Shown piece by piece: positions 1-64,000 of a stretch of DNA of 64,000 nt. The translations under genes and the position numbers were made by a program. The DNA lies in assembly GCA_951406725.2 (NCBI GenBank), contig OX597838.1, positions 16,988,001-17,052,000 on the forward strand. The letters run 5' to 3'. Within the stretch, counting starts at the first letter, position 1; each line of letters starts with the position of its first letter. Source of the stretch: Octopus vulgaris. Its lineage: Eukaryota. The notes under the pieces were generated by a model. The model saw only the letters and a program-made list of their open reading frames with translations, made no database searches and was not told the origin of the DNA.

Positions 1-330
1 GACTAAAGGCGGTGCTCCAGCATGGCCACAGTCAAATGACTGAAACGAGTAAAAGAGTAAAAAGAGAGTAAGAGTATGTTGAAATGAAATAATTGTAACT
101 TATAGAATTAAAAAGAATACCGTGAATTCCAGCCTTTGTTTTAATATTATCTGTACTCTATGACTAATACATTTGATCAGGAATTTCAACCTCTACCTAC
201 GGTTTTCTTCATGAAAAGAAAACATCTGCACGCAGACAATTGATGACTGGAATGTGTACATGTGCTTGGTGAGGACACAGCTCGGATTGTAGTCCCTATT
301 ACACACTCATTCTACTTTCTCTCTATACAA

Positions 331-535
331 ATGTGTGTGTGTGTGTGTATGTATGAGTGTGTATGTATGTGTGTGTATGTGTGTGTGTATGTGTGTGTAT
401 GTGTGTGTGTATGTGTATGTATGTATGTGTGTGTATGTACGTCTGTGTGTGTGTGTGTATGCGTGTGTGTATGTATGCGTGTGTATGCATGTGTGTGTGT
501 GTGTATGTGTGTGTTTGTGAGTGTGTATGTATGTA

Positions 536-587
<52 letters not shown>

Positions 588-762
588 TGTGTGTGTATGT
601 GTGTATGTATGAGTGTGTATGTGTGTGTGTGTATGTGTGTGTGTATGTGTGTATTTGTGTGTGTGTGTGTATGTGTGTGTGTATGTGTGTGTGTATATGT
701 ATGTGTGTGTATGTATGTGTGTGTGTATGTGTGTATGTATGTATGTATGTGTGTGTGTGTTG
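331..762. repeat. (TG/TATG)n microsatellite
   Basis: Direct read. Confidence 0.99.
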
Positions 763-823
763 TAAAATTAATATAAACAGTAGTTTGTAATGTTTCACCA
801 AAAAAGAAAATTACAAATGTCAC

Positions 824-1038
824 TAAATGTGACTGTAGTGTTAGAAAACACTCACATTGCTAGAAATAAGAGCTAAACTGAGTGTAATGCTATAGTTAAT
901 GTACATGAATGAAAGCATCTACACTATGATCCCTGTTAGAGTATATGTTCTCATTCACGTGCGTTCACTACAGCATTAGAGTGGTTTAGCTCTTATTTCT
1001 AGCAATCTAGGTGTCTCCTAACACCCTAGTCACATTTA
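824..1038. repeat. Diverged palindrome (old MITE)
   Basis: TAAATGTGACT...ATTGCTAGAAATAAGAGCTAAAC... and its reverse complement; arms about 95 bp. Confidence 0.8.
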
Positions 1039-1121
1039 TATGTATGTATGTATGTATGTAGTATGTATGCAGGCGTGGCTGTATGGTTATGAAGCTTGCT
1101 TCCCAACTATTTTTTTTTTTT

Positions 1122-1522
1122 TTACTTGTTTCAGTCATTTTGACTGCGGCCATGCTGGAGCACCGCCTTTTAGTCGAGCAACTCGACCCCGGGACTTATT
1201 CTTCGTAAGCCCAGTACTTATTCTATCGGTCTCTTTTGCCGAACCACTAAATGACGTGGACATAAACACACCAGCATCGGTTGTCAAGCAATGCTAGGGG
1301 GACAAACACAGACACACAAACATACACACACATACATATATATATATATACATATATACGACAGGCTTCTTTCAGTTTCCGTCTACCAAATCCACTCACA
1401 AGGCTTTGGTCGGCCCGAGGCTATAGTAGAAGACACTTGCCCAAGGTGCCACGCAGTGGGACTGAACCCGGAACCATGTGGTTGGTAAACAAGCTACGTA
1501 CCACACAGCCACTCCTGCGCCT
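1122..1522 (-). mobile_element. SINE family A (tRNA-like head, internal (TA/TG)n, (AAAAGAGT)n tail). Other copies about 1-75, 5230-5672, 8008-8410, 13094-13235, 19600-20020, 26820-27043, 30594-31062, 37099-37505, 45566-45950, 46259-46928 (split), 48100-48320, 55570-55985, 62416-62740
   Basis: Head GGCGCAGGAGTGGCTGTGTGGTAAG...GGGTTCAGTCCC with A/B boxes; many near-identical dispersed copies. Confidence 0.9.
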
Positions 1523-3359
1523 ATGTGGTCTTGGGTTCAGTCCCATTGCATGGCACCTTAGCCAAGTGTCTTTTACTATAGCTTTAAGCTGACCAGATTC
1601 TTGTGAGTGAATTTGGTAGATATAAACTGAAAGTAGGACTAGTAAGTAATATCCGTGACTCTTTTCAGTGTCCCTGAGATTGGTGCGAGGAACTTATCCT
1701 TGGAATCACTAGTTAGCCCTAACTGCTTGCAACTAATCCCACTAAAAGCACATAAGAGTTGAGTGAGGATGTTAACCCATTAGCATTTAAACTGGCCATA
1801 TTCAGCCTATTTTACCTGTTTTATGTTCAAAGCAGCCAAATCTGGCCTCTTAAACCTACCTTACAATGTCATTCTAAAAATAAAGTCACATCATTGAACT
1901 CTCAAAGCCATGTGACTGTTGGCACTCCGTCGGTTATGACGATGAGGGTTCCAGTTGATCTGATCAACGGAACAGCCTGCTCATGAAATTAACGTGCAAG
2001 TGGCTGAGCACTCCACAGACACGTGTACCCTTAATGTAGTTCACGGGGGAGATTCAGTGTGACACAGAGTGTGACAAGGTTGGCCCTTTGAAATACAGGT
2101 ACAACAGAAACAGGAAGAAAGAGTGAGAGAAAGTTGTGGTGAAAGAGTACAGCAGGGTTCACCACCATCCCCTGCCGGAGCCTTGTGGAACTTTTGGTGT
2201 TTTCGCTCAATAAACACTCACAATGCCCGGTCTTGGAATCGAAACAACGATCCTATATCCACGAGTCCACTGCCCTAACCACTGGGTCATTGCGCCTTCA
2301 CAAAGCCATGTGATAATGCATGATTAAATAAGGTGTAGTGACGTCATCTTGGAAATCTCCAGCATGCATGCACAGGGTTGGAGTCTTCCAGGAGGTCTGC
2401 CGGAAGTTCCCTCATACACATGCGCAGAAAACTAGCAGCAGCGAAATTCCCCCGTATCGTTCTCTTGAATGCCGCCAGCTGAACAGGACAGTCATGTTTT
2501 AGCAGCTCTCTCAAGCTGCTACCTCGTGATGTATCTCTGCTATGCTTGAATGGACAGGATTTGGATCACTCCACTTGACTACTGCAACAAGCTCCTAGGC
2601 TGCTGATTCGCCCGGAAAGAAGAATGTATATATTGCGAATCAAGAAATAAATATTTATACTATTGAAGTTAATCAGAGGTCTTGACTCTTTCCTTTGATT
2701 AAAATTTAGTTGTGATACCTGTACTGGTGGCATGTAAAAAGCACCATCTAAACGTGGCTGATGCCAGCACCACTTTGACTGGCTTCCGTTCCGGTGGCAT
2801 GTAAAAAGCACCAACTGATCATTGCCGTTGCCAGCCTCCTCTGGCACCTGTGCCGGTGGCACATAAAAAGCACCCACTACACTCATGGAGTGGTTGGCGT
2901 TAGGAAGGGCATCCAGCTGTAGAAACACTGCCAGATCAGACTGGAGCCTGGTGCAGCCTCCAGGCTTCCCAGACTCCGGTCGAACCGTCCAACCCATGCT
3001 AGCATGGAAAACGGATGTTAAATGATGATGATGATGCAAGCTGCACCCATCCAGTGCGGGGACCTCTCATCCTATTACAAAGGATTTACATAGGACAGAG
3101 TTATCTGAATGCTACAAGATTAAACTGGGCAATGCATTAAACCTACCACTCAAACAACCATGCCTTATCACACAGATTCTTGACTATCAAATTTTACTCA
3201 AAATACTTTGGCAAACTGAAGATTTAAAGCAGAAGCCATTTACCCAAGTTCCCTCTTAGTGGGATTAGATGCAAAGCCACAATTATGAAATACATTTCTC
3301 GGTCACACTGCTCTGTTGCAGCAATGAGATATCAATCACGAAAGTCAAAATTATCTTAC

Positions 3360-3524
3360 CGACACACTGTTTGCCATTCTCAAGCGGGCTTTGGTTAAAC
3401 TACCGACAGCAGTTACAATGAAAGCACTTTTTAACTGCTTTTCTTGGACAAATGTTTTTAAAGAAGACACCAGTTCCTGGCCAGGTTTAATCCGTAGAGC
3501 ATAACACTTCATGTCACACATGTT
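3360..3524 (-). CDS. PPC/DUF296-domain protein, coding exon (N-terminal half of the domain)
   Basis: Acceptor ctttcAG (3526-25); donor TCG|GTAAG (3359-58). NMCDMKCYALRIKPGQELVSSLKTFVQEKQLKSAFIVTAVGSLTKARLRMA matches the DUF296 pattern LRL.PGQ.L...L..F........A.I.T.VGSL..A.LR.A. Downstream exons were not found and probably lie left of the window. Confidence 0.85.
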
Positions 3525-3829
3525 CTGAAAGATAAATAAAACCAGTGGCTCAGTGGCATGAAAGAGATCAATAATTGATACAGGTTTAGACAACATTGCA
3601 AATTCAAAACATTTCAAAACATGTTTCAACGTTATCAAGAGGATGATGTGAATTATTTCTCTTCTAGTTTAAATCTATCATATCCCTTATCTTTTACGTG
3701 CTTCAGTCACTGGAAAGCAGGCCAAGCTGGGGCACCCCACCACTTACTTTTAAAGTTCTGGTACTTATTCTATCGGTGTCTTTTGCCAAACTGCTAAGTT
3801 ACAAGGAGGTATATATCTATCCATCTATG

Positions 3830-3892
<63 letters not shown>

Positions 3893-4433
3893 CTTCCTCC
3901 TCCTTTCCTTCCCCTCCTTCTCCTCTCCCTCCTCCTCCTCCCCTCACCCACAGCACACCACCCACATACCCAACCCCACATCTTTACACCTACACATATC
4001 GTATCACAACATACCACCCACACACCCATCCCCATATCTCCACACCCACACATACATACATACACACGTCCAGACCACCAGCCCTCTTTCACACGCACAT
4101 ACATACTCTCTTGTACACACACGCACCGTCGTGTTGGGGCGAAGTCACTTGACCCTGTTATCTCCCCTACTATCCCTCTGGCTTCTAACGTCTGACCTCT
4201 GACCTCTGATCCCTGACTTCGGCCTGAAATCAGAACGCCATGTTGGATCGTTAGCTCCTACACGCATTTTTTTTCTCTCCTTGTTCCTTTTCTGTGTATC
4301 TTTCTGTTGAAGAGCGTAGGCTCGAAATGTAAAAGCCTCTTTCTATTTCTATTCCTGAGCGCCATACTAATACATTTGTTTGTTTGTACACCACCTGCTT
4401 TCGTCTTTTCTTCATTTTCGTAAACCTTCCCGT

Positions 4434-4465
<32 letters not shown>

Positions 4466-5460
4466 CATATACATACATATAAATATATATGTATGTATAT
4501 ATATATACTCTAATATACCATACTTGGTATGTTGACCCTCCCCTCACCTATGTTTCTCTCCTCTTGCTGCTGCTGTTCTCCATTCTTATTTTTATATTGT
4601 TCTCATCTTTCTATGTTCATATGTTCAGTCATGTTGTTACCATTGTGGTCATTGTTGTTAGTGTTGTTGTTGTTGTTTCGGCCGTTTGTGAAATTACTGT
4701 ATTATGTGTTTGTGTGTATGTATATAGATTTGCTTATTATAGTGTTTGTATCCAAGCTCTTTATATAGTTTTTTTGTTCACTTATTTATCTCTAGTTCTA
4801 ATATTTCATCATATGTGTATGCAGGTTTGTCTTTTGTGTGTGTATTACACTGTTTGTATCTGTGTCTTTTTTTCCCCATTCTGTCTTTAGTCGTCGTGTT
4901 GCATGGTGTGGTGGCGGTGGATGTTATTGTTCCATTCATTTTTTCTGTTGAGGCTTGTTTTATCTATTTCTATGTGTGTGGCCTCTGTAATCTATCTAAG
5001 TGTCGTGTCTCTTCTATGTGTTAATAATACTTTAACCTCTATGTTCTAATTGAGAATGTTGGCAGAGCACTGATGAGCTTTTCTTCTCTTTGAGCTCCCA
5101 TCAATGTTCACCTATTCGCTCCCCTATGCTGCATACCATCTCTCCAATGTAAGTTGTCTTATTTCTGCATTGTCCTTCAGTACACCATAAGCTATAGACT
5201 ACATACATTATGTAATTCATGTTCCCTCTTTTACTCTTTTACTTGTTTCAGCCATTTGACTGCAGCAATGCTGGAGCACCGCCTTTAGTCGAGCAAATCG
5301 ACCCCAGGACTTATTCTTTGTAAGCCCAGTACTTATTCTATCGGTCATTTTTGCCGAACCACTAAGTTACAGGGACGTAAACACACCAGCATCGGTTGTC
5401 AAGTAATGTTGGGGGGATAAACACAGACACACAAACATACACACACACATACATATATAC

Positions 5461-5507
<47 letters not shown>

Positions 5508-6969
5508 TATACGACAGGCTTCTTTCAGTTTCCGTCTACCAAATCCACTCACAAGGCTTTGGTCGGCCTGAGGCTATCGTAGAAGACACTTGCCCAAGGT
5601 GCCATGCATGTGGGACTGAACCCGGAACCATGTGGTTGGTAAGCAAGCTACTTACCACACAGCCACTCCTACGCCAATAATTCACTCCCACATCATTTAT
5701 TTAATATCACATTATGCTCAGTACTTGCCGAATGCTTTATTCTGAAGTATGTATATTACTGAGTTCTCACAACTGGTCATTAGTATTGCTATGCCTAAAC
5801 AAAATCTTAATGTGTGTGCGTGTGAGTGGGTGGTGGTGGTGAGGTGGACCCTCCCGTTATAAATGCCAATTAAGGGTTCATCATCTTCTTGCTGGACAAT
5901 CTGCACAGATGACTTGTTCGTAGCGATCAAATGCTAGTGCTGCACATTAGTGCACTCCCTCCATCAAATCAACAATTGGTGTGTCACGACGTGTCGGGTG
6001 TGAAAGCGATCGCAGAGCAAAGTGAAACAATGTGTTTTGCACACACTCACAGACACATACACTCACAGACAGACACAGAATAAAAATAATGAGGTTCTCA
6101 ATTATGAAACTGTAACCACCATTAGCTGCCTACTTTTATGTTTGCATGTACCTATATGCATACAGCTTATTCATTTACGTAGCAGGGGGAAAGGTTCATC
6201 TGATCCTGTCAAAACCATCATCCACTGACTACATTTGTGTAAATTTGACTACAAAGTATGTATAAACACAAACACAGGAGTTGACTAACTTTCATTTATA
6301 CTCACGGAGAAATTCGTGTAATGAATGTATACACACAAATACCAACATTTACACTGTGATGGAGGCGGCCTATATAAGAATATACGTTAAAATCAGCCAC
6401 CGTACAGAAGGTCTTCAATTTTATTTCCATTGTCAATATTTATAGGTATCTCCAAACATTTACTATTTTCTGGTAATTGTTTGTTCTGTCCTAGTAATCT
6501 GGTAATGAACATGGGAACGTTAAACTTGGATTTACATTTTTAGGGTCTGCTTTCACATACCATTCAAATGTTTGCTTAACTTAAACTGTTTAATGTTTGG
6601 ATAAATCTGGTGCTCAAGAGTTAGTAATATAATCATTCTATAGAAACAACAGAATCAACTTTGAAGAATTTGGTTTAAGAAGTTGGCTGCTGATAATGTT
6701 AATCTTCAGGAGAGCAAATGCTTAAGTTATGATAGGCATGGCTATAGCAATGTAGTTAGGAAGTTTACTTTACAACTACAGGGTTGGTTGTTTGGTTAGT
6801 TGGTTGGTTGATAGGTGGGTGGATAGGTAGGTAGATAGCTGGAAAGATAGATGATCAGATAGGTAGATAGATAGGAAGATGATCAGAAAGATATATAGAT
6901 AGGTAGGTAGATAGACAGAGACACAGATAGATAGAGAGATAGATAGACAGATAGCCAGACAGAAAGACT

Positions 6970-7250
6970 ATGATTGAGTTTGAGGGTGAACTATGGATGA
7001 GACATGACACCCCTAACAATTTTTATATTGTAATGGGATTTAGTGACTTGGCCCAAGTTGGTATTTACTGCTTACACTATCTTAAAGAGATGTTCCCTAA
7101 TCTTTGTGGTGGTCTATATAGGGACGATGCTTTATTTATTATACCTAATGATAGTAAAATGGTCTTAGAAAGGACACGTTACTCAAGAAACTATTACTTT
7201 ACTAAATTTATACTCAGGCTAAGTCCAAACAACCCAAGTGCTGGAGTTGC
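6970..7250 (+). mobile_element. Penelope-like RT fragment
   Basis: VMG....AQVGIY.L..L.......GGLYRDDALFI, resembling the GLYRDD motif of Penelope-type RTs. Confidence 0.6.
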
Positions 7251-7267
7251 CACTGATATATATATAT

Positions 7268-7713
7268 ATCATCATCATCATCATCATCATTTAACGTCCG
7301 CTTTCCATGCTAGCATGGGTTGGACGGTTCAACTGGGGTCTGGGGAGCCCGAAGGCTGCACCAGGCCAGTCAGATCTGGCAGTGTTTCTACAGCTGGATG
7401 CCCTTCCTAACGCCAACCACTCCGAGAGTGTAGTGGGTGATTTTATGTGCCACTGACACAGGTGCCAGATGAGGCTGGCGAACGGCCACGCTCGGATGGT
7501 GTTTTTTATGTGCCACCGACACAGGTGCCAGACAAGGCTGGCAGACGACCACGCTCGGATGGCGTTTTTATGTGCCACCGACACAAGTGCCAGATGAGGC
7601 TGGCAAACGGCCACGATCGGATGGTGTTTGTTACGTGCCCACAGCACGGAGGCCAGTCGATGCGGTACTGGCTACGGCCACGTTCGGATGGTTTTCTTGT
7701 GTGCCACCGGCAC
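7268..7713 (-). mobile_element. SINE family D ((ATG)n tail, internal tandem units of about 60 bp). Other copies about 2715-3036, 8440-8650, 17530-17835, 20500-20680, 23585-23680, 23995-24238, 26484-26656
   Basis: GGTTGGCGTTAGGAAGGGCATCCAGC...CATGCTAGCATGGAAAGCGGACGTTAAA(ATG)n. Confidence 0.85.
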
Positions 7714-7814
7714 TGATATATATAATAATAATAATAATATGAAGGAATATTATTCCAAACTTACAAGGAAATATTCAATTTAGAAATACTAATTCAAATT
7801 TCACAAAATATAAT

Positions 7815-8008
7815 ATATATATAAATTAGAAAAAACACCTTTTATCAATTCAATAATGAAAAATTAAATTACACCATCTAGAAAATTACATATTAATCAT
7901 CGTTATATTTTTTATCTTATATTTTTCTATATGTAATTTTCTAGATGGTGTAATTTAATTTTTCATTATTGAATTGATAAAAGGTGGTTTTTTTCTAATT
8001 TATATATA
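7815..8008. repeat. AT-rich hairpin, about 75-bp arms
   Basis: TTAGAAAAAACACCTTTTATCAATTC...CTAGAAAATTACATAT and its reverse complement. Confidence 0.85.
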
Positions 8009-8409
8009 GGCGCAGGAGTAGGCACAGGAGTGGCTGTGTGGTAAGTAGCTTGCTAACCAGCCACATGGTTCCGGGTTCAGTCCCACTGCGTGGCATCTTG
8101 GCCAAGTGTCTTCTGCTATAGCCCCGGGCCGACCAATGCCTTGTAAGTGGATGTGGTAGACGGAAACTGAAAGAAGCCTGTCGTATATATGTATATATAT
8201 ATATGTGTTTGTGTGCCTGTGTTTGTCCCCCTAGCATTGCTTGACAACCGATACTGGTGTGTTTACGTCCCCGTCTCTTAGCGGTTCGGCAAAAGAGACC
8301 GATAGAATAAGTACTGGGCTTACAAAGAATAAGTCCTGGGGTCGATTTGTTCGACTAAAGGCGGTGCTCCAGCATGGCCGCAGTCAAAATGACTGAAACA
8401 AGTAAAAGA

Positions 8410-8443
<34 letters not shown>

Positions 8444-8839
8444 TCATCATCGTTTAACGCTTGCTTCAGTCTTGATCTGGCAGAGTTTCTACAGCTAGAT
8501 GCCCTTCCTAATGCCAACCACTCCGAGTGTAGTGGATGCTTTTACGTGCCACTGGCATGGGACCAGTCAGGCGGTACAGGCAACGACCTCGCTTGAATCA
8601 TTTACACATGCCACCGGCACAGGCGCCAGTAAGGCAATGCTGGTAACGATGTTGGTGTGGTGTACTCTCTCTGTTAACCTTTCTGTGATTCCACTCTACC
8701 ATTTACGTGTCTATAGTACACTGTATGGAATTTCTACCTAAACCTTTTCAACATATATAACAGGGCTGTTTACCTGAAGGGATAAGCGTCCTGTCTGTTT
8801 TTCTGTTTAGTGGAACTTTGGTCTTTGCTAAATTAAATG

Positions 8840-9045
8840 GCGTGAAAGGCAGCCGGTACTACGGCGGCACAACAGTGGGTGGAGGCTAAAAGAACCCACA
8901 GTGGATCCACAGCGGCATTCAAGAGGATCACAAAATTGGGGTCCAAACCTCAGGGAAACGCTGATGCGCTGACAGTCGCTATAAAGCTGAGAGCCAGTCA
9001 CGGTGATCGCACCGCATTGAGCCAAGCTCCGCTGTGGATCCAACC
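8840..9045 (-). mobile_element. Second CRE-like fragment (zinc-knuckle region preceding the RLE domain)
   Basis: RISVSLRFG...CRCGSTV...LHPLLC...G...RH, homologous to the 12470-12610 region of the large element. Confidence 0.7.
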
Positions 9046-9498
9046 CTTCTTCTTACAAATTCAATTTCCAAGTGAATAGCTCGGCGAAGCATTCTGAATG
9101 TCATGGGATTAAATTTGTAAAATCTGATGCAAGCCACGTTGCCCTAAAATCTGATGCAGCCACGTTGCCCTAATGAATCAGTCACATAAGTATACGCCAC
9201 GAAGTCTATATGCCTGAGTCATAGGCTGGTTCCCAGTGAACGGTCAGCTACACGCTCATTGCCGTTGACCAGTCCATTCTCAACCAGTGACGTGGGGAAA
9301 ACTTTATGGTAACGCCCCGAGAATCGAAGAATATCACAAAATTTACGAAGTTAAAAAAAAGTAATTTTTAAAACTAATAAGGTCCTACAAAATTTAATTC
9401 CAGTGTAATAAAAAAAAAAAATTACAGTGTTAACCTTAGTTAGACCTGTTTTCACTGCAATACATAAAACCCCCCTATAATAATCGAAGACTACTCAC

Positions 9499-9507
9499 CG
9501 TCATCAT
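9499..9507 (-). CDS. Candidate first coding micro-exon of the DUF296 gene (ATG ATG ACG)
   Basis: ACG|GTGAGT donor at 9498, phase 0, in frame with the exon starting at 3524 (giving MMTNMCD...). An alternative GTGAGT donor lies near 6306. Confidence 0.45.
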
Positions 9508-9872
9508 TATTCAAATAATTATTATGCCCACGACACGACACGCACGCACACACACACAATTATCTCCCTTGTCCCACAGAGTTGCTTCCCAACTAAACTT
9601 TTGACGGATTTCAAAACAAGAGTAAAACGTATTTAAAAACGGCATTTATATACTTTAAACTGTAGACATAAATAATTAAAGAGTGGAAAACATTATTAAA
9701 GGCTTCTTTGGCCAATAAATCAAGCATAGTTATCTTTATAGTTTGAATTTCACTGTCCTTTCCGCATTTTTAAAAATATTGTTTTATTTTCACAGCACAC
9801 CTACAACTCGTTAGCTATAACACGTTTTGGAACTATTGACCAAGTCGGAGAGGAAAGCACCATAGAAATGGA

Positions 9873-10298
9873 GGATCTTTTCGGTTTGAACGGCAGTTTT
9901 TAAAAATAATTTCCACTTTTAAACTTCGTATACTGGTAGAATGTGTTATAAAACATATTTTTCTCTTGGCTTTATTGAGAAAATTCTATAGTTTGTAAGA
10001 TATTTGTCGTTTTTTTTCTTCAATTTCCGCAATTTCAACCAATCAATGACGTCTATTGAGGTGAAAACGTTCTGTGCCGTATGAATATGTCCCTCGTTTA
10101 AGAAACAGATTGGGTTTATTTACATTTCTGAAGAAAAAAAAAAGATATCCTTCCCCCACCCCTAACCCTAACCAACCCTAACTAACCCTAACCCTAAAAC
10201 AGATTGAAATGCAATAGATCGATACTAGGGTCATAATTATGGGTGACAATTTCATATGACACCGCTAGAAAAAACTGCCGTTCAAACCGAAAAGATCC
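9873..10298. mobile_element. Merlin-like MITE with (CCCTAA)n
   Basis: About 29-bp TIR GGATCTTTTCGGTTTGAACGGCAGTTTTT; exact 8-bp TSD GAAATGGA (9865-72 and 10299-306); CCCTAA repeats at about 10159-10197. Confidence 0.85.
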
Positions 10299-10659
10299 GA
10301 AATGGAGATTGTACCGCAAAGTTTAATTCCTGTGTAAACTAGAAGAGTGTCGTAGCTTACTTGAAGCATATTTTATTTTCGTGTATAACATAAACATGTA
10401 CATCTTTTAGAACATAGTCATTTTTAAAAATAAGATTTTGCTGACAAATTCTTAAATTAACATGAACGTTTATTTACATGAAAAAAGAAAATTTTTTATG
10501 AGATGTACTGGGAAACTTTTATAGCCATAACAGTGTTTACCGTTTAAAAAAATCAAACTAGAAAACTGGACAAAACAGAGAACAGAATTGAAAAAAATTA
10601 ATAAAAGAAGAAAGAAATAAAAGGAAAAAGAATAAAAAATGAGAAAAAACAAACAAAAC

Positions 10660-12800
10660 AATTCACCACCTTGGGTTGAAAAGTTGGGGGCTATTGAGAT
10701 ATGCCAGCACGATTGCAACGCTGCCGCGGGTGATAGCAAAGCTGATGCGCTGGAACAGTCAATCGCCCTCACGAGCCTCACCAGTTACCTCTACAAGGCG
10801 AGTTGCCAGTAAAGACAGGAATCTCGAAGTTAGTGAGTCCGAATCCACCAAACGTTTCGAATGCCACAGGATGGAAAATGTAGGCCGACAGATCGCGGTA
10901 TTTCAGGATTTTGTTCCGCTCGGGCGCAACATAAGAGAGGCGATTTCCTCCTTCCTTGCTGGTTCATGTGCAAGAATTGATGGCCTTCGGCCTCAACACC
11001 TCAAGTATGGTATCTCCTTATCGGCCGGTGACGCCGGACTCGAGCTCTTGGAGAATTTGACTCAGTTTGTGAACCAGTTCTCTTCAGCGAACGTACTCCC
11101 TTATATCCAACCACCATTCTTCGGTGCAAAATTATTCGGGCTCACCAAACCCAATGGAGACCTGCACCCCATTGCGGTCAGCTGCACTCTTGGTTGTCTC
11201 ACTGCAATGATGTGCTTACAATCGGTCTCTAGCTTATTGGAGGAGGGATTTTCCCTCTCTCAGCTAGGAGTGGGCACCAAATTGGGATGTGAATCTGCGG
11301 CCCACGCTATCAGAGCCTATACCAACTTGCATTCCTTGTCACTCATGGTCATCCCCAAACTTGACCTTAAGAATGCCTTCAACTCCATCAGACGCGATGC
11401 TGTCCTCAGCTCAGTAAGAGAGAATTCCCACAACTCTACCGCCTTGCATGGCAGGCTTATCGGGAGCCCTCCAATATCTCTTTCGGTGACTAAATCAACA
11501 CCTCCACCTCAGGAGTCCAACAAGGCGACCCACTCGGGCCCGTTCTGTTCGCACTGGGTATTGATGGTATCACTAAGATAGACGTCGAGCTAGACCCCAA
11601 CGTCTGGTATCTCGACGATGCTTGTTTGGGGGGACCTCCACACAGGGTTCCCGCCATGGCTAAGATGATGATTGGGGAACTTAGTCGCCGGGGTCTCCAA
11701 GTAAACAGCTCCAAATGTGAGCTCTGGATCCTCGACCACCCGGTTTCTCAATATCAACCAGCTATTGACCTTTTTGCAGAGTTCTTCTCTTCCATTGCAG
11801 TCCATTCCCCCCATCGGCCTGGTGCTCTCTAGGTGCTCCAATCACTGACCTTGCTTTGAGTCCATCTTCCAGTCGAAGATGGCTACCCTTGAGCAATTGC
11901 TGAAAAATATTGAAGCTATCATATCCCATCAAGGTTTTTTCATATTTAGGAATTACCTCCCGATCCCTAAGCTCCTATATTTACTCAGATTCAGGTCATC
12001 TTACCGATTCCCATCGTGCCTCCAACGCTTCGACAACTTAATCTTTGTGAGACTCGAATGTTTGGTCAATGTCAGACTCTCTCCAGCGTCCAGCGATCAG
12101 GCTGCATTGCCCAAGCGAATTGGAAGTCTTGGTCTTCGTCCCTCTCTCTCCCCTGCTTCCTTTCCTCCACCCATGCCTGCTCCACCCAGTTGAGCAAAAT
12201 CTTCTCCTCTCCAACGTGGACCAGTTCCAACAGGGAGTTGGATGAAGCTCTCCAACTGGAGGGAATTGGGCTTGTCTACTCCTCAAAAGGTGGCGGACTG
12301 TCGGAGTCAGAGAACTTGGGACAGCATAATTTCGAAGGTCACCTTCGACTCCCTCTTCATCCAGTCGGACGAGTTTTCAAGGCGCCGCTTACTGTCTGCT
12401 AACACCAAATACTCAGGTGACTGAATTAATGACATCCCTGTGGCTAATGTTGGTGGCCTACTCAGCTTGGACGAACTTCGTGTCTCCACTTCCCTCAGAG
12501 TGGGAGCTGACGTATGCACGGGTTTGATCTGTCGTTGTGACAGGCTCCTCGACTCCATAAGGCCTGCATGGCCTTTCTTGCCGCCTAAATGCTGGTCACT
12601 TCGCGCGTCATACGAAGTTGAACCTGATACTCAAGAGGAACTTAGCCCGGGCAAACATCCCCTCCATCTTGGAACCATCTGGATTGTCCAGATGTGATAG
12701 GAAGAGACCTGACGGCCTCACCCTGTGCCCCTGGTCGCAAAGCAGATGCCTTGTCTGGGATTCATAGTTAGCGACTCCTTTGCTTCTTCTCACATCCCGA
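10660..12800 (+). mobile_element. Decayed CRE-like non-LTR retrotransposon (RT plus restriction-like endonuclease)
   Basis: Across frameshifts: DGLRPQHLK, KP.GDLHPIAV, QLGVG, KLDLKNAFNSIRR, GVQQGDPLGP, WYLDD (11605-19), ALP.RIGSLGLR, CRC...LHGLSC and RH...EP...KRPDGLT...LVWD. Contains stops and frameshifts; both ends look truncated. Confidence 0.9.
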
Positions 12801-13270
12801 AAGAATATTACCAGAGAACCTTTTTTTAATTCTTCCAAATCTTTCCGTTAAAACTGTATTGAAACCATTTGTCGGGATTTTTAAAAATTATTATTCAACG
12901 GAACCTACTGAAGCAAACCAGCACTCTCACAACAATACCACGGGCGATGGCAAGGCTAAGGCGTCGGGAAAGCTAAACGCCCTAATAGAAATCATCCGAC
13001 ACCTCGGTGAGGCGAGCTGCCAACGTTGGCAAGAACTTCTCGGTTAGTAGCCTCGTCCCTTGAAGAGGGATAAACTTCATCAATAAACTTCATAGGCGCA
13101 GGAGTGTCTGTGTGGTAAGTAGCTTGCTTTCCAACCACATGGTTCTGGGTTCAGTCCCACTGCATGGCACCTTAGGCAAGTGTCTTCTACTATAGCCTCG
13201 GGCCGACCAAAGCCTTGTGAGTGGATTTGGTAGATGCAGTTATAACAAATTTGTTCGAGAAGTAGATTTT

Positions 13271-13370
13271 TGCGAAGGTAAAGAATACGCATATCACCCG
13301 TTTTCGGCGTTTAGGGTTAGGGTTAGGGTTACGCCGAAAAGGGGTGCTGTGCGTATTCTTTACCTCCGCC
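13271..13370. mobile_element. 100-bp hairpin MITE with a (TTAGGG)3 loop
   Basis: About 40-bp arms GCGAAGGTAAAGAATACGCA... / ...TGCGTATTCTTTACCTCCGC; near-TSD tagatttt/taggtttt. Confidence 0.75.
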
Positions 13371-13426
13371 TAGGTTTTTGCAAGTGGGTTAGAATTCACT
13401 CCTATTGCGTGGAACTCTAGCTTAGG

Positions 13427-14054
13427 GTCAATCAAAAGCTTGTAAGCGAAATTTGATAGACAGAAACTGTGTGTAAAGCCGCCTGAGGAACTGTTCTTAC
13501 TTCCGGATGTAGACTGAAATACATCGCCCGTTTACTTCTAGAATCTGGTCCTTGGGTGACTTTCGTAGAGTCCACCCTGTTACAAGATTTTAGGATTGGA
13601 GTTAACTTCCCTCTCATCCCTTAATTTTAGAAAAGTCTAAACAAAGGTTGCACTCTCTGCCCTTCCTCATTCGACTAAGTCACGAGAAAAGAAAAGAAAG
13701 AAAAAAAATGGAAAGTAATTCTTAACAGAAAGTTCAGGAAAGGATTGACAGCCGGACGCTTCCTCAGTCTTTGTTATCGATTTGATATCAACTGTTGGGG
13801 GTTGTCAAAGGCACTTATTATCAAAGTGATATAGTAAGTAGGAAAGAAATATTATATTATCCACACCTTATGGGTTCAAATGCTTTCATCTATTCGGGGT
13901 TGATAAAAGAAATACTTGGACTCACCCAAGGACCAGATTCTGGACGTAAACGAGCGATGTATATAAGTCTACATCCAAAAGTAAGAACAGTTCCTCAGGC
14001 GGGTTTACACACAGTTTCTGTCTTTCAAATTTCGCTTACAAGCTTTTGATTGAC
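13427..14054. repeat. Inverted repeat, about 130-bp arms (13427-13559 and 13922-14054)
   Basis: GTCAATCAAAAGCTTGTAAGCGAAATTTGA...GGTCCTTGGGTGA; the ORF track shows mirrored TQGPDS...SLTSF peptides. Confidence 0.85.
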
Positions 14055-14644
14055 TCTGGAGTCTATGTAATCAACTTAACCTCGCCATCCGCTACAGCCC
14101 AAATTGCTGGCCTTGTGCTAAAATTTGAAACCATTATTATCCACACCTTTATACTGTGTGGATATTCAAAAAAGATGCAAGACCATTTGGAAAGGATAAA
14201 ATTACTTATTTTAAAGAAAGATAATTCAGACAAGAGATGAGAGTTACGTCCCTTGTCCTAACAATGTCCTTCGCTAAATTTCGATAATTTAAAAAAAATC
14301 GTTTTTGATATATTTCAGTAAACGATGTGATTTGGAGGTTAAATATCTCGGATGTGAGGACATTTATTCATTGATAAAATCTCAAAAGCAATTTCAACCA
14401 AAAATTGAAAATGTTGTGTAGATTCAGTTTCCTAAGAATTCACTGCCAAAAAAAAAAAATAAAAATAATTACATTTTGAGAAAATGTTTCATAAGAAAAA
14501 ATTCACCTTTAAAACTTTTTTACTTTATAAAAATACGAACGTATTAATTTTTTTAAAGGCAATGCATGGCAGGGTTTTATTTGTTATATATATATATCAT
14601 TCCTTAATTGCGGGATCACTATCGTTGTCATTCATTCAGTCCAA

Positions 14645-14693
14645 ATGCCGTCTGTCAACAACGATCTGTCGTCTCCGTCCACGAAAATAACGT
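14645..14693 (+). CDS. PDX2: PDX2 putative coding exon 1 (MPSVNNDLSSPSTKIT)
   Basis: ATG at 14645 and a strong GTAAGT donor at 14694. The exon is 49 nt (phase 1), which matches the 14 nt before the in-frame ATG of exon 2. It may instead be partly 5' UTR, with translation starting at 23075. Confidence 0.6.
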
Positions 14694-15535
14694 GTAAGTC
14701 GGCCGTGACAATTATTTTACCATCATATCCTTTATTATTGTATATAATTAATTAACAACGTAGCTAGGGTGCAGGTTGATGCACTGTTTATATTTTCGAA
14801 GCGAATTATCGTGTAAGGTGCGTGTTTTTGAAGTGAATTGTTTTGAAGGGTGGAAAATGATTTTCTGCACATTACGTAATCCGCAGAAAGGTTGCGATTC
14901 CTTGATCGAACTGTTTCATTTAAATACACCCACAATCATATACCTACACATGAACACAATCATATATAAGAGTACACACAACACGTAAACACACACACAC
15001 ATACACACGCACACACACACACACACACGCATGTATTGATTTGTAGGTATCGGAGTCGATATATAATTTGTGAGTTTCGATTTTCGTTCTAAACACATGA
15101 CTTTCTGTATCTTCAAAATGTTACCACCTTGAGTAGAGTCAAATGAAGGAGTCACTATATTGTCGCTCGTGCTAGAAATAATAGCAAATTCGCCTTCAAG
15201 TTGCACCACACCGCCTTAAAATGGAAGGGACACGTTGGATAGTGTTACAACACTGTACAAAACAAAATACAGAAGCCTCTATTTAGTTAAACAATTGCTA
15301 GAAATAGCAACCAAACCCCCATTGCATTAGAATCTACTGTGTTAAACAAAGGACACATTAGATAATGTGGATCTATAAATAAGACCGGATACTAGGTCAT
15401 CTTTGATCATGGGCCTATTCCAACAGGGTTGACCTGGAGCTAAACATCAAGAGAAGGATGGGATGATCAAGGCTGTAACAATTTTAGATCGGTTCGCATA
15501 GGGCCGACCCGGTGCTCTATAACACGCGATTTTTG

Positions 15536-15802
15536 GGTACTATTTAAGAAGAGTGGTGCCGGTGCACTCACTCGCGTACTTCCGCATCCGCGCTAGCCAG
15601 GTGTGACTAGTCGATCCTAGAACGACTACCTAGCAAAGTAAATAAAACACGAAAACACAAAATAAATTATTATTTTACACAAAGTAAATAAAACACAAAA
15701 ACACAAAATAAATAATTTTTTTTAAACAAAGTAAATAAAACAAAAACAGAAAGTAAGGATCGCGAGTGCACGCACCGGGACCACTCTTCTTAAATAGTAA
15801 CC
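15536..15802. mobile_element. Merlin-like MITE
   Basis: TIR GG(T)TACTATTTAAGAAGAGTGGT.CCGGTGC; 8-bp TSD GATTTTTG. Confidence 0.8.
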
Positions 15803-16337
15803 GATTTTTGTAAACTATGAATCTAAATTGCAACCTCTTGAGGATGACATCGAGGTTCACACAAACTGACTTTTTTATTTTTTAATTTTTTATTGCCCAC
15901 ATAGTTTCTTATTTCTTTATTGCCCACAAGGAGTTAAACATAGAGGGGACAAACAAGGATAGATAAAGGGATTAAGTCGATTACATCAACCCCAGTGCGT
16001 AACTGGTACTTAATTTATCGACCCCGAAAGAATGAAAGGCAAAGTCGAACTCGGCGGAATTTGAACTCAGAACGTAACGGCAGACAAAATACCGCTAAGC
16101 ATTTCGCCCAACGTGCTAACGTTTCTGCCAGCTCTCTGCCTTGAGTTTCTTGACATTGTTTCTATTTAAGGACTATGTTGTGTGCTGCTTGGTGAAGAGT
16201 TGGTTTTAATCTCAAATCTGAATAGTGGTTTGCAACAGAATGTCTCTTAGGAATGCACAATTGTTCTTTACATTAGATATGTTCACCTCTGTAGTATGAC
16301 TTACTCATTGTATGTGCACCAGGTTTTTTTCTGAGGG

Positions 16338-16810
16338 CTCATCATCATCATTGTTCGACCGTGGTCGAGACAATGGAATTTACCACTTCACGGTCCATCA
16401 TAGCATTACGGAGGTCCTGTTGCTGGATGCCTGTATCCCTGGAGATTACATCAGGGTAGGAGAGTGTGCGCCCTCTGGTATTGCGAGTAGATGGCTTCCA
16501 GAGGAGAAGAGTAGAAATTGCCTCGTTTTCAGCTCTACAACAATGTCCAGCAAACTGGACTCTCCTACCTTTCACAAGAGATGACACAGGTGGTAGTTTC
16601 CCATATATTTGCATTTTGGTTGGATGACGCTTCCACGAGAGATTTGAGCTCTCATAAGGAGGCGAGTGTAGGTTCCATCCAACCGCCTCTCAAGCTTCTT
16701 TGATAATGTCCAGGTTTCTGAGCCATATAGTAGAATTGGTTCGACTGTGGCTTTGAAGATTTCAAGTTTGAAGTCTCTACTTAGATTTGATGACCAGATC
16801 TTATGGTATG
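16338..16810 (-). mobile_element. RTE-clade LINE 3' fragment
   Basis: LLYGSETWTL, LDGTYTRLLMRA, RRVQFAGHC, GRTLSYPDVISRDTG; short (GAT)n tail. Confidence 0.85.
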
Positions 16811-18597
16811 AGCACAAGAACAAAGAGAAGATTTATCTACACATTCCATCCATTGTTGCTCAACACAGTTGGTTTTGCTGGTCAATGCCATTGTGTTGAA
16901 TACCAGATCATATCAGATGCTATATTTTGGAGACTTCTCTACCCTAAAACATGATGAAGGCCACTCATCTACACTGATGTTATTATAAGAGATACAGAAC
17001 ATAACATAGTGGATCTGCCAAAGTTAATTGGGATGAAGATTCCTTCTGTAGCATGATATAAATGTATCTTGGTTGTAACCATTTGAAGAAGAAGAGAGCT
17101 GTGTTGTACAATGGCCTTCATTTTCAAGGTGATAGAATGTGATAGGACCTGCTATTTCTTACAGGTCAAATGACTATGAAGTTACTCATGCTTTTGCTGT
17201 TATAAAGAGGCTAGTTTCAATAGATATGTGCATTCTATCTTCCAACTCCATCCTTCTGGTAATGATTCTTCTCTTCATGCTTGACCATTTTCTCAGGGAA
17301 CATTCTTCAGAAATAGCTTTTTGATCAGAAAAGATGGATCTTCTTCCCAATCTGTTAGATAACTTGTTAGTGGAACAGTTTTCTGAAATTTGACCCATAG
17401 AAAAGAATCATTTTAAATGATTTCAGCAGCTCTATATGCCCTCATCTTCATCATTCTTGGTCACAGCTTCCATGTCTTCCAATATTTCCATCCCGATATT
17501 TCCACACATAATCCTTTAAATACCACTCTCATCATCATCAACACCGTTTAACATCCGTTTTCCATCCTAGCATGGGTTGGACAGTTCGACCGGGGTCTGG
17601 GAAGCCAAGAGGCTGCACCAGGCTCCAGTCTGATCTAGCAGTGTTTCTACTGCTGGATGCCCTTCCTAATGCCAACAATTCCGTGAGTGTAGTAGGTGCT
17701 TTTTACATGCCACCAGCACAAGGGCCAGAGGAGGCTGGCAATGGCAACGATTGGTTGGTGCTTTTTATGTGCCACTGGCACAGAGGCCAGAGGAGGCTGG
17801 CAATGGCAACGATTGGTTGATGCTTTTTACATGCCTGGCATGTGTGTGTGTGTGTGTTCATGTTTGTGTCGTCATGATAGTGTCACTGTCATACAAGCAG
17901 TGTCGTTCCTTTCCAATATTCTATATAAACATGTCTGGCCCTGGGGGAATGTTACTTTGCTTAGAAAGCGGTAGCAACAGGAAAGGACATCTGTTTGTAG
18001 AAAATATGCCTCAATAAACCCTGTCTGACCCATGCAAGCAAGGAAAAGAGTATTTTTTCTTTTATCTTTTACTTGTTTCAATCATTAGACTGTGGTCATG
18101 CTAGGGCACTGCTTTGAAGAATTTGTAGTTGAATACATCGACCCCAGTACTTATTTTCTGTTAAGCCTGCTATCAGTCTGTTTTTGCCAAATCACTAAGT
18201 GATGAGGATGTAAACACACCAACACCCAGTGATGGTGAGGGGACAAACAAACAGAGAGGGAGAGAGTGTATGTGTGTGATTGTGTCTTCTTGACAGCACA
18301 TAGTAGTTGTAAATGTCACTATCATACTAACAGTATTCTGCAAAATCATGTTTGGCAATGGGGAAAATATTACCTTGCTTGGAAAAAGGTGAGGGTTTAC
18401 AACAGGAAGGGCACCCGGCAGTAGAAAATCTGCCTCAGTAAATTCCAGTCGACCCCTGAAAGCATGGAAAAGTGGATGTTAAAGTGATGATGATGACTGC
18501 CTATGAATTCACAAAATTAATATGATGTGAAGTAATAACAGGTCTGTGTGTCCTGAAAGAATGCAGCAGAATTGGGTTGTTTTTTTTTAACCTTTAA

Positions 18598-19128
18598 CCC
18601 TTTTGTTACCATGTTTCTGTTGAGATACTCTGTGTTTCTTTCAATTAATTTTAAATATAACAAGGAATTAAATAAAATAACTTAGTTATCATTCAGCTAG
18701 TGTTAAGAACGTAAATTGCGACTAAGGTTTGGTGGAAGATTTTAATTCAAAACTTATGAAAACAAGACATTTGTACTACAGAGCCAGAGGCAGTTTCAGC
18801 CAGGTTGGTATGAAAAAGGTTAAATATAACAAGGAATTTAATAAAATAACTTAGTTATCATTAAGCTAGTGTTAGGAACATAAATTGTGACTAAGGTTTG
18901 GTGGAAGATTTTAATTCAGACATTTGTACTACAGAGCCAGAGGCAGTTACACCCCAGTTGGTATCAAAAGGGTTAAATATAACAAGGAATTTAGTAAAAT
19001 AACTTAGTTATCATTAAGCTTAGTGTTAGGAACATAAATTGTGACTAAGGTTTGGTGGAAGATTTTGAAAACAAGACATTTGTACTACAGAGCCAGAGGC
19101 AGTTACAGCCCGGTTGGTATCAAAAGGG
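18598..19128. mobile_element. piggyBac-type (TTAA) MITE with a triplicated right half
   Basis: TTAA|CCCTTTTGTTACCA ... TGGTATCAAAAGGG|TTAA; three internal units of about 155-170 bp. Confidence 0.85.
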
Positions 19129-19813
19129 TTAAAAAAGAAGGAAAAACAACCCAACCATTATCTTAATGATTAATTTTAGTTAAGTAAGTCAAAGAAGATA
19201 ATATTGTAATTAAGGTTAATTAAAAATAGAATGTAATGAAGATTAAATCTGATCTTGGAAACACAGGATAATTCAGGACCTGTTTAGTGTTATTAGACTT
19301 TATCAGTAAAGTCTGAACTGTTGCTAGATTTATCTGAATGAATACCCAGTGATGTAATGACTTAAAACAGAACAGATTATTTTGTGACCTTTTTTTTTGT
19401 TGTAAATATTTATGAATGTTTGTTACTGTCTTCAAAATTCTGAGTCATGTTGAAAAAACAAAATTAACACTAGATTTGAAAAATCTGCTACCCATCATCA
19501 ATGTATCTAAACTGAAAACTACTTCCCATTTTAGTTTTGACACTATTGAGACCCACTTTTGTCTTCACCAAGGCAATTTGTTTGTTTTTGTTTTTGTTTT
19601 TACTTGTTTCAGTCATTTGACTGCGGCCATGCTGGAGCACTGCCGTTAGTCGAGCAAATCGACCCCGGGACTTATTCTTTGTAAGCCCAGTACTTATTCT
19701 ATCGGTCTCTTTTGCCGAACCGCTAAGTGACGGGGACGTAAACACACCAGCATCGGTTGTCAAGCAATGCTGGGGGGGGGGGGACAAAAACAGACACAAA
19801 AACACACACACAG

Positions 19814-19860
<47 letters not shown>

Positions 19861-20779
19861 CATATATACGACAGGCTTCTTTCAGTTTCCGTCTACCAAA
19901 TCCACTCACAAGGCATTGGTCGGCCCGGGGCTACAGCAGAAGACACTTGCCCAAGATGCCACACAGTGGGACTGAACTTGGAACCATGTGGTTGGTTAGC
20001 AAGCTACTTACCACACAGCCACCAAGCATGTATATTTGAAAGTACTTGCTCTCTTGTCATAATAACTGAAGTAGCTCTAACTCTATATTCTGTTCTATTA
20101 ACCTAAATCATGAATTAATTTCATTGGTTAAGTGAAGTGTTTATTAAAGTTGGACCTTGGCTTTCAATCACCTAACACTATTCATCTCATGTTATTTTGG
20201 GGGTTTGTTTTTCTGCTTTCAAACAATGTAATTTATCTGTATAATTTCATCCTTTCATCTCGAGCCACCAATTCAAATATTATTGAAACCATTCATTGTC
20301 TACATCCATTTCCTCCACCGCTGGGGTCTTGATATGAAACTGAGGCATTCTTTCGATATAGCTCGACAAAATCAAAACATTTCACTTCGGGTATTTCCAT
20401 GGGTTGTGGAGTATAGATATAATGAAGCTGGTGTGGCCTCCTGCCTTGCCAGTCCCCAGTCAAACTGTCCAATCCAATCCATGCCAGCAAAGAAAACGGA
20501 CATTAAAAAGCACCCACTACACTCACAGAGTGGTTGGCGTTAGGAAGGGCGTCCAGCTGTGGAGGCATTGCCAGATAGGACTGGAGCCTGGTGCGGCCTT
20601 CTGGCTTCCCAGATCCCCGGTCGAACCGTCCAATCCATCCCAGCAAAGAAAACGGACATTAAACGATGATGATGATGACCTACAAAGTCCTATTGGATAC
20701 TTGGCATGACAGATTGTTTCAGCAAGTCCAGATAAATGGGATCAGCCTCAGTACCATCAAAAAGAATTGTCCAATTCTT

Positions 20780-21000
20780 CTGAAGATAAGCCACTTCATA
20801 CTGTAACTCCTAGTAAATTAACATAACGTTCCTTCATAACTTGTGGGTTCTCATGTGCTGAGAGTAGATGCAATTGTGACTGGTAGTTGAACCATTTAAT
20901 TTAAATATGGCCTCATCACTCCAGACAACCTTTGTTGGAAAATATGCATCTTCTACACATTTTGCCAAGTACCACTCACAAAACTCCACACTCCAGTCCA
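20780..21000 (-). mobile_element. Tc1/mariner transposase fragment
   Basis: FCEW...[17 protein letters not shown]....HNC, the region of the first catalytic Asp. Confidence 0.65.
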
Positions 21001-22032
21001 GATCATATTGAAAGGCTGCACTGGAGTCCAATGCTTGCTTTAGCATGGTCACTTTGGCTGGATGCCCTTCCTAAAACTTACACTTTATAAGAGTGTACTG
21101 GGTGCTTCTTTTCTTTTCCCCAGTACAAAGGATATCTCTGTAAAACTCACAAAACTTAAGATTCTCTTTTACTGATTAAAAACCACAGAAAATTGCGAGA
21201 CAGCTTTATGCTAGGTTTTTGCGGAGATGTACTTGCATAGCAAGTGATTTGATCTGAGATCGTGTGCTGAAACGAAAACAATTGCAGCGTGGAAGGTGTT
21301 TGTAAGCCATTTAAGAAACACACAAAAGCAGTTCGATTAGGTGTTGAGCAGTTAAGATATAAACCTAGTTTCTTGTTGCAGAGAAACTACATGGCAGTTT
21401 CACATTTTATACGAGTGCATTGGAGTAATTTGGGTGGAGCTGGAAGCATGGTGGTGACAAGTTTGTCAGAGTGGGCCTCAAAGCACCAAAAAGGGTGAAT
21501 AGGTGAGGATGGAGACAGAAGAGTGGGGATGGTGGGTGAGTAGATACTGCAAGTGTGAATGGGGGAGAGTGAGTGAGGGCTGGCTAGAGATGGAGGCAGG
21601 GATGAATGTAGTGAATGGGGAATAAGAGCGGTGGGGTGATTGATGATAAATATGGGTTAAAGAAAGTTTGGGGAGAGGATGTGATGACTGGTGGTACAGA
21701 AATGGGGGAAGAATAGCAGAATAAATAGATGAAGGATGAGAGAAAGGGAGATGTTGAGTAGATGATGGATTGGTAGGTTGGAAGAGTGTGGAGACTGAGG
21801 GATGTATGCAGAAATGTTAGCACGCAGGGCGAAATGCTTAGCAGTATTTCGTCTGACTTCAAATTCCGCCAAGGTTGACTTTGCCTTTTGGGATCGATAA
21901 ATTAAGTACCAGTTATGCACTGAGGTCAATGTAATTGACTTTATCCCTTTGTCTGTCCTTGTTTGTCCCCTCTATGTTTAGCCCCTTGTGGGCAATAAAG
22001 AAATAAGAGGTGGAAGTGGTCAGACATATATA

Positions 22033-22231
22033 CAGGGTGCAGCAGAAATACCTCCCACATTTGAAAGGTTGACAAAAGGAAAAATAAACAACATTTATGA
22101 AAAATTAATTTCACTGTTGTTTAAACAAAGAGTTACAGTTTTTGTTCATTAGCTAAATGCAAACATCATTTGCACTTGCGTAAGTTCTAGGTGAAAGTTT
22201 AAAATGTGAGAGGTATTTCTGCCACATCCTG
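22033..22231. mobile_element. Tc1-type MITE
   Basis: ta|CAGGGTGCAGCAGAAATACCTCCCACATT ... AATGTGAGAGGTATTTCTGCCACATCCTG. Confidence 0.7.
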
Positions 22232-22574
22232 CAGTAGTGAGTCAACAGGAAACGTTTTAAGGAGAGGGAGAGATAATCTGTAGCAGAGAAGGATGATCAA
22301 TGTAAAATATGGATAGAGAGGGACAATGGTTAAAAATGATTGATAGCTCTCAAAGAAAGTGGTTCTGGGCATTGGAGAGTATATCAGCTGAATTGTTGTT
22401 AACAACAAACAAGATGAGGACAAATATCCATCAAATGTAAATACTGTAAATAATTTTCCATCTCTTAGATATAGAACTGTATTCATGCTCTTTATTGATA
22501 TCTAGAATATTTATCTATATGAATTGTTTTTGATGAAAATTTGAAAATGATGACATTCTTCTCAGCAGTAAATA

Positions 22575-22972
22575 AATGGAATAGTTGTATACTGTCAATC
22601 TAACACAAACGTAACAGTAGGGGGTACACCACCGCTGTTTAGCCCTAGGAAGCCTCGACGCCTCCTGATGGCTTTGACACATTTTTCCTGTGTCCTTATA
22701 TACATTTACGAAGGGGAGACATATACCCCCAGCCGCCCGGGCTGCATCTAGGGACACGTGTTTTAGGATGATTGTCCTTCGTCCCTACGTGTCCCTAGAT
22801 GCAGCCCGGGCGGCTGGGGGTGGTTGTCTCCCCTTCGTAAATGTATATAAGGACACAGGAAAAATGTGTCAAAGCCATCAGGAGGCGTCGAGGCTTCCTA
22901 GGGCTAAACAGCGGTGGTGTACCCCACTACTGTCACGTTCGTGTTAGATTGACAGTATACAACCATTCTATT
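22575..22972. repeat. Near-perfect 400-bp palindrome (fold-back element)
   Basis: Arms of about 185 bp (22575-22759 and 22787-22972) with a loop of about 27 nt. It produces mirrored ORFs on both strands. Confidence 0.95.
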
Positions 22973-23060
22973 GCCCCACCACCGTACATGTCTCTTACGA
23001 GAGATTTAGAAATTTAGTATTTCTAATAAATAAATGATGACTTCTTTATATTCCATTTAG

Positions 23061-23422
23061 CAAATCAATCAAATATGGATGAGCAGTGTGAAGAGCAATT
23101 ACATATCGGAATTCTTGAAATTCAGGGTGGCTTTTCTGAACATAAGGCTGCTCTGATAAAAGCTGCACAACTTATGGGAAATGAAGCAATGCTAAAAATC
23201 TATTCTGTACGCAAAGCTGAAGATCTGCTTTCCAAACTTTGTGGTTTGATTATTCCTGGAGGTGAAAGTACTACGATGGGTCTCTTCATCACACGCAACA
23301 AAATGGCAGATGCCCTACAAGACTGGATCAAAGATGAGAAACATATTGTGTGGGGAACTTGTGCTGGCCTGATCATGTTAGCAAATCAATCAGAGAAACA
23401 GAAAATTGGCGGGCAGTCTTTG
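23061..23422 (+). CDS. PDX2: PDX2/SNO/PdxT glutaminase subunit of PLP synthase, exon 2
   Basis: Acceptor ttccatttAG at 23059-60; donor TTG|GTAAGA at 23423. Motifs IGILEIQGGFSEH (consensus GVLALQG.F.EH), GLIIPGGESTT and VWGTCAGLI (catalytic Cys). Confidence 0.95.
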
Positions 23423-23825
23423 GTAAGATATTTGATATTTGATTTCTCATTGTAATAATCAGAATGTACAGTAATGGAGTTGAAGAAATTTATTTATTGA
23501 ACTAAATATCTTAGAGTATTTAGTTTTGGTTCCTCTACAGTTTGGAAGGTTGTAAAGAAAAGGTGGAATCAGATTTTCCTTTCAAGGCTGCACCAGGCCC
23601 AGTCTGATCTGGCAGTGTTTCTACGGCTGGATGCCCTTCTTAATGCCAACCACTCTGTGAGTGTAGTAGGTGCTGTTTACGTGTTCAAAAGAACTGTGTT
23701 AGTTAAGAATTTTATTGCACAAAGTTTGAAATAATATTTTTTTCCTTTCCCGCTGCACATTGACATTACAACTTGGAGTGGTTGTGACCCGATGGGTTAT
23801 GGAGGGTACATCTAGTAATAATAAT

Positions 23826-24480
23826 AATTACGTTTATATATTTGTTGTGCAAGATTTTTTATGTGAAGTCGTGTGTTGAAACAGACATTGTTGTATTTCG
23901 GAATGGTCATTTTGCCAGTTTAGCCAATAAAAATACACGCACTATTAGTGTCCTTCAGCTTCTTGCTAGCCTGGCTATGGCTCACGCTATTACGTAAAAT
24001 ACACCAATCCGACCGTGGCCGTTGCCAGCCTCGCCTGGCACCTGTGCAGGTGGCACGTAAAAAGCACCCACTACACTCACAGAGTGGTTGGCGTTAGGAA
24101 GGGCATCCAGCTGTAGAAACATTGCCAGATAAGACCGGAGCCTGGTGCAGCCTTCTGGCTTCCCAGATCCCCGGTCGAACCGTCCAACCCATGCTAGCAT
24201 GGAGAACGGACATTAAACGATGATGATGATGATGATGATTTGTTGTGCAAGATTTTTTTTATGTGAAGTCGTGTGTTGAAACAGACATTGTTGTATTTCG
24301 GAATGGTCATTTTGCCAGTTTAGCCAATAAAAACACACGCACTATTAGTGTCCTTCAGCTTCTTGCTAGCCTGGCTATGGCTCACGTTATTACGTTTATA
24401 TATTTGTTGTGCAAGATTTTTTACAATGCGTGTGTTTTTATTGGCTAAACTGGCAAAATGACCATTCCGAAATACAACAA
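23826..24480. repeat. Direct duplication (about 155 bp) flanking a SINE, followed by an inverted partial copy
   Basis: 23843-23995 is nearly identical to 24240-24395; 24428-24480 is the reverse complement of part of it. Related copies at 25920-26010 and 33040-33330 (tandem pair). Confidence 0.8.
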
Positions 24481-24499
24481 TAATAATAATGATAATAAT

Positions 24500-24732
24500 A
24501 ATTTCTTTACTACCCACAAGGGGCTAAACACAGAGGGGACAAACAAGGACAGACAAAGGGATTAAGTCGATTACATCGACCCCCAGTGCGTAACTGGTAC
24601 TTAATTTATCGACCCCGAAAGGCTGAAAGGCAAATTCAACCTCGGCGGAATTTGAACTCAGAACGTAGCGCCAGATGAAATACGGCTACGCATTTCACCC
24701 GGCGTGCTAACGTTTCTGCCAGCTCGCCGCCT
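24500..24732 (-). mobile_element. SINE family B ((AAAGAAAT)n tail). Other copies about 15905-16142, 21825-22007, 34073-34438, 39600-40003, 42434-42651, 44625-44785, 48519-49192, 61888-62060
   Basis: GGCGGCGAGCTGGCAGAAACGTTAGC...GAGTTCAAATTCC...GGTCGACTTTGCCTTTCATCCTTTCGGGGTCGAT. Confidence 0.9.
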
Positions 24733-24789
24733 TGTAATAATGATAATAATAATAATAATAATAACAACAACTCGTTTATATATTTTCAG

Positions 24790-25128
24790 ATTGGTGGACT
24801 TGATATTGTGGTTTCTCGTAACTATTTTGGCCGTCAAGTGAACAGTTTCCAAGGGAAGGTGAAGATTGTGGATAAAAGTCTTCTCAAAGAAAACACACCT
24901 AGTTATTTTGAAGGAGTCTTTATCCGTGCTCCTGCAGTTGTCAAAGTAAACAGCCCCGAAGTCTCTACTCTTGCTGTTCTTCCACATTCGTCAAAAGAAA
25001 AATCTGACACAATTGTAGCCGTGAAGCAGAAGAACATAATAGGCACAGCATTCCACCCCGAGTTAACAGAAGACCTTCGGTGGCACGAATATTTTCTGAA
25101 AATTATCCTTTCTGTACAGAATCATTGA
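24790..25128 (+). CDS. PDX2: PDX2 exon 3 (last coding exon)
   Basis: Acceptor tattttcAG at 24788-89, phase 0. IGGLDIVVSRNYFGRQVNSF, FIRAP and AFHPELT (catalytic His and Glu); TGA stop ends at 25128. Confidence 0.95.
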   Translation: MGGLDIVVSRNYFGRQVNSFQGKVKIVDKSLLKENTPSYFEGVFIRAPAVVKVNSPEVSTLAVLPHSSKEKSDTIVAVKQKNIIGTAFHPELTEDLRWHEYFLKIILSVQNH

Positions 25129-25177
25129 AAATGTTTGATTGCAATTTGGAATATGATATTTTTGAATGTTTGATGAT

Positions 25178-25183
25178 ATTAAA
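25178..25183 (+). terminator. Candidate PDX2 polyadenylation signal (ATTAAA)
   Basis: ATTAAA about 50 nt after the stop, followed by T-rich sequence. Confidence 0.35.
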
Positions 25184-25516
25184 ATTACAATAACAATACC
25201 TTTGATATGTATTTTTATTATTTTCATACCAGAGTTTTAGCTTTGGTTCACCTGAATTATTTGTATTGCTTCGTATATACTTTTATGGGAGGCGCAATGG
25301 CCCAGTGGTTAGGGCAGCGGACTCGCGGTCGTAGGATCGCGGTTTCGATTTAACCTTACACTAGAATTTTTTTTTTTTTAACACATAAGAAAACAAATCA
25401 AGAAAGCAAATAAAAAGGTTACAAGATCGAACCCGGCAGCCTATAAGGCCCAGCAACTATCTTTTATTTAAAGGATATAAATGCTGTTTTTAAATACGCT
25501 TTACTCTATAAGTAGT

Positions 25517-25900
25517 GGAGGCGCAATGGCCCAGTGGTTAGGGCAGTGGACTCGCGGTCGTAGGATCGCGGTTTCGATTCCCAGACCGGGCGTTGTGAGT
25601 GTTTATTGAGCGAAAACACCTAAAAAAAGCTCCATGAGGCTCTGGCAGGGGATGGTGGTGATCCCTGCTGTACTCTTTCACCACAACTTTCTCTCACTCT
25701 TACTTCCTGTTTCTGTTGTACCTGTATTTCAAAGGGCCGGCCTTGTCACTCTCTGTGTCACGCTGAATATCCCCGAGAACTACGTTAAGGGTACACGTGT
25801 CTGTGGAGTGCTCAGCCACTTACACGTTAATTTCACGAGCAGGCTGTTCCGCTGATCGGATCAACCGGAACCCTCGTCGTCGTAACCGACGGAGTGCTTC
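25517..25900 (+). mobile_element. SINE family C (tRNA-Arg-like head, resembling octopus OR SINEs). Other copies about 1910-2300, 25288-25352, 29222-29520, 29585-29850, 36530-36743, 38645-38950, 41758-42045, 49350-50125 (three), 58530-58730
   Basis: GGAGGCGCAATGGCCCAGTGGTTAGGGCAGCGGACTCGCGGTCG...GGTTTCGATTCCC. Confidence 0.9.
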
Positions 25901-26214
25901 CATATACTTTTATGAATTTCTGTTGCAAGATTCTTGATGTGAAACCGTGTGTTGAAACAGACATTGTTGTATTTTGGGATGGTGATTTTTTTATTTATGC
26001 CAAAGAAACACACTCACACTATATATTTATTCTTCACTTTTTTAATACTATTTTTATTCTAACTCATGTCCATTGTCTGGAAATCTTTCGTCACACATCT
26101 GTGACCTCTTCAGCAAATGGACTAAATGGAGCAGGAGCACACACAAGGACAGAAAGTGTTGCTGAAGGGATCACAGAAAGTGTTACTGAAGACAAAAGAT
26201 GTCTGGACAATAGA

Positions 26215-26485
<271 letters not shown>

Positions 26486-27423
26486 GTTTAACGTCCGCTT
26501 TCCATGCTAGCATGGGTTGGACGGTTCAACTGGGGTCTGGGGAGCCAGAAGGCTGCACCAGGCTCCAGTCTGATCTGGCAATGTTTCTACGGCTGGATGC
26601 CCTTCCTAACGCCAACCACTCCGTGAGTGTAGTGGGTGCTTTTTACATGCCACCGAATTAACAAGTGAAAAATAAATATACAGTGTGTGTGTGTGTTTAT
26701 TTGGCTGAAACGAGTAAAAGAATAAAAAAAGACGTGAATGGTAAATTGCTTTGTTGAAACTAACAATTCAATAACAACAATAATTCAAACATCTATCTCA
26801 AAGTTTTGATGTCCCCCTAGCATTGCGTGTGTGTATGTTTGTGTGTCAGTGTTTGTGCCCCTAGCATTGCTTGACAACTGATGCTGGTGTGTTTATGTCC
26901 CCATCACTTAGCGGTTCGGCAAAAGAGACCGATAAGTACTGGGCTTACAAAGAATAAGTCCTGGGGTCGATTTGCTCGACTAAAGGCGGTGCTCCAGCAT
27001 GGCTGCTGTGTAATGACTGAAACAAGTAAAAGAGTAAAAGAGTCCTGGTTAATGATTCATTTTGGTGAGAAAAAAAAGGTAGTGGGGGGGGGGGTCAACC
27101 CTGGAATTTAAATCAATTACAATGAATTGTGACTAGAATGTCGAGGGGGAATGATTTGACACGCACGAGTGTTGACTTGCTTCATGCTCTTGTTTGATGG
27201 TGCGGGGGTCATACCAAGTTAGTGGTCTCGGAGACGTCATCTCGTGCCAGCCCCTCTGCATTCTTCAAGTGTTGACTACGAATTGTTACACAATTTCACG
27301 TCTGTTAAACAAGAGCTGAACATTTTCTCACGTAGTACGGGATAAAAAAGAAAAGAAACCCCAAAACAGAACAAATTGTTTTGGGTCTACAGTAAGAAGT
27401 GTTTTCCTTAGAATATTTTAAAG

Positions 27424-30243
27424 CAGTGGTTCTCAAACATTTTTTTCTCTGGGGCCCACTTTTCGTATCCCCCAAATCCAGGCCCACTGGAATGAGGAAC
27501 TCTCTTATTAGCACTACTGATTTAATATAAGTAGCCAATTTTATGTTGCCTTGAAACGGTTAATGTAGAGAAAGACGGACAAATTCGGCCTGTTGCATAA
27601 ATCCTTCTGTCCCTAAAGAGTTAAATTCTGTCTGTGGTATAGAAATTTCGAATTTTTCCAACGGCTTGCATGCGGCCCAGACATCTTAAGTCGTAAATTC
27701 CCTCTCTTCTCGATTTATAGTACATTTCTTTTATCTGTGAGGACTTCATTTACTGCAGAAAATCTAGCTTCAACCAACCACATTGTAGAAAACTATAAAA
27801 AAAAGGGCACCACCTTTTCAATCCACCTTTTTGGAGTCTCCCCATCGAAAGATTGTTTTCCTTAAGTTTGACTAAATCTGCTGCAATGATAGGATCGATG
27901 CCTTCCTCTCTTAAAATATCAAAACACCAGCAATCCACTCTGGAGGTTTTATTTCGATGACATCCTTGAACCGTTGATTGATATCTTCTCTTAAGCTTTT
28001 CAAATGATTTGTACAGCTTGCGATGACATCGGTGGAAAGAGAGGATTTTGCCAAGTTGCCGAAGAACGCAAACGCCCTATTCTACAGATGAAGCTGCCAA
28101 GGGTTTAATATGATAACGAAAGCGCAAATTTTTTCTTTGCAAGGTTTTATTCAGTTGGTTGACATGCGAAACCAGATCAGCCAAGTAGAAAATTTTAGTC
28201 TTTGTATCATCTTCATTCATGGCTGAAAACAGGTCATTGGCCTTACCTTTCTGTTTCCTTGTGCAGGCTTGCGATTTCATAAGATGAATGAAGGACAGAA
28301 CCATGCTCCACATTTCAGCTAGACGAAAAAGGGAATTGCTTTTGGAGAGTCATCGAACCTCGGTGTGCATAAGCAGTGTCTCGTGATCTTCGTTTTCGCA
28401 TAGCTTTTGAAAAATACAGTCGTGAAGGGCATTGGCTTTGATGAAATTGATCGTTGAAACAGCAACTTCTAATGCCATCTCCATATCGCCACCAAGGGAT
28501 TTTGAAGTCAGATCTTCCCGATGAAAGATGCAATGGATGGACAACAAATACGGAGCAACTTCTTTGAATTTTGCTATGAAAATATTGTGTATGCCGGTCA
28601 TCGACACAAGCACTATCTGTCGCGATTTGGAAGAGGTTTTCCAGGGGGATTCCCGTCTTTTGAAGATATCCATAAACAGCTGAAAATATAGTTTCACTTT
28701 TTGTATCCGGCAGTTTCTTCATGGAGAGCAAGTCTTCAAGCATCTTTGTTTCGTCAACATATGGAACATACGCCAGTAGCAAAGAGGACTTACTAATGGT
28801 AGTCTCGTCGATTTGGAACGAGAACTTCGAGACTCTTAGTGTCTCAACCAGCTGTTCTTCGTGGTTTTCCGCCGTCTCATCTTGTCTGCGCTTGACAGTA
28901 TCATTTGAAAGGGAGATTCTTTTTGTAAGACAGTTGCGGCGTCTTACAAAAAAAAGTTCATGCTTGAGGGCAAAAAACCAAGTAGTAAAACTCTTGTTAG
29001 TAATTGCGCGTAAATGGCATTTTATTTGAGCCTCTTGTAGCCATGGTAGGAAGTTGATAGCTACAGAAAATAGAATGTAAAAATCAGAACTTTGTGAGAA
29101 AAGAAATCACTGTCACATTGAGAACAGAAAACGTAGATATAGAGACCAAAAAACTGAATTCTAATAACTTTTAAATTTAGTGCTTCTTATCGCTCGGGAA
29201 CTATTCAGTGGAAATGTTTGTTCCTTCTCGAGCCACGCCTGGCTCATTAGGGCCGGTTTCCCGGTTTCCTTGGCGTACAGGTTCCCCACCTGGACGGGAC
29301 GCTGGTCCGTCGCAGGTGAGCTGCAAGATGCAGGAGGAAAGAGTGAGAGAAAGTTGCGGCGAAAGAGTCAGCAGAAGTTCGCCATTACCTTCTGTCGGAG
29401 CCGCGTGGAACTTAGGTGTTTCACTCATAAACACACACAAATCGCCCGATCTGTGATTCGAACCCGCGATCCCTCGACCGCGAGTCCGCTGCTCTAACCA
29501 CTAGGTCATGTGCCTCCACACACAGAAATATACAGTATGTAATTGCAGCCAATAACTGGGCTTAACGATATTATATTCCATATAGTAGGATCGCGGTTTC
29601 GATTCCCAGACCGGGTGTTGTGAGTGTTTATTGAGCGAAAACACCTAAAGCTCCACCACGCTCCGGCAGAGGGTGGTGGCGATCCCTACTGTACTCTTTC
29701 GCCACAACTTTCTCTCACTCTTTCTTCTGTTGGCCTGCTCGCTTGGCCAGCGTGGTGGCGTCATTTGAAGGCTAAAACAATGCGAAGTGCATTGTGACCA
29801 GCGATGTGTAGCAACATCTGATAGCCTAGTCGGTCGCAATGATCACAGTGATATTCCCATATTATGCCGCATATATTCCAAAAACACTTGCATATGATGT
29901 CGTAAAATTGCTTCTTTCAAATTCAAACGGTCAATACAAGGAGCAGACGATGTGAGCCTGAGCAGAATGTCGCAATTAATGATATCAAAACGTTTTCAGT
30001 TTTTAATAAGCTTGCAAAATTATTGGACAGTCAACATACAATCACACTTGCCTTTAAACTCTGGTGCGCACGTATAAGCGTTTTGATCAACAGCCTGAGG
30101 TGTTTGCTCTGGCTAACCACAGCGGCTGCCAAAAGTAAATAAATAAGGTCACGTCTAGATGTGCACACTGAGCACAAGCTCCACACGGAACGCGACCTTA
30201 TAACACACCTCAAAAATTCTGAGGTCAATTTTGAGAACCACTT
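27424..30243 (-). mobile_element. Decayed hAT (Charlie/Buster-like) transposon with nested SINEs
   Basis: TIRs CAGTGGTTCTCAAA (27424) and TTTGAGAACCACT (about 30230-42). Broken transposase: FQIDETT, LLAYV.YV, IHCIFHRE, LLMHTEVR, YLADL...NQLN..LQ. Confidence 0.8.
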
Positions 30244-30824
30244 TCAAGTTTAAAGTTTCGCCTAGTTACGTAGACGCTTAATTGACAAGGGAGATAACTG
30301 TAAGTTAATGAACAGATTTACTTCCCCTGTACTTTGATTCAAGTTTCTTCGTTTCATCACCTTAGAGCTGAGATCTTCATCAGATGTTGAAAGTGTAGAC
30401 TATGATGAGGTTATGGTGTGCATTCTTTCTCAAGGCAATTAATAGCATAAATAAATAAGGGACAGAAACCAGCTAGATACTTCGGTCCATCTTGAGTTTA
30501 CCACGTGTTCACTCATTATTCAAACTGAAATTGTTACTCGGGTCAACTCTGATAACGAACCGTTCCAACTGTAAACATCTTTATCCTTTGATTCTTTTAC
30601 TCGATTCACTCAATTTGACAGCGGCCATGTTGGAGCACCGTCTTAAAGGGTTTTAGTCGAAGAAATTGCCCCCGGGACTTATTCTTTGAAAGCCTATCGG
30701 TCTATTTTGCCGAGCCGCTAAATTACAGGAACATAAATGTGCTAGCATCGGTTGTCAAGCAATGGTGGGGGGACAACCAGACACAAAGTCACACATACAT
30801 AAATACATACATACAGACAAACAT

Positions 30825-30904
<80 letters not shown>

Positions 30905-31358
30905 GACGGGTTTTTAGTTTCCGTCTACCAAATCCACTCACAAGGCTTTGGTCAGCCCGAGGCTGTAGTAGAAGACACTTGCCCAATGTGCCATGCAGTG
31001 GGACTGAACTCGGAACCATGTGGTTGGTAAGCAAGTTTCTTCCACACAGCCACGCCTGCGCCTTTTTAAAAAATACTTTCAAGGCTAAAATGTTCAATAT
31101 TCTTATTTTTTTTTTAAGACAGTAGGATGTGATTTGAAAGGGATTTGACTGTTGTTTTTGGTGGGTCGAGCGACCACGCGGAAGTTCTTCTTTTGTTATT
31201 GAACATCAAATGACAACGGTGATAGTTGAGTCGGTGGAAAATAGGAAACTAGGTGGGGTTTTTTTGGGGTGGGGGTGGGGTGGGGGGTTATAGAGGGCTG
31301 CTTTAATGTTTTCGTCTCCCTCTTAGTCAGAAAATAAAATGTGAGGAAGAAAAAGAAG

Positions 31359-31380
31359 CTGTTGTTGTTGTTGTTGTTGT

Positions 31381-31419
<39 letters not shown>

Positions 31420-31464
31420 CGATGATGACGATGATGATGATGATGATGACGATGATGGTGATGT

Positions 31465-31514
<50 letters not shown>

Positions 31515-31515
31515 T

Positions 31516-31547
<32 letters not shown>

Positions 31548-31563
31548 TTGATGATGATGATGG

Positions 31564-31657
<94 letters not shown>

Positions 31658-31997
31658 GATGATGATGATGTTGATGATGACGATGATGATGATGATGACG
31701 ATGATGATGATGATGATGTTGATGATGATGATGATGTTGATGGTGATGATGATGATGATGATGATGATGTGTTACACAGTCGAGATTAGAATAATGTTCT
31801 TTTGTCTTCTGATTCCAAATATGAAGAAAACAAAACACCGTGCACTCAGGCATATGTGAACGCGTACACATGCTCACACGCCCCGCCCCATTCCACGCAT
31901 ATACACACATATCCAAACATACATATAGTGAGTATGTTTATGTGATAAAAGAGGAGATATGTTTGTCTGGTAATGAAGGCCATTTGTAGAATATTGA

Positions 31998-32050
<53 letters not shown>

Positions 32051-32103
32051 TAGCGCTATAGATAGAAAGGTAGATAGAAAGATAGATAGATAGATAGATA
32101 GAC

Positions 32104-32134
<31 letters not shown>

Positions 32135-32163
32135 CAGAGAGATATATAGACAGGCAGACAGAC

Positions 32164-32222
<59 letters not shown>

Positions 32223-32338
32223 TATATAGACAGAGAGATATATAGACAGGCAGACAGATAGATAGATAGATAGATAGATAGATAAAGAAAGTGAGAGAGA
32301 GAGCGAGAGAGGATCACTATAGATAGAAAGGTAGATAG

Positions 32339-32369
<31 letters not shown>

Positions 32370-32492
32370 ATGAGTGGGTGAGTGAGTGTGAGAGAGAGAG
32401 AGAGAGTGAGTGGGTGAGTGAGTGAGAGAGAGAGAGAGAGTGGGTGAGTGAGTGTGTGTGAGAGAGAGAGAGTGTGTGGGTGAATGAGTGAG
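31359..32492. repeat. Compound microsatellites (TGA)n, (TG)n(AG)n, (GATA)n
   Basis: Direct read. Confidence 0.97.
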
Positions 32493-34492
32493 AGTTGGCT
32501 TTGGTTTAATGTAAATTAGAAATTCATTAACTTATTTAGAGACGAAGAAAAAGAAAATGGACGGAACAGTTGTCCAAAGAAACGTAAAAAAAAAAAAATG
32601 CACGTGAAGTGCAAATAGGTGAAAATAAGTGGGCCTGATGCGAAATAAAAAGTTGGCAAATTGTTAAAAGAAATTATCTGACAGATAAAGAAAGAAAAAA
32701 AAGATATCATTTAGTAATTTTGGTTTGCTAAATGACCTTGTACGTAATGATGGACTTCACGGTGAACTTAGCTGCAACAATCGAATATCAAAATTACAAG
32801 AATTTGGCAGTAAACATTTTTTTTCTCTCTTTAACAACGAACAAATCTGCATTGAGAGCCAAAGAAGAGTCAATTAACTTTTGATGCTAAAAAGGGTTCC
32901 TGATTTAGAGAACGGCAATTGATCGGAGCTTTTATTTAAACAACATTTACCATAATTATTAGCGAAAAGTTCTTGAGATTCTTGCCAATAGATAGAAAAA
33001 AAACAACAAAAACCGTAGGTGGCTTACTGGCCGCATGTTTTACGTTTTTGTATCTATTTCGCGATATTCTTGATGTGAAATCGTTTGTTGAAACCGATAT
33101 GGTTGTACTTTTGGCGATGGGTCACATTGCCAATAAAAACACACGCACAGGTTATATTTCACTTCAGTTTATTACTGGATGTTTATTACTTGTTTTACGT
33201 TTTTGTATCTATTTCGCGATATTCTTGATGTGAAATCTTTTGTTGAAACCGATATGGTTGTACTTTTGGCGATGGGTCACATTGCCAATGAAAACACACG
33301 CACAGGTTATATTTCACTTCAGTTTATTACTAATCAATTCGATAGCTAATATCTTCGATTATTATTTTTTTTTCAAAAGCCTTTTTCTCAATCTGCGACC
33401 TTATCAATCCCCATGGGCCCATCAAGATTCTCCTCCTCCTCGCCATTAATTCTATGTTTGCTGTTTGTCTCCATGTTACTTGATCTCACTTGATTGGTTG
33501 CTGTTATTTTACTCCAAAGTCTATCTTTCTTCTCTTCTGGTGCAGTCAACCGAAACGGTTGACTTTCTAATCAATAGAACTAATGCGTATGTGCGTATGT
33601 GCGTGTGTGTGTGTGTATACTTACGTGCGCGTATCCATGTGTTTGTGCATGTGTGTTCTTTGTGAGCGAGTGCGTGCATGTGTGTGTAAGGGACGTCAAA
33701 AAGAAGAAAGGTAAGTAGAATCTTAAAGAGTGATGCCGGAGATCAAATTGGAGTTGTTAGAAGTAGTTGGGAAAATTGTGCTGTGGTTGATGATAAGAGT
33801 TGGTCTCAACAGTATTTTTGATAATGTTTGTCGGGCGAAGTAGTGCAGAGATAAATACTTGTCGGTTTATTGACACAGAAACCTGATATATCATTCCAGG
33901 CATTTTACACTCCGTTATCCTCTTGAGTATCATTGATCAAGTACATAAACATCGCAGTTTTTCATAATCGACGAAAACCACACGGCCACGTCTACAAATC
34001 CTACCAAATGAGGTACGTGCTTCAGGTTTCATTTGTTTGAATTTCTGAGATGAGAAATTATATACGCTGGGCAAAATGCTTAGCGGAAATTTCCCCCCGT
34101 CTCTATGCTCTGACTCTGAGTTCAAACTCTACCGGGTTCGACTTTGCCTTTTATCCTTTCGGGGGTCGATAAAATAAGTTTCAGTTGAGCACTGGGGTCG
34201 ATATAATCTATTTCTTTACTACCCACAAGGGGCTAAACACAGAAAGGACAAACAAGGACAGACAAACGGATTAAGTCGATTGCATCGATCCCAGTGCGTA
34301 ACTGCTACTTCATTTATCGACCCCGAAAGGATGAAAGGCAAAGTTGACCTCGGCGGAATTTGAACTCAGAACGTAACGGCAGACGAAATACGGTTACGCA
34401 TTTCGCCCGGCGTGCTAACGTTTCTGCCAGCTCGCCGCGATATAATCGTCTAATACCCGTACCCGCCAATTTCAGGCCTTATGCCTATAATA

Positions 34493-35056
34493 TTGGGTTG
34501 TCCGGAAAGTTCGTGCCGGTTTATAGTAGCTTACATTTCGACTTATTTTAGAACATGGTTGAGTCCATAAAATAGGATTTGACTACACCCCCATTTAGAG
34601 CACAGTTTAAGCTATCTTTTCGTGGAAGAAGGTTGATGTTATTATAATCTGTGTTAATTCTGTAACCCTTTAAATTGGAAGATAAGAAAGTTCATTTTCG
34701 GCACTTGATGCTTTGGGAACCAGACAAAATTTGCTGCAGCTTGTCTGGGATGTGTTACCCCATCCTCCATATTCTCCAGATATTGCTCCTTCAGATTTCC
34801 ACTTATTCAGGTCTCTGCAGAATAGTCTTAATGGTAAAAAGTTTCAGTTCCTTGGATGACGTAAAAAGATACCTTGATGAATTCTTTGCCATGAAACCAC
34901 CTCAATTCTGAGAAGAGGGTATTTTCAAGTTAAAGGAAAGATGGAGACGCATTGTGCAACAAAATGGTTCATATTTGTTTGATTAAAAATGTAATAGCAA
35001 GTATTTATTGACCTTCTTTCCTTAAAAAATCGGCACGAACTTTCCGGACAACCCAA
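34493..35056 (+). mobile_element. Internally deleted mariner element
   Basis: TIR TTGGGTTGTCCGGAAAGTTCGTGCCG with TA TSDs; HPPYSPDIAPSDFHLFRSLQN motif. Confidence 0.9.
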
Positions 35057-35437
35057 TAGAAAGGACTAATATACACATATACATTCAATCGTTCTGTGTT
35101 CAAGCCTTCATCAGACCCCTATCGTATTTGGTAACCTCCAAATACGATAGAGGTCGGAATTTTGTTGTGAACGTTGTGAGCAATATTTGGTTGATGAGAA
35201 ATTCGTGGATGTCCGTTGGAGGCATCTTTCCTATTCTTGGATGATACACCTTAATCAGTTACTTGATTTGATACACTATTTGGCTGTTTGCAACCTTTAA
35301 AGGAATGTACTCTGTTGTATGTACTTCAGTCTAGGTCTTCGATTTAAGGAGAAGTGCATTCTTCTTCACATTAGACAGGAATGGTCCTGAAAGCATTTAG
35401 AGTGCTACCCTTCCTTCACTAACTCACCAATAAAATA

Positions 35438-35944
35438 CGAGGGAATGCTGAAAAGTTCCTAGCTTTGGGTAAAAGAAAATACAGGAGAATCAGTTAAGAT
35501 TTTACTCAATACTAGCAGTATCGCCCGGCGTTGCTCGGGTTTGTAAGGGAAATAACTATATAAGCATTTTTAGAGAGTTACTTCCCTTATATAATAGCAA
35601 AAAAATGCATTAAAAATGGGGAAAAATGATGGTAAATTTTTTAAAAATCGTAGACTCATCGTAGACGCGCGCTAATACCCAGAAGGGCTCGATATGAATT
35701 ACGACTATAAGATATCCGCTTTTGGTTAAACTGCACCGCAAAATGTGGGAGTAGTTAGGAATCTAAATCGTAGGAGACAGACACTCACACAACTTCACTT
35801 TTATATATAAAGATATTCCCCACTCAGATTCACACACTTATTGGAGCAGTCCTTCAGATTTTCTAAGCCATTTAAAGGAACTCGGGCCCCCAACCAGGCC
35901 TTTCGCAATACCCTTAAAGCTAGGAATCTTTCAGCATATCCTCG
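35438..35944. mobile_element. mariner-type MITE (hosts a Helitron)
   Basis: ta|CGAGGGAATGCTGAAAAGTTCCTAGCTTT ... AAAGCTAGGAATCTTTCAGCATATCCTCG|ta. Confidence 0.8.
35512..35813 (-). mobile_element. Non-autonomous Helitron
   Basis: On the - strand: A|TCTTTATATATAAAAG ... hairpin CCCGAGCAACGCCGGG ... CTAG|T, with no TSD. Confidence 0.85.
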
Positions 35945-36828
35945 TAAATAATCCGAATTGTAAAAAAAAAAATAAAGAAATGAGCCAATAGTTTTGTCAA
36001 CAATTTTATAAACATTCTTTAAAATAAAGTTTGTGTTAGATTCTCTGACAGACATAGTAATTTAGAAATTGCAAATTTAATTAAACAGTTCAGAATACTA
36101 AAAAAAAAATGTAACGCGTTAATAAAAAACTGAACACCACCGCTTTGTGTTTCGTCATTTATCTAAACTTCACAGCTTTTAAAGTCCAGGATTTCTTGTG
36201 CATTTTTTTTTAAAAAACAAGAGAAGAAATGAAGATATGACTTGACATACGCCATGTCTATAATTTGGTATGTTGATTCTGTAATGAAGGAAAAAAAAAA
36301 GATATGTTTATTGAGACACAACGTATGATTTTCAGATTCATAGGAAGTTTAGAAAACGAGAGTAGATAAATCATCACTACTCTACTGTGTGTTCTACCTG
36401 TCTATGAGTAGGGAACATCGAGGGGAGAGTCAGTCACCACAGTTCTACAGGTATGAAAAGTGTCCCGTTTGAAAAGAAAACTTGCCAAGATTTCTTAGTC
36501 ATACAAAGTATTAAAAAAAACAAAATGTACCTTCTCGAGCCATGCCAGGCTCATAAGGGCCAATTTCCCGGGTGTAGAAATTCCCCACCTGGACGGGACG
36601 CCGGTCCATCGCAGGATTACTCGAGCAACGTGAAAATGAAGTGTTTTGTTCAAGAAAACAACGCATCGTCCGGTCCAAGAATCGAAACCACAACCTTACG
36701 ATCATGAGTTCAACACTCTAACCACTAAGCCACGCGCCTCCACAAACAACGTATTTGGCTTGTTTTAATTTCAGAATATTTGTTGATTGCAACAGGATTC
36801 TCAATAACACAAAACAAGCCATCATTTA

Positions 36829-37031
36829 CCGTATTTTCCGGCACACAAGTTGATGTAGTATATTGTGTAAGCATGAAGTGTAAACATTCAAACATTGTCA
36901 CTATCTTCACAAATCCTACTGCATTTCATATGGAAGCTTTCGTCCTTCAAAGTCGTCTTGGTGTTTTAGCCGACCTACGGGTTTTTTTTACTACAAACTG
37001 AAAACTTTGACTTGTTTGCCGGAAAGTACGG
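36829..37031. mobile_element. Tigger/pogo-like MITE
   Basis: ta|CCGTATTTTCCGGCA ... TGCCGGAAAGTACGG|ta. Confidence 0.75.
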
Positions 37032-37544
37032 TATACTAAAATGGTCTTAATTTTGATTTAGTATAAGAATTTGTTGTTGTTGTTGTTTAGTTTCCTGTAC
37101 TCTTTTACTTGTTTCAGTCATTTGACTGTGGCCATGCTGGAGCACCACTTTTAGTCCGAGTCAATAGGTACTAGGACTTATTCTTTGTAAGCCTAGTACT
37201 TATTCTATCGGTCTCTTTTGCCGAACCGCTTAGTTACGGGGACGTAAACACACCAGCATCGGTTGTGAAGCGATGTTGGGGGAGACAAACACAGACACAC
37301 AAACAGACATACACATATATATATATATACATATCCATATATACGACAGGCTTCTTTCAGTTTCCGTCTACCAAATCCACTCACAAGGCATTGGTCGGCC
37401 CGAGGCTATAGTAGAAGACACTTGCCCAAAGTGCCACGCAGTGTGTCTGAACCCGGGACCATGTGGTTGCTAATAAGCTACTTACCACACAGCCACTCCT
37501 GCGCCTATCTCAACATTTTACAATTAACTACTAATTAACAGTTA

Positions 37545-37930
37545 TTAATGGGGACAAACCTTTGACTGGATATCATCTGATTTATAAACCGATGTCATAG
37601 CATCTTCATAAGTTGGTAAGGAAGAAGAATCTCCCAGAGTTTGGTGAGAGTAGGTTAAGTTGTTCCTGATATTGTTATTTGGTGTGTCGGATTGGTAAGA
37701 AACTGTCGAGAAAAGACTGTCAGTCTGCGAGAAGGCACTGTCAGTGGAAACGCTTCGATCGATTCCTTTGTGTTGGTCACTTGAATCATCGTCATCATCG
37801 GAAGAGGAAGAATCGGACGAAAACTCAGACTTTGATGCCAAATTTGGTAAGCTTCCGACGGTGCTAACCATTGCTAACGACGCAAATTCACTAAGAGCTT
37901 TTAGTGCCAGACTGCTCCGTTTTCGTTTTT
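37545..37930 (-). CDS. Last coding exon of the same gene (Ser/Asp-rich disordered tail, LPTY motif)
   Basis: Long polypyrimidine tract plus AG at 37932-31, phase 1. EKRKRSSLALKALSEFASL...SSDDDDD...LPTYEDA...VCPH*. Non-repetitive, coding-like sequence. Confidence 0.8.
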
Positions 37931-37995
37931 CTAAAAAGAAAGAAAGAAAAAAAGGAAAAACAAAAGAGAAATCATCATAATAAAGTAATATTATT

Positions 37996-38175
37996 TTTCG
38001 TTTTTGGATTTGGTTTGCAAGATTATTTATATGAGTTCGTGTGTTGAAGCATATTCTGTTATGTCTGGGGACACAAAAAGGCACAAAAAGAAAATGACTC
38101 TCCCAGAAACAACAGAATATGCTTCAACACACGAACTCATATAAAGAATCTTGCAAACCAAATCCCAAAACGAAA
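37996..38175. repeat. Inverted repeat (about 74-bp arms) of a dispersed Penelope-like terminal repeat
   Basis: TTTCGTTTTTGGATTTGGTTTGCAAGATT...GTTGAAGCATATTCTGTT and its reverse complement. Confidence 0.9.
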
Positions 38176-40404
38176 TTTATGGTGAATTAATGTGGAAATT
38201 ATAACTCTTCACGCCTGACTATGAATCCTCATTTGTACCTATTATAATAGGTGCATTAGGTTACATATGAACTAATGTGCACTAAAAGCTAGAAATACTT
38301 GTTTTTATGGAGAAATAGCAAAAGAAACTGATATGGATTCCCTAAATCTAATCTATAAGAAAGTAATATTAGATCAACAGCTTTATTTACAAACTGATTT
38401 GCTTCACGCCATAAACTCTCCGTTGTCAGTCATCTTAAATTATTAAAAAATTTGTTTTTAAGTAAGTCACACGCCATCATTGTTAGTTTTCTAGAAGTTG
38501 ACTCTCAAACGTTTTACCAAAACGGGTCTTTCACCATTCTCTGAATGTCTGATCCTAGTTTTACAGCTGGTAAACACTAAGAACCTCAGGAGAATCGGGA
38601 ATACTAGTAATAGAGATATATATTTTGTTGTTAATTCAAGCTATAGTGGGGGCGCAATGGCGCAGTGGTTAGGGCAGCGAACTCGCGGTCGAAGGATCGC
38701 GGTTTCGATTCCCAGACCGGGCGTTGTCTGTGTTTATTGAGCGAAAACAACTAAAAGCTCCACGAGGCTCCGGCAGTGGGTGGTTGCGATCCCTGTTGTA
38801 CTCTTTCGGCACTACTTTCTCTCACTCTTTCTTCCTGTTTCTTGAGTAACGCTGCGATGGACTGGCGTCCCGTCCAGCTGGGGGAACACATACGCCACAG
38901 AAACCGGGAAACCGGGCCCATGAGCCCGGCTAGGCTTGAAAAGGGCGCATAAATAAATAAATACATTCAAGCTATGACTCAATTTCGATTTAAGATTGTA
39001 ACACAATTCACCTCACTAATTCGAAAATGTTTTTAAAGATATTTCATATTTTCCCTTTCCTCATATCTCAGTAACAATGCTTCCAACACGAATTTCGTAG
39101 GGTGGAACGAGACAGATTTTGCACAGCCCTCTTGAATTTGAAAGAATTCTTCTTCTCAAGTTCAAGAGGGCAGCGAGTTTCTTCTCAAAAAAGGCTCGTC
39201 AGAAATTGTCTTCTCTTTGATTCTCTAAGCCCCAAGCAGGTGTAACAGATGGACCCAGCCCCACTTGTAGGCTTAGCTTGATAAAGCTAATTCTCTATTA
39301 GTAGGTAGTATTTTTTAATTCTCTCCGAGAGGTTTTTCTGTGTAGAGGCCACAGCATAGCGTCTGCTGCAATCTTATTGCTGCGACCATGAAACTTATTT
39401 TTTTCATAGTTTAGACGGATTTAACGACGTGAGACTAAGCTAGCCTCAAATCATTAAAGCTTTGTTGTAGAGTTTGATAAGCGGAATTGTGTAGAAGTCT
39501 TAGGGAGACCATTCTTGTTTTTTTTCGAATAATATGCATAGTCTGTCGCCCGATTTAATACCATCAATTGGCTCTTGAGTATCGTCATCAGGGCCCAGAT
39601 TTCTTATTTCTTTATTGCCCACAAGGGGACAAACAAGGACAGACAAAGGAATTAAGTCGATTACATCGACCCCAGTGCGCAACTGGTACTTATTTAATCG
39701 ACCCCGGAAAGGATGAAAGGCAAAGTCGACCTCGGCGGAATTTGAACCCAGAATGTAGTGGCAGACGAAATACCTATTTCTTTACTACCCACAAGGGGCT
39801 TAACACAGAGAGGACAAACAGGGACAAGACAAACGGATTAAGTCGATTACATCGACCCCAGTGCTTAACTGGTACTTAGTTTATCGACCCAAAAAGGATG
39901 AAAGGCAAAGTCGACCTCGGCGGAATTTGAACTCAGAACGTAACGGCAGACGAAATACGGTTACGCATTTCGCCCGGCGTGCTAACGTTTCTGCCAGCTC
40001 GCATTCAGACCAAAATTAAGGTCCGATGATGATTTCATTCCATCAGTCTCTCAGGTCAAGAAAAAAAAAAAAAAAAAAAGGTGCTCTCCTCTTGTAACTA
40101 AATCATGTAAAAAGACAATGTGCTCCAGAGTATCTAATTTTGAAACGAGAACCCCCAAACAAGACCTTGTAAGCCCTGTGCTGTCTTTACTAACTCTAGA
40201 TGCAACATTTTTATACTCACAAGGCGAGCGCCATAGGGTGACATCTAGGTGAATTAATTCTTCGATCAATGTTTATTTCGTTATTGGAAGCTAATTTATT
40301 CCAGCTGCGTCCTCAGAAAACTACGTAAAAATCGCAGTCGTATTTTTTCTCGCGTATAGTACTGTAGACCCGTGTCTAAATAACGAATCACTACAAATAC
40401 TCAC

Positions 40405-40483
40405 CAGCTGGCATACAAGCTGTAATCTGATATTCAGGAACTCCAAACTTCCGACAGACACCTTGAAGAGATTTGGTTTGCAC
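40405..40483 (-). CDS. Penultimate exon of the same gene
   Basis: tttccatAG acceptor; G|GTGAGT donor. 79 nt, phase 0 to 1: VQTKSLQGVCRKFGVPEYQITACMPA. Phases fit both neighbouring exons. Confidence 0.75.
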
Positions 40484-40679
40484 CTATGGAAATAGAGACA
40501 ATACTTTAGTCATTTGAAACTACGAAAGATGATACCGCTACAAAAAAAATTATGTGAATTATTTCTCTTTAAAATCTCTAATTTCTGACAGTTACACTCA
40601 GTGATATTAAATCCTGTAAATAGACTGTCAAATAGCGAACTGCTGCGATATATATGAGGGGAACGACCGAGGGAGTTGG

Positions 40680-40767
40680 CGAGAGAGAGAGAGAGAGAGG
40701 GAGAGAGAGAGAGAGAGAGAGAGTGAACGAGAGGAAAGAGATGGGGAGAGAGTGAGGGAGAAGGAGG

Positions 40768-40800
<33 letters not shown>

Positions 40801-41175
40801 CGAGAGGAAAGAGATGGGGAGAGAATGAAGGAGAGGGAGTGAGGAGAGAGAGACAAAGAAAGAGAAAAAGAGAATGACGTAAGGGAACGAGAGAGAGAAA
40901 GATAGAGAGGAAAGAGAGAGGAGAGAGTGAGGGTGAGAGAAAGAATAAAGAAGAAAGTGAGGGAGAGAGAGAGGGAGTGGAGAAAGGGAGAGAGAAAAAG
41001 AGAGAGAGAAAAAAAAAGAGAGAGAGAAAAAAAGAGAGAAAGAAAAAGAAAAAGAGATAGAGAGAAAGAGAGAGAGAGAGACATTGAAAGAGAGAAAGAG
41101 ACAGGGAGCGAGCGAGCGAGAGAGAGAGACAGGGAGTGAGCGAGCGAGAGAGAGGGACAGAGAGAAAGAGATGGT

Positions 41176-41249
<74 letters not shown>

Positions 41250-41492
41250 AAAGAGATGTGAAAATAGGTCTTAATTACAGTAGAAATGATTATGTTTTGA
41301 CTCGTTATCCCTTTCTGGGTTTCTTGTTTTATTTTATAGCGAATATTATTAGCCAAGGGAGAAACTCCGACAAGATTTAAGCTGAAAAAATACGATTTTG
41401 TTTCTTCAAAATTTTGTTATTTCATTGAGGTCTCAACTGTGTGATAAACATTCGAGTTGGCCATCGACAAGAGTTGAAACCATGAGCTGATA

Positions 41493-41528
<36 letters not shown>

Positions 41529-41574
41529 GGTGGTGGTGGTGGTGGTAGTAGTAGTAGTGGTAGTAGTGGTAGTG

Positions 41575-41614
<40 letters not shown>

Positions 41615-41655
41615 TGGTAGTAGTAGTAGTGGTGGTGGTGGTGGTGGTGGTAGTG
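40680..41655. repeat. (GA)n-rich tract (40680-41245) and (TAG/TGG)n tract (41490-41655)
   Basis: Direct read. Confidence 0.97.
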
Positions 41656-42145
41656 GTATCATCCGAGTCTCGTGTCCTTATCCAGCAGATTTACGGTCAA
41701 AAACCTTGTAACTGACTACGTTGTAGTTCTTTTTATACAAAGTATATCTTGGTCTTAGTGGAGGCACATGGCTTAGTGGTTAGAGCAGCAGACTCGCTGT
41801 CGAGGGATCGCGGGTTCGAATCTCAGACCGGGTCATGTGTGTGTTTATGAGTGAAACACCTAAGTTCTACGCGGCTGCGCCAGAAGGTAATGGTGACTCT
41901 TCCGCCACAACTTTCTCTCACTCTTTCCTCCTGCATCTTGCAGCTCAGCTGCGACGGACCGGCGTCCCGTCCAGGTGGGGAACCTATACGCCAAGGAAAC
42001 CGGGAAACCAGCCCTTATGAGCCAGGCATGGCTCAAGAAGGAACAAACATATCTTGGTCTACATCAGTGGTTCCCAACCTTTTCACGATCAAGGACCTCT
42101 TTTATTTAAATGGGGTTTCCTATGAACTTATTTTGATATGCTTAT

Positions 42146-42213
<68 letters not shown>

Positions 42214-42393
42214 AGGATTCACACACACAAAAAAAAGACAAAGACAGGTAGTGTAGACAACAAACAGATGTATTAGTTTAACGCTCGGGAAGTGAAAAAA
42301 GTCTTTAACGTTTCGAGCATACGCTCTTCCACAGAACGGAACACAGAAAGAAACAAGGAGAGAAAATAAAGAATGTGTAGTGGCTAGCGATCG

Positions 42394-42428
<35 letters not shown>

Positions 42429-42887
42429 CTCCTTCTTATTTCTTTATTACCCACAAGGGGCTAAACACAGAGGGGACAAACAAGGACAGACAAACGGATT
42501 AAGTCGATTATATCGACCCCAGTGCGTAACTGGTACTTATTTAATCGACCCCGAAAGGATGAAAGGCAATTTGAACTCAGAAACGTAACGGCAGACGAAA
42601 TACCGCTAAGCATTTCGCCCGGCGTGCTAACGTTTCTGCCAGCTCGCCACCTCGTTTGTGAATCTGTATTGTCGCGGCAAAGCAACGAGAAATGCCACGT
42701 AACCCACTTTCGCAAATCAGTGGCTCTGTTACGACAAAATGGGAAAGAAAAGTTAAAAGTCTTTGCATTATCGAAAAATTTGAGATCATAACGGCAGTCA
42801 GTTGAGTGTTTCTTTCATTGCAGTCGGAATTAAATATCAAGAGAGGACTTTTTACGGTGGCAGATTACTTTAGCTTCTTAATAGTGC

Positions 42888-44625
<1,738 letters not shown>

Positions 44626-45774
44626 CCGCTACGTTGTGAGTTCAAATTCCGCCGGGGTCGACTTTGCCTTTCATCCTTTCGGGGTCGATTAAATAAGTAC
44701 CAGTTACGCACTGGGGTCGATATAATCGACTTAATCCGTTTGTCTGTCCTTGTTTGTTCCCTCTCTCTGTGTTTAGCTCCTTGTGGGCAGTAAAGAAATA
44801 AGAAATGAATTTACATGGAAATGAATTAGCTACAACGAATATTCAGCATAATATATTTAGAAGACTAAAAGCAAAAATCTCAATGATAATTCAGAATCTC
44901 ATTATTAATTTATACAACAGTTTCCACACTTAAATACAAACATTATCAACCATATAACTACTGCATAATTAATACTAAAAAAAATACATTAAATAATTAA
45001 TTTGAACGAGATGACTAAACTATTTCATTAAGTATATTTTTTCATTAAGTTTATTTTTTCATTAAATATATTCTTTCAGAAACGGCTACCTTTACTCATT
45101 AATTTTAATTAATTACGTATTTGTATATATCGTGTAATGTTATTAATGTCAGTATGTTAACTGTTGAAACTGTTATAGAACTTAATAATGAAATTTTTGG
45201 AACACGGCAATGTCTTGTTTATTATACTTCTCATTATGTGTATGACATATTTGCTGAAAATATATTGGCCAGAAGACATTTTGTTTGAAAAACAATTCAA
45301 TCAAAAACATATTAGTCGACATCAGATACATCGAAAGCATTTTCGGAGAGAAACGGAAATATATCATATCTTCAAGTCGAATGATTATTTTAAACAATTT
45401 GTTTTAATTTCTATAATTATGTAAACAAATTACTTATAAAACAAGCAAGACACTTTATTCCACATTGCTCTAGTCAACTTAGTTTGCAAAGATGTGAAAT
45501 AATTTGAATATTATGGAACCTCACTGTGGATTAAATAAGAATTTTCTGTATTTTATAATACGGGATACTCTTTACTCTTTTACTTGTTTCAGTCATTTGA
45601 CTGTGGCCATGCTGGAGCACCGCCTTTAGTCGAACAAATCGACTCCAAGACTTATTCTTTGTAAGCCTAGTACTTATTCCATCTGTCTCTTTTGCCGAAC
45701 CGCTAAGTTACGGGGACGAAAACACACCAGCATCGGTTGTCAAGCGATGTTGGGGGGACAAATACAGACTCACG

Positions 45775-45821
<47 letters not shown>

Positions 45822-46408
45822 ATATATATACATATATACGATGGACTTCTTTCAGTTTCCGTCTACCAAATCCACTCACAAGGCTTTGGTCGGCCCAAGG
45901 CTATAGCAGAAGACACTTGCGCAAGGTGTCACACAGTGGGACTGAACCTGGATATCCGTTTATATATTTATGTACACATACATAACCGACGGTGGTGCCC
46001 CAGCATGGCCGTGGCCTTCGGGCTGAAACATTTTTAAGGATTTAAGGATATATAGATCTCGTGCAATACACACAAAGACATATGTATATACATACACATA
46101 CACACACATATACATACGCATAACTATAAAAGCCAAACCCCAAAGCCTTCACAAAGATTCACCCACATGTGTAAATGAACTGATGCACACGTATACGTGT
46201 GTAGGCATACATACATGCATATCTAAGTTTATTTGCAGAATATAAATGCAACAATATAGTGTGGTAAGTAGCTTGCTAACCAACCACATGGTTCCGGGTT
46301 CAGTCCCACTGCGTGGCATCTTGGGCAAGTGTTCTCTGCTATAGCCCCGGGCCGACCAATACCTTGTGAGTGGATTTGGTAGACGGAAACTGAAAGAAGT
46401 CTGTCGTA

Positions 46409-46448
<40 letters not shown>

Positions 46449-46513
46449 TAAAACGGTAAGATAACAAAAGAAAGAAAGAGACCTCAATATTATGTAAATA
46501 GAAGAAATTTATC

Positions 46514-46622
46514 TATACAATAATATGTTACATTACTCGATAGTCAAGATAAAACTCTGGATTCCCACTTCGGCATCTGAAACTCAGAGTTTTATCTTGA
46601 CTATCGAGTAATGTAACATATT

Positions 46623-46632
<10 letters not shown>
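46514..46632. repeat. Perfect hairpin (about 46-bp arms) abutting (TA)n, splitting a SINE
   Basis: TATACAATAATATGTTACATTACTCGATAGTCAAGATAAAACTCTG and its reverse complement. Confidence 0.85.
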
Positions 46633-46698
<66 letters not shown>

Positions 46699-47350
46699 GG
46701 GGGGTTTGTGTGTCTGTGTTTGTCCCCCTAGCATTGCTTGACAACCGATGCTGGTGTGTTTATGTCCCCGTCTCTTAGCGGTTCGGCAAAAGAGACCGAT
46801 AGATTAAGTACTAGGCTTACAAAGAATAAGTCCTGGGTGGGGGTCGATTTGATCGACTAAAGGCGGTGCTCCAGCATGGCCGCAGTCAAATGACTGAAAC
46901 AAGTAAAAGAGTAAAAGAGTAAAGAGAGTTTACAGACATTAGAAGCTTCAATAATTAATGCTTGGTAGCAAAAAATTTAACGTTTAAAGCAAAAGAACGA
47001 TGTTCCAAGAATGGAAACAATTACAAACGCCACACAACAAGCGAATAACATGGCATCCGAATTGTAAATTTAACAGCCGTATTAATTACTTTTCTTTTGG
47101 TATTTAAATGTGCGAAGAATTTTGTGGTCGCGATGATTATTTTACTAGCGTACACGTTTCCTCAAAGATACCGATACTTTTATTGATGATAGAAAATGGT
47201 GCATCAAAACAATGGGAGAAACCATTGATAAATGTCAGCAATCGTGTAAATATATGTTTATACACCAGAACTGAAGCAATTGATCAATCAGCTACGGTTA
47301 TAAAATCTCGGTTGAAAATAATATCATCCATGTAATATTATATATATATA

Positions 47351-47434
<84 letters not shown>

Positions 47435-47436
<2 letters not shown>

Positions 47437-47634
47437 TCGCTAGCTTCTGCACGCATTTTTTTTTCTCTCCTTGTTTCTTTCTGTGTTTCTTTTCTGTGTA
47501 TCTTTCTGTTGAAGAGCGTAGGCTCGAAACGTAAAAGACTTGTTTTATTTATATTCCTGAGTGCCATACTAATACAATTGTTTGTTTATATTCCACCTGC
47601 CTTCGTCTTTTGTTTATTTTCATAAAGCTTCCCG

Positions 47635-47637
<3 letters not shown>
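47435..47637 (+). mobile_element. About 200-bp Penelope-type terminal repeat with a hammerhead-like motif (copies: 4238-4437 +, 42210-42390 -, 44110-44312 -, 58110-58300 -)
   Basis: All copies abut (TA)n and share TCTTT-CTGTYGA-A-GAGC-GTAG-GCTC-GAAA-CG-TA-AAAGA. Confidence 0.7.
47501..47538 (+). ncRNA. Minimal type I hammerhead ribozyme-like motif (A6U core variant)
   Basis: Stem I tcttt/aaaga, core CUGUUGA, stem II gagc/gctc, GAAA, palindromic ACGU mini-stem III, cleavage triplet GUA. Confidence 0.55.
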
Positions 47638-47676
<39 letters not shown>

Positions 47677-48314
47677 CATATATATATATATATATATAAT
47701 TGCGTGGAAGGTGTTTGTAAGCCATTTTAAGAAATACACAAAAGCCGTTCGATTCACTTCAACATTGAAGTTTAATTTGGCAATTTGCTCGACTAAAGGC
47801 GGTGCTCCAGCATGGCCGCCGTCAAATGACTGAAACAAGTAAAAGAGTAAAGAGTATATATATATATATATATACTGACAAACATCCGGGCTGCACGGAT
47901 TTTTGTCAGTGAAAAGTTCGCGGACTTATACCGACGAAAATATTTTGACAAATTAAACTTAAATGTTGAAGTGAATCGAACGGCTTTTGTGTGTTTCTTA
48001 AATGGCTTACAAACACCTTCCACGCTGCAATTATTTTCGTTCCAGCACACGATCTCAGATCAAATCACTTGCTATGCAAGTACATCTCCGTAATATATAT
48101 ACTCTTTACTCTTTTACTTGTTTCAGTCATTTGACGGCGGCCATGCTGGAGCACCGCCTTTAGTCGAGCAAATTGACGCCAGGACTTATTCTTTGTAAGC
48201 CTAGTACTTATTCTATCGGTCTCTTTTGCCGAACCGCTAAGTTACGGGGACGTAAACACACCAGCATCGGTTGTCAAGCGATGTTGGGGGGGGGGGACAA
48301 ACACTAACTCACAA

Positions 48315-48389
<75 letters not shown>

Positions 48390-49602
48390 CACACATCTGT
48401 AAATATTATAAAATCTCATTGTCGGCTAACAAATTCTATACAACTGATGCGCGGAAAAGGGACAAGTCTCAGGACGTACCGTTTCACGGTTTGTTGCTTG
48501 CTGCTCAGACAAGACTTCGACCCCGAAAGGATGAAAGGCAAAGTCGACCTCTGCGGAATTTGAACTCAGAACGTAACGGCAGACAAAATACCTATTTCTT
48601 TACTACCCACAAGAGGCTAAACACAGAGGGGACAAATGACAGACAAAGGGATTAAGTCGATTACATCGACCGCAGTGCGTAACTGGTACTTATTTAATCG
48701 ACCCCGAAAGGATGAAAGGCAAAGTCGACCTCGGCGGAATTTGAACTCAGAACGTAACGGCAGACAAAATACCTATTTCTTTACTACCCACAAGGGGCTA
48801 AACACAGAGGGGACAAACAAGGACAGACAAACGGATTCAGTAGACTATATCGACCCCCAGTGCGTAACTAGTACTTATTTAATCGACCCCGAAAGGATGA
48901 AAGGCAAAGTCGACCTCGGCGGAATTTGAACTCAGAACGTAACGGCAGACAAAATACCTATTTCTTTACTACCCACAAGGGGCTAAACACAGAGGGGACA
49001 AACAAGGACAGACAAACGGATTCAGTAGACTATATCGACCCCCAGTGCGTAACTAGTACTTATTTAATCGACCCCGAAAGGATGAAAGGCCAAGTCGACC
49101 TCGGCGGAATTTGAACTCAGAACGTAACGGCAGACGAAATAGCGCTCAGCATTTCGCCCGGCGTGCTAATGTTTCTGCCAGCTCACCGCCTTACACAAGG
49201 CAGCTGCAATTACATAAAACAGCTGCTTATAAAGTAGTCATTAATTAGGCTAGCATCATAGAGGATAACCTAAATTTTATGCTTTTCTGTTTTTGACAAC
49301 ACTTCATTATTTAAACAATATCAATTTATGTACGATACAGACTTAGTGAGTGGAGGCGCGTGGCTTAGTGGTTAGGGAGTCAGCATCATGATCGTAAGAT
49401 TGTGGTTTCGATTCCTGGACCGGGCGACGCGTTGGGTTCTTGAGCAGAATACTTCATTTCACGTTGCTCCAGTCCATTCAGCTGGCTAAAATGAGTAACT
49501 GGCGTATCGACCAGCTGAGGAATACATACGCCATAGAAACCGGGAAACCGGGCCCATGAGACTGGCTAGGCTTTAAAAGGGCGCATTTATATTATATTAC
49601 AT

Positions 49603-49662
<60 letters not shown>

Positions 49663-50769
49663 GAGGCGTGTAGGTTAGGGTGTCAGCATCATGATCGTAA
49701 GATTGTGGTTTCGATTCCTGGACCGGGCGATGCGTTGTGTTCTTGAGCAAAACACTTCATTTCACGTTGCTCCAGTCGACTCAGCTGGCAAAAATGAGTA
49801 ACATTGGATTACCCACAACGGTGCTAGTCTAATTCATTACTGCTTTACAAACAGCTGTGGAGGCCCAATGGCCTAGTAGTTAGGGCAGCGGACTCGCGGT
49901 CGGAGGATCACGGTTTCGATTCCCAGGCCGGGCGTTGTGTGTGATTATTGAGGCTCCGGTAGGGGGTGGTGGCGACCCCTGTTGTACTCTTTCGGCACAA
50001 CTTTCTCTCACTCTCTCTTCCTGTTTCTTGAGTAACGCTGCGACGGACTGGCGTCCTATCCAGCTGGGGGGAACACATACGCCACAGAAACTGGGCCCAT
50101 GAGCATGGTTAGGCTTGAAAAGGGCGACGTTTTTATCGTTACAAACAACTAATTGATTTGGGGAAGGAAAGTGGGTACGCCTTGAATGAGGAGCGGTCAA
50201 CAATCCGTGAAACGGTCCGCTTGGAGACTTCTTCATTTTTCTTTTCTGTTTAATTATACAGAATGAATGTATTTACACTATGATATAAGTGTATGTTTGC
50301 TAAATTATGGATATTATTTTAAACCTAATTTAAGAATAAAAGAACATTTACAAACAGGATGGCTAAATATTGAGTGTGTGTGTGTGTATGTGCGTGTAGG
50401 TGGATATGTGTGTGTGTGTGTGTGTGTATCTTCAAATTTATGTTCACCTTATCTCCACGCGCAGACGTATATGCCCTCTTACTCATCTGTCTCTTTGTCC
50501 ATCTCTCTATATATGTCGCTACAGAAGCAAACCAGTACAGACACGTAGAGAGATAGGTCGATAGAGAGTGTAAGAGAGAGAGCGAGCGAGAGAGAGAGAG
50601 AGAGAGAGAGAAGAGAGAGGAGAGATTGATAAAGATAGATAGATAGATAGATAGATTGACAGAGAGAGAAAGAAAGAGAGATACAAAGAGAAAGAAAGAT
50701 ATTCAGAGAGAATATAGATTAATAAAAAAAAATTGAGATTCATATAAAACATGAGAGGAAACTATAAAT

Positions 50770-57385
<6,616 letters not shown>

Positions 57386-57949
57386 TCCCAATATCTTAAT
57401 ATAGATATAACACCAACAAAATTTTGCCACCTTTAAAAATATTTTCCTTTCCTTATGTATTTATTTTGACAGCTCCAGTTCTTTTTGTTTCTCTAAATAA
57501 ATGTTTCCTCCCACACATATCAATCGATTAAGATCACTTGCAATTATTCTTAACGTCAATATTAGTCTTAATCACCTTAAAAATTTCTTACAACTTCAGC
57601 TGAAAAACTTGTTTTAATTTGCAGCAGTTGATATTTTGACACAGCTGATCTTCTGATGTGACCCAGTTTCGACATGTGCTAACAAGGAAAATATTACACG
57701 GTTTTCCTTTTTTTCTTTTATTCGAAGACTAATCTTCCCCACCTCCACCACCAGTTTAATAGTAGCTAAACTCTTCAAGATACCCTGCAGAGAAGCTGCT
57801 TTCTCTATTATCGTCCTTGTCATCTCTGATTTCAATTAATCATCTGCCAATTATATTAAACCAATACTACTTCTTTTCAATTACGATTCCCCCTTTCGAA
57901 ATTTTCAATTTTCCATCGGTATTTCAGCCTTTACATTTATAGTTCAGTT

Positions 57950-58029
<80 letters not shown>

Positions 58030-58408
58030 ACACAGAGACACACACAGACACACACAAACACGCACACATTCATGTATATATATATATATATATATATACA
58101 TATATATATAGTTAATCCAAACAAGAAAACACTAAAAAACAAAAAAAAAAACAACGCGAGGACGTGGAACAAATAAAGTATTATTGGACGCTCAGGAAAG
58201 AAGGAAAGAAGCGGAGCTCTTCGTCGGAAACATAGGAGAAGGAAAGATCCCGAGAAGGGAAGACAGAGGAAAATAATCGCCGGCGGTACTCACGAGGTCA
58301 CATATATATATATAGATATACATACATATACATACATACGTACATACATACATACATACATACATACATACATACATACATACATACATACATACATACA
58401 TACATACA

Positions 58409-58440
<32 letters not shown>

Positions 58441-59069
58441 CTGTTGTGTCTGGGGAGAGTAATTTTCTTTTCGTGCCTTATAATTTAACACACTCACCGG
58501 TAAAATTTCCACTTATTTCTTATTTTTATTTGTGGTTTCGATTCTTGGACCGGGCGACGCGTTGTGTTCTTGAGCGAAACACTTCATTTCACGTTGCTCC
58601 AGTCCACTCAGCTGGCAAAGATGAGTAACGCTGCGATGGACTGGCGTCCCGTCCAGCTGGAGAACACATACGCCATAGGAACCGGGAAGCCGGGCCCATG
58701 AGCCTGGCTAGGCTTTAAAAGGGTGCATTTATTTATTGTTATTTATTTTAATCAACAAGCCTTGAAAATCATTGCAGAAAAGCGAAATCCTTTTCTCCGA
58801 GAATGGCTGTAAATCTACTTCTCTGTTGCGATATTACGCAATTTCGATACATTTTAAAGTGCATTATCTCAAAAGTAGAGCTGCTGGAACCAAATGAGAA
58901 TTATATTCTTATTCAGTGGCGCGAATATATCTAGAAATTTGTTTCCCAGTGTAACAAACATAGGGTACATTCACGGCTAGCTGTTTGGGAGAAAGAGAAG
59001 GAAGAGAAAGAGAAGGAAGAGAAAGAGAAGGAGGAACTATAGATGTTATGGGCAATGTCCCTTCCTTCT

Positions 59070-59414
59070 GATCTTTTCCTTTTGACAGACGGAATTCAAC
59101 ACAATTTCTAGTTAACTAAACAATTTGAAACTTCGTATACTGGTAGAATGTGTCAAAAGAAAACATTATTTTCACTTGGATTTTTTGATAAATTTCTAAT
59201 TCGTTTGTTTTAACGTAGTTTAATTTTTCGAATTTTAACCAATCGTATGCTCTCTTTTGAGCTGAAATCATTTGCTGCGTTATCGATATTGATAAACAAA
59301 AAAGCCAAGTGAAAATAATGTTTTCTTTTGACACATTCTACCAGTATACGAAGTTTCAAATTGTTTAGTTAACTAGAAATTGTGTTGAAATCTGGCCTTC
59401 AAAAGGAAAAGATC
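59070..59414. mobile_element. Long-TIR MITE related to the 9873 element
   Basis: About 110-bp arms beginning GATCTTTTCC; shares AAACTTCGTATACTGGTAGAATGTGT with the 9873 element; flanking duplication (c)cttccttc(t). Confidence 0.8.
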
Positions 59415-59749
59415 CCTTCCTTCTCTTTCGACTAATTCACACAATAAAAATACGAAGAAGAGAGAACAAGTAATGTAACGTCTTTACTACTTTACAACTA
59501 CATTATACCGCAATTCCACCACACCACACCACAGCTATACTGCATTATAGCCATACAACCTCAAAACAACACCACACTACAATTACACCCCATCATCACC
59601 ATCACCATCACCATCAACAACACGGCCAAATCTACTTCCTAATTATCACACCATCAATAATACGACCATCAAAAGTACATAACACCATATCTACATCACA
59701 CCACAAAAACAAAAAATCCTTTTAACACCACAACTAAACCATCACTACA

Positions 59750-60232
59750 GGCACCACCACCACCACCGCCGCCATCGCCACCACCACCACCACCAACAAC
59801 AATACGACCACCATCATCATCACCACCACCACCACCACCACCACCACCACCACCACCATCACCACCACCACCACCACCACCACCACCACCACTACCATCA
59901 CCACCACCATCACCACCACCACCACCACCACCACTACCATCACCACCACCACCACCACCACCACCACCACCACCACCACCACCACCACCACCACCACCAC
60001 CACCACCACCACCACCACCACCACCACTACCATCACCACCACCATCACCACCACCACCACCACCACCACCACCACCACCACCACCACCACCACCACCACC
60101 ACCACCACCACCACCACCACCACCACCACCACCACCACCACCACCACCACCACCACCACCACCGCCGCCGCCGCCGCCACCACCACCACCACCACCCCCA
60201 CCACCGCCGCCGCCGCCGCCACCACCACCACC
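59750..60232. repeat. (CCA)n tract, about 480 bp
   Basis: Direct read. Confidence 0.98.
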
Positions 60233-60263
60233 GTCAAACTCCACCCTTTCTATTCCTACTTAC

Positions 60264-60379
60264 TCTGTATTTGTTCAGCTTCTCCTTGTACTCCCTGGTA
60301 CGTCTTTCTGAACTTCGGAATCGCTGCTTGATCAGTTTTAATCTCACGTGATCTTTCTCTTGAATCACCAACACGAAAC
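60264..60379 (-). CDS. Internal exon of an Hv1/TMEM266-like membrane protein (post-TM coiled coil)
   Basis: Polypyrimidine tract plus GCAG acceptor (60381-80); AGA|GTAAGT donor. 116 nt, phase 1 to 0: (G)FVLVIQEKDHVRLKLIKQRFRSSERRTREYKEKLNKYR. The ORF track shows a different frame. Confidence 0.7.
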
Positions 60380-60564
60380 CTGCAAAAAAAAGAGGAAAAA
60401 CGACTAAGTAAATCTGTTGAATAAAGAAACAGTGTGACTGACAGCACAGGGATACGTGTTAACCTCCATTCCCCCATCTCTCGAATTGGGGTGAAAAATC
60501 GGTTTGGACCGAAAAAGTTCGAGAAATATTTCTATGTTCGCTCGAAAGTTTCTTATGATGCCAA

Positions 60565-60624
<60 letters not shown>

Positions 60625-60962
60625 ACACACACACACATGCACACATGCACACACACATTATATATATATATGCGTATGTGTATGTAATATATATATATAC
60701 ATCTGTGTGAGTGTGTATGTAATATCCTTTCTACTATAGGCACAAGGCCTGAAATTTGGGGGAGGGGGACAGTCATTACTTCGACGCCATTGCTCAACTG
60801 GTTCTTATTTTATCGACACCGAAAAGCTGAAAGACAAAGTCGACCCCGGTGTTTGTTTAGAAGGGGAAAAGATTTTACTCTTTGGAGAAAAGAGAGAAAG
60901 AAGAAAAAAATATTTTTGAGAGCAGAGCAATCGAGAAAGAGGAAGAAAGGCAAGGGTAGGGG

Positions 60963-61041
<79 letters not shown>

Positions 61042-64000
61042 TTTTCTGTATGATGTGGTCAACCCGTTGAAATTTCATTACAAAGCATTTTTCGTTTTTT
61101 CTCTTCCTCCTCTTTCTCTTCTCATTGTATACCCATCAACATATTTGTAAATATGCACATTTTCTCACAGTAGAATGTAATGGCTAAATGACCTTTCAGG
61201 AAGTAGGATGAGAAAGATAAGAAAAAATAAGAAGATAAAATGTCATCACCATAAATTATGAAAATAAAAAGAGTTCAAATCCCAATGAAAATGTAAAGTA
61301 AAATTCCATACTCTGTGTAATTCGGTGTTTTTCAACAACAAACACCAGATATTAGTACAACATTCATAAATTAGGAAAATAATGTCAGAATATAAGAAAT
61401 AATTTGTGTACAGTACTGTTTATAATTCAGTCTATTCTCTATGTACATTTAATCAAGCATCACGAATGAGCTGGGTAATAAAATATACATTGTTTATGTA
61501 GCTGGAAGCCACTCTGTAAGATATGAATTATATAACAAAGCAGGGCCTGCTTAAATGTAGTTTGAGTACCTTTCATCAGTTTTTAGAATGTAATTTTCTT
61601 GCTTACTTGAATAAGATAATTCGAAACAGATATTTTTACACGAATTACTTTGCCAAGTAGCTACATCAAATATCCTTCCCAATCAGTGATAAAATGGCTC
61701 TAGCATTCTTTCCCGGATATATGCAAGTATTGTAAGTTTATAAAGAACAACAGTCGCCAAAATCCCAATGTTATACGTATATCTGACTAATATCACTCTA
61801 TTAGCATTGGAACAGCATTCAGAAACAACAGTAATAGTGTAGTATAAATATTTTCTCTTCATCCATCGTCGTTACTCTTAAGTAAGTATTTCGCCCGGTG
61901 TGCCAACGATTCTGCCAGCTCACCGCCTTAGAAGAAATCAAAAGATTTCAAATTTTTCCATAAGGGCAGCAATTTTGAGGTGGGGGGAGGAGTCGATTAC
62001 ATCGACCCCTGTGTTCAACTGGTACTTATTTTATCGAGCCCGAAAGAATGAAAGTCGAACTCGGTTGGTAAGCAAGCTACTTGCGTGGACGATAATATTT
62101 TCAACCGAGACATTCCACCTTTATCTGTTCAAGCGCTTCAATTCTGTGTTTTTACATATGTACAATTCTGTGTATGTACTCGACTGCTGACGTTTATCAG
62201 TAGTTTCTCCAATCGTTTTAGTACATTTTTTCTATCATTAATAGAACTGTTAGTATTTTTGATGACACTGGTATGATAGTATACAATAATTTATGACAAC
62301 TGTCAAGGAATTTAGAAATAAACTTAAGATTTTCTACGTTTCATTTCTTTCTAAAATTGGGCGTTGACTTGTTTCTTTTCAGTCTAAATTATTTCATAAA
62401 ATAAAAGAAGATGGTTTAAGAAGCTTGCTTTCCGACCACATGGTTCCGGGTTCAGTTTCACTGTGTGACACCTTGGGCAAGTGTCTTCTACTATATCTTC
62501 AGGCCGACCAAAGCCTTGTCATTGGATTTGGTAGACGGAAACTCACACACGCATACGTGTGTGTGTCTCCTCCACCTACCACTTGACAACAGGTACCTAG
62601 CGGTTTACCTAGCGGTTTGGCAAAAGAAACTGATAGAATAAGTACCAGTACTTTAAGAAATAAGATTCATTCGACTAAAGTTATTCAAGGCAGTGCACCA
62701 GCATGGCCGCAATATACTGACTGAAACAGATAAAAGATAAACGATATTTTATTAATTTCTTTAATTCTAATTGCCAGTTTTAACAATTATTGCTGTGAAT
62801 GGAATAAGTATGTAATTTTAAATATATAAAAATTAGCTATAACTGAAGTCTGCTGCTGATAGTATGTGGAAATAAGATGCATCTAGTAGTGGGATAAATA
62901 CTATTTACTTCTTTTCCTCTGCCTGCTTCCGACAAAATGGCGACCAAGAAATAGCATTTAGTGAAAGGCAGACGACTATTTCTGGGTTTAACGTGTCAGG
63001 CAAGCAAAACCAAAATAGAATATAGATTTCGTCTAAGGGAACAAGATAAGTGAATGGTCAATAATCGGATTGTATATGATATATGCCATCATTTGCCTAC
63101 AACGCTGCACTGAGCGAAACAACTTTTGGCTGATTAGGGATGGTTGTAGCACTGGCAAGAATGTCTCTTAGGTTTAATTGCAGACGACAGTTCGATTTAA
63201 CTGCTTGGAGGAAAAATTCCAACAAAACAATGAATTCATATTGTAACGTTAATGTTTTTAGAAATATCTAAATGAATTTTTAAAAGCATAAAGAAACCAA
63301 CTCATTGTTATTAACCCAAGTCTGTCCTGATCGAGTGAGCCTATAACCAAAAGCATTTTAGGCATGTTCATTCTATCGTTTATCAATCATTATGGAGCCT
63401 GAATTGTTTTATCTAATGTATCGCCTCTTTTTTCTTTTATTAGGTGACACTGTGTGTATTTTGAGGGAAATTTGGCTGCTATTACGAGCGATCAAGCAGA
63501 GAATACTTAGTAATAACAATACTACAGGACACTTTAATGAACCAGAACTTTTACAGATTAAAAGTTTTCTAATTAAGTCGAGGTAATTGACGAAAATAAA
63601 ATGAAATTAAAACAAATAGATAAATAAATAATGGGATATAGCGGCTGATAATTAGTAAATTACGAATTTAATTACCCCCCTCCTCACGCCAAAAATAAAA
63701 AAATATTGCTTGCAGAGAATTTGCTAAAAACTAAGTTAAGTGAACGTAAATAAGCTGACCCCCCCCCCATCCCATCACGCTAAAACCCACGTGACATTTA
63801 ACCCACGAGACACCCAACCCACGTGACTGCAGAATCGATTACACATTGATCGCAAGATATCTAATTTTAGGCCGCGTAACAAAAAGATACGTATAAGTAC
63901 ATGTTGTGATATATTTCCTGGAGAAAGTGTAACTGGTGAGACGAGACTAATTTACTTTTATTTTTCTTTCTTTCTTTCATATTTTCTTTTTGATCATTTC

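Follow-up and report, generated by a model that had tools for sequence, protein, structure and literature searches.

An intact, spliced PDX2 gene in Octopus vulgaris and its predicted place in a two-subunit vitamin B6 synthase

Results

The octopus window holds an intact PDX2 gene

The window, meaning the whole 64-kb stretch of Octopus vulgaris DNA that was analysed, lies on contig C25 and carries an intact, spliced PDX2 gene, the only PDX2 locus in the genome. Its features are as follows.

14645..14693 (49 nt), + strand: PDX2 exon 1; ATG, residues 1-16 plus one base; N-terminal extension, poorly conserved
14694..23060 (8367 nt), + strand: PDX2 intron 1; GT..AG, phase 1; 32% repeats shared with contig C5 loci
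23061..23422 (362 nt), + strand: PDX2 exon 2; residues 17-137, with GILEIQG, the PGGEST oxyanion motif and GTCAG with the catalytic Cys117
23423..24789 (1367 nt), + strand: PDX2 intron 2; GT..AG, phase 0; 57% repeats; skipped in X1, X6 and X12 contigs
23992..24239 (248 bp), + strand: SINE-like host repeat with an (ATG)n tail, within intron 2
24790..25128 (339 nt), + strand: PDX2 exon 3, coding; residues 138-249, with RNYFGRQ, FIRAP, FHPEL (His226 and Glu228) and the stop
25129..25198 at least, + strand: PDX2 exon 3, 3' untranslated part, followed to 25198 in X6 contigs and to 25188 in X1 contigs; a minimum, contigs being unable to reveal the true end

The three exons sum to 750 nt, encoding 249 aa and a TGA with zero internal stops, which reproduces exactly the three phase-compatible GT-AG exons put forward in an earlier note on this DNA. 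The product is identical to a public protein named Octopus vulgaris (P0247, NCBI; 249/249 residues) and matches the 'probable PDX2' of O. sinensis (P0001) at 245/249. Its motifs lie at residues 33 (GILEIQG), 82 (PGGEST), 115 (GTCAG), 147 (RNYFGRQ), 181 (FIRAP) and 225 (FHPEL). The stretch just upstream of PDX2 showed no coding exon in head-to-head orientation (Pfam matches occur in 2 of 39 frames, both elsewhere), and the ten Rfam matches over 14000-26000 are all under gathering scores, none of them to a tRNA head.

Junction 23422/24790 is spanned by contigs from three of the four sequencing runs examined (X1, X6 and X12, from three studies); the status of these runs and of X16 as RNA is a guess, because no listed run is recorded as RNA. 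The X16 contig lacks this junction and continues into intron 2. Support for junction 14693/23061 consists of identity to the public models and one loose end in X6, where the 24 nt before 23061 reproduce the final 24 nt of exon 1 with a single mismatch (23/24, compared by eye). Thus, of the two joints that the earlier note had proposed to verify, the second is found in contigs, and the first is matched on its exon 1 side by that loose end. A dN/dS-type check, likewise proposed there, returned a purifying pattern: seven of the nine listed differences in exon 2 of the X16 contig are synonymous (pN/pS 0.08, p 0.0004), as are all five in one X12 contig (p 0.001).

The introns had been described as full of host SINEs. 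They do hold genome-wide repeats at the coverage given above, and exons 2 and 3 are 0% covered by repeats shared with the C5 loci. Among 40 scored of 1371 candidate copies of the 248-bp element, 38 of the best are 97-99% identical and lie on many contigs; the tentative label 'SINE' suits its size and tail. These repeats, together with orthologues in other cephalopods, bear out the earlier view that the gene is not contamination.

PDX2 retains the conserved residues of its family

Octopus PDX2 exceeds the cut-off of the TIGR03800 equivalog model (168.8 bits, cut-off 105.55), and exons 2 and 3 match PF01174 (Pfam SNO) at 77.1 and 81.1 (cut-off 27; E-values 2e-21 and 1e-22); it falls below the cut-off of the narrower PdxT model NF010050 (PRK13526; 97.9 against 181). 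The triad C117-H226-E228, PGGES (PGGEST spans P82-T87), R147 and R183 are invariant across 49 aligned rows, in agreement with the earlier claim of an intact triad and glutamine-binding Arg motifs, and Q38, E43 and E85 are likewise invariant (49/49). We take Q38, E43, E85, R147 and R183 to be the equivalents of B. subtilis Q10, E15, E48, R106 and R135, which serve the interface or glutamine binding. His226 occupies the position that is changed from His to Asn in PDB 4ADS chain G, the mutation H196N described in PMC8313854.

At only one of 64 conserved columns does octopus PDX2 differ. Position 158 is Gln in all six cephalopod rows, and 42 of the 43 rows from outside the cephalopods have Glu there. 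GILEIQG departs from the consensus GVLALQG, as had been pointed out, but is no oddity of the window copy: Glu35, Ala in most family members, is Glu in 14 of the 19 named molluscs. Since the motif is common to most molluscs, it does not indicate decay.

A PDX1 partner lies on another contig

The earlier note saw no PDX1 in the window, and this holds: the five PF01680 matches found by profile search, the only ones in the genome, are all on C5. The genome-wide search that it suggested recovered an intact gene there.

G000:C5:29897790-29867490, minus strand: PDX1; 8 exons, all GT-AG, 1035 nt, 344 aa

The product is identical to P0241 (344/344) and passes the NCBIfam equivalog cut-offs (NF003215, 472.9 vs 395; TIGR00343, 460 vs 438.45). 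It scores 418 bits to PDX1.3 and 313 to PDX1.2, which by score sets it apart from pseudoenzymes of the PDX1.2 type. In alignment, Lys110 and Lys178 fall on Arabidopsis Lys98 and Lys166, whose catalytic roles are described in PMC8313854. The predicted barrel fits Pdx1 structures at an rmsd of about 2 A (monomer model). Prediction of the PDX1 and PDX2 complex scored 0.78, but with one of three controls as high as 0.71 this score is counted on neither side. Full-length PDX1 relatives sit on contigs of 1.2-1.9 kb, which are therefore likely transcripts.

Octopus PDX1 differs at 2 of 165 conserved columns. Leu150 and Val154 stand where 33 and 35 of 35 other rows have Phe, and these positions are changed in the three octopod rows. 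The mollusc-type protein has an N-terminal V[TM]NL motif and a tail with IWNATL, without the RGW end of fungal and bacterial rows. The C-terminus of Pdx1 is involved in oligomer contacts (PMC8313854). As residues 1-30 and 314-344 have pLDDT under 50, AlphaFold is uninformative on the tail; the Atlas matches to the tail all scored under 0.9.

PDX2 follows the animal tree

The named PDX2 matches include 19 molluscs, 6 cnidarians, 2 sponges, 2 copepods and 1 annelid, and orthologues occur in three Octopus species, Argonauta and a cuttlefish. In the PDX2 tree, a branch supported at 100/99 separates the 30 animal rows from the rest and the 19 molluscs group at 96/86, with octopus nested within cephalopods, cephalopods within molluscs, and molluscs within animals. 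AU tests reject grouping of cephalopods with bacteria (p-AU 8e-7) or with fungi (p-AU 4e-6), a result that covers the sampled bacteria and fungi and does not bear on an earlier transfer, into the common ancestor of animals. Support is weaker in the PDX1 tree, where animals group at 82/31, a coral falls among the molluscs and an amoeba adjoins the animals. Both trees are without unicellular relatives of animals, and their named bacteria are Chloroflexota only. On the choice between vertical descent and horizontal transfer raised earlier, the PDX2 tree and AU tests favour descent, and both genes were likely inherited from animal ancestors. PDX1 and PDX2 share one contig in six non-cephalopod molluscs and are apart in octopods; the literature searched contained no report of this linkage or separation.

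Discussion

Because both PDX genes are intact and common to many other molluscs, the octopus likely makes its own vitamin B6. We consider it very probable, on the strength of gene content, that it produces PLP de novo through a predicted two-subunit synthase composed of the window PDX2 and the C5 PDX1; the intact PDX1, the spliced PDX2 and the vertical-descent tree lend support to the same proposal in the earlier note. By analogy with the solved family, PDX2 would dock on a hexameric or dodecameric PDX1 ring and become active only then, with Cys117-His226-Glu228 hydrolysing glutamine and the ammonia travelling by tunnel to PDX1. Lys110 of PDX1 would bind ribose 5-phosphate, Lys178 would then receive the intermediate, and addition of glyceraldehyde 3-phosphate would yield PLP. 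Salvage genes are also present (PNP oxidase on C1 and four collinear pyridoxal-kinase exons on C2), so de novo B6 would supplement dietary B6 rather than replace it. The idea of an octopus without salvage was dropped: pyridoxal kinase, missed at E 0.001, appeared as those four exons at a looser threshold. A link of PDX2 to neurotransmitter synthesis was also dropped, as the data give no hint of one and sponges and bivalves keep the gene too.

Three other explanations deserve consideration. Both genes might be kept and expressed within a remodelled complex that makes little PLP or makes it only under certain conditions, or whose main role is another, such as the response to stress or oxidants after which sponge SNZ was originally named. 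The mollusc-type PDX1 tail and V[TM]NL motif, the cephalopod or octopod changes at three conserved positions (PDX2 Gln158; PDX1 Leu150 and Val154), the salvage genes and the food of a carnivore, which should provide B6, are consistent with this. We nevertheless regard it as improbable, given that the catalytic residues are all kept, that octopus departs at just two and one of the conserved columns, that both proteins lie above equivalog cut-offs, and that working Pdx1 enzymes are described as lacking a conserved C-terminal sequence (PMC8313854).

A window without PDX1 and genes on different contigs might raise the suspicion that PDX2 has no working partner and is an orphan glutaminase, or one in decay, but the intact PDX1 on C5 largely refutes it, the purifying pattern and splicing speak against it, and the working Pdx1/Pdx2 pair of Plasmodium is likewise split between two chromosomes (PMC8313854); its likelihood is very slight. 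Horizontal transfer into cephalopods, or contamination, would fit the absence of the pathway from well-studied animals (review PMC7954711) and the thin outgroup sampling of the trees. The genome-wide repeats inside the introns, the orthologues in other cephalopods, a topology that tracks animal groups and the AU rejections of bacterial or fungal sisterhood make it just as remote. De novo synthesis by the PDX1-PDX2 pair thus remains our preferred explanation. A more speculative extension, which we think doubtful, is a mollusc variant of the synthase: the PDX1 tail that serves the catalytic cycle would be rebuilt around a conserved IW[ND]ATL motif, this tail, the added V[TM]NL and a PDX2 Glu adjacent to the interface Gln would make control of assembly or activation differ from that in microbial and plant enzymes, and octopods would be true B6 prototrophs whose ancient gene pair was split by cephalopod genome reshuffling.

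Animals are held to be unable to make vitamin B6, some sponges excepted (review PMC7954711). If the octopus enzyme works, it would directly contradict this view in an animal that is farmed and has a large brain, with a bearing on feed design, and the timing of the loss of B6 synthesis, and the lineages in which it happened, would become testable. The genes themselves are neither octopus-specific nor new: Suberites domuncula SNZ/SNO date to Seack et al. 2001, as cited in PMC7954711, and Lan et al. 2021 (PMC7895826) inferred B6 synthesis by the host in the snail Gigantopelta aegis. Proteomics has detected snail PDX1 in three animals, at a single peptide count per animal. The literature searched held no activity measurement for an animal PLP synthase of this lineage and no description of the remodelled molluscan tail (IWNATL). 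As the gene is already annotated and the capacity was inferred earlier for a mollusc, what would be new is not the gene but enzyme activity and the mollusc-type tail.

Comparison with known systems

The octopus proteins correspond to annotated records, PDX2 to XP_029657998 (O. sinensis) and CAI9740693 (O. vulgaris) and PDX1 to 'SNZERR' CAI9722621 / XP_029636357; these are automatic annotations, and the O. vulgaris PDX2 record is identical to the window product and the PDX1 record to the C5 product. The reference system is the DXP-independent two-subunit PLP synthase Pdx1/Pdx2 (PdxS/PdxT, SNZ/SNO; TIGR00343/TIGR03800; PDB 2NV2, 2ISS, 4ADS, 5LNT); of the PDB matches to octopus PDX1 and PDX2, none is named as an animal protein. 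Like Pdx2, octopus PDX2 has class I glutamine amidotransferase motifs and the triad, and like Pdx1, octopus PDX1 has the barrel fold, both catalytic lysines and the GTG loop. PDX2 differs in its 28-residue N-terminal extension, in Glu35 (mostly Ala) and in Gln158 (Glu in others), whereas PDX1 differs in its length of 344 aa, its V[TM]NL motif and an IWNATL tail in place of the RGW end. The closest parallels are Suberites domuncula and Gigantopelta aegis, in which PDX1 and PDX2 are animal-encoded and PDX2 falls in the same animal clade; unlike the octopus pair, on C5 and C25, the Gigantopelta genes adjoin (ctg152-4.14 and -4.18) and have consecutive RefSeq accessions.

An intact PDX2 gene in the octopus

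PDX2, the glutaminase subunit of PLP (vitamin B6) synthase, is represented in the window by a real, intact and already annotated gene. Translation of three joined exons confirmed the borders proposed in the earlier note exactly, with every motif it listed in place, so its reading of the gene's identity is correct.

Coding exons of PDX2 (from the joined translation)
Window 14645-14693, + strand: exon 1
Window 23061-23422, + strand: exon 2, Pfam SNO match
Window 24790-25128, + strand: exon 3, coding part, Pfam SNO match

The coding sequence spans 750 nt (249 residues plus stop), and both introns are GT..AG, in phases 1 and 0. Exons 2 and 3 each score far over the SNO cut-off, and a profile search of the whole genome (4 candidates scored) gave no SNO match besides them. 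The product is identical across 249 residues to P0247, a public protein named Octopus vulgaris by NCBI, and differs from O. sinensis PDX2 at 4 positions and from the O. bimaculoides model at 7 of 228. This protein identity places the animal in the vulgaris group of Octopus. The O. bimaculoides model begins at the position of Met22, a second ATG (window 23076-23078) with A at -3 and G at +4, a better start context than that of the first ATG; the long form starts Met-Pro, as in several molluscs. Judged from these contexts, two alternative starts are possible.

Splicing was assessed over window 22900-25300 in contigs of four sequencing runs whose RNA status is a guess, X1, X6 and X12 representing three studies. 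One contig in each of these three, presumed to be RNA, precisely lacks intron 2, and the X16 contig is unspliced there and extends into the intron. Of the junctions predicted earlier, 23422/24790 is therefore seen in three of four runs, but 14693/23061 only through the X6 contig, whose loose end 5' of 23061 shares 23 of its 24 letters with the 3' end of exon 1. On the earlier argument that the introns are full of host SINEs, repeats common to 12 loci on contig C5 make up 32% of intron 1 and 57% of intron 2, leaving exons 2 and 3 free of them, and, with 40 of 1371 candidates scored, a 248-bp intron 2 element has copies on many contigs at 97-99% identity. Contamination is excluded, since the introns carry repeats found on other contigs of the genome. 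On selection, which the earlier note had raised, the X16 contig has 9 listed differences in exon 2, 7 of them synonymous (pN/pS 0.08, binomial p 0.0004), and one X12 contig has 5 in exon 3, all synonymous (p 0.001); the numbers are small, and the pattern is that expected of a gene under constraint.

Other elements noted
Window 3360-3524, - strand, and locus L020, ~8230-8480: PCC/DUF296-domain gene, two coding exons (PF03479, E 1e-10)
Window 11494-12694: broken non-LTR retroelement, with a reverse-transcriptase fragment (RVT_1, E 7e-5, below cut-off) and more frame pieces
Window 27753-28718, - strand: frame pieces, by eye presumably a decayed hAT-type transposase; a Pfam search gave no match

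The PCC/DUF296-domain gene is transcribed away from PDX2, with its last exon in L020; its exon in the window is preceded by a splice acceptor, suggesting a possible additional 5' exon in the direction of PDX2.

The PDX1 partner and salvage genes

The earlier note saw no PDX1 in the window, and the genome search agrees: the sole PF01680 matches, five and collinear (6 candidates scored), lie on C5, where the full gene was found.

B6 genes elsewhere in the assembly (G000)
G000:C5:29897790-29867490, - strand (loci L008-L010, L013): PDX1, eight exons, from PF01680 matches and neighbouring stretches
G000:C2:130282763-130312017 (L026-L029): pyridoxal kinase, four collinear exons, each weak singly, two confirmed against PDB
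G000:C1:77598873-77599034: PNP oxidase C-terminal exon

PDX1 comprises 1035 nt (344 residues), with all introns GT..AG and a first intron of ~19.8 kb. Its product is identical to the public protein P0241, and O. bimaculoides PDX1 differs at 3 positions. In alignment, the imine-forming pair of Arabidopsis Pdx1, Lys98 and Lys166 (PMC8313854), corresponds to Lys110 and Lys178 of the octopus protein. Both octopus proteins pass NCBIfam equivalog cut-offs, and the predicted PDX1 structure, whose pLDDT averages 77 and exceeds 90 in the core, superposes on experimental Pdx1 barrels at ~2 Å. By sequence, a B6 salvage route exists alongside the de novo genes.

Origin, distribution and the gene pair

The earlier note had set vertical retention of PDX2 against transfer. 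In a tree of 55 rows chosen by hand from the hit lists (named animals plus sampled fungi, plants and bacteria; eukaryotic rows lacking a name were omitted), a branch with 100/99 support has all 30 animal rows on one side, the 19 molluscs form a group at 96/86, and the octopus joins Argonauta and a cuttlefish. Forcing cephalopods together with bacteria (p-AU 8e-7) or fungi (p-AU 4e-6) was rejected. The PDX1 tree (27 rows) recovers cephalopods at 100/98 and molluscs plus one coral at 100/99, with animals as a group at only 82/31; both trees are without unicellular relatives of animals. A recent transfer of PDX2 is accordingly very improbable. No vertebrate names occur among the matches listed (three lists of the 120 best each, not a census). 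PDX2 belongs to a pathway widely retained in marine invertebrates and is no octopus speciality.

A 2021 review describes animals as unable to make B6, yet enters 'some sponges' for the pathway, citing Seack 2001 (PMC7954711). In Lan et al. 2021, the snail host (Gigantopelta aegis) is scored as a B6 maker and compared with 18 other molluscan taxa, and the supplements give both PDX1 and PDX2 genes and PDX1 peptides in three animals (PMC7895826). B6 is also scored in a scallop figure (PMC13212745).

PDX1 and PDX2 share one contig in all six non-cephalopod molluscs with both genes in hand, as judged from consecutive accessions (Gigantopelta, Haliotis rufescens), locus tags two apart (Mactra) or contigs of equal size only (Littorina, Mercenaria, Liolophura). 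Argonauta, O. bimaculoides and the present genome each carry them on separate large contigs; the cuttlefish scaffolds lack the length to show linkage either way. This indirect evidence points to an ancestral gene pair broken up in cephalopods, and adjacency in several gastropods and bivalves versus separation in octopods offers a marker to date cephalopod genome rearrangement.

Function and departures from the textbook enzyme

Both genes are intact, with every mappable catalytic residue. By analogy with the family (PMC11237949, PMC8313854), PDX2 would dock on the PDX1 ring, which would activate it; active PDX2 would cleave glutamine, and the ammonia would be channelled to PDX1, which would condense ribose 5-phosphate and glyceraldehyde 3-phosphate into PLP. 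We consider it highly probable that the octopus proteins form a PLP synthase of this kind, and the function proposed in the earlier note is likely correct. That PDX2 is an orphan gene, as its solitary position in the window might suggest, is scarcely credible beside the full PDX1 on C5. A remodelled or low-output complex is unlikely, although less so. Octopus PDX1 is changed at 2 of 165 conserved columns (L150 and V154, in octopods only) and PDX2 at 1 of 64 (Q158, common to all cephalopod rows).

The earlier note had also singled out GILEIQG in place of GVLALQG. The substitution is present, but it is not peculiar to the octopus copy: of 228 PDX2-type sequences compared, 25 have its Glu, and among the tree rows it is found in 14 of the 19 molluscs (5/5 cephalopods, 6 bivalves, Haliotis, Gigantopelta and Patella) and in none of the 35 readable non-molluscs. 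The remaining molluscs have Gly (chiton) or Ala (three caenogastropods), with one not read. The Glu is thus an ancient molluscan trait. Damage to octopus PDX2 is rejected as an explanation, given this spread and the invariant adjoining Gln38-Gly39.

In full-text literature, with subscription journals mostly outside, we found no paper on octopus PDX1/PDX2 genes, no assay of a molluscan PLP synthase, and no record of two features, the split pair and the molluscan PDX1 tail. This tail, which contains W[ND]AT[LI], is carried by 12 of 13 named molluscan rows, most of which also have an N-terminal V[TM]NL; octopus PDX1 itself has IWNATL and VTNL, and both parts are disordered in the monomer model. 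Because WATRE stands at a similar place in PDX1 of Ciona and an amoeba, its Trp and that of the molluscan tail may be counterparts. Fungal and bacterial PDX1 rows, in contrast, have RGW at the C-terminal end where molluscs carry their own tail.
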